This document shows positions 1-64,000 of a stretch of DNA of 64,000 bases, piece by piece. Positions within the stretch are counted from its first letter, which is position 1, and every line of letters starts with the position of its first letter. The translations under genes and the position numbers were made by a program. The notes under the pieces were generated by a model. It saw only the letters and a program-made list of their open reading frames with translations, had not been told where the DNA came from and did not search any database. The DNA lies in the IMG/VR virus record IMGVR_UViG_3300037042_006844, positions 124,001 to 188,000 of that record; one strand, written 5' to 3'.

Positions 1-13
1 CCAGTTCGCTATC

Positions 14-544
14 ATGACCAAAGCTCGTCGTCTGGCGGAACTGCTCAAGGTTCCCACGATGGTCGAGATGATTGAGGATCTATTCGATGAAGGCATCAGC
101 CCCGTTTGTTTCGTAAACTACACCGAGACTGTGGATGCGATTCGAAGCAAGCTGGAAAAGAACAGCAAGCTGGCGAATCACCTCAACTTTATTGTTGGTG
201 GTCAGAGCGAAAAGGTGCGCAATGCTGGCATCGATGCTTTCCAGAACAATACTCGTCGGATCATGATTGCCAACCTTGCAGCTGGCAACGCGGGTGTGGA
301 TTTGCACGATTTGCTGGGCGGGCATGGTCGTCATTCGATCATCAGCCCGAGCTTTAGCGCGATTCATTTGATCCAGGCTCTGGGTCGTATTCACCGTGCA
401 GAGGGCAAAACCCCTTGCATCCAAACGATTCTGTTTGCTCTTGGCACGATTGAGGAAGTGGCATGTAAACGAGTTCAAGCCAAGATTAACAACACCGACA
501 TGTTGAATGACGGTGATTTGACTAGTGGTATCAAGATTATATAA
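14..544 (+). CDS. SF2 helicase, C-terminal domain (5'-truncated by window edge)
   Basis: Motif V-like AAGNAGVDL and motif VI QALGRIHR; frame open upstream of 14. Confidence 0.85.
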   Translation: MTKARRLAELLKVPTMVEMIEDLFDEGISPVCFVNYTETVDAIRSKLEKNSKLANHLNFIVGGQSEKVRNAGIDAFQNNTRRIMIANLAAGNAGVDLHDLLGGHGRHSIISPSFSAIHLIQALGRIHRAEGKTPCIQTILFALGTIEEVACKRVQAKINNTDMLNDGDLTSGIKII

Positions 545-551
545 GAAACAT

Positions 552-806
552 ATGGCAACGAAAATCGTAGCAGTTTGGTATCCATTGAATACTGTCCGGG
601 CAGGCCGCCGGGAGGTCATGACCGTCGAGAGCGATGCCGACATCAAAAAAGCGTTCGGTCTTTTATTGTTCGACAAAGCTGCCAACAATCTGTTGGTGAA
701 TTATGGTGGTAAACTGTATATCATCGAGGCAACCGACAGAATTAAACGCATTTACACCCGTCGAGTGACGGAGTATCATCCTTTGAGCGACATGGTCAAA
801 ATCTAG
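552..806 (+). CDS. hypothetical protein
   Basis: ATG 552 just after helicase stop; followed by hairpins. Confidence 0.6.
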   Translation: MATKIVAVWYPLNTVRAGRREVMTVESDADIKKAFGLLLFDKAANNLLVNYGGKLYIIEATDRIKRIYTRRVTEYHPLSDMVKI

Positions 807-877
807 GTCGCTCATCTTCAACGGGGTTAACCTCCCCGTTATCTACAAAAACAAAAGGTCATTTCATTGTGGTTTCT

Positions 878-912
878 CGCCCGTCTAACCTAAAAAGACG
901 GGCATTTCTTTT
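878..912 (+). terminator. rho-independent terminator
   Basis: gcccgtct-loop-agacgggc followed by atttctttt. Confidence 0.6.
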
Positions 913-937
913 GTCCACATGCATATGTATATGATAT

Positions 938-1165
938 ATGCCACCACAACCGCCGCCAACAGAATGGAAAACCGGAAGCATCGACATACGAGGCTTGCAA
1001 ACCAAATTGCAATCCTATGTGATCGTGCGTTCCAAATACAATGACCCGAGCTTGCCGTTGCTGCAAGACTTGATTAATGCTATAATCGCCAACCTTCAGA
1101 GCCTACAAACGCAGATAAATACTGGAGCAACCGTGGTGAATCTGCACACGTTCTGGGGATTGTAA
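938..1165 (+). CDS. hypothetical protein (putative late gene)
   Basis: TATGTAT at 924-930 upstream of ATG. Confidence 0.55.
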   Translation: MPPQPPPTEWKTGSIDIRGLQTKLQSYVIVRSKYNDPSLPLLQDLINAIIANLQSLQTQINTGATVVNLHTFWGL

Positions 1166-1194
1166 GCGCAATCCTGGCCAGGATTGTTATGCAA

Positions 1195-1230
1195 AAAGCC
1201 CCAACAGTGGAATAAATCCGTTGGGGCTTT
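1195..1230. terminator. bidirectional terminator between convergent genes
   Basis: aaagccccaac...gttggggcttt inverted repeat. Confidence 0.6.
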
Positions 1231-1292
1231 GTCTTTCTGTGTGTCTCACAAAATCAACGGGAATATGACAAACTCGTTGGTCATGAAAGAAT

Positions 1293-1625
1293 CTAGTTTT
1301 TATCCCACCGCTTGCGCCATTTTTCTTTTTCTGATACCTTTTTGCCAGCCTCGGTGATTTCATATATCGGCTGACCATCGTCATCGCTGCCAACCACTTC
1401 TACATATCCTTTGCTGCAAAGATACTCCATCTGAATAGCATGGATGAATTGCGTGGCAAGCTCTCGATCCATACCAGTAGTTTTCATTAAATCACATAAT
1501 GTGTTTTCGATTGTGACTTCTGTTTCCACAGCATCTGAATCTTTTGATAAACAATGTGCTAGAAACTCGTCGTTTGTGCCAGAGAAAAAATCAGGGAATA
1601 TAGTGCTATTGATCAATCTGTTCAT
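1293..1625 (-). CDS. hypothetical protein, possible winged helix
   Basis: LCSKGYVEV...YEITEAGK resembles a wHTH wing; overlaps upstream stop. Confidence 0.55.
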   Translation of the reverse strand: MNRLINSTIFPDFFSGTNDEFLAHCLSKDSDAVETEVTIENTLCDLMKTTGMDRELATQFIHAIQMEYLCSKGYVEVVGSDDDGQPIYEITEAGKKVSEKEKWRKRWDKN

Positions 1626-2122
1626 ATGATTGATGTTACCGCCGATTTTTCGGGTGTCAACTTGAAAAACTCCCGATACGCCGACCGAGGAATTTTCTGT
1701 TTCGGATATAAATTCCGCAATTCTTTTCCCGCAACAAATCGAACTTTTATTGTTGGAAACTCGGTGATGTCGGTGATTATGTATATCAATTCATCATAAA
1801 TCTTTCGGTCTGCCGGTGACGCATGAACAGGATCATGAATCTTTCGACCACTGCCCACCATAAAGCTTGGAGCGAAATTGCAGCCACCTTTGGTAAAACA
1901 TTTATGTTCAAAATATGTTTGATCCACTTTGTGCATGTGATCAAAGCCAGATCCATTGACATAATCCAAACAGTCGAACCATTTGGTCAATTGCAATTGA
2001 ATCAAAGGAGCACATGCCCGACCATCGCGAAACAATAGGTTGAGATCATCACGGGTCAGATCGCCCCAACTGCATTGTTCAATGGTGAACGTATAGATTT
2101 TATTGATATTAATTGTGGTCAT
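1622..2122 (-). CDS. putative PD-(D/E)xK nuclease-like protein
   Basis: GFD...FEHK spacing. Confidence 0.45.
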   Translation of the reverse strand: MTTININKIYTFTIEQCSWGDLTRDDLNLLFRDGRACAPLIQLQLTKWFDCLDYVNGSGFDHMHKVDQTYFEHKCFTKGGCNFAPSFMVGSGRKIHDPVHASPADRKIYDELIYIITDITEFPTIKVRFVAGKELRNLYPKQKIPRSAYREFFKLTPEKSAVTSII

Positions 2123-2274
2123 ATTATGATACATTTTTCGCACGATGTTGGGTCATTCTGTCAAGTCTCCGCAACAGACGGTCAATCCGGCAGCAAAGAC
2201 ACAACCGATCACCACAGCGGCACAGCTTTGCAGTTTGGCGCATTGCATCGATGCGGCCTGGATAACCGTCGCGG

Positions 2275-2499
2275 TCATATCGAATCAGTTTTGAGAGTGA
2301 CATCATTACATTTGATAAATAGTTTCAACACCCGACGTTCTGCCCGTTGAAGCCGCAGAAAAGCGGCACGAAGCTCACGCTTCGATACATTATGCTTTCG
2401 AGCCACCATCATGTCCATAGCCACTTGGCACATGAATTTGGCATGATCTTCATTGGCTGACCAACGCTCGACAACTGGGTCAATCTGTTTGGTTTTCAT
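2275..2499 (-). CDS. hypothetical protein
   Basis: ORF in minus-strand early cluster. Confidence 0.5.
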   Translation of the reverse strand: MKTKQIDPVVERWSANEDHAKFMCQVAMDMMVARKHNVSKRELRAAFLRLQRAERRVLKLFIKCNDVTLKTDSI

Positions 2500-2541
2500 T
2501 TCGGTATATGTTGTGTTATTTCTATATTCTTGGACACTACC

Positions 2542-2901
2542 TTAGTCATTCATCACAGTGGAAGGATGATTCGGCAACCACTCCTGCTTGACCGTGATCT
2601 GCTGCCACAGATACATGCGAATCTCGAACTGTTCCCATGATGGCGAATCGTCAAACCGAATCGTGGTGCCCGATTCACTAATCACTGCGTCATTCAACAT
2701 GCCTTCCGTGATGCTGACAGCATCATCATCATCCTCGTATTCACCGAGCCAAATCACCGTGCGGTGTGGGTGTTCGCCCTGAGGTTCAGAAAAGCAACTA
2801 ATCATTTCCTTGCCCTTGTAAACGTGGAAAAGCACGGTTGCATTGAGCATCTGGCGATACAGACTTTTGACTTTGATCATGTCCATTTTGGTCTCACTCA
2901 T
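2542..2901 (-). CDS. hypothetical early protein
   Basis: TTGACC(2936-2931)-N16-TATCTT(2914-2909) 7 nt before ATG. Confidence 0.65.
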   Translation of the reverse strand: MSETKMDMIKVKSLYRQMLNATVLFHVYKGKEMISCFSEPQGEHPHRTVIWLGEYEDDDDAVSITEGMLNDAVISESGTTIRFDDSPSWEQFEIRMYLWQQITVKQEWLPNHPSTVMND

Positions 2902-3058
2902 ATAATTAAAGATACCACGCTTTTGATAGAGGTCAATAGCTTTAATAACATTATAAATTCAAACCAGGAGTTATATGACGAGTTTTGAACATGTATGCAC
3001 TGTTATAGCAGAAAAAAGCTATAAATGACTGGACAATGATATGAGCTTGTTGGCCAAC

Positions 3059-3084
3059 AAAAAACCCAGCTTTTGGCTGGGTTG
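3059..3084 (-). terminator. rho-independent terminator
   Basis: minus strand aacccagccaaaagctgggtt + T-run; same hairpin inverted at 3519-3539. Confidence 0.7.
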
Positions 3085-3105
3085 CCGATTGCTGCAATGA
3101 CCTGA

Positions 3106-3438
3106 TCAGTCCTTGCGATCCTTGCGAATTTTATCGACTTGCATGGTGCCGAAATGGGGCATCATATCCTTTGGAAACCTCGGGTCCTGAGCACGAACCT
3201 TGACCTTGCCGTTGACGATGACGAGGTCTTTCATCGCGATGCGCCAACCAGCGGGAAGCTTGACCACATGGCCTGGGGCATTGTTCATGGACTGCGTCAC
3301 CGTCAACTCGGCTGGTTCGGCGACGGTTGCGTTTGCCCAACTGCAAAACTTGTTGGCGTTGGCGTTGGTGAGAACCTCGCCATACTTGGCGATCTGCGCG
3401 GCTTTGACTGCTTTGTCGACTTTCTGTTGTTTCGTCAT
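3106..3438 (-). CDS. hypothetical early protein (cassette)
   Basis: leaderless promoter 6 nt before ATG 3438, terminator downstream. Confidence 0.7.
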   Translation of the reverse strand: MTKQQKVDKAVKAAQIAKYGEVLTNANANKFCSWANATVAEPAELTVTQSMNNAPGHVVKLPAGWRIAMKDLVIVNGKVKVRAQDPRFPKDMMPHFGTMQVDKIRKDRKD

Positions 3439-3483
3439 GCCCACATAATACAGGAATCAGCAGCACAAGTCAACAGCTTTCGA
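3436..3483 (-). promoter_or_regulatory. sigma70-like early promoter, copy 1 of 48-bp repeat
   Basis: TTGACT-N17-TATTAT-gtgggc-ATG. Confidence 0.8.
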
Positions 3484-3560
3484 TAAAAAGGTCAACAAAT
3501 AAGTTCTGGCCGCGATTGACCCAGCCAAAAGCTGGGTTTGATGCGTAGGTATATGATCGA

Positions 3561-3839
3561 TTAATTATCGAGCGTCAACCACCCGGTCGCGGGATAATAG
3601 TTGTCGCCGAGGCGCAGAGTCCAAACGCCATGTTGCGGATGGAGCGGATGCTGACAGCGAATGACGTAGGTCTTGATCCTGGGGTCTCTGTAGTTGGGTA
3701 TTGTCCGCACGATCTCCACACGATAACCGATGGGGAGTTGAACTGCCGGACGCGTTCCAGAAAAAAGGTTCTCGGCAAAGGCGCAACACGCACAAGCCAC
3801 CGTGGCATTCGGCACGAACTGGTTTAGAGTCTCTCTCAT
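3561..3839 (-). CDS. hypothetical early protein (cassette)
   Basis: leaderless promoter 6 nt before ATG 3839. Confidence 0.65.
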   Translation of the reverse strand: MRETLNQFVPNATVACACCAFAENLFSGTRPAVQLPIGYRVEIVRTIPNYRDPRIKTYVIRCQHPLHPQHGVWTLRLGDNYYPATGWLTLDN

Positions 3840-3884
3840 GCCCAAATACTACAGGAATCAGCAGCACAAGTCAACAGCTTTCGA
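3837..3884 (-). promoter_or_regulatory. sigma70-like early promoter, copy 2 of 48-bp repeat
   Basis: TTGACT-N17-TAGTAT-ttgggc-ATG; 2 mismatches to copy 1. Confidence 0.8.
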
Positions 3885-4142
3885 CACAAAAAGATGAAAA
3901 TAATCCGGGGCTGGCCCGCGTGGCCGCAGTTTTTGTATCCTGTTGTTATTCAACGCTTTGCATACATATCGTTTTTGTGTTTGTTATCTTATTGTTGCGC
4001 AACACTTTATAGCAATATTCCTTGCGTTGTATCCTGTTGTGCTATAGTGTGTTATGGTGTCAGCATAGTAACTGTATGGCTCTTTATGTATGCTGTTGCA
4101 TGATAACAGGATGCAACTTTAATTTCTAGTGTGTTTGCTAAC

Positions 4143-5781
4143 GTGTTGACCGCGAACATGTTGCAGTGTTTGCAGGCATATACTGAGTCGTCTGTTTATT
4201 TTTTTGGATTATTGCTATAAACTCTTGATGATCAAACACTTGCGAATTTATATACTCCCCGGCATATTGAGTCTATATAAACGCCGCTTTGCGTTGCATT
4301 GCTGCAATCATAACCTGTTTGCTTATGTATTGAAAACATTGGGGTTTTTACACTTTTACCATATGTCTGACTCGATTTGCAATGCAGCAATCATAACCTG
4401 TTTACTTATGTATTGAAAATGCAGCCGCTAGAGTCTCGCTTGACCTTTTTATAAACGAGTGTAAAATGGGTTTATGTGGTGGTCAGTGAACATAGACCCA
4501 GTTTAATATAGCAATTCTCAGTCTATATCGGTTAGGCAAGCACCATATTGAGTGCATACTGGTTTCCAGCATAGCATATGAGCATCAATTCAGTCTATAT
4601 GCATAGTTCCTCGACATACTGAGTCTATAACGCTGCAACTCAACATAGACTCGATCATCAGATACACTCATTATAGCATGGCACTATAAGCGCAACTGAG
4701 CCTATCCATTGAAACAACAACGCCGCAACTCAATATGCATTGGAAATTCCGAAAAAAATTTTTTTGAACTCGACAAAAATCCAAAAAACAGTTTTGGTAA
4801 TAGACATACATAATAGACCAGCAGAATTTCTAATAGTTGTGGCGACCTCTTTACCATACACTGTGTGTAGTGTCAAGTTATAAGAATTTGTATAATAATT
4901 CGGTCAACTCCCTGAAAAATAAACAGCCCTGCTCCAGCACCTACCATATATACAGACACCACACAGCACCACATCATGAGCATATACCCACACACTGCAA
5001 AAATGCTCAGGAACACAGCAAAAATATGCAAAAAAGCCAATGAAATCAGGGGTTTGCGCTAAAAATGGACGTTATTCTTCATAGTTAGTCTACTTTTATT
5101 CATGTGCATTCTATACCCCCTAGTAGATATACAACCCTTCTTACCATCAATAATCTGCATATTATTATTGCTATTAATTCCAGTTTACTCCATATATACA
5201 ATTTCGTCACCCCTCTGTTGAGCTTTTTGCAAAATGACCCGGGGGCCTGTTTCAAATTATGAGGGGGGGGGGGTTCCTCTCATACGCAGGGGGGCCTGTT
5301 GAGCCTCTTTGCGGATGTTAAGCTCTCTCTAGGCTTATGATATGTTGAGCTTCCCATATATGTTGAGCCTCTTTGCGGATGTTGAGCTTAGGCATATATT
5401 GAGCTTAGGCTTAGGCATATATGTTGAGCCTTTTTGCGGATGTTGAGCTTAGGGGCTCTTATGATATGTTGAGTTGTTGGTGTTGGTGTTGCTGCAAGGG
5501 TCTGAGCTTTTTGCAAAATGACCCGGGGCCTGTTAAGCTCTCTCTCTCTTAGGCTTATATGATATGAGGGGGGGGGTCTGTTGTGGAGCCCCCACCTATG
5601 GGGAGGGGTTTGATGTCTGAGCTTGAAGCTACCTATACACTCTCTCTCTCTCCTAAGCTCTCTCTGTCTCTCTATCTCTTATGAGATGAGCCTATGTGTG
5701 TGAAACTGAAATGATGAGTGGCACAGGCAATGCTATACATATTGGTATTTTATATTTTGGTGATGTGTTGACCGCGAACAT
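4143..5781. repeat. gene-free repeat-rich region bounded by 17-bp direct repeat (candidate origin or genome terminus)
   Basis: gtgttgaccgcgaacat at 4143 and 5765; 33-bp duplicate at 4304/4387; TGTTGAGC iterations 5216-5538; G11, G9 and (CT)n tracts. Confidence 0.75.
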
Positions 5782-5829
5782 TCCTTGAATTGAATTCATA
5801 TGAACATTTTGATTCTCTACTTATATGGT

Positions 5830-6390
5830 ATGACCCACATGAAAAGACTGGTGCAGTTGTTTGCTGCTCTCACAATCGGCATTCTAATAATACTATTTTC
5901 TACAGGATGTGACGGCAAGAAAAAGTCCACCTATGAATTTCGTAGTCTGCCCAAAAATGAAGCACTGGATGTTCTGATGTATACCAATGCTATTCGTCCA
6001 TTGAAGTGCTTTCGTATGAGTGATAAAACATATGCCATACCCAGTGTTAAGTGGATACAAGAAGTATTTACCCCCGAATTCAAGAACTACCTATTCCGAA
6101 ACAACTTGAAAACTGTTCGGGACAGCATCAACGATTGTGACAAATATTGTTTACATGCCCGCAGTGTTGCCAGTGTATTGTATAGCAAAGAAACCAAACG
6201 CATCCCAGGTGCTGCACTGGCTATGGGTGAGTTCGTGTATTGGTATGGTTTGGATATGCATGATATTGTATTCTTTCTGGCATATGACGAAACATATGGC
6301 GATCTGGTTATGGTATTTTATGAACCCATGATTCAAAACATCATCATCTTTGAACCCAGGGATGCTGGTTGTGTGGATTGTATGATGTGA
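5830..6390 (+). CDS. lipoprotein with putative papain/transglutaminase-like Cys domain
   Basis: hydrophobic signal ending in STGC; DCDKY...H...FYEP pattern; TACTTAT upstream. Confidence 0.55.
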   Translation: MTHMKRLVQLFAALTIGILIILFSTGCDGKKKSTYEFRSLPKNEALDVLMYTNAIRPLKCFRMSDKTYAIPSVKWIQEVFTPEFKNYLFRNNLKTVRDSINDCDKYCLHARSVASVLYSKETKRIPGAALAMGEFVYWYGLDMHDIVFFLAYDETYGDLVMVFYEPMIQNIIIFEPRDAGCVDCMM

Positions 6391-6465
6391 CTTTTTTATA
6401 TAAAATATAACGCCTCCTTCTTTTTATAACTTGTTTTGTTGCAACTTCCATGATAACATCTAGTC

Positions 6466-6643
6466 ATGGATGATCGAATAATAGATTCAAAAACATCAAA
6501 CCGACGACGGTTTTTCTCCTAATTTGTTTCAGGGTATTGTTGCTGCTGGTATAGCTCCCAGCATCATTGCCACAACAACTGTTAAAAACTATACCACACC
6601 ACTACGATTCAGCATCAGGAGAATTGATATTAAATTAATATGA
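6466..6643 (+). pseudogene. frameshifted small ORF with Tat-like signal
   Basis: SNRRRFFS then, in +1 frame, NLFQGIVAAGIAPSIIA. Confidence 0.4.
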
Positions 6644-6930
6644 AAAATAGAAAAGGTTTTGGTAAAATCGACATCGACGGTAAGAAATTTCTGTTCAACT
6701 GGGCAAAAAACCTAGATGGAGATGGTCCTTTGCTTGTGATGTATGACGAGGATGATAATAAAGTAGAAATACCATATAGTATTTGGAACATATATCCAGA
6801 TAGTGATGAATATATGTCAGGACCGGGCACTTGGCATGGAAAACATAAACGTGGACCTGAATGGGGTGGTTGGGGGAAACGTCAAGCAAGAGAGATGTAT
6901 CGTAAATATCTAAAATTTATATCAATATGA
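6640..6930 (+). CDS. hypothetical protein
   Basis: ORF with overlapping start/stop coupling. Confidence 0.6.
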   Translation: MKNRKGFGKIDIDGKKFLFNWAKNLDGDGPLLVMYDEDDNKVEIPYSIWNIYPDSDEYMSGPGTWHGKHKRGPEWGGWGKRQAREMYRKYLKFISI

Positions 6931-7130
6931 ACTGTAAAAAAAGCAATGTGAAGAATAAAGAGTTTTATCAGGAAGCAGAAAATATGCAAACCGGATGGGG
7001 AAGACGATTGAAATCTATTGATGAGTTAAAAGATAAAATTAAAAACAAAAAAGACATTACCCTTAGTGATTTTGTATATACTCTTTATGGTGAGGGGCAT
7101 TTTAGATATTTATATTCTACATATGAATGA
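6927..7130 (+). CDS. hypothetical protein
   Basis: ATGA-coupled ORF. Confidence 0.55.
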   Translation: MNCKKSNVKNKEFYQEAENMQTGWGRRLKSIDELKDKIKNKKDITLSDFVYTLYGEGHFRYLYSTYE

Positions 7131-7386
7131 CTTATTGATGGGAATTGTGGGACAACTAACGGTTGGCAGCGTTGTGTGGTATGTCACCTACTGCGTGATG
7201 CGCAACAAACTCGAAAAATTGGATCGTGAACGCTGCCCATATGGCAAGAGTTGCATGACATATGATGTTGTTAAAAGCAAAGAGGCATTGGATCGAGTTG
7301 TGACCATGCTGGAAAAGAAAGTGGAGGGTTACAGTGAGAATAGACTTGAGACTCTCAAAATGCTACATGAGTTACGCAAGCTTTGA
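7123..7386 (+). CDS. small membrane protein
   Basis: N-terminal TM then C-x5-CM-x-YD motif. Confidence 0.6.
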   Translation: MNDLLMGIVGQLTVGSVVWYVTYCVMRNKLEKLDRERCPYGKSCMTYDVVKSKEALDRVVTMLEKKVEGYSENRLETLKMLHELRKL

Positions 7387-7498
7387 AAGTTTTTGATCGA
7401 CCATAGAGTTACAACATTTTTTGCGCAAACCCGCTGATATTTTTTAATAATATCGGCGGTTTTTGATTTTCGTGTAGTATATTTATGGGATATACACA

Positions 7499-7768
7499 AT
7501 GAACGCATTTCTTATCATCATCACTATTATTGTCATCACTGCTGCGATCAGCATATTTGCAACTCGCCATATCATGCAAAAAAGACAGGATCGGATCGCG
7601 CGTGAGGGCACCGATTGCATTTTTAACCGAGGCTGCATGGTGTATGATTGCGTGGGTGAGGCTCCTATAAAAACACAATTGACGAATTTATTGATTTATA
7701 AAATGAGCATGTGTCCCAACCAAAGCGGCGAAATTGTTGACATATTGAAAAAATTGCGTAGCAGTTGA
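7499..7768 (+). CDS. small membrane protein, paralog of 7123-7386
   Basis: N-terminal TM, CIFNRGCMVYD, C-terminal L..LR. Confidence 0.6.
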   Translation: MNAFLIIITIIVITAAISIFATRHIMQKRQDRIAREGTDCIFNRGCMVYDCVGEAPIKTQLTNLLIYKMSMCPNQSGEIVDILKKLRSS

Positions 7769-7822
7769 TTCCGGGTTGCTTTTGACAGAGTGCGTGTTAC
7801 ACTGGTGTTATCAACACTAAAA

Positions 7823-8362
7823 ATGACACACGATTTGGCTATAACATATCCCATTCAAAATAAAACTGAATGGAGTTTGATCGATTTCGACGAACCAGCT
7901 TTCTCCAATGCTGGACAGTATTTAACGCATTGGTATCCAAGAATTTTGTGTCCGGTGGGTGAGTGTCGAGAACTCTTGGATTCAGAGAGTGTTTTTTATG
8001 TTCGAGCATATGATCAAAATAGTGCTTTGCATAGCAAACTACTCGACCCTTGGAATAGACCATTCAAAGTTTATTCATGTAGGAGTCCAAAACCCTCCAA
8101 CAACCGCCGAGTTAACATCAACAATCATACAAAGTCGCACAATTGGCACAGTTTTTTAGCAACCATTCCGAAGGGAGTCTGTCCCAGTCGAGTGGTTGGT
8201 GAGGTCTTTATTACCTCAGTATGTTCTGTGCCAGTGGTATGTTTCAACATAGATAGGGCTGCATATTTACAAGTGGAGCACGATATTGTTTTAGAAGAAG
8301 GTAAATTATCGATGAATTATGGCATCAGATCGCCCGTTGTTAAATATCAAACTTTCAACTGA
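7823..8362 (+). CDS. hypothetical protein, YPI/LDPW family copy 1
   Basis: YPIQNKTEW, LDPWNRPF. Confidence 0.65.
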   Translation: MTHDLAITYPIQNKTEWSLIDFDEPAFSNAGQYLTHWYPRILCPVGECRELLDSESVFYVRAYDQNSALHSKLLDPWNRPFKVYSCRSPKPSNNRRVNINNHTKSHNWHSFLATIPKGVCPSRVVGEVFITSVCSVPVVCFNIDRAAYLQVEHDIVLEEGKLSMNYGIRSPVVKYQTFN

Positions 8363-8366
8363 CTCC

Positions 8367-8984
8367 ATGAACCCGAAAAATAATAATTTCAGTTACGTAA
8401 CAGAAACTATACTGCATAAATATCCCGTCACCAACAGCGAATGGATTGTTGTTGGAGTTCCTGGTAGTGTTGGCAATGGGTTAACGTTGTTTGAATATAT
8501 GATGCGGTATTATCCATACATTCTTATTCATGGGATGGACGATACCAACGTTGCGAATGTTCTGCTGGGGGGTATATACAGAAAACATGATGATACACCA
8601 CAAATTAGCTCACCATATTGGGGTGGTGTCGTTACGACGCCGGTTTCATTTCCATCTAACAATGAAAAGCTCTATTTTGTTCGAACACCAGAGCGACATC
8701 ATGCCAAATCTGAATATAAACAAGGTTCCGAATTGTTTCTTGATCCTTGGGACCGAGCTTTTATAGCAAGCCCTTGGTCCGCCGATGATAAAAGAATATC
8801 TGGCAAAGCGTATTCTAAAAATTGTTTATCGACGGGAGTTCCTTCTTTTAGAATGGATTGTCATGCATATTGGCATTTGATAAACGAGTATAACAAACAA
8901 ATATTGGGGAGTGTATTTTTTACCACAGTCGATGGAACAATTGCGATCTGTATTAATATTGCAATGGCGGCAACACTCAAATAG
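8367..8984 (+). CDS. hypothetical protein, YPI/LDPW family copy 2
   Basis: YPVTNSEW, LDPWDRAF. Confidence 0.65.
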   Translation: MNPKNNNFSYVTETILHKYPVTNSEWIVVGVPGSVGNGLTLFEYMMRYYPYILIHGMDDTNVANVLLGGIYRKHDDTPQISSPYWGGVVTTPVSFPSNNEKLYFVRTPERHHAKSEYKQGSELFLDPWDRAFIASPWSADDKRISGKAYSKNCLSTGVPSFRMDCHAYWHLINEYNKQILGSVFFTTVDGTIAICINIAMAATLK

Positions 8985-9036
8985 CTTGACCTGCCCCTAA
9001 ATAAAGACTATACTCTCTCTTGCACACACACATTAT

Positions 9037-9417
9037 ATGGCACGAAAAAAGACACAACCACCCAAAATAGACGCAAAGCACAAAAAGCTGATCGCTGATG
9101 CTATTACTCGCAGTTGCAACCGAACCAGCGCATTCCCCAGTCTCACAATGCGGGACATTCGACAGCTATGCAGCCAAATTCCATCTCACTACGACGATTG
9201 TATTGTGAGTTTTGGGTTTGTATTGAAGGATTTTGGAGAAGATCCCGTTGGAAGTGGTATGCATAATTTCGAAATGGCGTTGATACCCGTGAAAAACGTG
9301 TGCGTGCATCCAGATCAAACACATTTGGTTCTATGCGACGACGAATTGAGCGAGTATATGACAACCAAATGTAAACATACATCTCTTCAACAAAACGACG
9401 ATGTGGTCGAGGAGTGA
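9037..9417 (+). CDS. hypothetical protein
   Basis: TTGACC-N17-TATACT promoter upstream. Confidence 0.6.
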   Translation: MARKKTQPPKIDAKHKKLIADAITRSCNRTSAFPSLTMRDIRQLCSQIPSHYDDCIVSFGFVLKDFGEDPVGSGMHNFEMALIPVKNVCVHPDQTHLVLCDDELSEYMTTKCKHTSLQQNDDVVEE

Positions 9418-9962
9418 ATATGGTGCGCGATCTGTTTTCAATGAACGAAATTCACAATAATACGTTGCAACTTCTTGAAGTTCTTGAGCCTCAAGAATTT
9501 GCAACCAGACCAACGCTATCGCAAATCATTGCTGAGTATCCAATAACCAATGGTAACTGGGAAGCTGCGACACGAAAGGATTGTTATCACAACCACCGTG
9601 GTCCAGGTCGTGCCAAAACTTTAGAAGAAGCCTTGAAACGCGTGGTTAGTCATTGGGAGACCGATCCAATGCCGCCCCCAAATTGTCCGCCGTTTTCTAT
9701 AATAGAAGAATGGATAGTTCGTGGACCGATAATAAATGTCATTTTGCCGCAGTATTGTTGTTTGGACCCTTGGAACCGAAATTTTGAAAACAACCCCGTT
9801 CTTGCAGCAATGGGGCTGACCACACCAATCCGTATAACATATAATAAAAGATCCATTGCAACGATTCGATGGACCACTGTCAATAAACAAGCAGTGTGCT
9901 GCGTGGAGTTGGGATCGACTGTGATAGCCAGCCCTTGGTTGTTCGGAATTTCACATAAATAA
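9414..9962 (+). CDS. hypothetical protein, YPI/LDPW family copy 3
   Basis: YPITNGNW, LDPWNRNF. Confidence 0.6.
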   Translation: MNMVRDLFSMNEIHNNTLQLLEVLEPQEFATRPTLSQIIAEYPITNGNWEAATRKDCYHNHRGPGRAKTLEEALKRVVSHWETDPMPPPNCPPFSIIEEWIVRGPIINVILPQYCCLDPWNRNFENNPVLAAMGLTTPIRITYNKRSIATIRWTTVNKQAVCCVELGSTVIASPWLFGISHK

Positions 9963-10005
9963 CAAAAGCCGCAAATTTCGTCAAATTTTTTCTATTTATA
10001 TTCAT

Positions 10006-10428
10006 ATGAGTGAACTAACAAACAATACATTTAAGAAGCATCTTGGACTGCTTCACAATCGTCTCAACGAAATCGCAACACACGAAGGCAGAAGTGGCGA
10101 TGAGGCAATCGGACAAATGAACACCGATGCCGAGAAAAGCCCAGAAAGCGTTTTGGCGTATCTTCAAAACGTCACAGACAAAGCTGGCAACCCAGATTTC
10201 AGTGGCGACTGGGATCATTATAGGGGAACATATTATTTCCACGTAGATTATCCTGGTAGCAGAATGTCATCGGCAGAAATCCATGTCACTCCAAATAAAG
10301 GTGGCGGATCGCAATGGGAATTTCTAACAGTGCGCCCTCATCAAGTCAAAAGGGTGAATACACTTCAGGAAATTGGAGCTTTGGTCACTGACTGGCTGGA
10401 AAATCATGGTGCCGCCCCTGACGCTTGA
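10006..10428 (+). CDS. putative internal virion protein
   Basis: N-terminus TFKKHLGL..LNE shared with 26426-27004; TATTTAT upstream. Confidence 0.55.
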   Translation: MSELTNNTFKKHLGLLHNRLNEIATHEGRSGDEAIGQMNTDAEKSPESVLAYLQNVTDKAGNPDFSGDWDHYRGTYYFHVDYPGSRMSSAEIHVTPNKGGGSQWEFLTVRPHQVKRVNTLQEIGALVTDWLENHGAAPDA

Positions 10429-10481
10429 TAATATAGCGATTTTCTAAAAATCATTGATGTCGGAAAATTTCCCGACGGCAC

Positions 10482-10510
10482 ACCTCGATCAAAACAGATC
10501 GAGGTTTTTT
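10482..10510 (+). terminator. rho-independent terminator
   Basis: acctcgatc-aaaaca-gatcgaggt + T-run. Confidence 0.7.
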
Positions 10511-10547
10511 GTTGTGTGCCATGCATAACATATAGTTATTATAACAT

Positions 10548-11003
10548 ATGAAGTATCTAAAATCATTAGCATTGGCAACGTTGCTGGGTATATCGACCCT
10601 ATCAGCACAAACATTTACCAATGTAGTTGATCAGCGAGTTGAATCGCACGAAGAGTTCAATTACAACTACAAAAACCACTCCCAGACCATAACCAATCCG
10701 TTGACATTTTTTGTTACGTTTTCGGATGGTTCATCCACGAATATATACGGCAAATTGACTCACCAAGATAAAGAGCAAGTTGTGTTCTCTGGTATTGCCA
10801 GCACCAATCCGACGGTAATTATTCAACCAATCGATAATTTTTATGGAACCAAGCAAGGCAGTGAATGGAAATTCTATTTTCACACCAGTTCTCCACTAAC
10901 GGTTCACAGTTGGGGTGTATCAACGATCCCAGAGCCGTCTGTGTTGACAATCACTGGTCTTGCGATGATAGCATTTGCATTTTTCAGGAGGCACAGAGTA
11001 TGA
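10548..11003 (+). CDS. PEP-CTERM sorting domain protein
   Basis: Sec signal; C-terminal IPEPS + TM + RRHR. Confidence 0.85.
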   Translation: MKYLKSLALATLLGISTLSAQTFTNVVDQRVESHEEFNYNYKNHSQTITNPLTFFVTFSDGSSTNIYGKLTHQDKEQVVFSGIASTNPTVIIQPIDNFYGTKQGSEWKFYFHTSSPLTVHSWGVSTIPEPSVLTITGLAMIAFAFFRRHRV

Positions 11004-11158
11004 TGCGCCGATGCTGCGAAAAACATGTGATCAGCAAAAACGGGTTTTATCTTGGAAGTGAGAAGGTTCGCTTTCCAAACCTCAACACGCAGTTATGTAT
11101 GGTTTTCATTGTGCTTGTGAGCATAGGCATTGGCATTGCACTGGGCATGTATAAATAG
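11000..11158 (+). CDS. small membrane protein
   Basis: coupled start; C-terminal TM. Confidence 0.4.
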   Translation: MMRRCCEKHVISKNGFYLGSEKVRFPNLNTQLCMVFIVLVSIGIGIALGMYK

Positions 11159-11240
11159 CAACGCCAGTGCTATAGTAGTTTTATAAAAACGCAATAATAT
11201 TGGTGGCTGATAGTTATATCTAGTTGTTATAAACTTTAAT

Positions 11241-12302
11241 ATGACTGTTATCATCATACCATGTTTCACGTATTACTACGAGACTGAACCTCTCGAAAGA
11301 ATTCGGATATTGACATATGAATTCATTTTGAAAAACATCGACCGATATGCTGCCGATGTCGTTTGTTTTGTAGGACGAAACTGTGGATTTGAAACGCACA
11401 CCGAAATGCGTGGCAACAAAGAGCTTCGCTTCATTAACACTGCTGACTACGATCCCATGTATGGCGACGGTAGAATTGAGTTTAACACGTTTGCTGCGGT
11501 CAACACAATGTCTTCTGGAGACAAACTGATACTGGCTGATCTTGATCTCATCGTATACGATCCAGCGTATTTTACAGAAATCTTCAGTGACCTTGATAAA
11601 TACGACGTGGTGAGCACATTGGATACCCATGCAACGATGCCAACGTATCGCAAATTTAACGATAGACCCGCAAATGGTTGGATAAACGATGATCATCGTG
11701 ATCTGTCTTACCGATTAGAAATCATGAGACCCACTCCATATCGGGATGGAAAATCAAGATTTGCTCATTTTACGTTTGCATGTAGCTATGACTTTTTCAA
11801 GAGTGTTACCAACACACCCGCCACTATGGACGATTTCACACGCCTCGTCGCAACGAAATTTCCAAACGCACGAATCAAAGAGATCATATCCCACAGAAAC
11901 ACAGTGGGGATTCGTTCATCAAACCCCGATCCAGAAAGTTTGGATACGGGTGGATTTTCGTTACCAGGAGATGGAAATGACGATGTGCGCTGCACCGAAG
12001 AATCATTCGCCAAAATCAAAGCGTTCCACATCGGAGCGTTTTCCCACATACCAATATCAGTTTTACATTTGCTGGGTCTGCGCCAAAATTCTATCATGGA
12101 CAGCGGCGACATCATTTTGATGCCATTTTACATTTGCTGGGCAATCACCATGATGGACCGAGTTTATGATGATGCCACCAAAGCCAGATATTTGGCGTTG
12201 TTTGACACGGCACTGAAAAAATACAACATTGGACTTGACACTCCATATTTCAAACGATATCATCAACTATTCAAATCATACTACCGAACCCATTTGTTAT
12301 AA
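11241..12302 (+). CDS. putative GT-A glycosyltransferase
   Basis: N-terminal VIIIP strand and LILADLDL DxD motif. Confidence 0.5.
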   Translation: MTVIIIPCFTYYYETEPLERIRILTYEFILKNIDRYAADVVCFVGRNCGFETHTEMRGNKELRFINTADYDPMYGDGRIEFNTFAAVNTMSSGDKLILADLDLIVYDPAYFTEIFSDLDKYDVVSTLDTHATMPTYRKFNDRPANGWINDDHRDLSYRLEIMRPTPYRDGKSRFAHFTFACSYDFFKSVTNTPATMDDFTRLVATKFPNARIKEIISHRNTVGIRSSNPDPESLDTGGFSLPGDGNDDVRCTEESFAKIKAFHIGAFSHIPISVLHLLGLRQNSIMDSGDIILMPFYICWAITMMDRVYDDATKARYLALFDTALKKYNIGLDTPYFKRYHQLFKSYYRTHLL

Positions 12303-12306
12303 CCAT

Positions 12307-12900
12307 ATGAACGATGCTACTACCATTAAGAGAATCGCCGCTTTGCTGCAAACTCCTCGCTTGGAATTCAAATCCAAACAAAGCAACACCACAAAAGGAT
12401 TGTATGATTTGATCATCAAACACGTCCGCCCCACCCATACTGTTGTGGAGTTGGGCAGTTTCGCTGGAGTCAGCAGTGAGTTGTTTGCCATCCACTGCGA
12501 AACGTTGTATTGTATTGATCGTTGGGAACCGTATTGGGAAATCAAACAAACCGAACGTATGCAAACTGCCGAGCAACGTTTCGACAATATGACCAAAAAC
12601 TATACCAACATTGTCAAAATGAAAAGTGATAGTTTGGATGCCGTGAAGAATTTTGAGGACGAAAGCATTGATCTCATTTACATTGACAGTGATCATAGCA
12701 GTGCTCAAGTGGACAAAGAAATCAGAGCATGGATGCCCAAAGTCAAACCAACGGGATTGATAGCCGGGCACGATATCAATATGCCCACGGTATTCAAAGT
12801 GGTGATGCATTATTTTGATCCCACTTTGGTAGAGTTCTTCAATGACACGAGTTGGATCACTCAGAAAAATAACATGAACGTGTGGACAGCACCAGCTTAA
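12307..12900 (+). CDS. class I SAM methyltransferase (Methyltransf_24-like)
   Basis: VELGSFAGVS, IYIDSDH, PKVKPTGLIAGHD. Confidence 0.85.
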   Translation: MNDATTIKRIAALLQTPRLEFKSKQSNTTKGLYDLIIKHVRPTHTVVELGSFAGVSSELFAIHCETLYCIDRWEPYWEIKQTERMQTAEQRFDNMTKNYTNIVKMKSDSLDAVKNFEDESIDLIYIDSDHSSAQVDKEIRAWMPKVKPTGLIAGHDINMPTVFKVVMHYFDPTLVEFFNDTSWITQKNNMNVWTAPA

Positions 12901-12907
12901 AAAACAT

Positions 12908-13753
12908 ATGAGCATCAAAATTGATTGCGACATCATCACGGTTGCGCCAAGACATGTGGATTATCCAGCGTATCGTAAACGGCTCAAGGAGTTGGCACCC
13001 CATTTCAACAAAATCCATTATTTGTTCAACTACCACAGCGCAATACCTTACGCAGTTAATTACAGCGAAATGATTCGGCAAGACATCCCATTCTGTAATT
13101 TTATTGATGTGGATATGGTAAACACCAATGCTTCAGCACATTGGTATCATGCCACGTTAACAGAAGCCTTCAAACATTGCACCAGCAAATACATCCTAAT
13201 ACTTGAGCCAGATTTTATTTTTAATGTATCTGAAGTAATCGCCGCAATGTCAACGTTCGACCGAGATGTGTTGACATATTCTGTGCGTCCCACGCCGAGC
13301 GATTGTGAAGGGAACAAAAGCTTTTTTAGAATATCCCCATCATTTTTCATGGTTAGACGATCATTGGCATTGCAAACGGCACAAGATTTTAGCGAAGGAA
13401 TGACTGACAATTATACGGACCTTGATTTTCGAGAAGATGGAAGCACCGTATTGGTTAGATATCCACTAGAAAAGTTGAAATTGGTTGATTGTTTCAACAA
13501 ATTTACCAATGATTTGTGGAAGCTGACTACAGATATTTGTTTGTTGACCGATTTGGGAATAACCAACTATTTTCATTATGCGGGGATCACGCACAATTTC
13601 TCGTTGTGCAGCCACGGAAATTTCGGCGGGTTGCACAATACAGATAATTTTGTGCAGTATCTCAAAGACAATTTGGATGTGCCCGGAGTGGCTTATCATC
13701 CAGATTATATTAATAATACCCACACACATCTCGCAGCAATTGCCGCTCTATAA
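12908..13753 (+). CDS. putative GT-A glycosyltransferase-like protein
   Basis: YILILEPDF ExD motif; paralog of next gene. Confidence 0.55.
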   Translation: MSIKIDCDIITVAPRHVDYPAYRKRLKELAPHFNKIHYLFNYHSAIPYAVNYSEMIRQDIPFCNFIDVDMVNTNASAHWYHATLTEAFKHCTSKYILILEPDFIFNVSEVIAAMSTFDRDVLTYSVRPTPSDCEGNKSFFRISPSFFMVRRSLALQTAQDFSEGMTDNYTDLDFREDGSTVLVRYPLEKLKLVDCFNKFTNDLWKLTTDICLLTDLGITNYFHYAGITHNFSLCSHGNFGGLHNTDNFVQYLKDNLDVPGVAYHPDYINNTHTHLAAIAAL

Positions 13754-13778
13754 GGTTCTCAATTGATATTTATATCAT

Positions 13779-14630
13779 ATGAGCACTATTATCAATTGCG
13801 AAATTATCACTGTCGTCCCACGTTGTGTTGACTATCCCGCATTCAGAAAACGTCTCAAAGAGTTGGAACCATACGTCAACAAAATTCATTATGTTTTCAA
13901 CTATCATGCTGCCAGCCCGTCATCGTTCAACTACAGCGGTTTGATTCAACAAGACATGCCATTTTGTAATTTCATCAACATTGATGCGGCTACAATCCAT
14001 GACCATTGGTATAATGTGGGAATGAAAACCGCATTCGATCAATGCACCAGCGATTATGTTTTGTTTTTGGAGCCAGATTTTATATTCAAAACATCGGAAA
14101 TACTGAACGTGCTTTCAACATTTACCCGAGATATATTGACGCATGGTAATCGTCCCACGGTAAATTTTGGAGACGTTGACACATCGTATCCTTGTTTGTC
14201 CCCATCGTTTTTTATGGTGAAACGATCATTGGCATTGCAAACATCATTGGAATTCGGAGAAGGAACCATCGCTGATTACACCAATATTCAATTCAACATG
14301 GATGGAACCACTTCTTTGGTGGCACCAGCCGAAACCACTCGTCGGGTGGACTGTTTCAATAGATTCACAAACGATTTGTTCAAACTCACCACCGACATTT
14401 GTTTGTTGAGTGATCTTGGCATCACCAATTATTATCATTACAACGGCATCACTCATAATTTCACGTTGTGTCGCATGGGGGAGTATGCTACGTTGCACAA
14501 CGCAGAAGAGTTTGTGTGGTATCTTAATGAGAATTTGAATTTGGACGGGATTGCCTACGACCAAGCTTATATTGACGAGAGCAACACATATCTTGCTGCA
14601 ATCGGATCAAACAACAACAACAATAATTAA
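13779..14630 (+). CDS. putative GT-A glycosyltransferase-like protein (tandem paralog)
   Basis: YVLFLEPDF; colinear similarity to 12908-13753; TATTTAT upstream. Confidence 0.55.
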   Translation: MSTIINCEIITVVPRCVDYPAFRKRLKELEPYVNKIHYVFNYHAASPSSFNYSGLIQQDMPFCNFINIDAATIHDHWYNVGMKTAFDQCTSDYVLFLEPDFIFKTSEILNVLSTFTRDILTHGNRPTVNFGDVDTSYPCLSPSFFMVKRSLALQTSLEFGEGTIADYTNIQFNMDGTTSLVAPAETTRRVDCFNRFTNDLFKLTTDICLLSDLGITNYYHYNGITHNFTLCRMGEYATLHNAEEFVWYLNENLNLDGIAYDQAYIDESNTYLAAIGSNNNNNN

Positions 14631-14717
14631 AAAATAACACGATCATTGGGATGTGCATATGTATTATTGAAGGGAGTCATACAACTTGACTTCCGACACA
14701 CAAACACAAAAACACAT

Positions 14718-15131
14718 ATGACACAACCACAACACAGCAAAACTGGGAATGTTGACGGCAATCATCCCGATTTCCAACCATTCAAAACACATCCGAAGGA
14801 CAGCGACTTCTTAAACCCGGACGGCACCTTTAATCCTCGACATATTCGGGAACCACACGCCTATATGGCAGCTTATAACGAAGCGCATGGGTGTCCAGAA
14901 CAAAAACAGGCAGCATCGAGCGCAAAAACTCCCTACGAACTTCGTTGGGATATCCTCAAAGAAATGATTAGTGTCACTCAAAACGAGTGGTTCACCAAAA
15001 AAGAGATTGCGGAGCGCAACGCTGATAGAAGCGCAAGACCTGTGGAATACATTGGGGATTTTCCGCTAGACCGCGCAGTCGAACGTGCAGAGACAGTTTA
15101 CAGCAAATTCATTTGCAATAACAGAAAGTAA
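14718..15131 (+). CDS. hypothetical phage protein
   Basis: KTPYELRWDILK...AETVYSKFI; terminator at 15160-15192. Confidence 0.6.
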   Translation: MTQPQHSKTGNVDGNHPDFQPFKTHPKDSDFLNPDGTFNPRHIREPHAYMAAYNEAHGCPEQKQAASSAKTPYELRWDILKEMISVTQNEWFTKKEIAERNADRSARPVEYIGDFPLDRAVERAETVYSKFICNNRK

Positions 15132-15235
15132 AATCACCTAACTGTTTTATATAGATCGAAAATCCCGTCAACTTTCGCTGACGGGATTTTTGTTTTCCTT
15201 GACTTCATAAAAAGCGGGTGTATCTTGGTATCAAG

Positions 15236-15700
15236 ATGATAATTATAAAAGACAACTGCAACATTTTCGATGGTGGTGCTCAAGCCATCATTCATCAAGC
15301 CAACTGTTTCAACACGATGGGTAGTGGAATTGCCCGTCAGATTCGTGAACTCTATCCAGAGGCGTATGCTGCGGATTGCATGACAGACCGAGGAGATCGG
15401 CGCAAGCTGGGTCATTTTAGCTGGACAAAGACCGGCGATGGTAAGTTTCACATCTATAATTGCTATAGCCAATACGAATATGGCAGAGAACGTAGGCACA
15501 CCAATTACGAAGCAATTTACACGGGGCTTACTGACATCAAAGCACACGCTGAGTCGCATGGTCTGACCACGTTGAGTCTGCCGCATATGATGGGTTGTAT
15601 GTTGGGTGGCGGCAGTTGGAGAATTGTCGCTGCAATTATCGATGAGATTTTCTCCACCGATCCAGAAACGGCGTTGTATATCTGCAAATACAATCCTTAA
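15236..15700 (+). CDS. macro domain (ADP-ribose binding/hydrolase) protein
   Basis: IIHQANCFNTMGSGIA and GCMLGGGSW motifs; leaderless promoter. Confidence 0.9.
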   Translation: MIIIKDNCNIFDGGAQAIIHQANCFNTMGSGIARQIRELYPEAYAADCMTDRGDRRKLGHFSWTKTGDGKFHIYNCYSQYEYGRERRHTNYEAIYTGLTDIKAHAESHGLTTLSLPHMMGCMLGGGSWRIVAAIIDEIFSTDPETALYICKYNP

Positions 15701-15713
15701 AATAAAAAAACAT

Positions 15714-16064
15714 ATGAAAAATAGACCAGCAGTAGTTACGTTATTTGATAAAAACCGATGGGACAGCTATAAAGAGCGTTCTTATCAACCGTTTAATTGT
15801 GAAACATGGCAGAGTCTATTACGTTCTGACTTAGCAATTAGTGTGGATTACATCAACCAAACATTTACTGTGGTTAAAAATAGATATGGGTATTATGATA
15901 AAATCAAAAATGCTCCAATGAATTTGATGACCACGTTTATTTTCGATCCAGAATTGGATACGATGGAAAAACTTGGCAAATTTGGTCAGAAACCGTCAGA
16001 CGTTGGTATTACTAATAATAATAAACCTCAACAAACACTATTTGCATGGGAGGCACCGCATTGA
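15714..16064 (+). CDS. hypothetical protein
   Basis: ORF in operon. Confidence 0.55.
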   Translation: MKNRPAVVTLFDKNRWDSYKERSYQPFNCETWQSLLRSDLAISVDYINQTFTVVKNRYGYYDKIKNAPMNLMTTFIFDPELDTMEKLGKFGQKPSDVGITNNNKPQQTLFAWEAPH

Positions 16065-16804
16065 ACACCACATTGGAACTTGGCACTTTCGTAAACACGG
16101 TCGCCGTAAAAAATCATCCATTCAAAAAACTGGTGGCACATCACAAATGCGCCACTCCATTTGAATACATCATCGAAATTCTGCCAAAATGTAGTCCGAC
16201 AGGACCGTGGATTGCTGGTGGGGCATTGTTACGCACATACACTGGACAGCCTCTTGACAGCGATGTTGATGTGTTTTTTCAAAACAAAGAGCAGTGTGAT
16301 AGGTTCATCACCACCATTACAAGTGGTGCCTACGGTGGATCGATGGAAGATCGCAAGAAAAATCAATACACTGTGGAAACCCGGTTCAGCAACCAATGGC
16401 ACACCACAATCACCATGAACTACATGGGTCGGGACTGGAAGATTCAGTGCATTACATTCGTGTTTTTTAAGACCATTAATGAATTGTTTGAATCATTTGA
16501 TTTCGATGTGTGCATGATGGCATATGACGGTAATGAGTTGTATGTCAACAACACCACATTTGATGCAATCGAAAACAAAATGGTTAAGTTGATGAAAATC
16601 AACTATCCCAGTATTACACTAAAACGACTTGTCAAATACATGCGTCAGGGGTATAATGTTGATGACGCGGACGTTACAATGCTCGTCGCCAGTTTCCGAG
16701 GACCGAAGGAACCTGTTGGCATTATGGATGAAAGTGGTGAAAACGGAGGAAGGTGGGCAAAAATATCAAAAACCAACAATTGGTATATAAATTTGAGGCG
16801 ATGA
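16046..16804 (+). CDS. nucleotidyltransferase, CCA-adding/poly(A) polymerase head-like (start possibly TTG 16061)
   Basis: WIAGGALLR, DSDVDVF, FDFDVC, RLVKY..QGY. Confidence 0.75.
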   Translation: MGGTALNTTLELGTFVNTVAVKNHPFKKLVAHHKCATPFEYIIEILPKCSPTGPWIAGGALLRTYTGQPLDSDVDVFFQNKEQCDRFITTITSGAYGGSMEDRKKNQYTVETRFSNQWHTTITMNYMGRDWKIQCITFVFFKTINELFESFDFDVCMMAYDGNELYVNNTTFDAIENKMVKLMKINYPSITLKRLVKYMRQGYNVDDADVTMLVASFRGPKEPVGIMDESGENGGRWAKISKTNNWYINLRR

Positions 16805-16817
16805 TTTAAGAAAATTT

Positions 16818-17057
16818 ATGAGCAAATATAAAACAAAAACGGCAATGGAAATCCGAATTGAACACTCCGAGTCTGAAGGACAGTATCTAAAAGTCTGTCA
16901 GGCAGACAATTGTATTGGTCTATATGCTATGAACTCGAAACATGATGGTTTAGTTTTGGGTTGTCTTGAGATCGATCCTGGCATGGCACCTATGCTAATC
17001 AAGGCGATTCAAAGAGTGGCGGACTGCATTAATGATAATAATGATAATAAGGAATAA
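16818..17057 (+). CDS. hypothetical protein
   Basis: ORF in operon. Confidence 0.5.
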   Translation: MSKYKTKTAMEIRIEHSESEGQYLKVCQADNCIGLYAMNSKHDGLVLGCLEIDPGMAPMLIKAIQRVADCINDNNDNKE

Positions 17058-17122
17058 ATTATTATGAGTGTTGATTATACTAATAAAGTGGGGAGTATTG
17101 TGCTGGATATCTTAACAAACAT

Positions 17123-17365
17123 ATGACTGTAGGAAATTTAATTGAGTTATTGAAAGCGCAGGATCAGAACTTGCCTGTTATGGTTCGAGGATATGAGGCT
17201 GGCGTTGATGATGTAACTAGTATCCGTCGGATGAAAGTTGTATTAAATGCAAATACCACCGAATGGTATTATGGAGATCATGAGCCTTATGATTTGAAGC
17301 AATTAGACATACCGGAAAATGCCGTGACAGCTTTGTTCTTACAAGGAGGTTCGGAGATCGTATGA
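17123..17365 (+). CDS. hypothetical phage protein
   Basis: MTVGNLIELLK..DQNLPV...GYE N-terminus typical of small phage ORFs. Confidence 0.65.
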   Translation: MTVGNLIELLKAQDQNLPVMVRGYEAGVDDVTSIRRMKVVLNANTTEWYYGDHEPYDLKQLDIPENAVTALFLQGGSEIV

Positions 17366-17649
17366 GAATTGACGTTCTACCAATCACGATGGTCAAAGTA
17401 ACATGTCTGGATGCTGACTGTCCATACACAAAAAAATGTGCAAACCATGTATCTGCCGATTTTGGGCGCAATCAATGTGGATTTAGTCCACAGTTGTCGA
17501 AGCTTAAATGCGGCGGGGTTTTTTGTGATACCAAACGGAAAAAAGTGCAACGCACCGATGCTTTTGAGGGATTGCCAGAAAACTACGTCAGACTCGATCA
17601 TGGTGCTGTGCTATGGCACGCCCTAAGAAATTTAGTTATGGATTATTGA
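17362..17649 (+). CDS. Cys-rich hypothetical protein
   Basis: coupled ORF with several Cys. Confidence 0.5.
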   Translation: MRIDVLPITMVKVTCLDADCPYTKKCANHVSADFGRNQCGFSPQLSKLKCGGVFCDTKRKKVQRTDAFEGLPENYVRLDHGAVLWHALRNLVMDY

Positions 17650-17873
17650 TCTTTATCCCAGCGTAGAGTTGCCAATTAAGATTCGTATTGATGGGCATGA
17701 TGATGGAGCACTTGAAGCGCAAATTGGTGCGGATGAGATTGATGAATTTGTTGAAAGAATTTCGACATTTTGTGGGGGAGTTCATACACCATTGCTTAGG
17801 GATCATTTTGAATTCAAACGCACAGATTAACTTGACACGGGATAAAAAAAGTGATATAGGATATAGTATTTAT

Positions 17874-18095
17874 ATGAATTTAATAAGTTTAGTGAAAACA
17901 GAAAACATTGAAGATTTGCCAAACGCACTTAGAGCATTGGCAAACATCGCTGAAACCGATATTAAAAGAATGGGGAGTTCTGCCAATTCGATTGGTATTT
18001 TTGGGGAGATAGATGGCGTTGTGGGCGATTTTGATTATGAGGTAAATTGCTCTCATTTAAGTGGACTTTCAGACTATATTGAAAAAAATAATTAA
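17874..18095 (+). CDS. hypothetical protein
   Basis: promoter-like TTGACA at 17832 upstream. Confidence 0.45.
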   Translation: MNLISLVKTENIEDLPNALRALANIAETDIKRMGSSANSIGIFGEIDGVVGDFDYEVNCSHLSGLSDYIEKNN

Positions 18096-18096
18096 T

Positions 18097-18543
18097 ATGG
18101 AACAACTATTAGCACATATATTCGGGGACTACATCTTTCAGTCAGATTATCAGGCATTAAACAAAAGCAAGAGGTCGTTTCCATGTTTTCTGCATGTATT
18201 GATCTATACAAGTATGTTTTTGTTTCTCACCACCAGTTGGAAGGCATTGCTGGTAATCGGTGGGGTGCATTTTGTATTGGATAGGTGGCACTTCATTATT
18301 CGTAGGTTAATTTGGTGTAAGAATCATCTTGGACCTGGACTATCGTATGTTCCATTTGCCAAATGTAATGCGACTGGCTATTATGATAACCTTATGAATG
18401 AGGTCACAAATCATCCGTCAACAAATGAGGAGATCAATGGATACACTCCCCGCCTCAATTATATTACGATTTGGCTTTATATCATTACGGACAATGCCAT
18501 CCATTTGTTGACAAATTATTTGGCACTCAAATATCTAGCGTAA
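18097..18543 (+). CDS. DUF3307-like membrane protein
   Basis: LAHIFGDYIFQ, HFVLDR, DNAIH. Confidence 0.8.
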   Translation: MEQLLAHIFGDYIFQSDYQALNKSKRSFPCFLHVLIYTSMFLFLTTSWKALLVIGGVHFVLDRWHFIIRRLIWCKNHLGPGLSYVPFAKCNATGYYDNLMNEVTNHPSTNEEINGYTPRLNYITIWLYIITDNAIHLLTNYLALKYLA

Positions 18544-18559
18544 ATCCATATTTATTGAT

Positions 18560-18901
18560 ATGAAACGCATTCTTTTTTCTATGGCTCTGGTTGCAACCGC
18601 ATTGGTGGGGTGTGCCTCACATGAAACCACGGAGTCTCCCCAGCCCCCATCTACTGTGATTTACTATTATGATCCAATGCCCCCTTCGATGTGGATATAC
18701 GAGTCACGTTTTTATCGCCACACACCCAGACCGGGTGTTGTTGTAGCAAGACCTCCGCATCGTGAGCCGCCACATGGGCATGATGATCACAGAGTTGCAC
18801 CAACACCACCAATACCACCACCCGTCAAGGCACCTCCAGTGCATAACAACAACAAAATGCAGCCCCAGCCCGCAAATCGCATACATAATAGCGAGCGTTG
18901 A
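18560..18901 (+). CDS. Pro-rich lipoprotein
   Basis: lipobox LVGC; TATTTAT upstream. Confidence 0.65.
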   Translation: MKRILFSMALVATALVGCASHETTESPQPPSTVIYYYDPMPPSMWIYESRFYRHTPRPGVVVARPPHREPPHGHDDHRVAPTPPIPPPVKAPPVHNNNKMQPQPANRIHNSER

Positions 18902-18932
18902 CAAATTGAGGTGGTTGTGTTAAGATAGTTAA

Positions 18933-18988
18933 ATGGTCGGAATTCCTCCTCTTGGCTAAAGCCGAAGAGGTTTCCTTCCTCCAAAAAT
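18933..18988 (-). mobile_element. solo IS200/IS605 end hairpin remnant
   Basis: cctcttggctaaagccgaagaggtttcc hairpin, resembling ends at 24640-24670; related copy at 40168. Confidence 0.7.
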
Positions 18989-20122
18989 ATGAAAACCTGC
19001 ATTTACCCCGGAAGTTTTGACCCAGTTACATTCGGACATGTTGATATTATCAACCGTGCAGCCAGCACGTTTGACAAAGTTATTGTTGCGGTTGGGATCA
19101 ACAGCAGCAAAAAATATACATTCAAAACTGAACAACGCATACAGTTTCTTAAAAACAATATCAAGCAGAGTAATGTATGTGTAATGCCATTCGATGGATT
19201 GCTGGCGGATTTTGCATACGAAAACAATGCCAAGACCATTATCAAAGGTGTTCGCAACAACCAAGATTTTGATTATGAAAGATTGTTGCACGAAATCACC
19301 ATCACACAGCAAGCTGGAATTGACACACATATTCTGGTGGCAGATCAAAAGTTGAGCCACATCAGCAGCACTGCCGTAAAAGAACTGTGCAAATTTCAAG
19401 GGTTAATTCATGAATATGTTCCCTATGATGTCAAGGAAGCATTGGAGTGGGTGCTGAATGGGCAATTTATTGTGGGAGTCACTGGAGAAATTGGCATGGG
19501 CAAAAGCTATGTCAGTTCAAAGATCGTCGAAAAAACGGATGGCTGGCTTGGATATGTGCATCCAGTGACAAATGTGGATTTGGATAAAGTGGCGCACGAA
19601 TTGTATGAATCGGATGCTCCAGCCCATTTGGAATTGCGAGAAAATATCATTGAACGGTTTCAAATGAAAAGTGGCTTCAGCCGAAAAGAGTTGGGCGATG
19701 TTGTGTTCAATGACATCAATAAACTACAACAACTCAATACTTTGATTCGCACACCACTACTCACATTGCTGCGCAAGAAAATCAGAGAGCACAAGGGTTT
19801 GATTTTGTTGAATGGAGCATTGCTGGTTGAAGGCAACTACTTGTCGCTTTGCAACAACAATGTGGTGGTAGTAGAATCAACAGAGCAGCAACAATTGGAA
19901 AATCTGGAACGTCGTGGGTTGACCGAAAAACAAGTTGAACGTCGATGGGCAAGTCAACTGACCACAGATGGAAAAATCAGACAGATCAACAGAGAAATTG
20001 AAAAGCATGGTCATGGCAAGTGCATCAAATACCAAAATGTTTACGTTGATCCATATCAGGACCATATGAACACGTTTTTGATCAATCCATTGTATAACAT
20101 GATGAGCAATCTTGAGAAATAA
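18989..20122 (+). CDS. coaD-coaE: bifunctional phosphopantetheine adenylyltransferase / dephospho-CoA kinase
   Basis: YPGSFDPVTFGH, KGVR..DFDYE, ISSTAVKE then GVTGEIGMGKS, D.D..AH, R.ELG..VF. Confidence 0.85.
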   Translation: MKTCIYPGSFDPVTFGHVDIINRAASTFDKVIVAVGINSSKKYTFKTEQRIQFLKNNIKQSNVCVMPFDGLLADFAYENNAKTIIKGVRNNQDFDYERLLHEITITQQAGIDTHILVADQKLSHISSTAVKELCKFQGLIHEYVPYDVKEALEWVLNGQFIVGVTGEIGMGKSYVSSKIVEKTDGWLGYVHPVTNVDLDKVAHELYESDAPAHLELRENIIERFQMKSGFSRKELGDVVFNDINKLQQLNTLIRTPLLTLLRKKIREHKGLILLNGALLVEGNYLSLCNNNVVVVESTEQQQLENLERRGLTEKQVERRWASQLTTDGKIRQINREIEKHGHGKCIKYQNVYVDPYQDHMNTFLINPLYNMMSNLEK

Positions 20123-20135
20123 TAATTATAGTAAT

Positions 20136-20354
20136 ATGAGACCAGCACAAGCATATAAAGTAAACCGAAATTTAGGTATCCATGATTCATACGCTCCCCA
20201 CCCGCTTGCAAAAGATACGATTCTGTTTGAATGCACACGACATACTTATGGTTGCATTGGACATGGAGGTATTGCGGTCACGTTCGACTCAGATGGAGAC
20301 TATCCTTTTTTTGAAATAAATGAGGAGGATGTTGACCCTGTTGACAAAGTATAA
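20136..20354 (+). CDS. hypothetical protein
   Basis: HTYGCI...G.A...YPFFE motif. Confidence 0.5.
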   Translation: MRPAQAYKVNRNLGIHDSYAPHPLAKDTILFECTRHTYGCIGHGGIAVTFDSDGDYPFFEINEEDVDPVDKV

Positions 20355-20393
20355 AAACGTGCTAAGATATAAACAGTAAATAATACAAACAAT

Positions 20394-20933
20394 ATGATTC
20401 TTAAAACTAAATGCACTTGGTCTGATTGCGGACAAAATATTGAATTCGATGAGAGCCAGATAAACACAGAATGCTTGTGTCCATCTTGCAATCGTGAAAT
20501 TAAATTGGCGGTCAATAATAGCAGCACTCCAATGGGCATACCAATTGCGGTTAGATTGCATAGCAATAATAACAACGTTTCTATTGCTTGCAACTATACA
20601 AACGGTGATGCTCTTCAAAATTTAAGAGGCAATACGCACTACAAAACCACACGAATATTTATTGAAATCATCCGATATTTCTTCTATGTCAATGCTGCGT
20701 TTCTTGTTATTGGCTATTTAGCATCGTTTATTGCCTCAAGTGGAGACGTATCTCCTAATACAGCATTAACGATCATAAATTTTGTCAACTCTGGAGCGTT
20801 TCAATTCTTTATTGTTGCGTGGGGTGTGTTGATCTGTTTGTTTCTCGGTTCTCTGTGGAAGGAAACAGCATCTTTGTTGGTGGATATTGCCGACGTTCAA
20901 ATGTCAGTTTACAAGAATAATCGTAGGGATTGA
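20394..20933 (+). CDS. zinc-ribbon plus two-TM membrane protein
   Basis: CTWSDC/CPSC, two TMs, LVDIAD; promoter at 20341. Confidence 0.7.
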   Translation: MILKTKCTWSDCGQNIEFDESQINTECLCPSCNREIKLAVNNSSTPMGIPIAVRLHSNNNNVSIACNYTNGDALQNLRGNTHYKTTRIFIEIIRYFFYVNAAFLVIGYLASFIASSGDVSPNTALTIINFVNSGAFQFFIVAWGVLICLFLGSLWKETASLLVDIADVQMSVYKNNRRD

Positions 20934-20967
20934 CATTTCATAGTTCCATGCCATAATTATATTCAAG

Positions 20968-21315
20968 GTCAACAACCCCTAGGCTAAAGCCATAGGGGCT
21001 TGAAAGACACCGAGCTTTCTCAGTGATTTACATTCATTTGGCGAATTGACTGTCGCCTGCCCATCAAGTATGTTTCCATACGAGACGGGAAGTTTGGAAC
21101 GATTTCCTATGTTCCGTGCAGCATTTAAGTCTGCATCATACACAATCCCACTCTTCGCATAAAACCTACAACCTCTACGCACACCCTCTTTGATACCACT
21201 AAAACTATCAATTTGAGAAGTGTAAGCAGGGCTAACTAGAATAACATTTTTTCCAATGTTTTCTGCCTTGTAAGTTAATATTCTGCGAAGTTCAAATAAT
21301 GGAACTTGTGCTATA
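20968..21315 (-). mobile_element. tnpB: truncated IS200/IS605 element, tnpB 3' remnant
   Basis: LTYKA..G..V..V.PAYTSQ, DADLNAARNI; end gtcaacaacccctaggctaaagccataggggc. Confidence 0.85.
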
Positions 21316-21521
21316 TGAGCAGTAAATGGATTTCGCCTCCTGCAATTCACAAATCCAAAACATCCAGTTGGAAATATACAAGTTCTATCGAGCAGAGAGA
21401 CTCCTATTTGGAAAATAACGAGCAGGATTTGCTATTGCACAGCAAATTGAACGATCTGGGTTATTATACAAAAGACCAGCTTCCTACGAAAAACTTGGGT
21501 AACAGTGAAAATAAAAAATGA
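21315..21521 (+). CDS. hypothetical protein
   Basis: ORF immediately after IS remnant. Confidence 0.35.
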   Translation: MSSKWISPPAIHKSKTSSWKYTSSIEQRDSYLENNEQDLLLHSKLNDLGYYTKDQLPTKNLGNSENKK

Positions 21522-21671
21522 AAGTGCGTAGATCAGCTTGACTTCCAACCATTTCTCCGCTAAAGTTATTTACAGACAACATTGGATATAGGTTTCAGTG
21601 TTACGTCTAAAAAACAAAACAAAAGTATTCGGTTATAATTATCGGATATAAAAAAAGAAAGGTCAGTAGTA

Positions 21672-23282
21672 ATGAAAAAACTAGTAAAATGCCCGCCCCT
21701 GCCGAGAATGGCGAAATCGCTGCAAAATACAGATCATGATCCATACACAGCAACCGCCGATATTATTGATAACAGCATCGATGCTGATGCTACAACAATA
21801 AAACTGGATGTTTGCGTGGAAAATAAAGAATTTGTTGTTAGAATTATCGACGATGGATTTGGTATGGATGTGGACGGCTTGCTTGCGGCAATGACTTATG
21901 GCGATCATCGATCTGGAGATGGTGGTCATGGCAAGTTTGGTTTGGGGTTAAAAACTTCCGCAACCAGTATAGGTAATCGATTTGAAGTCCACACAAGAGA
22001 CGAAGACGGCAAAATTCTTCGAGGTAGTTTTGATGTGGACGAGCTTATCGCCGAAGAGGACCCTGACCATCAGTGGGAACATGAAATTAGCGATGAAATT
22101 GGCGACGAAGACGTTTTGTGGTTCAATGAATGTGTGGGGACTGGAACTGGAACAATAGTCACTATAACAAAAATCGACCGAACTAATGCGTCTCAATTTG
22201 CAACGCGTATGAAACAGCATTTGGGACAAGTTTACCGTAACTATTTGGCACCTTCAAAAGATGCAACTATTCCGGGTAAAATCAAAATGTATGTCAATAA
22301 TGCTCTGATTTATGCAGTAGACCCGCTGCTTCGGCATATACCATCCACAAAACCGTATGAAATTCCAATTGAGCTTGCTCCTGGAGAAGTGGTTCACGCA
22401 ACTATAGTCAAACTTGGTAAACTTGAAGCTGAATCAGATAAAGTCGTCGATGAAAATGATGATGACTACCAAAATAATCTCAACACAAATATTCGGAATC
22501 AAGGTGTATATGTCATGAGAAATGATCGGGAGATCATGTCGGCTGATAAAAAGGTGTTTGCGTTTACTTGGCCTGGAAAAGGACACAACAGTATGAATTA
22601 TATTCGAGTGGAATTAGCATATAGTTCAGAACTGGATAAACATTTTCAGCTAAACCATAATAAAACCGCTATTCAAATCCCAAGTCAGAGTATCCGAGAT
22701 AAAATCAAAAGTGCTTTAGTTAATCCGATTAAAGAAATTAAAAGGCAGATAGACGAAGAAAAAGCCGCCGTTCCAGATGGTAAAATGCAGGAAATATTTG
22801 ATGCCATCAATGCTACCCTAATTGAAAAACGGAGAACTCTTATTCTTCCAAAAGGAAAGAGCGAGACCCGTCAGCCGAGCGGCGGAACCAACAATTCTGG
22901 GTCTATACAACCGAAAAACAGTGGCAGGAAAAGAGGCGTGGGGAGCAATCCCAATTTGAATCGAAAAGAAATTGTTCCAACTATCGGTGTTGTTTCCAAC
23001 GGAAAGGGCGGCGCAATATTCGAATACGGACTCAATCTTGATGACGGCAAGCCCGATCAAATGTATGTTAATTGGAACACAGATCATCCATTTTATCAAA
23101 AATTTGTGATTAACCACGCCCCCGATCAACTGATTGCGACGACATATTTGATAATTGGATTAGCAGCCGCATTTCAAATGGAACAGGGCAATTGTTGTTC
23201 TGATGAAAACGACAAATTGGTCGATAATTTGATGGAGAGAATTTCTACCGCCATATCTCAAAATATGAGAACATTATCCTAA
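21672..23282 (+). CDS. MORC-like GHKL ATPase
   Basis: DIIDNSIDA, DDGFGM, GKFGLGLK, GTGT; S5-like QGVYVMRNDREI; NTDHPFY. Confidence 0.85.
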   Translation: MKKLVKCPPLPRMAKSLQNTDHDPYTATADIIDNSIDADATTIKLDVCVENKEFVVRIIDDGFGMDVDGLLAAMTYGDHRSGDGGHGKFGLGLKTSATSIGNRFEVHTRDEDGKILRGSFDVDELIAEEDPDHQWEHEISDEIGDEDVLWFNECVGTGTGTIVTITKIDRTNASQFATRMKQHLGQVYRNYLAPSKDATIPGKIKMYVNNALIYAVDPLLRHIPSTKPYEIPIELAPGEVVHATIVKLGKLEAESDKVVDENDDDYQNNLNTNIRNQGVYVMRNDREIMSADKKVFAFTWPGKGHNSMNYIRVELAYSSELDKHFQLNHNKTAIQIPSQSIRDKIKSALVNPIKEIKRQIDEEKAAVPDGKMQEIFDAINATLIEKRRTLILPKGKSETRQPSGGTNNSGSIQPKNSGRKRGVGSNPNLNRKEIVPTIGVVSNGKGGAIFEYGLNLDDGKPDQMYVNWNTDHPFYQKFVINHAPDQLIATTYLIIGLAAAFQMEQGNCCSDENDKLVDNLMERISTAISQNMRTLS

Positions 23283-23303
23283 ACAATTAGACTATAGAAC
23301 ACA

Positions 23304-23336
23304 AAGCCCAGAGGAAACATCTTCTGGGCTTTTTTA
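23304..23336 (+). terminator. rho-independent terminator
   Basis: aaagcccaga...tctgggcttt + T-run. Confidence 0.7.
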
Positions 23337-23408
23337 TGCCCATGTGTCGGCACGCTGAAAATTCGTCAGAGCAGTTGACATTTTATAGAACCGTGGTAAG
23401 ATATAAGT

Positions 23409-24685
23409 GTCAATTGACACACGACCCTAAAGGGTCGGTGCTTGCCAGAGAAGAACCTCTGACGATTGGTTGATTGACAGCAACCTGTCCATCGAGTGCG
23501 GAGCACGAGATGGAGTGTTCTTTGTCATATCTAAAAGTGATATTGTTCGCAGCATTTAGGTCTGCGTCCAATACGACTTTATCAAGTCCATAATACCTAC
23601 ATCCTTTACGGACTCCGTTATCAAGACCACGATGGTCTAATTGGGATGTCCAGTGCGGATTAACGATGACCACTTGTTTTCCAAGTGATGCTGCCTTGTA
23701 GGTCAATATGTTCCTGAGAAGGAAATATGGCATTTGTGAATTGCGATTATTAAATCTTCGTCCTTTGAACTTGGATTTAATCTTGGTCAAATCCTCAATC
23801 ACAATGGTATTTGCCTTTGTGGTGAGAAGATGATTTACAACATTGTGTATGTAGTTCTTTGAAAAATGGTGTTCACGTCTGCGGAGTTTGGTTTGCTTAA
23901 CTCTGGTAGAATGTGATTTGTGAGATTGGAGTTTTCTCTTGTTCCAACGTATCTTACGTTTGGTTCGGTTAAACTCATTGCCTTTGATGATAATGCCTTC
24001 ACTGGTAGAAGCAAGTCGTTTGAGTCCCAAATCAACTCCAATACATTTTTTGTTGTCTTGGAATGTTGTGGTATCGTCAAATACAATAGAGAGGAACACT
24101 CTATCGTCTCTTACAAAAAGAGAAGGGTCTTTGAGTTTGTATTTTGAAAATAATTCGTTGACCTTATTATACTTGAGAAGTTTGGCAGTGATACGACCAT
24201 TACAAGTTGTCAGTTTAATGGCGTCTTGACCAATCCAAGTATAGATGCGAGTGTCCAGTTGGATGTTTAGTCGGTTTGTCTCAACTGGTTCTGTGATTTT
24301 ATGGCAATTGGAACGAAGAGATTTGTATTTTGCAACCACGTCTTGTTCTGCCTTAATGACAAACTGACTTGGAAGCATTGGAAGTTGTTCTCGAACCATC
24401 TTATAACATCTTTGGTGAAGAGGCATAAGACCATTACAGGACTTCATTCCAAATCGGATTTTAGATATGATATTGAAAGCATCACGTTTCAACGATAGTG
24501 ATTTGATGAGAGATTGTTTATCCTCATCATTTTCAAAAATCAGTTGAACATTGTATGTTTTCATTATTACTGGATATACATATTGTGAAGAAACAGAAAA
24601 CAACAAACTATTTTGAGAAAGTGAGATATTTTCGTTGCTCCTCCCCTACCCTAAAGGGATAGGGGTTTCCGCAACGAGTGAGAAT
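23409..24685 (-). mobile_element. IS200/IS605-family tnpB-only element
   Basis: end hairpins gaccctaaagggtc and cccctaccctaaagggatagggg; lies between promoter 23375-23402 and RNA ligase ATG. Confidence 0.85.
23410..24564 (-). CDS. tnpB: TnpB RNA-guided nuclease lacking the CxxC Zn finger
   Basis: RuvC GVDLG, IEDL, DADLNAA. Confidence 0.9.
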   Translation of the reverse strand: MKTYNVQLIFENDEDKQSLIKSLSLKRDAFNIISKIRFGMKSCNGLMPLHQRCYKMVREQLPMLPSQFVIKAEQDVVAKYKSLRSNCHKITEPVETNRLNIQLDTRIYTWIGQDAIKLTTCNGRITAKLLKYNKVNELFSKYKLKDPSLFVRDDRVFLSIVFDDTTTFQDNKKCIGVDLGLKRLASTSEGIIIKGNEFNRTKRKIRWNKRKLQSHKSHSTRVKQTKLRRREHHFSKNYIHNVVNHLLTTKANTIVIEDLTKIKSKFKGRRFNNRNSQMPYFLLRNILTYKAASLGKQVVIVNPHWTSQLDHRGLDNGVRKGCRYYGLDKVVLDADLNAANNITFRYDKEHSISCSALDGQVAVNQPIVRGSSLASTDPLGSCVN

Positions 24686-25792
24686 ATGAAGATAGACATT
24701 TCAGCAATTGACCGCTCACAATTTATGGTGCATGAGCATGTTGTGAACGGCGAGGTCGTTTATTTGGTTCACCCAAAAAATATGGGAGTAAAATGGACTA
24801 ATGACAATATACATTTGAGATCGAGTATATGGGACAGCGATGGCAATTTGGTGAGTGCCAGCTTCAAAAAATTCACCAACTGGGGAGAGAATCCTGAGAA
24901 TTTTCCTGTTCCAGAGTCGTTGCGAAACGCATGTGTTGTGGAGAAGCTCGACGGAAGCACTTTAATTGTCAGTAAGTATAAGGGCAATTATATTCTTAGA
25001 ACCCGTGGAACCACAGATGCTGCCAAACTGGACAATGGTTATGAGTTGGAGCAGTTTAAGCAGACCATTTTGCCTAAACTGTTGGATGTTCATTTGGTTG
25101 CTGGAGATACGTGGAAGTATTCATTCTTGTTTGAGTGGGTCAGTCCCGTAAACAAAATTGTATTAAACTACGGAGATTCTCCAGACTGGTTTTTGATCGG
25201 TATCATTTATCATGGGGACTATTCTTTGATTGATCAACTTACGTTGGACAATTTAGCTTGGCAACATGGTTTGAAACGCCCAACTGTTTACAGCTTTCCA
25301 ACCATTGAGCAATTATTGAAGGATGTTGATGCTTGGAAGCTCAAGGAGGGCGTGGTCGTTTACAGCAATCGTGATCAAATGCTGCACAAAGTCAAGGGGG
25401 CGTGGTATCTTGCATTGCACCACATGAAGAGCGAGTTGGCGAGTGTTGAGAAAGTGATGGATGTTTGGTTGGATCAAAACATGCCTACATACAATGCTTT
25501 TTATGATTACATTGCGACCACGTTCGATTTTGAGTTGGCAGAGCAGTGCCGTGGAACCATCAGCAATCTTTGTGATGCTCGTAAAGAGGTTGATAAGATT
25601 GTTGCTGCGATGGCAGATTTCGTGGAGTCGAAAGTGCGTTGTCTGCCGTCACGCAAAGAGCAAGCACAGCTTGTATTGGGTTCTTATGGTAACACCAACC
25701 GTTCGGCGTATGTGTTCGCACTACTCGACGGCAAGACGCTAACTAAAGATCAATACAAGAAATTGATGTTCCAAGTAATAATGAAAAAGTGA
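24686..25792 (+). CDS. RNA ligase (T4 Rnl1-like)
   Basis: KFTNWGE, EKLDGS, FEWVSP.NKIV, EGVV, KVK. Confidence 0.85.
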   Translation: MKIDISAIDRSQFMVHEHVVNGEVVYLVHPKNMGVKWTNDNIHLRSSIWDSDGNLVSASFKKFTNWGENPENFPVPESLRNACVVEKLDGSTLIVSKYKGNYILRTRGTTDAAKLDNGYELEQFKQTILPKLLDVHLVAGDTWKYSFLFEWVSPVNKIVLNYGDSPDWFLIGIIYHGDYSLIDQLTLDNLAWQHGLKRPTVYSFPTIEQLLKDVDAWKLKEGVVVYSNRDQMLHKVKGAWYLALHHMKSELASVEKVMDVWLDQNMPTYNAFYDYIATTFDFELAEQCRGTISNLCDARKEVDKIVAAMADFVESKVRCLPSRKEQAQLVLGSYGNTNRSAYVFALLDGKTLTKDQYKKLMFQVIMKK

Positions 25793-25802
25793 ACACAAAA
25801 CA

Positions 25803-25835
25803 AAAGCCCCACCGAGAAATTGGTGGGGCTTTTTT
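25803..25835. terminator. bidirectional terminator
   Basis: aaagccccacc...ggtggggcttt. Confidence 0.75.
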
Positions 25836-25855
25836 GTAGAATGTTATATTGATTG

Positions 25856-26383
25856 TTAATAACGCTGGCGAATGTCTTTGACAATGCGCCGCTCATAGGC
25901 ACCCCCTTTGGTTTGAATCACGATTTCTTTGCCGTTCTTGCCATGATCCATGACTTGCACGACAGTTCCGCCTTGCAATGGATCGTTGTCTGCATCGCCA
26001 AAAACGATTCCTGGATTTTTGATTATAGGTTCGGCTTCTGAAATGCTGGTGACGTGTCTGGTAGAACGCGGACCAGCCGAGTTTTCTCCTTTCGTCACTG
26101 TGATTTCGAGATCGTTCGGACCCCCGGCACACTTGACGTTAACAAAAAATCCTAACGGAGATACTGAAAATACCCAAGCTTCCGTTCGAGTTCCATCATG
26201 ACCACCATCCAATTCTTGGTCATAATGTGCTCCTACTTTTTTATAACCATTTTTGCGCATTAATGCTTCGATTGCTTTTGCTGCTACGTTCGAAGGCTTG
26301 TTAGCATATTTTGGTTGGAGTGTTGGGTATTTGCTTTCAGCCAGCACTTCGCGGATGAGATTTTTGAGAGTTGATATTGTCAT
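25856..26383 (-). CDS. putative internal virion protein
   Basis: N-terminal LKNLIREVLAE; TATTTAT upstream. Confidence 0.6.
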   Translation of the reverse strand: MTISTLKNLIREVLAESKYPTLQPKYANKPSNVAAKAIEALMRKNGYKKVGAHYDQELDGGHDGTRTEAWVFSVSPLGFFVNVKCAGGPNDLEITVTKGENSAGPRSTRHVTSISEAEPIIKNPGIVFGDADNDPLQGGTVVQVMDHGKNGKEIVIQTKGGAYERRIVKDIRQRY

Positions 26384-26425
26384 ATGATAATAAATATATA
26401 GAGTTCAAAAAAAAAACAAATTTTT

Positions 26426-27004
26426 TTACAGATTTTCAGCATCATCGCCAAAATCCTCTGGGCTGGGCAATGGTCCTGGGAGTTCGTTTGCTGTTCTGAT
26501 TTTCTTTCTGGCTGCCAATCTTGCTGGAATATCGTTCGGCACATGCACAACTGCATAAATACAGTTTGCCAATGAGCTGCCGTGATGATTAAACTGTTTG
26601 TCGATCATGGCAACATCCTCCGGGGGCAAATCTTCTGAATGTCCGCCGCCACCAACTCGAACGTGTCTGATTCTGCCGTTTGAAAATACAACCGCAATTG
26701 GTTCAGGGACACCGTCTTCATATACTCCAGAAGGTATTTCGAAATCATATACACCAGAGTAGTTTTTGCCATATTCGACTTCAAACTGGGATTTAGTAAA
26801 CTCGCCATTCTCCACAGGTTGCCCATGAGCCATGACGGGACCATGCGCCCCTTTCAGCTTTTTGCTCAAACCTTTTACTGCTTGCATATCGGGATGATTT
26901 GCGGGTAAATTCGTTGAAGCTTCATTGAGTGAGCGAATTCTTGCTTGGAAAAGACCCAAATGCTTTTTGAATGTCTCGTTGAGAATGTTGTTGGTGTTGT
27001 CCAT
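26426..27004 (-). CDS. putative internal virion protein
   Basis: LNETFKKHLGL...LNE N-terminus; TATTTAT upstream. Confidence 0.6.
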   Translation of the reverse strand: MDNTNNILNETFKKHLGLFQARIRSLNEASTNLPANHPDMQAVKGLSKKLKGAHGPVMAHGQPVENGEFTKSQFEVEYGKNYSGVYDFEIPSGVYEDGVPEPIAVVFSNGRIRHVRVGGGGHSEDLPPEDVAMIDKQFNHHGSSLANCIYAVVHVPNDIPARLAARKKIRTANELPGPLPSPEDFGDDAENL

Positions 27005-27085
27005 ATATAATCTATAAATATATGTGAAAATGGAAAACCCCTCAATTTTGTCAAGGGGCGTTGATTATTTTGCAATTGCTATATG

Positions 27086-27466
27086 TTACTTCACTGGCAC
27101 AGCATTGGTGCCATGATCTCTTGGAGGCGGACCATCATGTGGTGGGCGTGGTCCCATTGGACCTTTGCCGTGTGGTCCCATTCCGTCTCTGCGAGGACCG
27201 CCCCCGGGACGACCTCCCATCGCATCACGCATTATTGCTTCACGCATTTTTTTGCGATCATCAGAGGAAATCTTCAGACGTTCTTCTCTGTCCAGCTTGC
27301 CATTTTTGTTGGTATCATATTTGGCAACCATTTCAGCTTGCACTTTCTTTTGTGCTTCGGTCATTGGAGGACGGGGTCCGGGAGGTGGTCCCTTTGGTCC
27401 TTCTTGAGCGTTAACAACATTGATTGTGAGTGCAGCCAGTAGTGCGAGCAGTGCGTATTTTTTCAT
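27086..27466 (-). CDS. secreted Pro/Gly-rich protein with EF-hand-like loop
   Basis: signal peptide; YDTNKNGKLDREE. Confidence 0.75.
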   Translation of the reverse strand: MKKYALLALLAALTINVVNAQEGPKGPPPGPRPPMTEAQKKVQAEMVAKYDTNKNGKLDREERLKISSDDRKKMREAIMRDAMGGRPGGGPRRDGMGPHGKGPMGPRPPHDGPPPRDHGTNAVPVK

Positions 27467-27637
27467 TTTTGTCCTTTTGGTTCAACACCACCTTGATAAA
27501 TGGTGCCGTCACATATAACTATACTCGGAACATACCACTTCGTCAATAGCTCACACCGTATTAACCCCATTTCATCTCACAAATTGGCAGGTTCGTCCCA
27601 AGCTTGACTTTTTTTAACTTCGTGCTATTATTATATT

Positions 27638-27871
27638 ATGAGCGAACAACATTTTTTTGGACCGTCGTGGAATCCAGCAATCAGAGATTTATTGAATCAC
27701 TTAAAAAATCTTCAAGACGTTGCTGATTATCGTGCTCGGTTGATCACCAACAACTTTTATGCTCACGAAACTGAGGAAGAACAAACGTTGCGTCAAGCAA
27801 AGGCTCAAGCCGCAGCAGATACATATGCGTATTGCATCAGCTGTATTATGGATTTGAATCGAAAAATCTGA
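27638..27871 (+). CDS. hypothetical early protein
   Basis: TTGACT-N16-TATTAT-N6-ATG. Confidence 0.6.
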   Translation: MSEQHFFGPSWNPAIRDLLNHLKNLQDVADYRARLITNNFYAHETEEEQTLRQAKAQAAADTYAYCISCIMDLNRKI

Positions 27872-27911
27872 CGGTTGACAATCAGCGAGTGTGTGCTATG
27901 ATATAACACAT

Positions 27912-28373
27912 ATGGCGACACTATTTTTAACAGTTGGCTTACCCGGAAGCGGCAAGAGCACATGGGCAAAGCGATTCATTGCGAATCACGCGGAGCCTAT
28001 CACCTATTTGAGCAGTGATGAACTCCGAGCCAGATTTGGAACGGGTGAAGAGGACCAAACAGTTACTCCGCAGGTTTTTTCACATATTCGTCAAGAAATT
28101 GGGAATTTATTGAAAAACGGCAAAAACGTGATGGTGGATGCGACCAACGTCAACCGCAAAGACCGCATAGATTCGATTCGCATCGCAAAAAAGTATGGTG
28201 CCAGAGTGACCGCATTTGTATTTGAAATGAATCGTGCGGGATTGATCAAGAGAAACGCCGACAGAGGCAAGCAGGGCGGTCGAGTTGTTCCAGACTGGGT
28301 CATCGACAAAATGCTTGCCAAGTATGAAGCTCCCTCCAATGCCGAGGGAATTGATGATATTGTTTATGTTTGA
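27912..28373 (+). CDS. polynucleotide kinase (AAA_33 / T4 Pnk kinase domain)
   Basis: GLPGSGKST, SSDELR, VDATN, RN..R. Confidence 0.9.
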   Translation: MATLFLTVGLPGSGKSTWAKRFIANHAEPITYLSSDELRARFGTGEEDQTVTPQVFSHIRQEIGNLLKNGKNVMVDATNVNRKDRIDSIRIAKKYGARVTAFVFEMNRAGLIKRNADRGKQGGRVVPDWVIDKMLAKYEAPSNAEGIDDIVYV

Positions 28374-29010
28374 AAGACCTTTGAAACTACGGCACGGTGC
28401 CGAGCAGAATGTGTTTTTCACATCTGATACGCATTTCAACCACAACAAGGAGTTTATTTACAAAAGTCGTGGATACATCGACCGGTATGAACACAACGAT
28501 GCATTGATCACCAAAATCAATGAGCGCGTTCATGCTCAGGACGTATTGTTTCATCTGGGCGATTTTTGTTTGAATATCACTCCTCCAGAATTCCAGACAA
28601 TTATCAGCCGTATCAACTGCCAGAATATTTACTATATCTGGGGCAACCACAACAGTTGTATTCGTAAGTATTATGAGGATGCCGTTCTCCAGAAGTTGAA
28701 CGCGGCAATTGAAATGTATCCATACACGGTGGGTAACATCACCTTTTTGGGCGACTACAAAGAAATCATTGTCAATGGGCAATTGATTGTGCTGCATCAT
28801 TATCCTCACGATATTTTCAACCAGCAGCAAAACGGTGCTTGGCAGCTTAGTGGACATAGCCATTACACCAACCAAAAAACTCAAATCGACTATTTGGAAA
28901 AGAAAAGCTTGGATGTGGGCTGGGATGGTCACGGCAAGCCTTTGAGCTTTGACGAAATTTATAGAATTATGAGCACGAAAACCAACGTGCGAACCGACGA
29001 TCATCACTAA
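28366..29010 (+). CDS. calcineurin-like metallophosphoesterase
   Basis: SDTH, HLGD, GNH, HYP, GHSH, DVGWD. Confidence 0.9.
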   Translation: MFERPLKLRHGAEQNVFFTSDTHFNHNKEFIYKSRGYIDRYEHNDALITKINERVHAQDVLFHLGDFCLNITPPEFQTIISRINCQNIYYIWGNHNSCIRKYYEDAVLQKLNAAIEMYPYTVGNITFLGDYKEIIVNGQLIVLHHYPHDIFNQQQNGAWQLSGHSHYTNQKTQIDYLEKKSLDVGWDGHGKPLSFDEIYRIMSTKTNVRTDDHH

Positions 29011-29018
29011 CATAGATT

Positions 29019-29216
29019 ATGAAAACAAAAACATATAAATGCCACGACGTATCATTCAATTTCAGCAAAATGGATGAGGACACACTGTTTCGGATGTGGA
29101 CCCACTATTGCGGCGGGTCTGCATCCGAATCGAAAACAATAAGTGCATTGATTGAAAATATAGCGCATCTGCGTGGATTCGATGTCACTAAATGGGAAGC
29201 AAGAGAATCGGATTGA
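29019..29216 (+). CDS. hypothetical protein
   Basis: ORF in operon. Confidence 0.5.
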   Translation: MKTKTYKCHDVSFNFSKMDEDTLFRMWTHYCGGSASESKTISALIENIAHLRGFDVTKWEARESD

Positions 29217-29246
29217 CAATTCGAGAGATCGTGCTATTTTGATATT

Positions 29247-29627
29247 ATGAAAATTGAACTAACACCACAGCAAGTCCACTCCGTAGTATTTAACTCTCCT
29301 TGGGAAACTCGAACCGCAGTTTTTGATCAGATAATGGTGCTCGCCGAAAAGGGTGCTCAAGAGCCACCTCTGCCAAAAGTGGTGCCGCCCGTGGAACCGG
29401 GTTGTGACAGTGGAGTAAATGCACTGTGTGATAATGAGTCTATTTCCGAATTACTGGCAACCGTCACTCAGTATGAAAATTCATACGGCGATAATATTAT
29501 CAAAACTCGAATCGGAATGTGGATGCGTGCTATACCAAACCTCTCAGCAGAAAACGCCCTAGAATTATGCAATCGTTTGCGAAACGCTCAGTTGTATTAT
29601 CAGATTAAGAATTTTGATACAATATGA
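29247..29627 (+). CDS. hypothetical protein
   Basis: leaderless promoter at 29213. Confidence 0.6.
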   Translation: MKIELTPQQVHSVVFNSPWETRTAVFDQIMVLAEKGAQEPPLPKVVPPVEPGCDSGVNALCDNESISELLATVTQYENSYGDNIIKTRIGMWMRAIPNLSAENALELCNRLRNAQLYYQIKNFDTI

Positions 29628-29842
29628 AAATATACATTGTTGAGTCCGTGGCATTTAACGAACATACCGAGATACTCCACGTTAACTCCGATTTGAATAA
29701 AACAATTGAATACGTGGATAAGTGTAAATCGCCGTATGATGAGGATGATAATTACGAAATTGGAGTCTTTGAATTCGTTTCAAAAGAAGGCAGCACCGAA
29801 TTTGTGTATAGTAAACAAGTATACGAGCGAATTTTCAAATAA
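29624..29842 (+). CDS. hypothetical protein
   Basis: ATGA-coupled; MKIYIV N-terminus. Confidence 0.55.
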   Translation: MKIYIVESVAFNEHTEILHVNSDLNKTIEYVDKCKSPYDEDDNYEIGVFEFVSKEGSTEFVYSKQVYERIFK

Positions 29843-29846
29843 ATTT

Positions 29847-30128
29847 ATGAACAGCAAAAACAACACTACGTTTAGTAGCAACCGCAACATCATCAAATAC
29901 ACCGCAAAGTATTTTGTGCTCAGTATTCTGGGCGTTTTAATCTGGGACTGTGCAGGAAAATTGAGCACAGAACGGGATACATTCGCAAATATTTTCGGAG
30001 CCGCACTTTTCACTGGACTTTTTTTAGGGTTCGTGTTAATCTTGAAAAGTGACATCGCCAAGTTGATAACGACTGACGATCAAACAACTGACAACAAAAC
30101 AGAAAACAAAACAAATGAGCAGCAGTAA
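29847..30128 (+). CDS. two-TM membrane protein upstream of SPFH gene
   Basis: two hydrophobic segments. Confidence 0.6.
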   Translation: MNSKNNTTFSSNRNIIKYTAKYFVLSILGVLIWDCAGKLSTERDTFANIFGAALFTGLFLGFVLILKSDIAKLITTDDQTTDNKTENKTNEQQ

Positions 30129-31044
30129 GACATTGGTGAAGATGGTTAGTATTGGGCTGGTCGCAAGTGCGCTGGCGTTAGCAACAACTGGTTGTAATCG
30201 GATTGAACCCGGATGGGTCGGAATCAAAGTCAACCAAGCTGGAAGCGCAAAAGGTGTGGAGGATTATCCTCTGCAAACTGGCTGGGTGCTGTATATGCCG
30301 GGTCTCACCAAAGTATATGAGTATCCCACATTTCAGCAGAACGTCATTTGGTGCGCGAGTCTAAACGAGGGACGAGCATTGGATGAAAGCATCAGCTTCA
30401 ACTGCAAGGGTGGTGCAGCCATCGTGGCAGATGTGAGCATGAGCGGCAAGTTCAAGATCGAGAAGGTGCCGTTTATTTTCGTCAAGTTCCGCACTGAACC
30501 GAGCCTAATCGTCCACGGATATTTACGCAACGAAGTCCGTGATGCACTGGGACGCATTGCATCCACATATGATCCGATGGATGTGATTGGCGACAAGCGT
30601 GGAGAGTTTCTGGATGCTCTCAAGAAGGAAGTGGATTCAAGGGTTGGTGATTGGTGGGTTGTTGACTATATCACATTCGCCAACAAGCTCCGTATGGACC
30701 CTCGCATTGAGCAAAGCATCAACACAATTATTGAGCAGAAACAACAGACGGCAGCAAGTGAATTGAAAGTCAAACAAACCAAGGCTGAAGCTGATCAGCA
30801 AGTCGCCAAGAGTGAGGGTGAAGCTCGCAGCAAGAAGGCTCTGGCAGAAGGTGAAGCTCAAGCCATTCTTGCCAAGGCAAAGGCTCAAGCAGAAGCAAAT
30901 ACACTGCTCACGCAAAGCATGACGCAGATGTTGCTACAGTATGATGCACTGCAAAAGTGGGATGGCAAGCTGCCCACGATTACTACTGGAAGTGGTGTAG
31001 TGCCTTTCATCAATGTTGGCGGTGTCGTATCCACCAACCGATAG
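30115..31044 (+). CDS. SPFH/band 7 domain lipoprotein
   Basis: TTGC lipobox, IEPGWVGIKV, AEA-rich coil, KWDGKLP. Confidence 0.9.
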   Translation: MSSSKTLVKMVSIGLVASALALATTGCNRIEPGWVGIKVNQAGSAKGVEDYPLQTGWVLYMPGLTKVYEYPTFQQNVIWCASLNEGRALDESISFNCKGGAAIVADVSMSGKFKIEKVPFIFVKFRTEPSLIVHGYLRNEVRDALGRIASTYDPMDVIGDKRGEFLDALKKEVDSRVGDWWVVDYITFANKLRMDPRIEQSINTIIEQKQQTAASELKVKQTKAEADQQVAKSEGEARSKKALAEGEAQAILAKAKAQAEANTLLTQSMTQMLLQYDALQKWDGKLPTITTGSGVVPFINVGGVVSTNR

Positions 31045-31122
31045 AAAAGCAACAGATAGGGGAACTCAAGGCTCCATTGACGAAAGTTGATGGAGCCTTG
31101 TTTATTGTGGGAAACTAAATTT

Positions 31123-31344
31123 ATGGCAAAGAAACTCGTAATCAAATGTGTGGTGTGTGACAAATCCGATAATTTTTCGGATTCCAAAGACGTTACCCAG
31201 GCAAGATGGAAAATTATTGGTTGGAATATCGGTCAAGACGAACCCATATGCACATGCAACAAATGTGATTATTTTGATCAACCAAAAAAGCAAGCAAAGT
31301 CGAGCGTTGACAAAACAAAAAAAGCTGCTAAGATAACACCATGA
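31123..31344 (+). CDS. small zinc-ribbon protein
   Basis: CVVC...CNKC. Confidence 0.55.
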   Translation: MAKKLVIKCVVCDKSDNFSDSKDVTQARWKIIGWNIGQDEPICTCNKCDYFDQPKKQAKSSVDKTKKAAKITP

Positions 31345-32495
31345 ACAAGACATACGACACAATTTATTCAAAAGATTCCCTTGGCAACATTCGCATTTGG
31401 TATATGAAACAGCAAGATGCGAAATATTGCACCATTTCGGGTCTCAAAGACGGAGAGAAAGTCACTAGCGAGTGGACCCTCGTCGAGGGAAAGAATACTG
31501 GCAAGAAAAACGCCACATCTGCCGAGCAGCAAGCCACTGCCGAGATCATCTCCCGCTATAAAAAGCAACTTAAAACGGGATATTTCAAAAATATAAAGGA
31601 TGCTGGTAAGATTTTGTATGTGGAACCCATGCTGGCTCAATCGTTGCACAAGCTCGCCGACAAGAATTTGCCAGACTACAACAAACAGCACTGGGCGATT
31701 CAATGTAAATTCAACGGTAACAGGTGCGTTGCCACCAAGAGTGGTCTGTTCACCCGCACGGGGGAACGCTATATGAGCGTTCCGCATATTGAAGCGGCTC
31801 TCAAGCCATTTTTCGATAAAAATCCAGACGCAGTTCTGGATGGTGAGCTATTTAACAACGATTTGCGACAAAAGTTGAACGAAATAAGCGAGCTATTGCG
31901 TAAAACTGTGAAAATAACCCCAGAAATTCTTGCCAAAAGCAAGAATATGGTGCGATATTATGTTTACGACGGCTACGGTTTCAACAGCGATACGTATGAC
32001 TTCGATGCGGCAACACCGTATCGCATCCGCAAAGAATATATTGATGGAAATATCGTCGGTGCCTATGATTACATTGAGCACGTTGAAACGACCACAATCA
32101 AAAACGAATCGCACATGATGGAAATTTTCCAGAAGTATTTGGCTGACCAGCAGGAGGGTGGTATTCTGCGAAACATGGCGGCTCCTTACGAACACAAGCG
32201 CAGCAAAAACCTTGTCAAGGTAAAAGTCGATGAAGATGATGAAGCTGTGATTGTTGATTTGACTGATGGAAATGGCAATTGGAGTGGTGCCGCAACCAAT
32301 GTCACACTCAAATGGAAAGATAAAACATTTGATGGTGTATTCAAAGGTGAATATGAACAACGGGTTGAAATCCTAAAAAATAAAAAGGATTGGATCGGCA
32401 AGACAGTCACGTTCTTTTTTATGGGTTTGACTGGTTTGGGAACCCCGAATTTCGCCAGAGTAAATCCAGATAATTGTTTCAAAACGGATCGATAA
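31341..32495 (+). CDS. lig: ATP-dependent DNA ligase
   Basis: PMLA, KFNGNR, LDGEL, YVYD, EGGILR, KRSKNLVKVK. Confidence 0.9.
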   Translation: MNKTYDTIYSKDSLGNIRIWYMKQQDAKYCTISGLKDGEKVTSEWTLVEGKNTGKKNATSAEQQATAEIISRYKKQLKTGYFKNIKDAGKILYVEPMLAQSLHKLADKNLPDYNKQHWAIQCKFNGNRCVATKSGLFTRTGERYMSVPHIEAALKPFFDKNPDAVLDGELFNNDLRQKLNEISELLRKTVKITPEILAKSKNMVRYYVYDGYGFNSDTYDFDAATPYRIRKEYIDGNIVGAYDYIEHVETTTIKNESHMMEIFQKYLADQQEGGILRNMAAPYEHKRSKNLVKVKVDEDDEAVIVDLTDGNGNWSGAATNVTLKWKDKTFDGVFKGEYEQRVEILKNKKDWIGKTVTFFFMGLTGLGTPNFARVNPDNCFKTDR

Positions 32496-32510
32496 AAAAA
32501 GAAGGCGCAT

Positions 32511-32834
32511 ATGATGATTCGAAACGTGCATCTGATTTATACAGTTACGACAGTGAAATTCCGCGCCGAAGTTCCCACAGACAACTGGTGCGATTCAAGA
32601 TGCTGGGGATACTATTTCGATTTGAAAACAGCCAAACGAATGGTATCGAAAAATTATGCTGCTTTTAATGAGGCTGGATATTGGCCCTGGATTGTGATTG
32701 AAGGAGTTAAACCAGGAATTGGGCATGTGGATCGCAATGAATATTGGTTCGTTTATGACAACGATACACAAAAATATGTTGCGGCGGAAAAACCAACGTA
32801 TGCATATTTTGCGGTGTGCTGGGGAATGGGGTAA
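32511..32834 (+). CDS. hypothetical phage protein
   Basis: RCWGYY...E..Y...VIE...GI motif. Confidence 0.6.
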   Translation: MMIRNVHLIYTVTTVKFRAEVPTDNWCDSRCWGYYFDLKTAKRMVSKNYAAFNEAGYWPWIVIEGVKPGIGHVDRNEYWFVYDNDTQKYVAAEKPTYAYFAVCWGMG

Positions 32835-32842
32835 TATAACGC

Positions 32843-33316
32843 ATGATATTCAAAATTATAGATAGAATCACAATTCGGAAATTTTCGGAACTGTGTGTGA
32901 TTGCCGCATTGATTATTTTTGCATTGGTTAATATCAACCAGCTTGCCCGACAGATATTTGTGAAAGGGCATGGTAAACGCATGGGCGTGGTCACAAAACT
33001 AACAGAGCGTGGTTGGTTCAACAAAAGTTGGGAAGGCGAACTGTTTGTTCCGAGTGAAGAAATCAATTACAGTAGTGGAGCATTGGACCCGGACATATGG
33101 AATTTCAGTGTAACCGACACAAACTTGGTGAGCAAAATTGAATCGTGTATTGGAAAAAATGTAATACTTATTTACAATCGCAGCTTTGATCCAAAACATC
33201 GAGAAACATTATTTGACGTAATTGAGATCACCACAAATAATGTGCAGCAAGTGTTCATTCAGATTCAAGACCCGATGGTTCCCTTTCCCAGATTTGTCGC
33301 CGTAACAAATCATTGA
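32843..33316 (+). CDS. membrane-anchored OB-fold-like protein
   Basis: TM then G.R.GVVTKL..RGW..KSWEGEL. Confidence 0.65.
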   Translation: MIFKIIDRITIRKFSELCVIAALIIFALVNINQLARQIFVKGHGKRMGVVTKLTERGWFNKSWEGELFVPSEEINYSSGALDPDIWNFSVTDTNLVSKIESCIGKNVILIYNRSFDPKHRETLFDVIEITTNNVQQVFIQIQDPMVPFPRFVAVTNH

Positions 33317-33366
33317 TAATATCAAAGCTTGACAAAGCACCAACCTTTTGATAAATTGGTAGCAGC

Positions 33367-33651
33367 ATGAAACCTACATCATCTGGAATTTATGAGTGGT
33401 TCGATCACACTGGCAAAAAGCGGTTGGTCGAAGTCGTGGACGTAAGCAGAGGCATGTTGCCGCCATATTTGCGGGTGTATTTTAATGGCAGTTACTACAA
33501 CATCCACGATGAGCATGACCCGGAATGCCCCCAATTCGATCATCTGACCAAAGCAGAATGGGCTGACAAATGGGGCAGTCGCATTGCCAATAATTTTGAA
33601 TTACCAGACGAGCAATTGTATCTGGCTCCCGACAAAAACACTGAAGTATAA
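33367..33651 (+). CDS. hypothetical protein
   Basis: promoter TTGACA 33329. Confidence 0.55.
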   Translation: MKPTSSGIYEWFDHTGKKRLVEVVDVSRGMLPPYLRVYFNGSYYNIHDEHDPECPQFDHLTKAEWADKWGSRIANNFELPDEQLYLAPDKNTEV

Positions 33652-33852
33652 CAAACGCACAGTCATAATGAAACTAAACAGATCCAAAGTATTCTCAGCG
33701 TATATAACTTTCTTTTTATTAAGCATCATTCCGATGCTATTTTTCGAAATGAACAGCCCTATCAGCCGCGAGCTTGTTATTTTTAATGCGAAACTCTCAT
33801 TAATTATACTGGCGATCTATCTTTGCACCACCGAATAACAACATAACAACAT

Positions 33853-34503
33853 ATGAACTATTTCATTGCCACAGATTGCGAAACCGGAGGAATCGGAGAC
33901 GACAAAAGTTTGCTCACAGCATACTTTGCTTTTCTCAGACAATATGACGACGGCAGCATCGTGAAGCTCGATGAGTTGGATTTGAAAATCAAGCCAAACG
34001 ACGATGTGTATCGTATTACAACCGAAAGTCTTGAGATCACTCACATCAATTTGATTCAGCACAACAAAGGTGCCATTTCCGAAAAACAAGCTGGAACCAA
34101 GCTGTATGATAAGCTGCGCATTTGGTATAGTGACAGCGGAAATACCAAGCTTATTCCAATTGGACATAATGTGGCGTTCGATATTCGTCGCATCACTAAT
34201 ACTTTGGTAAACCGGGGAAGCTGGGAACAATATGTTAGTTATCGTGTGTTGGACACATGCACTATCGCCCAATTTCTACGGTTAACTGGTAATTTGCCAA
34301 CAGATTTGTCGTGTGGTTTGGGCAACCTTAGAGATCATTTCAAAATCGAAATGCCCGAAGGTGCTGCACATGAAGCAAAATACGACACGCTTGTCACCGT
34401 AAAGGTGCTACAGCATTTAATGGAAATTGTCAGTAGCAGTAACAAGAAAACGACCCAACCTCCGTTGTGGGGGACCACGGTTACTACCGGAGACGGTTGG
34501 TAA
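33853..34503 (+). CDS. DEDDh 3'-5' exonuclease
   Basis: DCETGG, GHNVAFD, LDT, HEAKYD. Confidence 0.9.
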   Translation: MNYFIATDCETGGIGDDKSLLTAYFAFLRQYDDGSIVKLDELDLKIKPNDDVYRITTESLEITHINLIQHNKGAISEKQAGTKLYDKLRIWYSDSGNTKLIPIGHNVAFDIRRITNTLVNRGSWEQYVSYRVLDTCTIAQFLRLTGNLPTDLSCGLGNLRDHFKIEMPEGAAHEAKYDTLVTVKVLQHLMEIVSSSNKKTTQPPLWGTTVTTGDGW

Positions 34504-34579
34504 CATATTCAAACCCAAGTTTTGAAAAAAAGCGTTTGACTTCTTATCAAACGCTGCTAAGATGAGTTTATCGCTGAGA

Positions 34580-37012
34580 ATGAAAACTATCGCAACCAAT
34601 AACACAGTCACAAACAGTCCAAACCTTACTTCGACTGGATTTACCATCCGTCCGAAGAATTTGGGAAAAATCATCAATATCGTTGAGAACGACATCTATT
34701 CTGATAAAGTTCTCGCCGTTATCCGAGAATATTCCTGCAATGCCTACGATGCCAATATCGAAGCTGGCAAGCGGGAGACTCCCATCGTTGTTTCTCTACC
34801 ATCACGTTTGAGCAGTGAGTTCAAAGTTCGTGATTACGGCAATGGTTTGACCGAAGCTGAAATTCATGAGATTTATACCTCCTACGGTGAATCCACCAAA
34901 GAGGATTCCGATGATTATATCGGTCAGCTTGGAATTGGTAGCAAGAGCGGCTTTGCTTATGGTGAGAATTTCGTTGTGACCAGTTGGAAAAACGGAGTCA
35001 AAACCATTTACAACGCCGTAAAAGGCACCAATGAGCGTCAGATGGTGAAGCTGTTCAGCCTACCTTCCGATGAACCCAGTGGTATTGAAGTGACCATTCC
35101 TGTTAAAAACGGGGATGAGGTATCATTCAAAAACAAAAGCATTGAGTTTTTCAAGTATTGGAAAATCCAACCCAAGCTAATTGGTGCGAGCCAGCAAGAA
35201 ATCGACTCTTTCCAAACCCCAGTAATTCTTGAAGGCAAAGGTTGGCAAATTACCAAATCGTTCAACAGTAAATGGTCGGGTGTGTCTGCGATTGCCGTCA
35301 TGGGCAACATTTCATATCCTATTCAGTGGGGGTTGGTGCAAGATAAACTGCGCACCCATTTGGATTCGATGACCCAGGATAGAACGCTTTTCATGAAGTT
35401 TCTGCCGTTTATCACCAACAATCGGTTCGTGATTCGGTTCGGCATTGGGGACGTTCAGATGGCTCCCAGCCGAGAAGCATTGCAATACACTGACCGCACC
35501 GTTAATGGCATTGTCAAACGCCTTTTGGAAATCAGCAAAGAAATCGAAGCAGTGGTCCTCAATATTTTCAACAATTGCACAACGTTGTGGGAATACAAAG
35601 GTCATCTCAATAACATTTTTGGAAGAGCTTTGGGTGGTGGTTATTACTCTGCTCACGAGACTGTGTTCTATAGTATGTCAAACATTGAAGTGCTTTATGA
35701 TTTGGTTAAAAACAAATTGCATTTCAACGGAGCCAACGTGGTCAGCGCACATTACGAAAATGTTTCTTATTGGGATGTCAACAAAGGAAAAGTATCGATG
35801 GTGCTCCAACCAAAAGCATCTCCATCATTATCGCCAGGAGCAACTTTAAGTAGTAGTATGCAAGAGCCTGCCTACGAGTCAATCGTAACTAGCCATTACG
35901 TTAATAGCCGCGATAAATTGGTAACTGAGTCTCCGAGATTTGGAAACCAGTATTTCAAAATCATTGCCACTCCCCATGCACATTTTGTGATCATGGATAT
36001 TGATCGCAAAAGCAATGTCAAGCAGTGTCTCAAATGGTATATCAGTGAAGGCGCAAAAAATCCTAAATTGAATATTCAGCATCGTGCTCCGAAACTGGTT
36101 TATACACTACAATTTGGAAATGATGCGGTGCGTGCTGCATTTTTCAATGCGTTTAACATCAAAGGTGCTACAATTGTCAATTTCAGCCAAATATTTGAAC
36201 TGTATAAACCATTGATTCCAAAACGGCAGAGTTCTGCTACCAAGCTGGAAGATGATACTGTGTATTGCGGCATGATTAACCCTGGGAACCATTTCAGCTA
36301 CTATCGGTCCCGCAACACGCTCGACGCTCTGGCAGAGTGGAGAGCCAACGTTGATCTCAAAGCTGAAAAAGGGTTTTATGTTGATATGAGCAGTGCCAAC
36401 GGGAATGTTGTGATCAATGGTATGGTGATTACGCCTTGGACATTTTTCAGCAATATCAGTATGCTAAAAAATGCTGGTGTTGATTTTGGTCAAATTACTC
36501 GGGTTCAACTATTCGGTAGTCGCATTATGAATGGGAATAAATTTGATCGCAACAAACAAAATTGGACAAATTTTGTTACATACATGGAACAGTTTCTCCG
36601 GGGCTACGACAAAAGTCCGTTCGTGGCTTCGTCTGTTATACATAAAAGAGTTAATGATCCACATCGACCGTTTTATATTCACAAAGATGCATTGGCGCAG
36701 ATCGCGCAGTATTTTTCAAAAAATCATTTGTTGCACGAATTCCTCGGTGCGTTTCCTTGGATGCCGACCAACATTCAAGATCGGATTGGTATTTTGAATT
36801 CGTTGCACGTTGAGATTGTGCATGGAAAGGATGTTGCGGTTAAAGACACGATGGAACATTATTTTGACACGATCATCAAGAAATATCCCATGCTTAAAAC
36901 ACTGCTATTTGTCCCCAGTTATAAAGATGTGCAGGGTCAGGTCCCAGTGACGATTGTCCAAGAAATTGTTGATTATATTAAACTTGTTGACAGCCTTCAA
37001 AGTAACGGCTAA
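34580..37012 (+). CDS. rIIA: RIIA-like protein
   Basis: IYSDKVLAVIREYSCNAYDA, RDYGNGL, GQLGIGSKS, PSREALQY. Confidence 0.9.
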   Translation: MKTIATNNTVTNSPNLTSTGFTIRPKNLGKIINIVENDIYSDKVLAVIREYSCNAYDANIEAGKRETPIVVSLPSRLSSEFKVRDYGNGLTEAEIHEIYTSYGESTKEDSDDYIGQLGIGSKSGFAYGENFVVTSWKNGVKTIYNAVKGTNERQMVKLFSLPSDEPSGIEVTIPVKNGDEVSFKNKSIEFFKYWKIQPKLIGASQQEIDSFQTPVILEGKGWQITKSFNSKWSGVSAIAVMGNISYPIQWGLVQDKLRTHLDSMTQDRTLFMKFLPFITNNRFVIRFGIGDVQMAPSREALQYTDRTVNGIVKRLLEISKEIEAVVLNIFNNCTTLWEYKGHLNNIFGRALGGGYYSAHETVFYSMSNIEVLYDLVKNKLHFNGANVVSAHYENVSYWDVNKGKVSMVLQPKASPSLSPGATLSSSMQEPAYESIVTSHYVNSRDKLVTESPRFGNQYFKIIATPHAHFVIMDIDRKSNVKQCLKWYISEGAKNPKLNIQHRAPKLVYTLQFGNDAVRAAFFNAFNIKGATIVNFSQIFELYKPLIPKRQSSATKLEDDTVYCGMINPGNHFSYYRSRNTLDALAEWRANVDLKAEKGFYVDMSSANGNVVINGMVITPWTFFSNISMLKNAGVDFGQITRVQLFGSRIMNGNKFDRNKQNWTNFVTYMEQFLRGYDKSPFVASSVIHKRVNDPHRPFYIHKDALAQIAQYFSKNHLLHEFLGAFPWMPTNIQDRIGILNSLHVEIVHGKDVAVKDTMEHYFDTIIKKYPMLKTLLFVPSYKDVQGQVPVTIVQEIVDYIKLVDSLQSNG

Positions 37013-37105
37013 GATACTTATAGTGGATAGAACAAAAACGTCGGTCATAACAAATTAGAGAGTAATAAACAAAAAAGAATAGATAGCAATAATAATAATA
37101 AACAT

Positions 37106-38398
37106 ATGATTAGCATAAGCCAAAGCACCAATAGCGTCACGATCATCATCTCCGATCCAGTGACCTTTACATACGAAGGACATTATACAGTTAATCGGGA
37201 TCAAGCCCATTACGAAGCTGTAATGGAAGCGATTCGCAACAACGATGAGGCTGCGATCAAGAATCTGTGCAATGTTTCAAAAGCCATTACAACCTACACC
37301 GAGGGTAAGGTCCGAGTTGAAAACGGTCACGTTTACTACGGCAATGTTCTTGTGGAGGGCATCATTGTGGATCGTATTTTGGGATTCATCAAGGAAAAGC
37401 TGCCCATTCAGCCCGTTCTTCGTTTCATCAACAAGCTCATGGAAAATCCTTCCAGCCGTGCTGTGAATGAACTCTACAAGTTCCTTGAGCACCGCAACAT
37501 GCCCATCGGTCCTGACGGCACTTTCTTCGCATACAAGGGAGTTCAGAATGATTATTTCAGCAAAACTGCTGGCGACATCGAAGTCATTGAAGGCATCGTG
37601 GCAGATGGTAAAATTCTGAATGCTGTTGGTCAACGAATCGAAGTAAAGCGTAATCAAGTTTGCGACAACAAAGACATTGGTTGCAGCAAAGGGCTTCATG
37701 CTGGCAGTCTGAAGTATGCTTGCGAGTTTGGCTCTGATGGCAAAGTTGTGATCGTGGAGATCGATCCCAAGGACGTTGTGAGCATTCCCACAGATTGCGG
37801 TTGTCAAAAGCTTCGGACTTGCGCCTACAAAGTGGTTGGAGAGTTCGAAGGAGTTCCTTTGAGCGACAACTATTGCGATGCATATTCAGATGATGATGCG
37901 ACCTACGAAGATGAAACTGACGAGAACGAAAGCGATCATTGTTGCGGCGATCCCGCCGACGGTTGCCCATGTGGTTGCGGCAGCGATCCCGAAAAGTGCA
38001 TTGCTCGTCCTGCGGATGATGACGATGACGAAATCATCGAAGTCGCGGTTTCCGACACAAACAATACGTGTTCTTCAAATTGTGAATGTAAATACGATGA
38101 AACCGATACATGCACCCATTGCGGAGGTAATCTTAACAGCGAATGCTGCCAGCACAGTGACGATTCCGAGCCACAAACCGTTCTGGACGATGCTTTCGGC
38201 GAGGGATTTGATGATGGATACGATGACGGTGTAAACAGTTTGGGATATCAAGGCACGACTTTGGATATCACCGAAGATGTTGTTCGCAATGAGCACATTG
38301 TGACTGCCGCCCAATACAGCGAGGTCTGGAAAGAGGGATACCAGAAGGGATATGATGAAGGTGTGCGGGAACGTCCAGACAATAATGTTAACGTCTGA
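37106..38398 (+). CDS. rIIB: RIIB-like protein with Cys/acidic C-terminal extension
   Basis: ENPS, LYKFL, FAYKGV, CSKGLHAG, DVVSIP.D...KLRTC.Y. Confidence 0.9.
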   Translation: MISISQSTNSVTIIISDPVTFTYEGHYTVNRDQAHYEAVMEAIRNNDEAAIKNLCNVSKAITTYTEGKVRVENGHVYYGNVLVEGIIVDRILGFIKEKLPIQPVLRFINKLMENPSSRAVNELYKFLEHRNMPIGPDGTFFAYKGVQNDYFSKTAGDIEVIEGIVADGKILNAVGQRIEVKRNQVCDNKDIGCSKGLHAGSLKYACEFGSDGKVVIVEIDPKDVVSIPTDCGCQKLRTCAYKVVGEFEGVPLSDNYCDAYSDDDATYEDETDENESDHCCGDPADGCPCGCGSDPEKCIARPADDDDDEIIEVAVSDTNNTCSSNCECKYDETDTCTHCGGNLNSECCQHSDDSEPQTVLDDAFGEGFDDGYDDGVNSLGYQGTTLDITEDVVRNEHIVTAAQYSEVWKEGYQKGYDEGVRERPDNNVNV

Positions 38399-38428
38399 CC
38401 GCACATAGGATAGATTATAAATACCACC

Positions 38429-38460
38429 AGAGGGGCAGCGAAAGCTGCCCCTCTTTTTTG
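38429..38460 (+). terminator. rho-independent terminator
   Basis: agaggggcagc-gaaa-gctgcccctct + T-run. Confidence 0.85.
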
Positions 38461-38511
38461 TTGAAAATTATTTGAGTTGACGTTTTGCCAATTGGCGGTA
38501 TAGTTATGTAT

Positions 38512-38713
38512 GTAGCCGAGATGAGATTTATAAGTCGAAGCTGCGAAACAGCTGTTAACCCAACCCATCTCCCCAGAAGCCAACACCATTTCCATGGTTT
38601 CGGGTGGTATAGTTTCCGTCCGACCTCAGATGTCTCTGTAAGGGGCTGCATCTGGAGGTAGGGATCCGATCACCGACTCTGTTCAAATTCCAACAAAGAA
38701 AGACGTTTAAGAT
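38512..38713 (+). ncRNA. structured RNA / 5' leader of nadV
   Basis: promoter TTGACG-N16-TATAGT at 38477-38504; several stems, GAAA and GTAA loops. Confidence 0.5.
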
Positions 38714-40111
38714 ATGAATAAAAACATCTGTTTAACTACTGACAGCTACAAGCTAAACCATTGGAATCAATACCCTCGTAACACCGAGATTGTGTATAGT
38801 TATTTCGAGTGTCGCAAAGGAGCAACCTTCGCCGAAACCCCGTTCTTCGGGCTTCAATACATTATTAAAAGCCACCTTGAGGGCGCAGTCGTGACCAGGG
38901 AGAATATTGAGAAGGCAGCTAGGCTTTGCAAATTCCATTTTGGCGACGAGCGTTACTTCAACCGTGAGGGCTGGGAATACATCCTCAATAATTGGGGAGG
39001 TAAACTTCCAGTCGTTATCAAGGCTGTTGAGGAGGGAACTGTGGTTCCGGTCAACAACGTGTTGATGACCATTGAGAATGTGGGCGGTGCCATGACGGCT
39101 TGGCTCACCAATTTCCTTGAGACGATTTTGTCCCAAGTATGGTATCCCACAACCGTTGCAGCTTTGAGCCGTGAGGTCAAAAAGAATATCAAAGAATATC
39201 TTGATTTAACCAGTGAGGGCGGACTGCTCAATTTCGGACTGCATGATTTTGGGTTCCGGGGGGCATCGTCTTGGGAATCTGCTGGTATTGGTGGTGCGGC
39301 TCATCTAATCAACTTCCTTGGCACCGATACTTTGGTCGCGATGGAGGTCGCCATGAACTATTACAATGCAAACCTCGAAGGATTAGCATACAGTGTGGCA
39401 GCAACCGAGCACAGTGTGATGACTGCTTTGGGCAAGGACGGTGAGGAAACGGTCGTCGAGAATCTGCTCAATGAATATCCCACGGGTATTCTTTCTGTGG
39501 TCTCCGATAGCTACGACATCTACAATTTTGTTAACAACATCGTTGGACGCAAATTTAAGGATTGGATTCTTGAGCGTGATGGTGTGTTCGTGGTTAGACC
39601 AGATTCCATTACTCCGAGCCATCCAACTCCTGAGCAGGAAATGGTTTGGATTATGTGGAGTCTTTGGGACAATTTTGGTGGCATTATAAACAGCAAGGGA
39701 TTTAATGTTATCAATCCCAAGGTTCGTGTTCTTTGGGGCGATGGAATCGATTTGGAAGGTATCAAAAAGATTCTGTGTGCTGTTGCCGATGCTGGATTTG
39801 CAACCGAAAATATCGCATGTTTCGGAATGGGTGGCGGACTCTTACAGAAAGTCAATCGTGATACACAGCGTTGTGCATTCAAATCGTCTGCACAGTATCG
39901 CAACGGTCAGTGGTTTGATATTTTCAAGAGTCCCAAGGATATTTCCAAGGCTTCCAAAAAGGGCAAGCTCAAGCTCACCAAGATTGACGGCAAGTTCGTT
40001 ACTGTTGGTGAAAACGATCCCGGTGAGGATTATTTGAAGGTTGTGTTTACGAATGGTGTGCTGGTCAAGGAAATTGACTTTGCAACCGTTCGCAAGAACG
40101 CTGCTCTATGA
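38714..40111 (+). CDS. nadV: nicotinamide phosphoribosyltransferase
   Basis: TDSYK, LHDFGFRG, ATEHS, SVVSDSYD, RPDS, GDGI, FGMGG.L. Confidence 0.95.
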   Translation: MNKNICLTTDSYKLNHWNQYPRNTEIVYSYFECRKGATFAETPFFGLQYIIKSHLEGAVVTRENIEKAARLCKFHFGDERYFNREGWEYILNNWGGKLPVVIKAVEEGTVVPVNNVLMTIENVGGAMTAWLTNFLETILSQVWYPTTVAALSREVKKNIKEYLDLTSEGGLLNFGLHDFGFRGASSWESAGIGGAAHLINFLGTDTLVAMEVAMNYYNANLEGLAYSVAATEHSVMTALGKDGEETVVENLLNEYPTGILSVVSDSYDIYNFVNNIVGRKFKDWILERDGVFVVRPDSITPSHPTPEQEMVWIMWSLWDNFGGIINSKGFNVINPKVRVLWGDGIDLEGIKKILCAVADAGFATENIACFGMGGGLLQKVNRDTQRCAFKSSAQYRNGQWFDIFKSPKDISKASKKGKLKLTKIDGKFVTVGENDPGEDYLKVVFTNGVLVKEIDFATVRKNAAL

Positions 40112-40155
40112 ACTACCCACCCGCTAAAGCAGGCGGGTTTTCTGCTCCCACAAAG
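40108..40155 (-). mobile_element. 48-bp internally deleted mini-IS (both ends of the 59406-60706 family fused)
   Basis: atgaactacccacc.gctaaagcagg.gggtt matches 59406; ttctgctccc.caaag matches 60691-60706. Confidence 0.85.
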
Positions 40156-40167
40156 ATAAAATTGTGA

Positions 40168-40213
40168 AAATGGTCGGAATTCCTCCCCTTAGGGGTTTCC
40201 TTCCTCCAAAACT
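40168..40213 (-). mobile_element. solo IS end remnant with shortened hairpin
   Basis: aatggtcggaattcctcc...ggtttccttcctccaaaa shared with 18933. Confidence 0.7.
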
Positions 40214-40266
40214 ATGAAATGGATTAATCCCCTTGACTTCTATAAAATCTGTGGTATACTTTAGAT

Positions 40267-40401
40267 ATGAGTGAATATAAAATAAAAACTGTCGTTAATA
40301 TAGAGTTGGAAAAGGATCATGTTACTGTTGTGGTGTGTGAAAAAGCAGGGTATTTAGTTCATTATTTCTCATTCGACAATTCGATGGTCATTACTTGGTG
40401 A
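40267..40401 (+). CDS. 44-aa hypothetical protein (not in ORF track)
   Basis: TTGACT-N16-TATACT-N6-ATG; MSEYKIKTVV...VITW. Confidence 0.5.
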   Translation: MSEYKIKTVVNIELEKDHVTVVVCEKAGYLVHYFSFDNSMVITW

Positions 40402-40413
40402 AAACATAAACGT

Positions 40414-40962
40414 ATGATAAAACTCAAATTACAACAGTGTTTGTGGATCAATCTGGCGTTTCCAGAATCATCCAAACTGCAACAGCGTGGTATTGCCGAC
40501 AAGATTGAATCCGACTGCGTTGACATTATCAAAGCAAATTTCACCAATGTAAAAGCTGCTCGCAGTCGCAGAAGCATTGAAGATGTCACGGTGGAAGGTT
40601 GTTATGTTGACATCAAAACCAGCGATGAAGTTTTAATGTTCAAAATGCCCAACTTGATCAGCATTGATCGGCTTCACAAGTTGGATAAACCACTGTTCTA
40701 TGTGTTTGTTACCTATAACAGCATCAACAAAGTTATTCTCGACATTAAAGTGATGAACGTCTATGAATTGAACTGGAGCCAATTGCATATCCAAAATTTG
40801 GGTGTGGGACAGCTTCAAATCAAAAACATGTCGAGATTCATGAAAGCTGGTCCCAGCGCGATGAATGAGCAAACGTGGAAAAACACATTGAAACAACAAG
40901 CGGTTCTTTTCTACGACAAGCTGATCAAAAAAACAGAAATTCGTAAAAATAAATGGTCGTAA
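40414..40962 (+). CDS. putative PD-(D/E)xK restriction-endonuclease-like protein
   Basis: IED...VDIKT, MPNLISI.RL. Confidence 0.55.
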   Translation: MIKLKLQQCLWINLAFPESSKLQQRGIADKIESDCVDIIKANFTNVKAARSRRSIEDVTVEGCYVDIKTSDEVLMFKMPNLISIDRLHKLDKPLFYVFVTYNSINKVILDIKVMNVYELNWSQLHIQNLGVGQLQIKNMSRFMKAGPSAMNEQTWKNTLKQQAVLFYDKLIKKTEIRKNKWS

Positions 40963-40977
40963 TAATATAAAATCACT

Positions 40978-41958
40978 ATGAACGTGAACACTCTAAAGTT
41001 ATTTGCGGGAACCAGCAACGTTCCACTTGCTGAACGTATAGCTTCCAATTTTTTGAACTCCAAACTCGGCGATATTTTTCACCACAAATTTCCCAGCGGA
41101 GAAACATATTGCCAATTTCGTGAGAATATTCGTGGGTGTGATGTGTTTTTGATTCAAAGCATCACTGCTCCCGCCAACGAAAATTTGATGGAATTGTTGG
41201 TGATGGCGGATGCTGCTAGACGCGCCAGTGCAGACCGCATTACTGCAATCATTCCCTATTTTGGCTATGCCAGACAAGATAGAAAAGAGAAAAGCAGGGT
41301 GCCGATCACTGCCAAGCTCGTTTTGGACTTGATCGAAGCGAGCGGAATTGACCGTGTGGTAACTATGGATTTGCACAGTCCACAGGTCAGTGGCTTCACC
41401 AACCTTCCGTTCGACCATCTGACCTTTGAACCCGTATTGAACAATTGGATTAGAAACAAATACCATAGTTTGGCTTTGCGAGACAGTGTTATTTTGATGG
41501 CACCCGATGTTGGAGCCGTCAAACGTGTGGAAAAATACGCAACCACGCTTGGCACTGACTTTGGATTCATCAGCAAAAAGCGTGTGGGTGATGATACGGT
41601 TGAATTGCAAAGCATTGTTGGTGACGTGGCTGACAAGCACGTTGTTATCATCGATGATCTGACCGAGAGTTGCGGAACCATGATTCAAGCTGCCAAGGCT
41701 TGCAAACACAATGGAGCCAAAAATGTGACATGTGCGGTGACTCATGGAGCTTTCACGAATATTGGTGTGGAACGTTTGTGTGAAACATCCAGCATCGATC
41801 ATTTGGTTCACAGCAACACAGTGAATCATGCATGGGACACAAACATGGATATGTGCAAAGACCCTCGCAGCATCACACAGCTTGATGTCAGCATGTTGTT
41901 TGCCAAAGCAATCAGCAGCATTCACAACAACGAAAGCATCAGTGAATTATTTGTATGA
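40978..41958 (+). CDS. prs: ribose-phosphate pyrophosphokinase
   Basis: FPSGE, PYFGYARQDRK, DLHS, APDVG, IIDD..SCGT, THG. Confidence 0.95.
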   Translation: MNVNTLKLFAGTSNVPLAERIASNFLNSKLGDIFHHKFPSGETYCQFRENIRGCDVFLIQSITAPANENLMELLVMADAARRASADRITAIIPYFGYARQDRKEKSRVPITAKLVLDLIEASGIDRVVTMDLHSPQVSGFTNLPFDHLTFEPVLNNWIRNKYHSLALRDSVILMAPDVGAVKRVEKYATTLGTDFGFISKKRVGDDTVELQSIVGDVADKHVVIIDDLTESCGTMIQAAKACKHNGAKNVTCAVTHGAFTNIGVERLCETSSIDHLVHSNTVNHAWDTNMDMCKDPRSITQLDVSMLFAKAISSIHNNESISELFV

Positions 41959-42045
41959 TAGCAACATTTACTGATATATATTACCAGATACGCACATAAA
42001 AAGAAAGTGCTTGCAGTTTGATGGAACGGTGTTAAGATAGAAGTG

Positions 42046-42139
42046 TTGATGGTTCTTTGCATGGTGAGGGGAGCAGCCCTTCCAGAACATCTTTGAATGG
42101 CGGAGTCGCCTCGACCTAAAAATCGAATGCGACCATCGA
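42046..42139 (+). ncRNA. putative ~95-nt hairpin sRNA
   Basis: promoter TTGCAG-N16-TAAGAT at 42011-42038; nested pairings. Confidence 0.45.
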
Positions 42140-42148
42140 AAAGAACAG

Positions 42149-42177
42149 TTGACAGACAGAGCAAAGTCTGCTAAGAT
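42149..42177 (+). promoter_or_regulatory. tRNA array promoter
   Basis: TTGACA-N17-TAAGAT with TG extension. Confidence 0.75.
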
Positions 42178-42212
42178 AGATGAAGTTAGCAGTTGATTTT
42201 TGAAATTAGAAT

Positions 42213-42287
42213 GGGGTCTAAGCTTTAATGGTGAAGCAAGCGGCTTTTAACCGCTAGAAGACGGATCGTTACCGTCAGGCCCTACCA
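42213..42287 (+). tRNA. tRNA-Lys(TTT)
   Basis: cloverleaf, anticodon loop ct-ttt-aa, encoded CCA; atypical T-loop ATCGTTA. Confidence 0.85.
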
Positions 42288-42303
42288 AATTTACAGTTAA
42301 AAT

Positions 42304-42379
42304 GGGGTTATCGTCTAATGGCTAGGACGGGAGACTTTCAATCTCCAAATCGTGGGTTCAATTCCCCGTAGCCCTACCA
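42304..42379 (+). tRNA. tRNA-Glu(TTC)
   Basis: ggaga-ct-ttc-aa-tctcc, GTTCAATT, CCA. Confidence 0.9.
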
Positions 42380-42387
42380 TTTTCACT

Positions 42388-42610
42388 GTCAGGTCAATAA
42401 TGACAGACCGTTAGCAATAAGCGGTGTCAATGTGCAAAAAAATTCAAGTGGTATAGCACATCTGACGTTATAGATTCCACTTGATGGTGGAGGGGCGCGG
42501 AATAGCCCCCTAGACAAACAGATTGACGGATTGATATAATCGAAGGATATTATATCTAATGCAACAGATAAATCCGATATAATGGTTTGTCGAGAGTTTG
42601 ACATAACTCT
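42388..42610 (+). ncRNA. unknown multi-stem pseudoknotted RNA
   Basis: at least 8 helices including 8-bp loop pairing tcaagtgg/ccacttga. Confidence 0.6.
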
Positions 42611-42623
42611 ACAACAACATATG

Positions 42624-42699
42624 TCTGGTTGCGGGGATGAGCCAATGGTGTCTCGGTTATCCGATTGGATCGAGATTCAATAACCCTACAATCGGACCA
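42624..42699 (+). ncRNA. tRNA-sized CCA-ended non-cloverleaf RNA
   Basis: ctggttg/caatcgg stem + ACCA; no T-arm. Confidence 0.5.
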
Positions 42700-42709
42700 A
42701 TTTTATAAT

Positions 42710-42786
42710 TGCGGAATAGAGTTCTGGTGAACTCCGGTGTCTCATAAGCACTCGCTAGAAAAGTTCGATTCTTTTTTCCGCTACCA
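42710..42786 (+). tRNA. tRNA-Met(CAT), partly initiator-like
   Basis: ct-cat-aa loop; 1:72 mismatch; lacks 3 G-C anticodon-stem pairs. Confidence 0.8.
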
Positions 42787-42791
42787 ATTTC

Positions 42792-42885
42792 GGTTCTGTA
42801 GTTTAACTGGTAAAACCCCATACTTATAATATGGTAATCGCTAGATGTGCGTGACTTCTCGGTTCGAATCCGAGCAGAACCACCA
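42792..42885 (+). tRNA. tRNA-Ile(TAT) with long variable arm
   Basis: ccata-ct-tat-aa-tatgg, ~23-nt V region, GGTTCGAATCC, ACCA. Confidence 0.8.
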
Positions 42886-42949
42886 AATTTATGACGAACG
42901 TGTCATAAAAAAACAAAGTTACATTGAATTAATACTAATATAATAGAAT

Positions 42950-43276
42950 ATGAAAAAGATACTTCTAACAGTTGCAACCCTCTCTCTTCTTTTGACCGCT
43001 AGTGCGGTTGATACCAAGGAACTCTACGATTCACAATGCTCCAAGTGTCATGGAACAAATGGCAATGGTGTGACCAAGATGGGTCAAAAGCTCAATGCGA
43101 AGGATTGGACCGATGTCAAGATTCAAGCCGCAATGACCGAGACCAACATGGTCAAGGCAATTAAGGTGGGCATTAAAGATGCCGAGGACAAGACTCGCAT
43201 GAAGGCATATTCAGATATGACTGATGCCGATGTGACGAATTTGGTTACGTATATCAAAACCTTCAAAAAGCAATAA
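42950..43276 (+). CDS. class I c-type cytochrome, exported
   Basis: signal peptide, CSKCH, distal RMKAY Met. Confidence 0.9.
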   Translation: MKKILLTVATLSLLLTASAVDTKELYDSQCSKCHGTNGNGVTKMGQKLNAKDWTDVKIQAAMTETNMVKAIKVGIKDAEDKTRMKAYSDMTDADVTNLVTYIKTFKKQ

Positions 43277-43294
43277 CATCGTATATAACATCGT

Positions 43295-43624
43295 ATGAAG
43301 AAATCATTGATGCTCGGGGTTTTGATTCTCAGCGGAATGTTGTGTCAAGCACAAAACGCTGGAACCAACGAATTGTATAACAGCAAGTGCAGCAAGTGCC
43401 ATGCAAAAGATGGCTCGGGCAACACACTGATGGGCAAAAAGTATAGTGCGAAAAACTATACAGATGCAGCCGTCCAAAACAAGCTTACTGATGAAGCTTT
43501 TGATAAGTCCCTCAAAGAGGGTTACACCGATGCCGAAGGCAAGAAAGTAATGCAGGCTTTTCCAGAGCTTACGGCACTGGAGCGCAAGGAACTCATCAAA
43601 ACGATGCGGTCCTTCAAGAAATAA
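43295..43624 (+). CDS. class I c-type cytochrome, exported (paralog)
   Basis: signal peptide, CSKCH, distal VMQAF Met. Confidence 0.9.
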   Translation: MKKSLMLGVLILSGMLCQAQNAGTNELYNSKCSKCHAKDGSGNTLMGKKYSAKNYTDAAVQNKLTDEAFDKSLKEGYTDAEGKKVMQAFPELTALERKELIKTMRSFKK

Positions 43625-43643
43625 GATTGACATATCAATTTAT

Positions 43644-43716
43644 GCGGAATTAGTGTCATGAGGAGCACGGCTATCGACCAGATAGCAAGGTTGGTGCAAG
43701 TCCAAATTCCGCTCCA
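43644..43716 (+). tRNA. atypical tRNA-Gly-like (ACC)
   Basis: gcggaat/attccgc + T + CCA; loop cg-acc-ag; T-loop TGCAAGT. Confidence 0.65.
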
Positions 43717-43724
43717 CTTTTTCA

Positions 43725-43800
43725 GGGCTCTTAGCTTAATTGGTTAAGCAGCAAACTCATAATTTGTTGAGTGGGGGTTCGAGTCCCTCAGGGCCCACCA
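43725..43800 (+). tRNA. tRNA(CAT), probably Ile2
   Basis: gggctct acceptor, ct-cat-aa, GTTCGAGT, ACCA. Confidence 0.85.
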
Positions 43801-43803
43801 TTT

Positions 43804-46134
43804 CTATCCTCTTCCAACAGTTGTTATTGGGTATGACGTAATTCTCGCCCAGTCTATATCGAATTGTCGAACAGTAACAATGGTCGGCCAAATTTGGATA
43901 CCAAATTGATATCCCGTGGTTGCTGGCATGATATATGAACTGGTTCCGTATTGAATGCCATCGATCAAATAATGCATTTTGTTTGTAACGTTGTTTCTGA
44001 CCAATTGGAATTTATGCCAGCCATCATCACCAGCCGATCCACTTCCGTATTTCACAGACGTTGGGAATGATTGATTGATGCTGGCACTTCGCGCAGCATA
44101 TCTCCAAGAACCAGTGATGGACCCCACCGATCCAGTTCTTTCAAAATAAAATCCTCTGACTACCCCTGTTGCCAATATATCACTAAACAATCCGACTCGC
44201 ATTATATGATCTGGGGCTGTTTGAACATTTCTCATAATGGTTTCAAATGATCTAAAATCGCCCCATGCAATATGCATCGGTTGGGTTGGTGCCGCTATAA
44301 GCCCTGGTGTAAACGCACTCGGTGTAGTTGTGGAAGTGCTGCTTTGCCTTCTCAACACACCAGGATGCCCCAGCGTTGAACTTAGCGTGGGAAGCATTGT
44401 TCCGTTATATATATTCCAACCATCATAGACTTGGTCTGCCGACTGGTGCGCCGATAAAAATTCCCAAGATATATCTACAAGTCTGCTGGTATCTCTATAC
44501 CCCAACAAATAGCTAGCTGACGTGGCATTTGTGGCGGTTGTTGTGCTTGTTGCACTGGCAGCTTTCACTGCCCAACTGCTTGTGATTGGATACGTAGAAG
44601 CAGAAAGCAATCCTTTTTGATAATACGATCCGTGCTGACCATCGAGTTTATCAGAATCACTGGAATAGCTGCTGAAGCTTGCGGACGTTACATGTTGCGC
44701 CCAACTGCTTGTTATTGGATACGTTGAGGCTGTGTGCAGCGTTGTTCCACCTCCTGGTGCCCAACTTGCACTACGGGCATTTTCAGCCCAGCTTGAGGTA
44801 AACGGATATGTCGAACCAGTATGCAGTGTCGTGCCGCCTCCACTTGATGGTGCCCAACTTGCACTACGTGCTTGATTTGCATAGCTGGCAGTTCCAGCAA
44901 ATAATGATGCAGTAATTACTGAACAACTTATATGCCCCGCAACGTCCAGTGTATTTACTGGGTTGCTGACTCCTATACCAACTTTTCCGTTTGGTTGTGG
45001 TTGCCCAGTAGTCCCAGGAGTATTTGCGAATATAACATTGGCAATGTTTGTTTGATCTGGCGCAGTGTTTATGGCTCCTCGACCAATTGCAATGCTGTTA
45101 CCATACCCTCCTGTCGATGTATAATCTCCGATCAAAATTGAAGAGGAATTTCCCGCCGAGTTATTAACCGTGTCAGTCTGACCCGCTGCATAACCTATGA
45201 AAATGCTGTTATTTGCTGTAGTAGCCCCCGATCCAGCCCACGTTCCGATGAAATTGCTATTCAAAGCTCCAGTCGCCGAATCCCCTGCCGAATATCCAAT
45301 GAAATTGCTGTTGTATGCATTTGAAGCATTAGCACCAGCAAAGTATCCAATGAAATTGCTTTCATATGCGTTTATTGCATTAACACCCGCTCTGTCACCG
45401 ATGAAATTACTACGTGCGGCATGATCAGCACTAGAGCCAGCAAAGTATCCAATGAAATTACTGTCGCCCGCATCGGTTGAGAATTTTCCCGCTTTATATC
45501 CAATGAAATTGCTGGCTCTGACACTACCAGATGCGCCATATCCCGTTTGATATCCTATAAAATTGCACTCCATGGCATCGGGGGCATTATATCCAGAACC
45601 ACTTCCAATAAAATTGCTTTTGACGGGAGCACTTCCTGTATTGCTGACGATGTGCCCAATTAATATCAGATTTCCAGCAATACTGGCTCCCGTATTAATT
45701 TGAAGACCGTTGTTTGGAGAAATCGATGCGGATGCACTTCCACTTATGATTTTGGATGGATCGCCGCCGCCAGGTGCCCAACTTGCACTGTGGGCATGGC
45801 TTGAACTATGAGCATGGCTTGCACTGTGGGCATGGCTTGCACTACGAGCATAACTAGATGATGTCGCATTATCGGCTTTCAAAGCATGGCTTGCACTGTG
45901 TGCGTGGCTTGAGCTTCTTGCCCAGCTTGCACTGTGTGCATGGCTTGAGCTTCTAGCATAGCTCGCCGACACAGCGTTTCTTGCCCAACTGCTTGTGATC
46001 GGGTATGATGAACCAGTGCGAATTCCTGGTAGATTTACCGAATTGCCGAGTCCGTCATAATAGCTAGCCGATGCTATTTGCACCAACCGTCCATATGTGG
46101 TTGATATTTGCTTTCCTAGTAAAGAATAGTTCAT
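43804..46134 (-). CDS. fibre-like virion protein with SASWA and SNFIG repeats
   Basis: YPITSSWA/SASHA repeats, 17-aa SNFIGxxAG repeats, GKVGIGVSNP..LDV.G. Confidence 0.7.
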   Translation of the reverse strand: MNYSLLGKQISTTYGRLVQIASASYYDGLGNSVNLPGIRTGSSYPITSSWARNAVSASYARSSSHAHSASWARSSSHAHSASHALKADNATSSSYARSASHAHSASHAHSSSHAHSASWAPGGGDPSKIISGSASASISPNNGLQINTGASIAGNLILIGHIVSNTGSAPVKSNFIGSGSGYNAPDAMECNFIGYQTGYGASGSVRASNFIGYKAGKFSTDAGDSNFIGYFAGSSADHAARSNFIGDRAGVNAINAYESNFIGYFAGANASNAYNSNFIGYSAGDSATGALNSNFIGTWAGSGATTANNSIFIGYAAGQTDTVNNSAGNSSSILIGDYTSTGGYGNSIAIGRGAINTAPDQTNIANVIFANTPGTTGQPQPNGKVGIGVSNPVNTLDVAGHISCSVITASLFAGTASYANQARSASWAPSSGGGTTLHTGSTYPFTSSWAENARSASWAPGGGTTLHTASTYPITSSWAQHVTSASFSSYSSDSDKLDGQHGSYYQKGLLSASTYPITSSWAVKAASATSTTTATNATSASYLLGYRDTSRLVDISWEFLSAHQSADQVYDGWNIYNGTMLPTLSSTLGHPGVLRRQSSTSTTTPSAFTPGLIAAPTQPMHIAWGDFRSFETIMRNVQTAPDHIMRVGLFSDILATGVVRGFYFERTGSVGSITGSWRYAARSASINQSFPTSVKYGSGSAGDDGWHKFQLVRNNVTNKMHYLIDGIQYGTSSYIMPATTGYQFGIQIWPTIVTVRQFDIDWARITSYPITTVGRG

Positions 46135-46162
46135 ATTTAGAGTCAGTGTGTATATATAATTA

Positions 46163-48727
46163 TCAATAATATCTTCCGTCCACAAACGAATTTCCTGCGG
46201 TGCTACCTGGGAAATAACTTGCCCCAGCACCACCACTGTTTATAATTGCAAACGAGTTGGCATTGTATCGTTGTCCAGATGCGGTTCCAACCCATGTAAT
46301 TCCTGGAGCATACACAACGCCAAAAGTATCGGCTGCGCAAAACCATGCTGTGAACGCAAGAGACCCAACTAAAGTAACTGTCCAACCACCATCAGCACTG
46401 ACTGTGGCACTGTTTGAAGCATACCAGTGTCCCAACCCTCCAGCAACAATACTATAACTTCCCCCAAGTCTCACATTTGCTCCGAACAGTGATGCTATAT
46501 GCAAACTTCCAGCGGGAACCGTTCCAAACCGAATGCCCGCCCCAGTCGCAACTGTTGTATATGGTCCTGATGCATAAATACAATGTTGTGTGGTGGATCT
46601 TAATTCCATATTTTGGAACACGAATTTTCCGAACACGTTTGCCGCATATATCGAATTTTTGCCAGCAGCAGGAGAACCAGAGAGAATGACATTTGCGGGA
46701 GTTCCAGAATTTCCATTAAATATTACTCGCCCCGATCCAACAACGTTTGACAGATTTACAGTCTGCGCATATGTTCCATCTGCCAATTGAACCGTTACGT
46801 CGTATATTCCAGTATCAATTGACGAAACTACATCCATTGCTTTCTGCAAAGTTGCAAATGGAGCACCGACTGTCAATCCATTGTTTGAATCGTTGCCAGT
46901 TGTGCTAACATAATATGTTCTTTCCGCCAGCAACACTGTGCGAGTCGTTGCCGATGTTGGTGCTGGAGCATATGATGCTGATACGGCATTTCTAGCCCAA
47001 CTGCTTGTTATTGGATATGTGCTGCCAGTGCGAAGTGTTGATCCTCCACCCCCACCACTGCTTGGTGCCCAACTTGCACTACGAGCTTGTTTTGCATAAC
47101 TTGCTGTGCCAGCAAACAATGATGCGGACACAACCGTCGCCGATATGTTTCCGGCCACATCCAATGCATTAACTGGGTTGCTGACTCCTATACCAACTCT
47201 ACCGTTGGATTGAACAGAGCCAGTTGTTGTGGTGCCAGTATAAATACCCGTTGCGAACAACACATTTCCAATGCTCACTTGTTCTGGTAGAGTATTTTGA
47301 ACTCCCTGACCAATCGCAATGCTGTTGCTGTTACCACCAGTTGACGTAAAATCACCAATCAGTATTGAAGATTTTCCTATCACTGAGTTATCAACGATAT
47401 CAGCGTAACCTGCACTATAACCTATGAAAATACTGTTGTTGGCTTTGGGTGCGTTAACACCACACCAACGACCAATGAAATTGCTGTATGATGCGCTTAC
47501 TGAGTTCTGTCCAGCAGCAAATCCTATGAAATTGCTGTTATTGGCTTCGGTTGCTTCAGAGCCAGCACTGACACCTATAAAATTGCTTTCATATGCATTT
47601 ACAGCCCAGTTGCCCGAACCCATTCCAATAAAATTGCTGCTGTGGGCATTGGTGGCTTGTGATCCAGCACCCGCTCCAAAAAAATTACTGTTTGTGGCAC
47701 TGACGGCGTTGATGCCAGCACTATTTCCCATGAAGTTGGAAAACGAGGCTTCAGCAGCATTGATACCAGCCCAAATTCCAATAAAATTGCTGTTTTCAGC
47801 ATTTGTTGCTGCTTCGCCAGCTTGTGTTCCAATGAAATTGCTGTTGTTGGCGTTTGCTGCTTGATTTCCAGCACCGGCACCAACAAAATTGCTATATACC
47901 GCATATACTGCTTGATTTCCAGCACCATCTCCAACAAAATTGCTATGGTGGGCATATGATGCGCTGAGTCCAGCTTCATAGCCCAACAAATTGGTATTGG
48001 CTGGAGGAGTTTTTGTGTTGACGATATAACCAGTTATCAATACATCCCCTTCAAAACTTGCAGATGTGTTGACTTGCAAGCCCCCAGCTGGCGAAATCGA
48101 GGCTGATACGCTGCCATTGATAATTCTGGTTGGTTCACCGCTACCACCCGGTGCCCAGCTTGCACTTCGAGCGTGGTTTGCATAACTGGATGATGATGCG
48201 TTTGAACTGATATTGATCAGCATTTTTCCAGCCGTTGTGTGTTGGTATAAACAATATCCAACCACAGTTGGCACTGCGTTTCCATCTGGGGGAGTCAATG
48301 AGTATCTACCAGGAGTTGTTCCGCTCAAATACAATAATGACCCAGCCGAATAGCCCGATGTATTGACATCATTGACTTGACCTTGGGCTGTAACGTATCC
48401 TTTGCTTGCACTGAGAATATTTTGAGCAGCTACACCAGCAACGTTGTATTTCTTCGTAACACCATCACTGATTGCTTTGAAACCGATTGGGTATGTTAGC
48501 AAAGACCCCGACAGTGTTATAGCATCACCCGCAGAAATATTTTCGCCAGCATAAATTTGCCCAAGGGTCTCTTGACCAATTTTCAACGTCAATCCAGATT
48601 GATCGTTGTATACGGCGTATGTGTGGTTATCTTTGTCCCAAAACAGCAACCCTTCTTGCCATGCAGGTTTTGTTGCATTGGTAGCCGCTTGGATATACGA
48701 ATTCTGATCTATTTGAAAAATGTGCAT
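46163..48727 (-). CDS. fibre-like virion protein with beta-helix-like C-terminus
   Basis: same repeats; YYVSTTGNDSNNG..PFATLQKA..LADGTY; TATTTAT upstream. Confidence 0.75.
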   Translation of the reverse strand: MHIFQIDQNSYIQAATNATKPAWQEGLLFWDKDNHTYAVYNDQSGLTLKIGQETLGQIYAGENISAGDAITLSGSLLTYPIGFKAISDGVTKKYNVAGVAAQNILSASKGYVTAQGQVNDVNTSGYSAGSLLYLSGTTPGRYSLTPPDGNAVPTVVGYCLYQHTTAGKMLINISSNASSSSYANHARSASWAPGGSGEPTRIINGSVSASISPAGGLQVNTSASFEGDVLITGYIVNTKTPPANTNLLGYEAGLSASYAHHSNFVGDGAGNQAVYAVYSNFVGAGAGNQAANANNSNFIGTQAGEAATNAENSNFIGIWAGINAAEASFSNFMGNSAGINAVSATNSNFFGAGAGSQATNAHSSNFIGMGSGNWAVNAYESNFIGVSAGSEATEANNSNFIGFAAGQNSVSASYSNFIGRWCGVNAPKANNSIFIGYSAGYADIVDNSVIGKSSILIGDFTSTGGNSNSIAIGQGVQNTLPEQVSIGNVLFATGIYTGTTTTGSVQSNGRVGIGVSNPVNALDVAGNISATVVSASLFAGTASYAKQARSASWAPSSGGGGGSTLRTGSTYPITSSWARNAVSASYAPAPTSATTRTVLLAERTYYVSTTGNDSNNGLTVGAPFATLQKAMDVVSSIDTGIYDVTVQLADGTYAQTVNLSNVVGSGRVIFNGNSGTPANVILSGSPAAGKNSIYAANVFGKFVFQNMELRSTTQHCIYASGPYTTVATGAGIRFGTVPAGSLHIASLFGANVRLGGSYSIVAGGLGHWYASNSATVSADGGWTVTLVGSLAFTAWFCAADTFGVVYAPGITWVGTASGQRYNANSFAIINSGGAGASYFPGSTAGNSFVDGRYY

Positions 48728-48824
48728 ACGTTATTTCGTATATAAATAGATGTTGGTTGCGGTGTTGACAACAAATATTTTCGTGGTAAACTGTTGGTAG
48801 TCGTAGATACAACAAAAACAAAAT

Positions 48825-49076
48825 ATGTCACAATTTATTAAATTAACTCGCGTTCTCAGGGGTTCGGACCCAGAGGTTTCTTTTCCCCAATTGTATAATA
48901 TAGATACAATTATAACAATTTTGCCAGAGGACGGAGGGGGATCGAGGGATCAGTGCATTATTGTTACAATTGGGTTTTCTGACGGAGATTTAGTCAAAGA
49001 ATCCTTCAAAACTGTGTGTGACTTGATTGCAATTGTCTCGCCAATGCCCCAACGAAAGTCCCTTGTTAAGGGATAA
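48825..49076 (+). CDS. hypothetical protein (FlbD-like pattern)
   Basis: FIKLT...YNIDTI...VKES...I. Confidence 0.55.
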   Translation: MSQFIKLTRVLRGSDPEVSFPQLYNIDTIITILPEDGGGSRDQCIIVTIGFSDGDLVKESFKTVCDLIAIVSPMPQRKSLVKG

Positions 49077-49099
49077 CGCAAATAGACCAATATTATATT

Positions 49100-49645
49100 A
49101 TGAATGTCCACGATCACCTAAAGCCGTTAACGGTAACGGAGATCAAAACTTATTATCAGTCAAACACGATACCAGCAGCATCAGCCATGATGCACGTAAC
49201 TGGGGATTTCAATCTGTCCACGTTGATTCGTAACAGCAACTTTTTTGGTTATGAGAAGGTATACTATGTGGGCGGTAGCAAGCAGTATGATCGTCGTGGC
49301 ACCGTTGGAACACACAATTACGTCGATGTTAACTTCATCAAGACCGAAGAGGAGTTCGTCAAGGTTATGCGTGAGGATGGTTATAAGATAATTGCAATTG
49401 AAAACAACATAGAGCATCCATCCGACAGTTTTTTTAAGTTTTTCGATGCAATCCAAAACGTTGCTGAATTTGGCAAGCCCATCTTCATTTTTGGCGAAGA
49501 ACAGCGCGGTCTCAGTGATTATATGCTGTATAACAGTGACCACATTTTGTTTATACCAGGTAATGGGACCGTGCGCAGTCTGAACGTGGGGACTGCCAGT
49601 GGCATAGTTTTGTCATATTATTACGCCCGTTATTTTATGAAATAG
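49100..49645 (+). CDS. SpoU/TrmH-family RNA 2'-O-methyltransferase
   Basis: NLSTLIR, FGEEQRGL, IPG.G.VRSLNV. Confidence 0.9.
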   Translation: MNVHDHLKPLTVTEIKTYYQSNTIPAASAMMHVTGDFNLSTLIRNSNFFGYEKVYYVGGSKQYDRRGTVGTHNYVDVNFIKTEEEFVKVMREDGYKIIAIENNIEHPSDSFFKFFDAIQNVAEFGKPIFIFGEEQRGLSDYMLYNSDHILFIPGNGTVRSLNVGTASGIVLSYYYARYFMK

Positions 49646-49707
49646 CTCAGGGGGTGGTGTTGATTTTTATAGTTGACACCCGCCCATCTATGATCTATGA
49701 TCCATTT

Positions 49708-50601
49708 ATGCAGAACACAAACAAAAAATTTGACAAAGACCCGATTGGTTCCAGAATGAAATCTTCTTACGAGGATCGGACTAGATATTGTCTGCCTCGT
49801 AGAACATACACCATTTTGCGTCTCGATGGCAAATCGTTTCATTTTTACACCCAAGACCTCGACAAACCTTTTGATGCGGGTTTTATCGAAGACATGAATC
49901 GAGCCGTTGTCAACACGATTCATGAAATTTCACAAGGTGTTGCTTTTGCCTACGCACAGTCTGACGAAATTTCAATTCTGCTCACCGATTTTGAGAATGA
50001 TCAAACAGATGCTTGGTTTGGTGGCAATATTCAAAAAATGAGTAGTGTTGCTGCCAGCATTATGACTGCTCAATTCAACCGTTTCAGACATATTAGACAT
50101 TACAACCAAGTTCTTGGGACTTTGAATTTGGCAGACCCAACAATTGCTGCGGATGTGAATGCAAAAAATCGACTGTCGCCAATTTGGCTGCCGTATTTTG
50201 ATTGCCGAGCGTTTACCATTCCCGACAGAACCGAAGTTATGAATTATTTTCGGTGGAGGCAGCAGGATTGCATTCGCAACAGTTTGAGCATGGTCGCACA
50301 AAGCATGTTCAGTCACGGCGAATTACAGAATAAAAGCCAAATTGACATGCACGAAATGTTGCACCAAAAAGGTGTGAACTGGGCAACCGATTATACCGCT
50401 GCCCAGAAGAACGGTAGAATTTTTGTGAAAGAAACCAAACCGACTGAACATATGAGCAATGTGATAAGTTGGGAGGCTGATATGGCGAACTACAAAGTGG
50501 TTCCGGTTCCAACGCACATCGTAAAATGGCAAGCCAATGAAGCTTGGGTCTTTAGCAAAGACGAAGGCAAACTGCTTGACATGATTCCTAAATATGCATA
50601 A
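49708..50601 (+). CDS. thg1: tRNA(His) guanylyltransferase Thg1-like
   Basis: RLDGKSFH, YAQSDEIS, FDCR, WRQQDC.RNS. Confidence 0.92.
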   Translation: MQNTNKKFDKDPIGSRMKSSYEDRTRYCLPRRTYTILRLDGKSFHFYTQDLDKPFDAGFIEDMNRAVVNTIHEISQGVAFAYAQSDEISILLTDFENDQTDAWFGGNIQKMSSVAASIMTAQFNRFRHIRHYNQVLGTLNLADPTIAADVNAKNRLSPIWLPYFDCRAFTIPDRTEVMNYFRWRQQDCIRNSLSMVAQSMFSHGELQNKSQIDMHEMLHQKGVNWATDYTAAQKNGRIFVKETKPTEHMSNVISWEADMANYKVVPVPTHIVKWQANEAWVFSKDEGKLLDMIPKYA

Positions 50602-51001
50602 CAGTGACCATCACAAAATCAACAGACGGACGATCACAAAATGCCGAGTCTACGACGAAAAATATCGTTGTTGGGACACATCTCCATTGATGATTTATCC
50701 GGGGGAGCCAATCGTCAAACAAGGAAGAATCATTCAATGGTGGACGGGATTGATTGATATTAACAAGAAGGAGATTTACGAAGGCGACATCGTTCGTAAA
50801 TTGATGTCGCGGTCGCTGTGGGATGTTCCAGAATATGATCGCGGAGTGATTACGTGGGTAAGGGAATCATTTTGCATTAACCAGAAAAACATTGGCAGCA
50901 CAAACATATCGGAATACGTTTCCTGTGATTGTTGCTCTACTGATTTGAATGTGATCGGAAACATTTTCGATAACCCAGAACTACTATTGGACACCGTATG
51001 A
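50594..51001 (+). CDS. YopX family protein
   Basis: QWWTGLID..KKEIYEGDIV, VIGNIFDNPELL. Confidence 0.85.
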   Translation: MHNSDHHKINRRTITKCRVYDEKYRCWDTSPLMIYPGEPIVKQGRIIQWWTGLIDINKKEIYEGDIVRKLMSRSLWDVPEYDRGVITWVRESFCINQKNIGSTNISEYVSCDCCSTDLNVIGNIFDNPELLLDTV

Positions 51002-51198
51002 ACGATAAAAAGCGAACACATCATTATTTGAAATTGGAACTCTCCAAAGAGTTGAGTGAGAACGATATCGATTACATCCAACATATGTTGGAGCGAGTAT
51101 TGCATGATTCATTCATCGACCGCACGGAACACCAACTCGGAAAAAAGTTTGAAATTAAACTAACAAAAATAACATATACATCCAGCACGGGAATCTAA
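50998..51198 (+). CDS. hypothetical protein
   Basis: ATGA-coupled ORF. Confidence 0.5.
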   Translation: MNDKKRTHHYLKLELSKELSENDIDYIQHMLERVLHDSFIDRTEHQLGKKFEIKLTKITYTSSTGI

Positions 51199-51203
51199 AA
51201 AAT

Positions 51204-51767
51204 ATGGCTATACAAATACCATCACCAAAAGACCGCAATCTGATGTTCGCCGCGAACGTCAATAATACCAGCATTGCTGAACTAACCAAAGCATTGATAG
51301 ATATCAGCAACGACGACATTTATATCGGAAAGCTCTATGCCCTTCATGGACTGGCATACACACCACAACCCATCAAAATTCACATCGATAGTTATGGCGG
51401 TCAAGTATATCAATGCCTTGGACTATTGAGCATAATGAAAAATTGCGCAACGCCGATTCACACAATCGTTACTGGCTGCGCCATGAGTTGTGGATTTATG
51501 ATCAGTATCAGTGGCCACAAACGGTTTGGACACAAACACTCCACGTTTATGTATCATCAAATCAGCAGTCTCCAAGGCGGCAAACTCAAAGATTTGGAGG
51601 AAGATATTATTGAGGCAAAACGGTTGCAGCACATCATTGAACAGCACACGATGGAGCAAACCAAAATTTCTCAGATCAGACTGACCGAGAGCTATGAAAA
51701 GAAAGAAGATTGGTATATGAATGCCAAACAAGCACTCAAATTGGGAGTGATTGACGACATTCTATGA
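51204..51767 (+). CDS. clpP: ClpP-like protease subunit
   Basis: IDSYGG, G.AMSCG, MYHQ, DWYM.A.QA..LG.ID. Confidence 0.88.
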   Translation: MAIQIPSPKDRNLMFAANVNNTSIAELTKALIDISNDDIYIGKLYALHGLAYTPQPIKIHIDSYGGQVYQCLGLLSIMKNCATPIHTIVTGCAMSCGFMISISGHKRFGHKHSTFMYHQISSLQGGKLKDLEEDIIEAKRLQHIIEQHTMEQTKISQIRLTESYEKKEDWYMNAKQALKLGVIDDIL

Positions 51768-51929
51768 GACGGGAGCTACGCAAAGATATGTTTAATTGGT
51801 TGACATTGGAGTTTGGTCTTGAAAGAATACTATTAATAGTGATTACATCTTGCTTCGTTTTCGTTCCTTTGGGGATTTGGAAAATGATAGAGATCATAAT
51901 CTGGCTATGGCACCACCACAACATTCACC

Positions 51930-52175
51930 TCACCGTCGGCTAAACACAGATGACCAAGCATTATTGCTACCTACATAATACTTACCATTAATTTTGTTCA
52001 CTATTTTGTATATTCCGCTTATTTTCCCAGTATCGTCGCATGGATTTTTCGTTAAGCAGTTGTTTGTGTTTTTGATAATATCGTTTGCCTCTGTTGCGTT
52101 GTTGTTCAAGCAACTCTTCTCTGGTTCTATTGAGTTTTTTTCTTCCCATAATATTTTTTCGTTTGTTGTTGACAT
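51930..52175 (-). pseudogene. truncated GIY-YIG homing endonuclease
   Basis: SGIYKIVNKINGKYYVGS followed by early stop. Confidence 0.7.
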
Positions 52176-52235
52176 AGTGTGATGTAGCCTCTATACTATA
52201 AGTAGAATGTTGGAGAATAAAACGTCAAAGAATTT

Positions 52236-52481
52236 ATGTCTTGGTTTGTATATTTAGTGATAACTTCAAAAAACACATTGTATTGCGGTTATACTATCAA
52301 CATTGAGAAACGTGTTGCCACGCACAATGCTGGTCGTGGTGCTAAATACACACAAAAGCGATTGCCTGTGAAACTGGTTTATTCAGAAGAATTCGCAACT
52401 AAAACCGAAGCGATGCAACGTGAATATGCCATTAAACAGATGAGTCGCAGTGAAAAATTGAAATTGATAAAAAACACATGA
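52236..52481 (+). CDS. GIY-YIG nuclease (UPF0213-like)
   Basis: FVY..LYCGYT..R...HN.G.GAKYT, A..RE..IK. Confidence 0.9.
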   Translation: MSWFVYLVITSKNTLYCGYTINIEKRVATHNAGRGAKYTQKRLPVKLVYSEEFATKTEAMQREYAIKQMSRSEKLKLIKNT

Positions 52482-52837
52482 ACCGATTTTTGTGCAGATG
52501 TAAAAATCTGGCAACGTGGCAATATATGCCATCTTCGAGCAATCCAGATTACGACTATTTTTGCGAGCTTTGCGTTCCCCGTGGATGCAGTTGCAACAAC
52601 CATCACATTGAGGATGGTGATAACATTGCCGAGGGAGATGTTTTTGAGCATCCAGAAGAAGATGGAAGCTGGAAATGGCTGATCGAAAATGTTGAATGGT
52701 GCTACATAGATTCACAAGGTAGAGAACTGCCTTGCATCGAATTCTGGCATGAACCGGAAGGGTTCGATGCCAATGAAGAAACCATCGAACATTACAAAAA
52801 GCACAATATCAAATACTTCACAACAGACGAAGAATAA
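52478..52837 (+). CDS. Cys-rich hypothetical phage protein
   Basis: C.C...A.W.YMP, FC..CVPRGCSCN, D..GR..PC. Confidence 0.65.
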   Translation: MNRFLCRCKNLATWQYMPSSSNPDYDYFCELCVPRGCSCNNHHIEDGDNIAEGDVFEHPEEDGSWKWLIENVEWCYIDSQGRELPCIEFWHEPEGFDANEETIEHYKKHNIKYFTTDEE

Positions 52838-52843
52838 TAATCT

Positions 52844-53449
52844 ATGCATACATCAACACAAAAATTGATTAGATGGAGTGAGGAATTGGGAGTTGATCAA
52901 CTAGCCAAAGTTGTGCTGGAATCTCCCAGATTCGACATTTGGAGTGGTAGCAGCAAACCAACGCAGCATCACTATGGCAAACATGGTTTGACCATTCATA
53001 CACACGAAGTGGTCAACCTTTGTATGGAAATTCCACATACATTATGCGTTCAAGTCAACACAATCGAACTGTTTTTGTCTGCGGTGTTTCACGATTGCGG
53101 TAAAATGTTTGATTATAAACCAGCACGGGGAGATTTTGCTGGATCTATTGATTACAATAATTGGGTCGGAACTGATCACAAACGGCTGATTCATCATGTT
53201 AGTCGATCAGCATTGATTTGGCAGACTGCATGGGACAATGCTGTATCAAACAACATTTGTGACCGAGACCCAGAATTGGTGGATCGTGTATTGCACAACA
53301 TATTGTCGCATCATGGTCAGCGTCAGTGGGGTAGTCCAGTGATGCCAAAAACCAAAGAAGCATGGCTTTTGCATTTGTGTGACGGCATCAGTGCTCGTAT
53401 GAACGATGCCGATAAATGGGATTTTGTTGCAGATACACCGAAACTATAG
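52844..53449 (+). CDS. HD-domain hydrolase (YhaM-like)
   Basis: HH..GL..HT, HDCGK, H, SHHG...WGSP..P, H..D. Confidence 0.88.
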   Translation: MHTSTQKLIRWSEELGVDQLAKVVLESPRFDIWSGSSKPTQHHYGKHGLTIHTHEVVNLCMEIPHTLCVQVNTIELFLSAVFHDCGKMFDYKPARGDFAGSIDYNNWVGTDHKRLIHHVSRSALIWQTAWDNAVSNNICDRDPELVDRVLHNILSHHGQRQWGSPVMPKTKEAWLLHLCDGISARMNDADKWDFVADTPKL

Positions 53450-53472
53450 AATGTTTTGCCATATTTATAATC

Positions 53473-54639
53473 ATGGCAAATACAAACTATACTGATTTAC
53501 TCTTCAAAGACAATTTTATTTCTTGGATCAACGCTATCGCTTCAAACGATAGCGATGCAACCATTAAAACGGCTGCAAAAGAAATTTCCACCAACGTATC
53601 CACAGACACAGCGGTTGCTCCAAAACCATACTACAATGCGCTGTATAACAAATATCAATTCAAAATTCTATCGACCAAAATAAATGGGGCGATTGGATCA
53701 GCACTGTATTCGTTCGTTGGGCAAAAACAAAAGCTGATCGGCACAATTCAAAAAAATCCCGTTGTCAAAACGGTGACTCCTCCAACCCCAGTTCCTCCCG
53801 CACCCACTCCCACACCAGAAACAGTCTATACGTTTGGTGTGTTAGGCGACAGTGGTATGAGCGGGTTGTTGGAATACACAGAAGCAGTGGCTACACAAAT
53901 TCAAAGCTACAATCCACAATGGGTTGTTCATGTTGGGGATTGCAATTACAGCAGCCCGGGATTGTTGTGGAACAATTTTTTGCAATATTGGCAACACGAT
54001 TCTTTCTACGCCAGACACATGTATATAGCGTTTGGTAATCACGATCTGGATGTCGATTACGGAGGGGCGATATTGACTGCTTTAGAATACACCACTGCTG
54101 CCGCGATTGGTCCTGAGAAACAAGATACGCATCTTCTGTGCTATGATTTTGTGCGTGGACCCGTTCATTTTTTCGTATTTAACACAGGCAACACAGCTTC
54201 TGGCGATCAAATGGATGAAGAAATTGACCCAAACATTCAACTGCAAGCTCAGATTGATGAACTTGAGCCATTGATGTTGGCATCCACATCTCCTTGGAAA
54301 GTGGTTGTGTGTCATAAACCTCCCTATACAAGTGAACAGGTGCATAGAGAGGGCGCAGCACCCATGCGCCTCGACTATGCTGCACTGGGAATTGATATAG
54401 TTCTCAGCGGTCACAGCCACGACTACGAGGTATACACCAACGGAGGCATTCAATATTTTGTTCAAGGTTTGGGCGGAGCATCAAGACGTTGCGTGACCGA
54501 ACCATTGGTTGAAGGTTATGTTACGGATTTCTGCCAAAATTGGGGTTATTCAATCTGTAATGTTACTTCAAAACACTTCACAATTGCCACGTTCGACATT
54601 GCTGGATACACCATCGACGTTCGCTCGTTCAGCAAATAA
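53473..54639 (+). CDS. purple-acid-phosphatase-like metallophosphoesterase with N-terminal extension
   Basis: GDSG, GDCNY, GNHD, HKPPY, GHSHDY; Pro linker; TATTTAT upstream. Confidence 0.85.
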   Translation: MANTNYTDLLFKDNFISWINAIASNDSDATIKTAAKEISTNVSTDTAVAPKPYYNALYNKYQFKILSTKINGAIGSALYSFVGQKQKLIGTIQKNPVVKTVTPPTPVPPAPTPTPETVYTFGVLGDSGMSGLLEYTEAVATQIQSYNPQWVVHVGDCNYSSPGLLWNNFLQYWQHDSFYARHMYIAFGNHDLDVDYGGAILTALEYTTAAAIGPEKQDTHLLCYDFVRGPVHFFVFNTGNTASGDQMDEEIDPNIQLQAQIDELEPLMLASTSPWKVVVCHKPPYTSEQVHREGAAPMRLDYAALGIDIVLSGHSHDYEVYTNGGIQYFVQGLGGASRRCVTEPLVEGYVTDFCQNWGYSICNVTSKHFTIATFDIAGYTIDVRSFSK

Positions 54640-54656
54640 CACCAATATAACAAACG

Positions 54657-54692
54657 AAAAACCGTCAGACGTATATGCACATCTGACGGTTT
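54657..54692. terminator. bidirectional terminator
   Basis: aaaaccgtcaga...tctgacggtttt. Confidence 0.7.
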
Positions 54693-54715
54693 TGTTTTTT
54701 TAGGGTTTGTGTTCT

Positions 54716-54931
54716 CTACTTAAACGGAACAGTCCATTTAGGTTTGTTGTTGGCATCTTTGTTTGCGTCTGCCACTTTGTTGATAAACTGATCAACTTTT
54801 TGTTGACGCTGCGTTGCACGCCGATCCGCAATCTTTTTTGCTTCTTCGGCTTGCGCAACTGTCATACTTGGATTATTGGTGATGAGACCGCCAATTGGTT
54901 TGAGACTTACGATTCCTCCTGCTACGAACAT
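54716..54931 (-). CDS. hypothetical protein
   Basis: TATTTAT and AAGGA upstream. Confidence 0.5.
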   Translation of the reverse strand: MFVAGGIVSLKPIGGLITNNPSMTVAQAEEAKKIADRRATQRQQKVDQFINKVADANKDANNKPKWTVPFK

Positions 54932-54969
54932 AATAGTGTATTCCTTTCGTTATATACTAATAAATAGTC

Positions 54970-55185
54970 TTATGGAATGTTTGCCAGTGCATTTTTTGCA
55001 ATATTGTGGTTTGCATCCATTTGCTGTTCAATTTTAGAATACAGCCGGTCCCTATAATATCCGCTACGATAGTGTTCCAAATTGAAAACCCGCATATCTT
55101 CATCACACATACATCGCATGTGAATATAGCTATATGTTATTTTGGTGGGCGTATTACAGCACACACATCGAATGTCATTGTTCAT
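54970..55185 (-). CDS. hypothetical Cys-rich protein
   Basis: CVCC...CMC. Confidence 0.45.
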   Translation of the reverse strand: MNNDIRCVCCNTPTKITYSYIHMRCMCDEDMRVFNLEHYRSGYYRDRLYSKIEQQMDANHNIAKNALANIP

Positions 55186-55274
55186 GTATATCTAAAATAT
55201 CACACACTTATCAAAAAACAAGGGTTGTCACAATAATGTAACAACCCTTGTTGCGATAATTTGTATGGATATTC

Positions 55275-56012
55275 CTATTTAATATCACCAATCCAATGAA
55301 CCGTTACCATGTCGGTTGCATCATCATGGATACCATAATAATTGCAATGACTTACATCCAAGCAAAGGTTTTGTGTATAGCTTTTGGCAGTGGGCCTGCC
55401 ATTATACAACCATACTGGTTTTCTTTGCGGCGTATGCCCAAAAACTTGGTTAATTCCCATAATTGGTCTGAACTCGCTAGAATCGCACCAAATGATTCCA
55501 CCGAAAGGATGGTCGCCACCACGGCTATATCCAGCACACAGAATTTCCTCTCGCACACCACCTCCAAATGCTACTTTCAATGCTTTGTCGCAAGTTGATC
55601 GTAACTGCTCTTTAAGGTCGAATTCCCGACGATAGAAATGCTCATGGAATCCAGCATGAGTGCAAAGCCAACTGCCAACCCAAGTATGCAATGGTAGCTT
55701 TTCCCAATCGTTTTCAGTCATGATGGCATTAATAGCAAACTCTTTTGCTTGTTCATAGCCACTGCATTTGTATGCACGGTGTGGCACGGCATAATGAATG
55801 TCGTGGTTGCCCATCAGATGAATTCGATTTGGTTGCTTCAGAGAATTCACCAACCAATCTGCGGTTTCGGCAGCATCGGCGGGGGTATCACCGAAGTCAT
55901 CAAAATAGTCACCGAGAAAGACAACTGCATCAGCAGCCTCATGCTTGATTATTTTGTCAGCTTTTTCCCATTTCAAGTGAATATCTGGGATAATTAATGT
56001 TCGTTTACTCAT
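55275..56012 (-). CDS. calcineurin-like metallophosphoesterase (in-frame extension to 56171)
   Basis: PDIH, LGDYFD, GNHD, THAG, GHTP. Confidence 0.88.
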   Translation of the reverse strand: MSKRTLIIPDIHLKWEKADKIIKHEAADAVVFLGDYFDDFGDTPADAAETADWLVNSLKQPNRIHLMGNHDIHYAVPHRAYKCSGYEQAKEFAINAIMTENDWEKLPLHTWVGSWLCTHAGFHEHFYRREFDLKEQLRSTCDKALKVAFGGGVREEILCAGYSRGGDHPFGGIIWCDSSEFRPIMGINQVFGHTPQRKPVWLYNGRPTAKSYTQNLCLDVSHCNYYGIHDDATDMVTVHWIGDIK

Positions 56013-56109
56013 CTTATAATGATAACACGGAACTTCCACGATGTCAACATCTGGCTCAGTATTTTTTGGCTTTTTTGGGCGACCCCAATCAATGCCGTCG
56101 TAGTTTTTG

Positions 56110-56505
56110 TTATACTGACTTTTCTTCACTGGACGGGGTTTGTCCCCCTTGCCCGCTTGTTTGTTGCTCATAAAGTTGCTGGTATCCGTCTTCAATGGCT
56201 GTAAAAAACTGTCCTTTGCGATACATTTCAAAAGCTATTGCCGTATCGCTTTTGAGAAATTTCGGGTCGTTCGGAGGCCTGATCCAGAATCCTCCGTCAG
56301 CTTCCTTTTCATATACCACAAAAATGACATTGAATAGTCGTTCTTCCAATGCATCATATAGTTCTTTGATAGGATTGTCAATATAGAAAATGTCTTTTTC
56401 GCTCCAGTGTCCATCTATGCGAGGACACACGCACATTCTATACTCACCTTCGATCAATACTTTGAATACAAAGGCATTCGGTTTTTTATTATTATTTTCG
56501 CTCAT
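56110..56505 (-). CDS. hypothetical protein
   Basis: ORF in operon. Confidence 0.55.
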   Translation of the reverse strand: MSENNNKKPNAFVFKVLIEGEYRMCVCPRIDGHWSEKDIFYIDNPIKELYDALEERLFNVIFVVYEKEADGGFWIRPPNDPKFLKSDTAIAFEMYRKGQFFTAIEDGYQQLYEQQTSGQGGQTPSSEEKSV

Positions 56506-56514
56506 ATATTGTTA

Positions 56515-59157
56515 TCAATCTTCATCCCAAATTTTGATTTTGCTCCAGCTAGAGTCCTTGAAATAAATATCGGGTTCACCAAAATGATCCAGTGCTGCTT
56601 GCACAACATTACCACTGCCCCAATAGTTTCCAGTTATGAATCCTTCTGGACGAATTTTTGGCAGCCATTGGGCAAGCAAACGCCAGTTATACTGATAGCT
56701 TTTGTATTCATTGAGATAAATCAGATCGATACTCCCTGGTTCAAACCGATCAGCAGCTTCCATTGCATCAACATCTTCAATGACTTTGACGCACGGATAT
56801 GATGCTGTGCGCAGATTAAAATTGTGCCGCACATCATCCAACGCAATGCTTTTTGGCCAGCTATCATCAATTTTATCAAATTGATCTACGACCCACAGTT
56901 CTTCTGGTTGTAGATACTTTGCGAGCAACGATGTGGCTTCGCCTTGATAACAGTTGATTTCGACGATGCGTTTGATTTTGAAATTGCGCTCGGTTTGATT
57001 TTTGTTGACGTAATTACAGAAATCGATGAACCCTGTGAGATATATTTTGGCTGGGTTATCCAACATGCTCAAAAATTTGATATCACTATCGGTGGCAAAA
57101 AACTGCTCTTGAACACCTATGCCAATGCGGCTGTTTTGAATCATGCGCAATTTGTTTTTATTGCTTTGCATTCGCTTTTTGTTGATCCGCTTGACCCAAC
57201 TACCATCTTCAAAATGGGCATCGATATTGCTCACCGTATCGGTGATAGTTTTGACCACACTGTCGCTACCCCATTCTCCGCCACCAATCACGCCGCCATC
57301 GCGTAATTTGGGCAGATACAAATCCAACAACTGCTTGATCATGCTGGCTGAGTTATTGGTTCCGATGTAAATGAAATCCAAACTGCCGTCCGCAAACTGT
57401 TTTGCCGCACCCACGATATCTGTGTCGTAGTGTCTAATACATGGATACTGCTTGGAACGCAGAAAAAAGTTGTGCTTTACATCATCCCATTTATGTTTGA
57501 AAATAGTTTCGTCGTCGTTAACAACGTCACCGCTGATGCGGCTTTCAAACGACTCGACTGCATGTAAACTCGTTGGATTGAATTTATGCGCAAAAATAGT
57601 GGTCAATTCTCCTTGGAAACTATTGAGTTCCAATATATTTTTGACTGGGGTTTTGCTGCTAACATAGTCGCACAAATCCAAGGCACCTTGAAGCGGGGCA
57701 GGCACAAAATATGGTGTGTCGAGAATGAAATCAATGCTTTGCTGGCTTACATAAAATTGGTTGCTCACGCCTTGATCTGTTGCGGGAACTCCCAGACGAA
57801 ACTTTTTAACTGACGTAATCAGTGGTATTGTTGCCATATGTTTTGTATAATAATCTGTATTATTAGATTCTGTTGGTTCTGTTAATTTTGTTGATCTTAT
57901 TCTGGCTGAGTGAGTGATCCAAGTTGAATCTGAAAAGAAAACATCGGGTTCTCCAATAGTCTCTAAACATGCATTGACCACCTCACCATTACCCCAACCA
58001 ATCCCGGCAATAATGCCATTCTTTTTAAGTTTTGGTAATGCCCGTGCGATAAGCGATTTCAAATAATCTTTATTGCTGTGCTCGTTGATGTAAACCAAAT
58101 CAATACTATCATCCGCAAACAGGTCTGTCAACACAGTTTCGGGACTAAATTTGAGGGGCTTGACGCACGGATACGGTTTGATTCTGAATTTGAAATTCGA
58201 TTCGACCTTTTGCATGTCCAAAGCCGACTGGGAAATTTTCGGCTGTTTGTCGAACTTTTCAACGGCATACAAACTGGTTGGAGCTAGATATTTTGCAAAC
58301 AGTTCAGTGGTCTCACCTTGATAGCAATTGATCTCCACAACGGTGTCCAGTTTTTGACCTTTTAGATGGTCAAAAAAACTTAAAATTGCTTTGGTTTGAT
58401 CGGTCTGGTCGTTTTCCAACAACCAAGCAATATCATCGTCGCAAGCAGTAAACGACTTGGATATGCTTACTCCCAATCGGGTATTTGGAAGAACATACAG
58501 ACCCGCATTGCGTTTGATACGAGGCGTTACTTTTACCAACCAACTACTATCATCAAAATGTATATCGACATCGCCAAACGCTTCAATGATGGCTTTGGTC
58601 ACTCCACCCTTGCCGAGATCGTGACCGCCCATGTAACCACCCAATTTAATTTTTGGTAGATATGTGTTGATGTCTCGTATCACGCCTTCATAAGTATGAT
58701 CTCCGTCAATATACACAAAATCCAAACTGTTGTCCGCAAACATATCAACAGTGTCATAGCTGAATTTTTTGATATGTCTGACACATTCAAACGGCTCGGT
58801 TCGTAATTTGAAATTGTAGCTGACATCGTCAAAATTTGCAAATGAGCTATCATCGTTCGCATCATATCCATTCACAAACGGATCGATGGCATACAAATCT
58901 TTTGGATTGAACTGCATTGCGAATAAACTGGTGCTTTCACCTTGATAGCTTCCGATCTCCACCATTCGTTCAACGGTAGTATCATTTTTTACATGATCAA
59001 TACATGCAAGAAGTCCACGCAGCCAGTTATTTTGAAATAACTCGTCGTGATTCAAGATATACTCAATGTTTTCCTTGGTGGCAAAAAATTGCCTACCACC
59101 GAGACCGGTGCCCAATCGCATACAAGGCAATGTTGTGCGTAACAATGAGTTATCCAT
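56515..59157 (-). CDS. four-domain Methyltransf_24-like protein
   Basis: four repeats of E(I/L)xxxQGE...D(F/L)(V/I)Y...LPK...G...F.D.SW. Confidence 0.85.
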   Translation of the reverse strand: MDNSLLRTTLPCMRLGTGLGGRQFFATKENIEYILNHDELFQNNWLRGLLACIDHVKNDTTVERMVEIGSYQGESTSLFAMQFNPKDLYAIDPFVNGYDANDDSSFANFDDVSYNFKLRTEPFECVRHIKKFSYDTVDMFADNSLDFVYIDGDHTYEGVIRDINTYLPKIKLGGYMGGHDLGKGGVTKAIIEAFGDVDIHFDDSSWLVKVTPRIKRNAGLYVLPNTRLGVSISKSFTACDDDIAWLLENDQTDQTKAILSFFDHLKGQKLDTVVEINCYQGETTELFAKYLAPTSLYAVEKFDKQPKISQSALDMQKVESNFKFRIKPYPCVKPLKFSPETVLTDLFADDSIDLVYINEHSNKDYLKSLIARALPKLKKNGIIAGIGWGNGEVVNACLETIGEPDVFFSDSTWITHSARIRSTKLTEPTESNNTDYYTKHMATIPLITSVKKFRLGVPATDQGVSNQFYVSQQSIDFILDTPYFVPAPLQGALDLCDYVSSKTPVKNILELNSFQGELTTIFAHKFNPTSLHAVESFESRISGDVVNDDETIFKHKWDDVKHNFFLRSKQYPCIRHYDTDIVGAAKQFADGSLDFIYIGTNNSASMIKQLLDLYLPKLRDGGVIGGGEWGSDSVVKTITDTVSNIDAHFEDGSWVKRINKKRMQSNKNKLRMIQNSRIGIGVQEQFFATDSDIKFLSMLDNPAKIYLTGFIDFCNYVNKNQTERNFKIKRIVEINCYQGEATSLLAKYLQPEELWVVDQFDKIDDSWPKSIALDDVRHNFNLRTASYPCVKVIEDVDAMEAADRFEPGSIDLIYLNEYKSYQYNWRLLAQWLPKIRPEGFITGNYWGSGNVVQAALDHFGEPDIYFKDSSWSKIKIWDED

Positions 59158-59168
59158 AACGTATTTTT

Positions 59169-59381
59169 TTAGTCTTTCAAGTATTGCAAATTTTTGGTGA
59201 AACACTGAAAGCATAATTGCCCAGCACCTTCCACATAATGGTTGCGAAACTCAATGTGCAATGCTTTTGGAACACTCGTTTTTTTATTGCATAGAATGCA
59301 ACGTTCAAACTGAGAGTCTTTTTCAGACTCGACGGGAACATTGCCAGCAATGATGGCTTTCTGTGGAACATTATTATTCAT
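59169..59381 (-). CDS. small zinc-finger phage protein
   Basis: CILC...R..YVEGAGQLC..C. Confidence 0.7.
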   Translation of the reverse strand: MNNNVPQKAIIAGNVPVESEKDSQFERCILCNKKTSVPKALHIEFRNHYVEGAGQLCFQCFTKNLQYLKD

Positions 59382-59405
59382 GTATTTGACCTATAACTAT
59401 TTGCT

Positions 59406-60706
59406 ATGAACTACCCACCTGCTAAAGCAGGTGGGTTTCCACCGCAATAGTTATGAGTTTCTATCGGGTAGTTCCTACCCGTATTAAACGTTGTCTTTGG
59501 AAATGAGAAGTCCAAGATATTCTTGGCAGCATTCACATCTCTATCGTGTTTCTCATTACAATCTGGGCAAGTCCATTCTCTATCATTTAATGTAAGAGAA
59601 TGATTAACATATCCACAATGAGAACACGTCTTACTGGATGGTTCAAATCTACCTATTTTTAGGAAGTTCTTACCATACCAGTCGCTTTTATATTGGAGCA
59701 TATTTACAAATTTTCCCCAAGCATAATCTCCTATGAGTTTATTAGTTGGTGAATAGTTGTTCTTCTGCATCCCCCGAATGGTTAAATCCTCAATACAGAT
59801 ATTACCAATTTGGTTATCATTGGTTAGTTTGTATGAGAGTTTATCCAAGAAATCTTTGCGTTGTCTTGTTATTTTAGAATGGAGTTTGGTTATCTGCTCT
59901 TGCTTGGAGATATGAGCAGTAGAACCTTTAGTGAGTTGCTCCAAATCCTGTTGGTGTTTAGTAAGTTTATCAGCAGATTGTTTCAATACCTTCGGGTTCT
60001 CAATCTTTGTTCCATCATTCAGAGTAAGAAATGTTTTTACTCCAAAATCTATTCCTATTGCTTTATCCTTTTTTGGTGTTGGTTTCTTTGATAGTTCTTT
60101 TTCAACCTCTACAAGAATGGAAACATAGTATCGTTTATCTCTGTCTTGGGATACGATTGCTTGTTTAATCGTTCCTTCTGCTTGTCGGTCAAAGATACAT
60201 TTAATGCCTCCACGAAACTTTGGAATGACTAATCGCTTTCCATCATAGTTCAACTTAATGTTGTTATTAGTCATTGGGACAACGAACGATTTACGAGCAT
60301 ACTTCTTCGACTTAAACTTTGGAAATCCAGCATTGGAACGAAAGAAGGAAGTATATGCTCTATCCAAGTTGAGGATGGATTGCTGTAGCGATTGAGAACC
60401 TATCTCACTCAACCATTCATTTGTCTTTTTCAACTTTGGAAGTTCAGTTGCCATATCCTGCCAGTTCAATGTTTTCTTGGTTTCTTTGTAATGCTTAATC
60501 TTTACTTCAAGGAAATGGTTGTATATCCATCGGCAGTGTCCAAAATGCTTGGACAAAAGAACCTCTTGTTCCTTGGTAGGATATATTCTGTATTTGTAAG
60601 CAACGTTATACATTCTACAACATACATATCATTCACTTTCTAAAAACGATTAATTATTTTTCAATGGGTCGCATTCATCCCATATGGGGTTTCTGCTCCC
60701 TCAAAG
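59406..60706 (-). mobile_element. IS200/IS605-family tnpB-only element
   Basis: right-end hairpin acccacctgctaaagcaggtgggt; shortened left-end hairpin at 60665-60706. Confidence 0.88.
59411..60613 (-). CDS. tnpB: TnpB RNA-guided nuclease
   Basis: AYKYRIYP HTH, GIDFG, IEDL, CSHC/CPDC, DRDVNAA. Confidence 0.95.
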   Translation of the reverse strand: MYNVAYKYRIYPTKEQEVLLSKHFGHCRWIYNHFLEVKIKHYKETKKTLNWQDMATELPKLKKTNEWLSEIGSQSLQQSILNLDRAYTSFFRSNAGFPKFKSKKYARKSFVVPMTNNNIKLNYDGKRLVIPKFRGGIKCIFDRQAEGTIKQAIVSQDRDKRYYVSILVEVEKELSKKPTPKKDKAIGIDFGVKTFLTLNDGTKIENPKVLKQSADKLTKHQQDLEQLTKGSTAHISKQEQITKLHSKITRQRKDFLDKLSYKLTNDNQIGNICIEDLTIRGMQKNNYSPTNKLIGDYAWGKFVNMLQYKSDWYGKNFLKIGRFEPSSKTCSHCGYVNHSLTLNDREWTCPDCNEKHDRDVNAAKNILDFSFPKTTFNTGRNYPIETHNYCGGNPPALAGG

Positions 60707-60719
60707 ATAAATATAGTGG

Positions 60720-61058
60720 TTACTTCCAAACTACTTGCAACACCACTATTAGAACACTAAGTCCAATCAATGTCAAGGTTTTTGGAGTAAGCTGCTCGTT
60801 AAAATAAAACGTGGTTAGTATAGTAAACATTAACATTCCAATACTGAACGTAAATATCCTATTAGGCCAGATTTTGCCGTCGAAATGCTCGCTGATCAGT
60901 TTAACGCTGTAAATTGATAATAATGTATTGGGCATCGACAATAACAACATTGGATACTGGTATCGTTTGAATGCTTCGTGCAAAAACTGCCCATATAGTT
61001 GGTGCCAGCCAACTACATATACGATTACCAATAAACATAGTCCGTAAAACAGTTTCAT
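60720..61058 (-). CDS. four-TM membrane protein (DMT/SMR-like topology)
   Basis: four hydrophobic segments. Confidence 0.6.
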   Translation of the reverse strand: MKLFYGLCLLVIVYVVGWHQLYGQFLHEAFKRYQYPMLLLSMPNTLLSIYSVKLISEHFDGKIWPNRIFTFSIGMLMFTILTTFYFNEQLTPKTLTLIGLSVLIVVLQVVWK

Positions 61059-61315
61059 CGGTTGGAGTTCATTGTTACAATGAACCCGGGGGTATTGAGT
61101 CCAACCCAAGCATCTTGTTGGTTATAATGGTGGAATTCCATAGCCTCATTCTCGGTCATGCCATCGTCCATAAGCTTTTGCAGCACTTTGTCGGTATCAT
61201 ATACAACATATTCGCCGCTACCACTACGGGATCCAATACCAGCGATACAGTCGTCGTATCCATCCATTGTGATGAGTTCGTTCGTTTCAATATACTCCTG
61301 TAAACTTGTTTTCAT
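61055..61315 (-). CDS. conserved hypothetical phage protein
   Basis: DGYDDCIAG...VVYD...DGM...EA.E...YN...AWVG..TP. Confidence 0.7.
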   Translation of the reverse strand: MKTSLQEYIETNELITMDGYDDCIAGIGSRSGSGEYVVYDTDKVLQKLMDDGMTENEAMEFHHYNQQDAWVGLNTPGFIVTMNSNR

Positions 61316-61860
61316 TTGGGGCTTAGATATCCGTGCTTAATGTAGTGAATAATGTTTTCTCGTCCAACCGGGTCCATGCTGTGAACCAAAAACGATGGAT
61401 GTGCTACGCCCTCTTTTCTGCATTCTTCGCACAAAAATCTGGCGCAGTCATAACCAGTTTTTTCGTCAGTGATCGGACCATCATAATGATGATCATTCTC
61501 CTCCAGAATGTGGTCGTAACAAACGAACTCAGGAATTCCTTTGCTGCGAATAACATCGCAAAATGCATCGTAGTTTCTCACAATTGTCCATTCAGTTGGA
61601 ATGGTTGGGAGTGTAACCCAATAAACCCAATCAGGCATTCGGATATCGTCAAGAAAAAGATAGTATGGTTGCATAGAGTTTTCTTCCAGATGTAGAGTAT
61701 ACATCACTTCTCCATCGTTGTAAAGACAATCGTTGGTTCTCTCGACCTTTTTGACCACGATCCCATTTCTGCCATAATGGGCAATAATTTCGTCCAACTG
61801 TTCGGCAGTTTTGACTTTATGTAGCTGAATTGAATTGTTGTTGATAATATCTCGCATCAT
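61312..61860 (-). CDS. cyclic-phosphate-processing receiver-domain protein with N-terminal extension
   Basis: LFLDDIR, VRNY, YDH.L, TGYDCA..L, HSM.P.GR.NI. Confidence 0.75.
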   Translation of the reverse strand: MMRDIINNNSIQLHKVKTAEQLDEIIAHYGRNGIVVKKVERTNDCLYNDGEVMYTLHLEENSMQPYYLFLDDIRMPDWVYWVTLPTIPTEWTIVRNYDAFCDVIRSKGIPEFVCYDHILEENDHHYDGPITDEKTGYDCARFLCEECRKEGVAHPSFLVHSMDPVGRENIIHYIKHGYLSPK

Positions 61861-61897
61861 TTAGATACTTATATGTAGTTGAGTTGCGTTATAAATA

Positions 61898-62593
61898 ATG
61901 AAAATCGGAATAATAACAATGGCAGCGGGAAGAGTTTACAGAGAATATGCTCAACGACTTTTGGATTCTCTGCATTTATTTCTACCAATTCACGAACGAA
62001 CAGTTATCATTCTTGGCGACGATACCACCAATCATTCCAGTCTGGCAATACGAACGCTGTATATTCCACCGTTGCCAAAACCACTGAACACTTTACTGCG
62101 ATTTCATTATATAAAACAATGCGATCTGTCGGAGTTTGATTTGATTTATTATATAGATGCCGACTGTGAAGTGGTCGTTCCAATAGGAGACGAAATTTTT
62201 CCAGATAAACAGGGGCAATTGTGTGTGGTAAAACACCCTTGGGCAGATAAATGTGGTTACGGTTTGGGACCGGATGATTTTTACGAAAGAAATCCTCTAT
62301 CGCAAGCCGCAACGTCCGATCCTCGTAACGGTATTTACTACCAAGGGTGTTTTTTTGGCGGGTATCGTGATGATTTTCTGACTATGGTAGAATTGTTGGA
62401 TAAAAATGTCAAGCTGGATTTGAACAACCGAATCATTGCCAAATGGCATGACGAGTCCCACATGAACAAATATTTCATCGACAATCCACCAAAAGAATTG
62501 TCGCCATCATATGCTTATCCTGGGTGCGATTCGTATCGTGGTATATTTCCAGCCTACATCAAACACTGGAACAATGCTTGGGACGATAAATAG
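61898..62593 (+). CDS. glycosyltransferase family 6
   Basis: YIDAD, YERNP.S.A, YYQG.FFGG, WHDESHMNKYF. Confidence 0.88.
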   Translation: MKIGIITMAAGRVYREYAQRLLDSLHLFLPIHERTVIILGDDTTNHSSLAIRTLYIPPLPKPLNTLLRFHYIKQCDLSEFDLIYYIDADCEVVVPIGDEIFPDKQGQLCVVKHPWADKCGYGLGPDDFYERNPLSQAATSDPRNGIYYQGCFFGGYRDDFLTMVELLDKNVKLDLNNRIIAKWHDESHMNKYFIDNPPKELSPSYAYPGCDSYRGIFPAYIKHWNNAWDDK

Positions 62594-62596
62594 CAG

Positions 62597-63721
62597 TTAT
62601 ACAGCAACGTCCATTTTGATTGTTGGATGCGAACCATAATCGATCAGTTTTATGTCGTCATACTTGAAATCAAACAAAGATTTGATTTCGGGATTCAGCC
62701 GCAATTCTGGCAGCTTCATTGGCTCACGTAGCAGTTGCTCCTTAACACCATCCATATGGTTAACATAGATATGCAAATCTCCATATGTGTGAGTGAACAC
62801 ACCTGGCACCATGTTGACAACGTGGGCAACCATAGCGGTCAGTAAACAATATGATGTTATGTTAAAAGGAACTCCGAGTCCCAAATCACAGCTGCGTTGG
62901 TAGAGCAAACAATTCAAACGGCGGTTTGGAATATCCATTACATCAAACAATTCAATCATTTTGGTCTCGGGTTCAGCAATCAAATCGCCACCCTTAGCCA
63001 AATATAATTGAAAACGTTCATCGTAGGTCAATTCTTCTGTATGAAACTGAAACAAACAATGACATGGCGGGAGAGCGCAATGATCAACCCAATAGGGATG
63101 CCATGACGACACAATCATTCTTCTGTCGTCGGGGTTAGTTTTGAGTTTGTCCACGACCTTTTTGAGTTGGTCAACTATCCCTTCCATTGGATGATAAAAC
63201 TTTTGCTCGCCACCGTTTGGGTTTGGGACTTCCCGCTCATAGAAATAGGGAAATGCTCTCCACATTCCTCCATAAGTTCCTTCACCAAGTTCGCCAAACT
63301 GTTTTGCGAAATTCACATCTTCTTTTATCTTTTGAACAAACTCGTCTTGAGTATACGGATTTGCACTACGACATCCAGATAGTCTGGTTCCATAAATACT
63401 TATCCTGCCGCCTGCGGTCTCAAACCACTTTTTGTATTTTGCATACGCCCATTCATCCCAGATTCGAACGTCGTTGTCCACAAAGTATTTGATGTTGGTG
63501 TTGCCGCTGATAAACCAAAGCAATTCGTGGACGATTGCCCGAAAATAAACCTTTTTTGTAGTTAAAATCGGAAATGCCTCCAAATTCACATCAAACTTGG
63601 CTTGAGCACCGAAGACCCCAAGGGTATCAATGCCAGTGCGATTTTTTTTGAGCCGCCCATTTGTTAATACGTTATTCAGCAGCTTAAAATATTCGGCATC
63701 TACGTTATTAATGTTGTTCAT
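62597..63721 (-). CDS. thyA: thymidylate synthase
   Basis: RTG, PILTTK, ELLWF, IWDEW, LPPCH, YQRSCD..LGVPFN, HIY.NH. Confidence 0.97.
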   Translation of the reverse strand: MNNINNVDAEYFKLLNNVLTNGRLKKNRTGIDTLGVFGAQAKFDVNLEAFPILTTKKVYFRAIVHELLWFISGNTNIKYFVDNDVRIWDEWAYAKYKKWFETAGGRISIYGTRLSGCRSANPYTQDEFVQKIKEDVNFAKQFGELGEGTYGGMWRAFPYFYEREVPNPNGGEQKFYHPMEGIVDQLKKVVDKLKTNPDDRRMIVSSWHPYWVDHCALPPCHCLFQFHTEELTYDERFQLYLAKGGDLIAEPETKMIELFDVMDIPNRRLNCLLYQRSCDLGLGVPFNITSYCLLTAMVAHVVNMVPGVFTHTYGDLHIYVNHMDGVKEQLLREPMKLPELRLNPEIKSLFDFKYDDIKLIDYGSHPTIKMDVAV

Positions 63722-63732
63722 AGTTACCATTT

Positions 63733-63999
63733 TTATTGTTTTTTATGACAATTGGTTTTTTGAACACTAGGAACTATAAATTCCTTGCTTGCAACATTCC
63801 AATAGAAACCATTTCTATTTCGTTGCTGCAATCGTTCTTGCTTCGTTATCGGCACAAGATTGAAAGACAAATTCAAAGAAGCATTCAAATCTGCGTCAAG
63901 TTCACATTGACATTTCCCACATTTGAATCTCTTACTTTTACGGTTATCCTTCCGAGTCCAACCACATGACGAACATCTTTGACTTGTATATGTTGGATT
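63733..63999 (-). CDS. tnpB: TnpB C-terminus (partial; not in ORF track)
   Basis: manual translation NPTYTSQRCSSCG...FKCGKC...DADLNASLNL. Confidence 0.85.
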   Translation of the reverse strand, partial: NPTYTSQRCSSCGWTRKDNRKSKRFKCGKCQCELDADLNASLNLSFNLVPITKQERLQQRNRNGFYWNVASKEFIVPSVQKTNCHKKQ

Positions 64000-64000
64000 T

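What the first reader, a model, noticed from the sequence alone, without database searches (positions are those of the whole stretch)
59381..60716. Second tnpB family targets TTTAT, the core of the putative phage late promoter
Seen: both this element and the mini-copy at 40108 sit in ct|ataaa. The empty site on the minus strand reads ctaTATTTAT|agcaaat...ATG(59381), i.e. the motif found before putative late genes. Both full-length tnpB genes also carry an internal TATGTAT 8-12 nt before their ATG. Inference: these IS elements are adapted to the phage, using its late promoter as both target and expression signal.
Basis: partly seen in the sequence, partly recalled or inferred. Interest (0 to 1): 0.72.

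Follow-up and report, generated by a model that had tools for sequence, protein, structure and literature searches.

The report
TnpB insertion element riding phage promoters
A 1.3-kb RNA-guided-nuclease (TnpB) insertion element in an uncultivated 303-kb T4-like phage inserts after TTTAT, which is also the core of the phage's own non-early promoter-like motif, and it carries a copy of that motif in front of its gene; the target itself is inherited from cellular relatives, not newly evolved.

Summary
Window 59406-60706 (minus strand) is a 1,301-bp IS200/IS605-type element that carries tnpB only. It has TTTAT on its 5' side, hairpins near both ends and an intact TnpB. The genome holds four miniature derivatives, all next to TTTAT. 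Contigs of near-identical phages in two other metagenomes lack the element and read ...ATATTTAT|AGCAAAT..., a natural empty site.

The motif [A/C]TAT[T/G]TAT[A/T] is real. It occurs 121 times in the genome, 76 of them within 60 nt upstream of a same-strand start codon, most often 4-6 nt before the ATG. It precedes virion genes. It almost never coincides with the sigma70-like promoters found before early-type genes. Five of the six tnpB genes in the genome carry it 4-11 nt before their start.

TTTAT also flanks cellular relatives and is the tested TAM of ISGst2 TnpB2, so the target was inherited. Seven of 13 phage-borne insertions lie in TATTTAT. That is only marginally more than expected for surviving insertions at non-coding TTTAT sites (P about 0.04-0.09).

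The internal motif is absent from the nearest cellular relative and plausibly reflects adaptation to phage transcription. "Late" timing is inferred, not shown.

The parts
59406..60706 (-). Complete tnpB-only IS200/IS605-type element (1,301 bp).
   Evidence: Boundaries come from aligning the full copy with four mini-copies and three relatives. They also come from the joint 59407->60707 in contigs that lack the element, and from contigs with unrelated flanks that end at 59405/59406.
60707..60711 (-). TTTAT target / transposon-adjacent motif (TAM), kept on the 5' side of the left end. The extended TATTTAT is 60707-60713.
   Evidence: The same pentamer flanks all 5 copies in the genome and 8 of 8 scorable relatives on phage contigs.
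60614..60706 (-). Left end (93 nt). It begins CTTTGAGGGAGCAGAAA and has a short hairpin (CCCATATGGG, about 60679-60688).
   Evidence: Conserved with L016, L018, L125 and mini4, where the hairpin is longer.
60622..60628 (-). Internal TATGTAT, 8 nt before the tnpB ATG. Proposed phage-type promoter for a leaderless or short-leader tnpB mRNA.
   Evidence: Conserved in L016, L017/L123, L018 and L125; L129 has TATTTAT instead. Absent at the same place in the nearest cellular relative, L022.
59411..60613 (-). tnpB, 400 aa, with an intact RuvC triad (D189, E275, D359) and zinc-finger cysteines.
   Evidence: Pfam HTH_OrfB_IS605, OrfB_IS605 and Cas12f1-like_TNB. Full-length match to ISDra2 TnpB structures 8bf8/8exa/8h1j, E = 2.6e-66. 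Invariant residues in alignment A1.
59406..59575 (-). Right end with the presumed omega-RNA scaffold. It overlaps the 3' end of tnpB. The terminal hairpin is at 59414-59435 and the element ends ...TAGTTCAT.
   Evidence: Conserved with mini4, L016-L018 and L035. Consensus fold has 39 pairs, 12 of them with compensatory changes. No Rfam family matched.
59386..59405 (-). Flank 3' of the right end (AGCAAATAGTTATAGGTCAA). Presumed guide segment of the omega-RNA. It equals the sequence after TTTAT in the natural empty site.
   Evidence: for the empty site. The guide role is inferred from how IS605 TnpB is known to work.
59169..59381 (-). Downstream 70-aa ORF in the same orientation. In genomes without the element its ATG lies 24 nt after the TATTTAT, and a TAGTTAT variant lies 12 nt before the ATG.
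   Evidence: No family match.
40108..40155 (-). 48-bp miniature derivative: left-end start, one hairpin and right-end tip. TTTAT is at 40156-40160. It is inserted in the stop codon of the NAMPT gene (CTA|TAA becomes CTA TGA).
   Evidence: NAMPT assignment.
24576..24582 (-). TATGTAT 11 nt before the ATG of the other (family-1) tnpB in the window (CDS 23410-24564).

Best explanation
Window 59406-60706 is a non-autonomous IS200/IS605-family element of the tnpB-only (IS1341-like) type. It lives in an uncultivated 303-kb T4-like phage from lakes and sediments.

Like its relatives, it inserts immediately 3' of TTTAT without duplicating the target. It needs a TnpA supplied from elsewhere. Its TnpB, guided by an RNA made from the right end plus the adjacent flank, would cut element-free copies of the same site (TTTAT + AGCAAATAG...). 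Recombination with an element-bearing genome would then restore the element.

TTTAT is an inherited specificity. It happens to be the core of the phage's abundant [A/C]TAT[T/G]TAT[A/T] motif. That motif is most likely a compact non-early (middle or late) promoter placed so that transcripts begin at or next to the ATG. Non-coding DNA is scarce in this genome and 28% of its TTTAT sites are part of this motif, so surviving insertions often sit in such promoters, in the same orientation as the downstream gene.

The left end also carries its own copy of the motif 8 nt before the tnpB ATG. So tnpB and the guide RNA are probably expressed with the phage's non-early genes, when many recombining genome copies are present. 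This resembles T4 homing-endonuclease genes that have their own late promoters.

Shown: the anatomy, the target, the presence/absence polymorphism, the motif statistics, and the inheritance of TTTAT.
Inferred: promoter function, timing, nuclease activity, homing.
For: Element and protein:
- Pfam domains, full-length match to ISDra2 TnpB, and a conserved catalytic triad and zinc finger.
- Ends and target: five copies in the genome, all after TTTAT and all ending GTTCAT/ATTCAT. Relatives at 81-94% identity on other viral contigs have the same ends.
- Polymorphism: contigs without the element in two independent metagenomes, and right ends joined to unrelated flanks in two more.
- No Y1 transposase anywhere in the 303-kb contig.

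Inherited TAM:
- TTTAT lies 15-17 nt before the left-end hairpin in L022, L027, L034 and L035.
- ISGst2 TnpB2 has TAM TTTAT by ChIP-seq, library and mutation assays. Solo-tnpB elements of Sulfolobus also have TTTAT.

Motif:
- Enrichment and spacing.
- It stands before the adaptor, baseplate hub, tail fibre, tail spike, sheath and major-capsid operon; the portal gene has the variant TACTTAT.
- In four clear cases a terminator-like hairpin with a T-run sits directly before the motif and the ATG.
- A separate sigma70-like class sits before ligase, rIIA, rIIB and clusters of small ORFs, with its -10 element ending 6-9 nt before the ATG. The two classes overlap in 2 genes against 14 expected, P = 5e-6.
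- Shine-Dalgarno-like sequences are rare.
- Precedent for leaderless phage promoters.

tnpB and the motif:
- 5 of 6 tnpB genes have the strict motif within 12 nt of their start, against 15% of all genes, P = 4e-4.
- Precedent in T4 homing endonucleases.
Against: - There are no transcript data, so promoter function, the transcription start and 'late' timing all rest on sequence statistics and gene content.
- No gp55-, gp45-, sigma70- or RNA-polymerase-like gene was detected that could read the motif. The contig is estimated 89% complete and such proteins diverge quickly.
- Some motif-bearing genes are not structural, for example a deoxyribonucleotidase-like gene and a metallophosphatase.
- tRNA genes show no motif, so the test that could have separated transcription from translation was uninformative.
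- The 7 of 13 rate of TATTTAT among phage-borne insertions is somewhat above the non-coding null (P = 0.04). A real extended preference is therefore not excluded.
- The element-free variant differs by an extra 26 nt, so the insertion history at this site is not a simple one-step event.
Confidence: 0.62

Rival explanations
1. One reading: this lineage of elements has evolved to aim at the phage's late promoter. Its effective target would be the longer TATTTAT(A), so that each new copy lands behind a working promoter.
For: - 7 of 13 scorable phage-borne insertions have TA at positions -7/-6, against 0 of 4 cellular relatives.
- This gives P = 3e-4 against all TTTAT sites and P = 0.04 against non-coding TTTAT sites.
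- mini2 and L129 sit exactly between a motif and an ATG 6-8 nt away.
- In four long phage contexts tnpB has the same orientation as its neighbours.
Against: - Six of 13 insertions are in other TTTAT contexts: the NAMPT stop codon, a terminator T-run, a tRNA spacer, CACTTTAT and AGTTTAT.
- TTTAT alone is the flank in cellular relatives and the tested TAM of ISGst2.
- L016's TATTTAT is antisense to both neighbouring genes.
- P rises to 0.09 if L106 and L108 are counted as one site.
- The null was taken from this genome only.
- Selection after insertion would give the same pattern.
Confidence: 0.2
2. The motif is not a promoter. It would be an RNA-level signal for translation start or processing in a host with few Shine-Dalgarno sequences. 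The copy inside the element would then only tune translation of tnpB.
For: - Very tight spacing to ATG (4-6 nt), absence of Shine-Dalgarno-like sequences, and an AU-rich composition.
- No motif before tRNA genes.
- No cognate sigma factor or polymerase found.
Against: - About a third of gene-proximal motifs lie 13-95 nt from the ATG, including those before the sheath gene and the major-capsid operon.
- Terminator-like hairpins directly precede several motifs, leaving no room for another promoter.
- Sigma70-like promoters sit at the equivalent distance from ATG in other genes, and the two classes exclude each other.
- Six of eight positions match the T4 late promoter TATAAATA (that consensus is from my own knowledge).
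Confidence: 0.12
3. The tnpB genes are domesticated phage genes, for example RNA-guided weapons against competing phages or regulators, and no longer parts of mobile elements.
For: - Six tnpB genes but no transposase in the genome.
- Some relatives have lost the left end and are fixed at one site in many samples (L113-L122, L017/L123).
- All are expressed from phage-type signals.
Against: - This copy has both ends intact and is present or absent among near-identical phages.
- Mini-copies and unrelated flanks show mobility of the family.
- The guide position matches the element's own empty site, as expected for selfish homing.
- The catalytic triad is intact, so it is not a nuclease-dead regulator.
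Confidence: 0.06

Closest known systems
IS200/IS605-family elements with TnpB and omega-RNA: ISDra2 (Deinococcus), ISGst2 (Geobacillus stearothermophilus) and the tnpB-only IS1341-type
   Same: - Domain architecture, and a full-length match to ISDra2 TnpB.
- Hairpins near both ends, and insertion 3' of a pentanucleotide without target duplication.
- The right end overlaps the 3' end of tnpB.
- The TAM TTTAT is identical to that of ISGst2 TnpB2.
   Different: - No tnpA here or anywhere in the 303-kb genome.
- It resides in a lytic-type T4-like phage.
- The left end carries the phage's own start-proximal motif instead of a host-type promoter. The nearest cellular relative, L022, has TAAAATA at that place.
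Palindrome-associated miniature derivatives of IS200/IS605 (PATE/MITE-like)
   Same: Short copies made only of end sequences and flanked by the same target: 48 bp three times and 240 bp once.
   Different: - The 48-bp form has a single hairpin joined at the shared AAACCCA of the left and right ends. It could be a deletion scar of full copies rather than a mobile unit.
- The mini-copies resemble the L016/mini4 type more than the resident full copy.
Homing-endonuclease genes of T4 (I-TevI/II/III, seg, mob)
   Same: - Selfish nuclease genes inside T4-like genomes that are fitted into the phage's timed transcription.
- Middle or late promoters stand immediately upstream of the nuclease ORF.
- Insertions displace or carry promoters of neighbouring genes.
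   Different: - Those recognise DNA through protein, belong to the GIY-YIG or HNH families, and have no transposon ends.
- Here the nuclease is RNA-guided and the element has IS605-type ends.
T4-type late promoter TATAAATA (read by gp55/gp33/gp45) and leaderless -10-only promoters of Thermus phages
   Same: - A single short AT-rich element with no -35 element, standing before virion genes.
- Six of eight positions equal TATAAATA (own knowledge).
- In Thermus phages the -10 element lies 6 bp before a start that coincides with the start codon.
   Different: - The consensus is [A/C]TAT[T/G]TAT[A/T], with T or G where T4 has A.
- No gp55 or gp45 homologue was detected.
- Function is untested.

Membership tests
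TnpB (RNA-guided nuclease of IS200/IS605/IS607 elements) | OrfB_IS605 (RuvC-like) domain plus zinc-ribbon (TNB) domain | tested here: met
   Pfam PF01385 (E = 9e-24), PF07282 (E = 9e-25) and PF12323 (E = 2e-19), all above their cut-offs. Match to 8bf8/8exa/8h1j over residues 3-367, E = 2.6e-66.
TnpB (RNA-guided nuclease of IS200/IS605/IS607 elements) | Intact RuvC catalytic D-E-D and CxxC...CxxC zinc finger | tested here: met
   D189, E275, D359, C330, C333, C349 and C352 are invariant in alignment A1. Assigning them to the catalytic motifs rests on their positions close to ISDra2 D191/E278/D361 (own knowledge).
TnpB (RNA-guided nuclease of IS200/IS605/IS607 elements) | Omega-RNA encoded at the 3' end of tnpB and the right end, with its guide taken from the flank | tested here: inconclusive
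   The conserved, structured 170-nt right end is also kept in the tnpB-less mini4. No Rfam model matched. No RNA data.
TnpB (RNA-guided nuclease of IS200/IS605/IS607 elements) | TAM-dependent, RNA-guided DNA cleavage | not testable with these tools
   Needs a plasmid-interference or in vitro cleavage assay.
IS200/IS605 insertion sequence (single-strand 'peel and paste') | Hairpins near both ends, no terminal inverted repeats, no target duplication, insertion 3' of a fixed 4-5-nt target | tested here: met
   Hairpins in both ends. TTTAT stands only on the 5' side in 5 of 5 copies in the genome and in 8 relatives. A natural empty site shows no duplication.
IS200/IS605 insertion sequence (single-strand 'peel and paste') | Y1 (HUH) transposase TnpA in the element or available from elsewhere | tested here: not met
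   No PF01797 match in the whole 303-kb contig. The element is therefore non-autonomous (tnpB-only); a host-encoded TnpA cannot be checked. One serine recombinase lies 4.3 kb away but is not next to any tnpB.
T4-type late promoter | Short -10-like element with no -35 element, standing before late (virion) genes | tested here: met
   Hardly any overlap with the sigma70-like class.
T4-type late promoter | Recognition by a gp55-like sigma factor with gp33 and a sliding clamp; consensus TATAAATA | tested here: not met
   T4 gp55 and gp45, and PHROGs 234 and 12791, gave no match. The consensus differs at two positions. The motif is therefore not filed as a T4 late promoter, only as working like one.
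T4-type late promoter | Transcription starts a few nt downstream, late in infection | not testable with these tools
   Only DNA runs hold this phage. The single read-laying run was used on DNA contigs.

The most novel reading that the evidence does not exclude
A diversified clade of IS605 tnpB-only elements (more than 120 protein clusters at 61-93% identity) may have become a specialist resident of freshwater T4-like giant phages. All nine examined contexts are phage or phage-like contigs. In this reading the clade has replaced its native promoter with the phage's leaderless non-early promoter. It also lands preferentially in that same promoter motif. It would then act as an RNA-guided homing endonuclease between co-infecting phage genomes late in infection, an RNA-guided counterpart of the T4 seg/mob/I-Tev genes.
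Probability: 0.3. Interest if true: 0.65.

Novelty: new variant of a known kind. Interest (0 to 1): 0.5.

Why it matters
TnpB elements are the ancestors of Cas12 nucleases and are known as RNA-guided 'homing' devices in bacterial chromosomes. How they behave inside virulent phages is little described. In those phages many genome copies recombine late in infection, which are the conditions homing needs.

This case offers:
- a natural presence/absence polymorphism with exact junctions;
- a family of derivatives within one genome;
- a clear hint that the element's expression signal has been swapped for the phage's own.

It also defines, from sequence alone, a two-class and apparently leaderless promoter system in an uncultivated T4-like giant phage. 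The non-early motif is a variant of the T4 late promoter, and no recognisable gp55 is present.

If the timing and homing are confirmed, this would extend the logic of T4 homing endonucleases to RNA-guided nucleases. It would also show how a short transposon target can, by chance overlap with a promoter core, steer an element into places where it is both tolerated and transcribed.

Tried and rejected
- Near-identity search of the element in 50,697 deposited phage genomes gave no match. By protein, 426 phage records carry relatives, all below 60% identity.
- The neighbouring 899-aa methyltransferase gene found no related viral locus, so an orthologous empty site could not be obtained that way. 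The read/contig approach succeeded instead.
- The region of this genome that corresponds to L016's insertion site was located by protein similarity, but its intergenic DNA is too diverged to read an empty site.
- Searches for the factor that might read the motif all found nothing: multisubunit RNA polymerase domains, sigma70 region 2, T4 gp55 and gp45 as proteins, and the PHROG families for late sigma factors. PHROG scans of genes near the Mre11-like gene also gave no sigma factor.
- Rfam has no model that matches the right end.
- The test 'motif before tRNA genes would indicate transcription rather than translation' was uninformative. None of the 37 tRNA genes has the motif within 60 nt.
- The idea that the right-end tip (TAGTTCAT) rebuilds a motif for the downstream gene was considered and dropped. 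The extra C breaks the pattern.
- Phage-like multisubunit polymerase promoters of the phiKZ type were considered and dropped. The capsid protein is of the T4 gp23 type and no such polymerase was found.
- No complex prediction or structure prediction was run, because no claim here depends on one.
Full report
**Setting**

The window is bases 124001-188000 of a single 303,564-bp IMG/VR virus contig. The contig is linear, estimated 89% complete, and has 41% G+C. It encodes:
- a T4 gp23-type major capsid protein;
- a tail sheath, a portal, an adaptor, baseplate and fibre proteins;
- rIIA/rIIB, DNA ligase, NAMPT, PRPP synthetase and thymidylate synthase;
- 37 tRNAs and a tmRNA.

It is therefore an uncultivated, distant T4-like giant phage. 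DNA runs from lake water and sediments hold it.

**The element**

The ORF at 59411-60613 (minus strand, 400 aa) has the three Pfam domains of IS605-type TnpB. It aligns over its full length with the solved ISDra2 TnpB, E = 2.6e-66. The RuvC residues D189/E275/D359 and the four zinc-finger cysteines are invariant among relatives.

On the tnpB-sense strand the element reads TTTAT|CTTTGAGGGAGCAGAAA-hairpin-...tnpB...-CCCACCTGCTTTAGCAGGTGGG-TAGTTCAT|AGCAAATAG. A whole-genome BLAST found four miniature derivatives, all in the same orientation and all directly after TTTAT:
- three of 48 bp (genome 164108-164155, which is window 40108-40155; 241740-241787; 113341-113388);
- one of 240 bp (genome 78093-78332), which keeps the structured 3' region.

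This puts the full element at window 59406-60706 and the target at 60707-60711.

The 170-nt right end is conserved and structured across six sequences: 39 predicted pairs, 12 with compensatory changes. This fits an omega-RNA scaffold, but no Rfam model matched. No Y1 transposase is encoded anywhere in the contig, so the element is non-autonomous.

**A natural empty site**

I laid Logan contigs of four other metagenomes on window 57000-62000. A 15-kb contig in X2 (lake water) and a contig in X6 (sediment) are 95-99% identical in the flanks. Both skip 59407->60707, with 24 other letters in between.

Read on the sense strand, the element-free form is CCACTATATTTAT-TCCAACTTCACAACAAACATATTTAT|AGCAAATAGTTATAGGTCAAATAC-ATG. 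The free site has two ATATTTAT copies 26 nt apart; the element-bearing genome has only one.

In X7 and X10, contigs carrying the same right end stop matching at 59405/59406 and continue into unrelated sequence. These are other insertion sites of the family, and they confirm the right boundary. The element is thus polymorphic in nature.

**The motif**

I made a rough gene call of 358 genes. TATTTATA occurs in 45 upstream regions against 2.8 expected. CTATTTAT, ATATTTAT and ATATGTAT are similarly enriched. TATTTAT peaks 4-7 nt before the ATG, whereas its reverse complement shows no such peak.

The consensus is [A/C]TAT[T/G]TAT[A/T]. Of its 121 genomic occurrences, 76 lie within 60 nt upstream of a same-strand start. 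Many of the rest precede small ORFs that my gene call missed.

The motif stands before the adaptor, baseplate hub, tail fibre, tail spike, a tail protein, the sheath gene (52 nt upstream) and the first gene of the major-capsid operon (95 nt upstream). The portal gene has the variant TACTTAT.

Several features argue for a promoter rather than a translation signal:
- In four clear cases a terminator-like hairpin with a T-run directly precedes the motif and the ATG.
- Shine-Dalgarno-like 4-mers are rare in all genes (13%) and absent from genes with a nearby motif.
- A second class, TTGAC-N17-19-TAnnnT, precedes 62 genes, including ligase, rIIA, rIIB and many small ORFs at 100-160 kb. It usually begins 34-38 nt before the ATG, so its -10 element ends 6-9 nt before the start codon.
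- The two classes share only 2 genes against 14 expected (P = 5e-6).

My reading is that there are host-type early promoters and a phage-specific non-early promoter, and that both give leaderless or near-leaderless mRNAs. Thermus phages are a published precedent for that layout. The motif matches six of the eight positions of the T4 late promoter TATAAATA (own knowledge). However, no gp55, gp45, sigma70-like or RNA-polymerase gene was detected. 'Late' and 'promoter' remain inferences.

**Does the element target the promoter?**

TTTAT lies inside TATTTAT, so overlap is built in. In this genome 3 of 5 copies lie in TATTTAT. Only 11.8% of all 1,459 TTTAT sites have that context (P = 0.014), but 27.9% of the 326 non-coding ones do (P = 0.14).

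I added relatives with a readable left boundary on other phage contigs: L016, L108, L112 and L129 in TATTTAT, and L018, L106, L125 and L130 not. That gives 7 of 13, with P = 0.043 against the non-coding null. It becomes 0.087 if L106 and L108, which share their downstream flank, are counted once.

Sites outside the motif include the NAMPT stop codon, a terminator T-run and a tRNA spacer. Two sites (mini2 and L129) lie exactly between a motif and an ATG 6-8 nt away.

Cellular relatives have TTTAT at the equivalent distance before the left-end hairpin, none of them in TATTTAT. These are an Ectothiorhodospiraceae MAG at 59% identity, and Methanosarcinales, Methanogenium and Patescibacteria at 43-45%. 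TTTAT is also the experimentally established TAM of ISGst2 TnpB2 and of solo-tnpB elements in Sulfolobus.

The target is therefore inherited. The frequent promoter location is explained mostly, perhaps wholly, by where TTTAT sites can tolerate an insertion.

**The internal motif**

TATGTAT lies 8 nt before this tnpB's ATG. The genome has six tnpB genes in two very different families. Five have the strict motif 4-11 nt before their start, and the sixth has TACTTAT at 32 nt. Only 15% of all genes have the strict motif that close (P = 4e-4), although copies within one family are not independent.

Phage-borne relatives keep TATGTAT or TATTTAT, or the looser variants TATATAT, TACTTAT and TAGTTAT, at that place. 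The nearest cellular relative has TAAAATA instead. This is the best evidence for adaptation to the phage.

After insertion into a motif the junction reads TATTTAT|C. C is rare at that position in natural motifs (4%), so the captured promoter may be weakened. The internal copy may be the main driver of tnpB expression.

**Mechanism proposed**

Shown: an IS605-type tnpB-only element with a TTTAT target, mobile in natural populations, that carries the phage's start-proximal motif.

Inferred:
- A TnpA supplied from elsewhere moves the element.
- tnpB and the omega-RNA are transcribed with the non-early genes.
- The TnpB-RNA complex cuts element-free genomes at TTTAT + AGCAAATAG...
- Recombination among the many replicating genomes then copies the element back. 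This is the homing role shown for ISGst elements (abstract).

The concept parallels the T4 intron and free-standing endonuclease genes, which have their own middle or late promoters and can displace or embed the promoters of their neighbours.

**Comparison and novelty**

The element is a member of a known kind and its TAM is known. TnpB genes are also common in deposited phage genomes. What appears to be new:
- the replacement of the element's expression signal by the phage's own motif in two unrelated tnpB families;
- the built-in overlap of target and promoter core;
- a large clade at 60% identity or more seen so far only on phage or phage-like contigs.

Full-text searches found no description of this.

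I rate it a new variant of a known kind, of moderate interest.

Noticed in passing
whole genome; in the window e.g. 31307-31340 (before the ligase gene), 34536-34579 (before rIIA), 40233-40266: A sigma70-like promoter class (TTGAC-N17-19-TAnnnT, often with TG before the -10 element) stands before 62 genes. It usually begins 34-38 nt before the ATG, so even early-type mRNAs appear leaderless. Shine-Dalgarno-like sequences are rare. This may point to a host in which leaderless translation is common.
   Followed up: partly
window 40106-40111 and 40108-40155: The 48-bp mini-copy is inserted inside the stop codon of the NAMPT gene. The original CTA|TAA became CTA TGA, with the new stop supplied by the element's tip, so the protein is unchanged.
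   Followed up: yes
window about 40161-40215 (minus strand): A fragment or miniature of the other tnpB family's left end (TTTTGGAGGAAGGAAACCCC-hairpin-GGAATTCCGACCAT) directly abuts the family-2 mini-copy. Two different miniature elements therefore sit side by side after NAMPT.
   Followed up: partly
window 23410-24564 (minus); genome 237510-238670, 267162-268322, 270718-271857; fragment at genome 145039-145311: Family-1 tnpB (no HTH domain, weak Pfam scores) has four full copies at 39-58% identity plus a fragment. The left end begins about TTTTGGAGGAAGG after a flank like TTTCATA, and the right end finishes ...GTTGAC. Its target may be TTCAT-like, which is the TAM reported for ISGst5 IscB.
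   Followed up: partly
genome 78093-78332 (L004:18093-18332), outside the window: The 240-bp mini-copy keeps the structured right-end region but no tnpB. It lies 3 nt upstream of tRNA-Leu(CAA), so its presumed guide would be the 5' end of the tRNA gene.
   Followed up: partly
genome 257873-259012 (minus), outside the window: A second tnpB of the same broad family (35% identity) has a flank ending TTTAC rather than TTTAT. Its right end finishes ...ATTCAC, and TATGTAT lies 4 nt before its GTG start.
   Followed up: partly
genome 188931-189521 (minus), 0.9 kb beyond the window's end: A 196-aa serine recombinase has its catalytic domain after a roughly 50-aa N-terminal part, which is the IS607-TnpA-like order. 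It is not adjacent to any tnpB.
   Followed up: no
window 59382-59405 and 60707-60720, compared with the element-free contigs of runs X2 and X6: Element-free variants carry a 26-nt unit that repeats ATATTTAT; the element-bearing genome has one copy only. The unit may have been lost after insertion, or the insertion may have occurred in a one-copy variant.
   Followed up: partly
window 42213-43797; genome 72191-110554 and 166213-167800: The genome has 37 tRNA genes and a tmRNA (tag AKENVVSYDFSYENVAAVAA). tRNA spacers are rich in CCA-TTTTT/ATTTAT, which offers many TTTAT sites.
   Followed up: no
window 56515-59214 (minus); 61312-61860 (minus); 61898-62593 (plus): Neighbouring genes are an 899-aa protein with three Methyltransf_24 stretches, a protein with a cyclic-phosphate-processing receiver (cREC_REC) domain, and a family-6 glycosyltransferase.
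   Followed up: no
L113-L122 and L017/L123/L124 (related viral contigs): Some close relatives of this tnpB have lost the left end (no hairpin, no TTTAT boundary) but keep the right end and a TATATAT or TATGTAT before the start. They are found at one fixed site in many samples, so they may be immobilised copies.
   Followed up: partly

Follow-up and report, generated by a model that had tools for sequence, protein, structure and literature searches.

The last gene of the stretch of phage DNA studied here reads as tnpB and stops close to the start of thyA. We asked to what kind of element this gene belongs, where the element ends, and to which DNA its nuclease would be guided. The window, 64,000 nucleotides long, comprises bases 124001-188000 of one 303,564-bp virus contig with a G+C content of 41%, which IMG/VR classes as linear and for which CheckV estimates a completeness of 89%. 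A complete IS607-type transposon, whose tail occupies the window's final 280 bases, lies between a Sir2 gene (upstream) and thyA (downstream) in this 304-kb freshwater phage genome. The adjoining DNA, including that beyond the window end, is numbered as L001 (L001 position = window position minus 60000); positions past the window end are also given as window equivalents.

Gene content and family of the element

The minus-strand frame 63733-63999 is open to the window end and supplies the final 88 codons of a TnpB that is 408 aa long. The residues encoded in the window (...PTYTSQRCSSCGW-(12 aa)-FKCGKCQCELDADLNASLNL...) comprise a CxxC...CxxC zinc finger and, after it, the RuvC-III motif DADLNAS. 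The frame ends in TAA (63735-63733), beyond which the sequence reads aaATGgtaactATGaac; the interval between this stop and the thyA ATG at 63721 is 11 nt (63732-63722). The initial annotation, made from the window alone, had described a TnpB zinc finger and RuvC-III with a stop at 63733, 11 nt before that ATG, and extension to the 408-aa ORF confirmed it. It had also proposed inspecting the adjacent DNA for the N-terminus and a serine recombinase, and its reading depended on RuvC residues being present upstream. The complete TnpB and a 196-aa TnpA were found there, and in an alignment with two relatives the RuvC triad is intact, with D209 (GIDIGQ), E279 (NRENIK) and D357 (DADLNAS) all present. 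TnpB matched Pfam PF07282 (Cas12f1-like TNB) with an E value of 5.5e-19; it scored 82.6 bits against the NCBIfam guided_TnpB model, under the cut-off of 100, and 23 bits against the NCBIfam IS607_TnpB model, which has a cut-off of 350.

The partner gene, tnpA, encodes a 196-aa serine transposase (L001:4931-5521, minus strand) and overlaps the tnpB start by 29 nt. It lies 931 nt past the window end, and the earlier remark that the window holds no tnpA was true. TnpA scored 171.9 bits against the NCBIfam equivalog NF033518 (transpos_IS607; cut-off 110), matched Pfam Resolvase at E 1.2e-17, and matched the catalytic domains of the IS607-family TnpAs of ISC1926 and IS1535 (PDB 6DGC/6DGB) at E 3e-27 and 2e-24, respectively. 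Its YARVSS sequence aligns with the catalytic-serine motif of the solved IS607-family TnpA structures, and its product is the only serine recombinase in the whole genome. The equivalog score, the Resolvase domain and the structure matches together identify an IS607-family transposase. By transposase, gene layout and mobility (see below), the element belongs to the IS607 family and is complete, rather than a lone tnpB, which bears out the initial suggestion of a "possibly IS607-like" class.

Since tnpB by itself cannot separate the two families, and other tnpB genes of the window carry OrfB_IS605 domains, we also considered an IS200/IS605-type or IStron-type element, marked by a Y1 transposase, subterminal hairpins or group I intron splicing. 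However, a search of the 303,564-bp genome for a Y1 (HUH) transposase (PF01797) gave no match, and it is a serine transposase that adjoins tnpB. Likewise, Rfam yielded neither a group I intron nor, apart from the chance match given below, anything else, and the left end leaves just ~97 nt between GTAT and the tnpA ATG. For this copy an IS200/IS605-type or IStron-type identity is already refuted, and we give it almost no weight. The termini are nevertheless unusual for the family. "Most" IS607 members have GG ends, a GG insertion dinucleotide and a G-rich TAM (PMC13565253); here the right end reads ...AACTAT and the left flank GTAT, with TAT shared. The two ends are not inverted copies of each other, the left starting with AGTTATAG and the right finishing with GGTAACTAT.

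Four matches to PF07282 lie in the window, out of 11 across the genome; the three others in the window are ~25% identical to the TnpB studied here. The initial count of four tnpB genes in 64 kb stands for PF07282 matches, one of which is a fragment in a 150-aa frame. The further statement that all lie at gene 5' boundaries does not: the tnpB at 23410-24606 ends where a convergent ORF also ends, and few of about 60 copies of the studied lineage abut a gene start.

Table 1. Coordinates of the features discussed, in window positions or window equivalents
Feature	Position	Strand	Evidence or remark
tnpB fragment in a 150-aa frame	21108-21293	-	PF07282
tnpB	23410-24606	-	PF07282; 3' end meets 3' end of convergent ORF
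tnpB with HTH_OrfB_IS605 and OrfB_IS605 domains	59411-60613	-	PF07282
thyA, 374 aa	62597..63721	-	PF00303, E 3.8e-97; NCBIfam NF002496, 349.8 bits (cut-off 325)
Predicted guide template GAACAACATTAATAACGTAG	63700..63719	-	Third base of thyA ATG through codon 7; directly 3' of right end
Predicted omegaRNA-like scaffold	63720..63928	-	49-copy alignment and RNAalifold
Right-end terminus GTAACTAT	63720..63727	-	Final T at 63720 is the last base common to all copies
In-frame ATG within right end, 2 nt past tnpB stop	63728..63730	-	Probably not the thyA start
3' part of tnpB	63733..64000	-	88 codons and TAA; Pfam PF07282
Whole tnpB, 408 aa	63733-64959 (L001:3733-4959)	-	ORF after extension into neighbouring DNA
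Scaffold hairpin CAGGAGC/GUCCCUG	63788-63780/63774-63766	-	RNAalifold; many covarying pairs
Scaffold invariant hairpin AAUAGAA/UUCUAUU	63819-63813/63807-63801	-	RNAalifold
Scaffold long-range helix, encloses invariant hairpin	63831-63825/63795-63789	-	RNAalifold
RuvC-III motif DADLNAS, TnpB residues 355-361	63877..63897	-	Translation and alignment; catalytic D357 at 63889-63891
Zinc finger CSSC...CGKC, TnpB residues 329-350	63910..63975	-	C329/C332/C347/C350 invariant in alignment
Scaffold 5' helix	63928-63919/63892-63883	-	Phe codon third position covaries with Leu codon third position

Ends, mobility and insertion sites

Relatives were gathered from viral contigs (3) and metagenomes (80), and about half of the 80 metagenomic relatives carry tnpA in the same tnpA-tnpB layout. 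In 60 of the 62 copies with enough flank, homology runs up to ...(A/T)GTAACTAT, past which the flanks are unrelated; pairs of copies that are 97-100% identical and sit at different sites diverge directly after CTAT. The element closes with the A and T of the thyA ATG (63721-63720); the G already belongs to the flank. The initial annotation was right that the gene ends 11 nt before the ATG, but the element does not end there. At the left end, the homology of three near-identical pairs (L035/L036, L064/L077 and L092/L105) opens exactly at GTAT. This GTAT is found 70-125 nt upstream of tnpA in all 18 tnpA-bearing copies, with no conservation further upstream. In the studied copy it lies at L001:5621-5618 (window-equivalent 65618-65621), which gives the element an extent of about 1.9 kb (window-equivalent 63720-65617).

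The genome holds a second copy, c2, at the far end of the contig, with 79% nucleotide identity to the studied one. An ungapped comparison of the two loses identity at 63755, as would be seen if the right end were ~35 nt further in, with the last 7 TnpB codons being flank and the guide being read from the thyA 5' leader. This placement we consider extremely improbable. A gapped alignment recovers homology to ...GTAACTAT in 60 of the 62 copies, and the independent contigs also break at 63720; the loss of identity is an artefact, caused by an indel within a hairpin that varies between copies. On the gapped and family-wide alignments and the independent contigs, a boundary at 63755 was rejected.

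A 2,395-nt contig from another study, of another lake metagenome, matches L001:3720-5621 with 3 differences (99.8%) and has unlike DNA on both sides, and contigs of two further studies likewise break at L001:3720. An independent copy with the same ends in unlike flanks means that the element is discrete and has moved recently; we conclude that it is mobile as a discrete unit. The same contigs bear on an in-frame ATG that the right end carries just past the tnpB stop (Table 1). We tried this ATG (at 63730) as an adaptation for coupled thyA translation and rejected the idea because the identical bases are present in the copy from another context; most relatives lack this ATG and have TTAG in place of ATGG.

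The c2 copy offers a comparison of vacant and occupied forms. Its right flank (16 nt) recurs at the contig start, preceded by ATGTAT. The first 127 bases of the contig are repeated 904 nt from its end (1-127 = 302537-302663; L114:2037-2163); one occurrence continues into a gene upstream region and the other into the IS607 sister copy, and divergence falls exactly at the G of the vacant form versus the C of the right end. In the vacant form, GTAT directly abuts an exact match to the 16-nt guide, whereas the occupied form has CTAT followed by the target. As for a target-site duplication, c2 has one TAT in the vacant allele and one at the occupied right junction, the left junction being off the contig. 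The contig probably closes on itself, with the sample polymorphic for the c2 insertion. The 127-nt overlap resembles an assembler word length; the pair comes from one assembly and could be a true duplication. The c2 insertion lies after codon 2 (ATG TAT|) of a 288-aa zinc-finger, HNH-like ORF, for which Pfam gives weak C2H2 matches only.

Insertion at a gene start recurs in the family. The L047 copy joins a T4-baseplate-like gene at its ATG, with the junction at AT|G exactly as in the studied copy; the gene-start copies are the studied one (c1), L047 and L002, plus c2 at codon 2, of about 60. By a rough estimate, these 3-4 compare with roughly 0.2 expected by chance. Gene-start insertion as a rule of the family was rejected: it is over-represented, yet confined to 3-4 of about 60 copies. 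Elsewhere, on a phage contig, a 99.7%-conserved copy (L064:254-6125) is flanked by the genes for portal and large terminase, and the final bases of the terminase ORF overlap its right end.

The base that follows GTAT varies among copies that are otherwise 97-99.7% identical, a variation that a plain AT-core crossover model does not explain. A "TN" crossover core was tried for this base and rejected, the left and right junction bases showing no consistent match. Some relatives (L073, L074/L075, L095 and L062/L063) carry two or three extra copies of (ATG)CAACTAT within 20-60 nt past the right end, suggestive of end repeats in tandem or of what earlier insertions left behind. In L102 (485-1243 and 3169-3636) tnpB is split by an insert of about 1.9 kb between residues ~256 and ~248, and this insert may be a nested element.

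The lineage seems to occur almost only in phage genomes. The neighbours of the metagenomic copies are phage genes (8 of 10 sampled neighbours match PHROGs), and HNH and LAGLIDADG endonuclease genes adjoin some copies. Among isolate phages nothing exceeded 30% identity, and 185,579 prokaryote species-representative genomes held one close relative, whose 1.9-kb contig had been binned into a Bacteroidetes MAG from Lake Erken. Near-identical copies were found across several lakes and sediments.

Predicted omegaRNA, guide and thyA target

We aligned the last 240 nt of 49 copies (alignment A4) and folded the alignment with RNAalifold, which returned 30 conserved pairs in four helices, 16 of them with compensatory double changes. 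In the 5' helix, the third bases of a Phe and a Leu codon that lie 39 nt apart covary (U-A 20, C-G 16, U-G 10), both sites being synonymous. Past the conserved helices come a variable terminal hairpin (ATTGT..ACAAT) and then GGTAACTAT. As a control for pairing, the 3' partner columns were slid: 94% of cells are paired in the alignment versus 33-51% with slid partners, and double-change cells number 160 versus 26-58. Column shuffles reached the observed values in 0 of 500 trials. The last ~210 nt, judged from DNA alone, are thus a conserved, covarying scaffold, and are what an omegaRNA should look like. A search of RNA-seq runs for this DNA was negative. A cmscan of L001:2400-6000 against Rfam (E<=1) gave one chance lncRNA match of 19 bits and did not match RAGATH-18, the family to which a 2026 review assigns the RNA of IS607 TnpB (PMC13565253).

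With the right end fixed at 63720, the predicted guide corresponds to thyA codons 1-7; its length of 16-20 nt is assumed from characterised TnpBs. The template in the flank reads GAACAACATTAATAAC(GTAG), and its sole exact match in the genome is the thyA site. The initial annotation had put forward the first bases of thyA as the guide, and the boundary at 63720, inside the ATG, supports that proposal through the 62 copies and the near-identical copy. It had also called thyA a classic homing target in T-even phages; this holds as an analogy only, thyA not being a recurrent target of the family.

The target gene itself is undamaged. The PPCH and DRR motifs and the asparagine of PFN are visible in the translation, by which ThyA is intact. 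ThyA homologues in 29 viral contigs begin MN[NK]VD, and the JGI gene call also starts at 63721; the ATG there is consequently the native thyA start. At 374 aa the protein is about 90-110 aa longer than bacterial ThyA, and this extra length, common to the homologues in the 29 viral contigs, marks a distinct long phage ThyA group. The gene's own leader is lost to the element. The right end supplies an A/T-rich leader of the kind the genome prefers, and translation of thyA may well continue from it. Across the whole genome, Shine-Dalgarno sequences precede 8% of gene starts versus a background of 5.6%, whereas A/T-rich leaders are preferred and T stands at -1 in 60% of gene starts. The near-absence of Shine-Dalgarno sequences and the T at -1 are compatible with a Bacteroidota-like host without proving one.

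A vacant Sir2-thyA allele was sought in several ways. Megablast against isolate phages gave no match; a Sir2 scan of the viral contigs gave nothing; the 29 ThyA-bearing viral contigs showed no synteny; an exact ThyA look-up returned occupied contigs only; and four metagenomes contained no vacant Sir2-thyA joint. As none of these searches turned up a vacant allele, the two flanks may never have been contiguous. A 72-nt stretch between the Sir2 stop and GTAT (L001:5622-5693; window-equivalent 65622-65693) is informative here. It recurs in contigs of four other metagenomes, every time with a 3-nt deletion at 5665, and in several of these (records 7, 11 and 26) the adjacent DNA is unlike the studied genome. 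Its presence in other contexts suggests that the flanks may have been joined by recombination, not by a single insertion. The stretch was also considered as a repeat of the studied genome and rejected as such, being single-copy there; a conserved leader and a small mobile module are the candidates for its nature.

The position of the guide template, which spans the thyA translation start, might also fit a different history, in which a tnpA-tnpB pair has become fixed and domesticated, is no longer mobile, and has its TnpB and omegaRNA serve the phage without reinstalling the element. TnpB would then either regulate thyA in an RNA-guided manner or be turned against competing phages, whose thyA start it would cut (marker exclusion). 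Scans between tnpB and thyA found no terminator and no above-chance promoter, performing no better than on shuffled sequence, so that the thyA transcript must pass through tnpB; furthermore, homing endonuclease genes adjoin several relatives, and the part of the literature consulted includes TnpB relatives, encoded by phages, with a role as RNA-guided regulators (TldR). On the other hand, the RuvC triad is intact, while the known regulator derivatives are inactivated, and tnpA is intact as well. A 99.8% identical copy in at least three other contexts indicates recent movement, and the closest ThyA relatives have neither GTAT nor a guide match, which leaves no competitor target in hand. We therefore regard domestication as unlikely.

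Proposed mechanism and comparison with known systems

The reading that we hold to be probable is that of an autonomous insertion sequence of the IS607 family, ~1.9 kb long, intact and recently mobile, which would home by means of a predicted GTAT TAM and a thyA guide. It builds on direct observations, namely the gene content, the ends, the mobility, the conserved RNA structure, the GTAT/CTAT asymmetry and the vacant/occupied pair of c2. From the GTAT of the left flank and the CTAT of the right end, taken with the published TGGG/TCGG logic described below, we infer a TA or AT core, GTAT as the TAM and a guide read from the right flank. In this model, TnpA would excise and insert the element via a crossover in the shared TAT (with TA or AT as the core) at a target GTAT. 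Transcription of ~210 nt of the tnpB 3' end and right end would yield an omegaRNA scaffold ending in ...AACUAU, and the first 16-20 nt of thyA, read from the flank, would serve as its guide. The TnpB-RNA complex would then cut vacant alleles in which GTAT directly precedes the thyA start. The occupied allele would be spared, since its right end presents CTAT, with discrimination at position -4. Recombination with an occupied genome would reinstall the element, amounting either to restorative homing or to homing into co-infecting relatives.

A broader proposal, which we advance tentatively and at present lean slightly against, is that a phage IS607 lineage has exchanged the GG core and its G-rich TAM for a core of TAT and a GTAT TAM, has its own scaffold unrelated to RAGATH-18, and homes among co-infecting freshwater phages, often at first codons, where the right end would restore the start context. 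The near-identical copies in lakes and sediments and the vacant/occupied pair of c2 would make RNA-guided homing between phages directly testable in natural populations, and the lineage offers a compact nuclease of 408 aa, for which GTAT is the predicted TAM, together with a new scaffold.

The closest parallel is CboIStron of Clostridium botulinum. There, the TAM TGGG stands on the left flank and TCGG ends the right end; TnpB separates the two, cutting the vacant joint and sparing the occupied one, and retention of the element depends on TnpB (bioRxiv 10.1101/2023.11.20.567912). Both systems have a serine TnpA directly upstream of tnpB and an omegaRNA scaffold, predicted in our case, that takes in the 3' end of tnpB and extends no further than the right end. 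In both, the TAM and the right-end 4-mer differ by a single G/C (TGGG/TCGG there, GTAT/CTAT here), and excision, which is scarless in CboIStron (bioRxiv 10.1101/2023.11.20.567912), would be so here too. The crossover core of the CboIStron TnpA is GG, and dinucleotide-swap experiments on it gave unexpected junctions (bioRxiv 10.1101/2023.11.20.567912). In contrast, our element has a predicted TAT-type core (TA or AT), its discriminating base is predicted at -4 rather than -3, it has no group I intron, it resides in a phage genome, and its TnpB has low sequence similarity to that of CboIStron.

ISXfa1, an IS607 element of Xylella fastidiosa, behaves much like CboIStron. Its reRNA, ~150 nt long, continues beyond the right end, and its boundary has invariable core nucleotides that form part of the scaffold; in these respects it resembles what is predicted for the present element (PMC10711439). 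It differs in its GG core, its GGG TAM and its location on a bacterial chromosome. The IS607/TnpB systems of the cited literature are GG-ended with G-rich TAMs; the lineage described here would keep the same self/non-self logic with an A/T-rich 4-nt motif, and would broaden the known co-evolution of serine transposases and TnpB.

The TnpB of ISDra2 (PDB 8EXA/8H1J), an IS200/IS605 element, is likewise an RNA-guided RuvC nuclease with a zinc finger and also has 408 aa; it matches ours at E 4e-7 over residues 243-366. It differs in having a Y1 partner, movement as single-stranded DNA and the TAM TTGAT.

Finally, the homing endonucleases of T-even phages, such as I-TevI in td, are selfish nucleases at a nucleotide-metabolism gene of a large phage, and they spread by cutting vacant alleles during co-infection; the element studied here would be expected to do likewise. 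This manner of spread is also described in a review (PMC13565253). Unlike those endonucleases, our element is predicted to find its target with an RNA guide and a 4-nt motif, and it sits upstream of the ORF, not within it.
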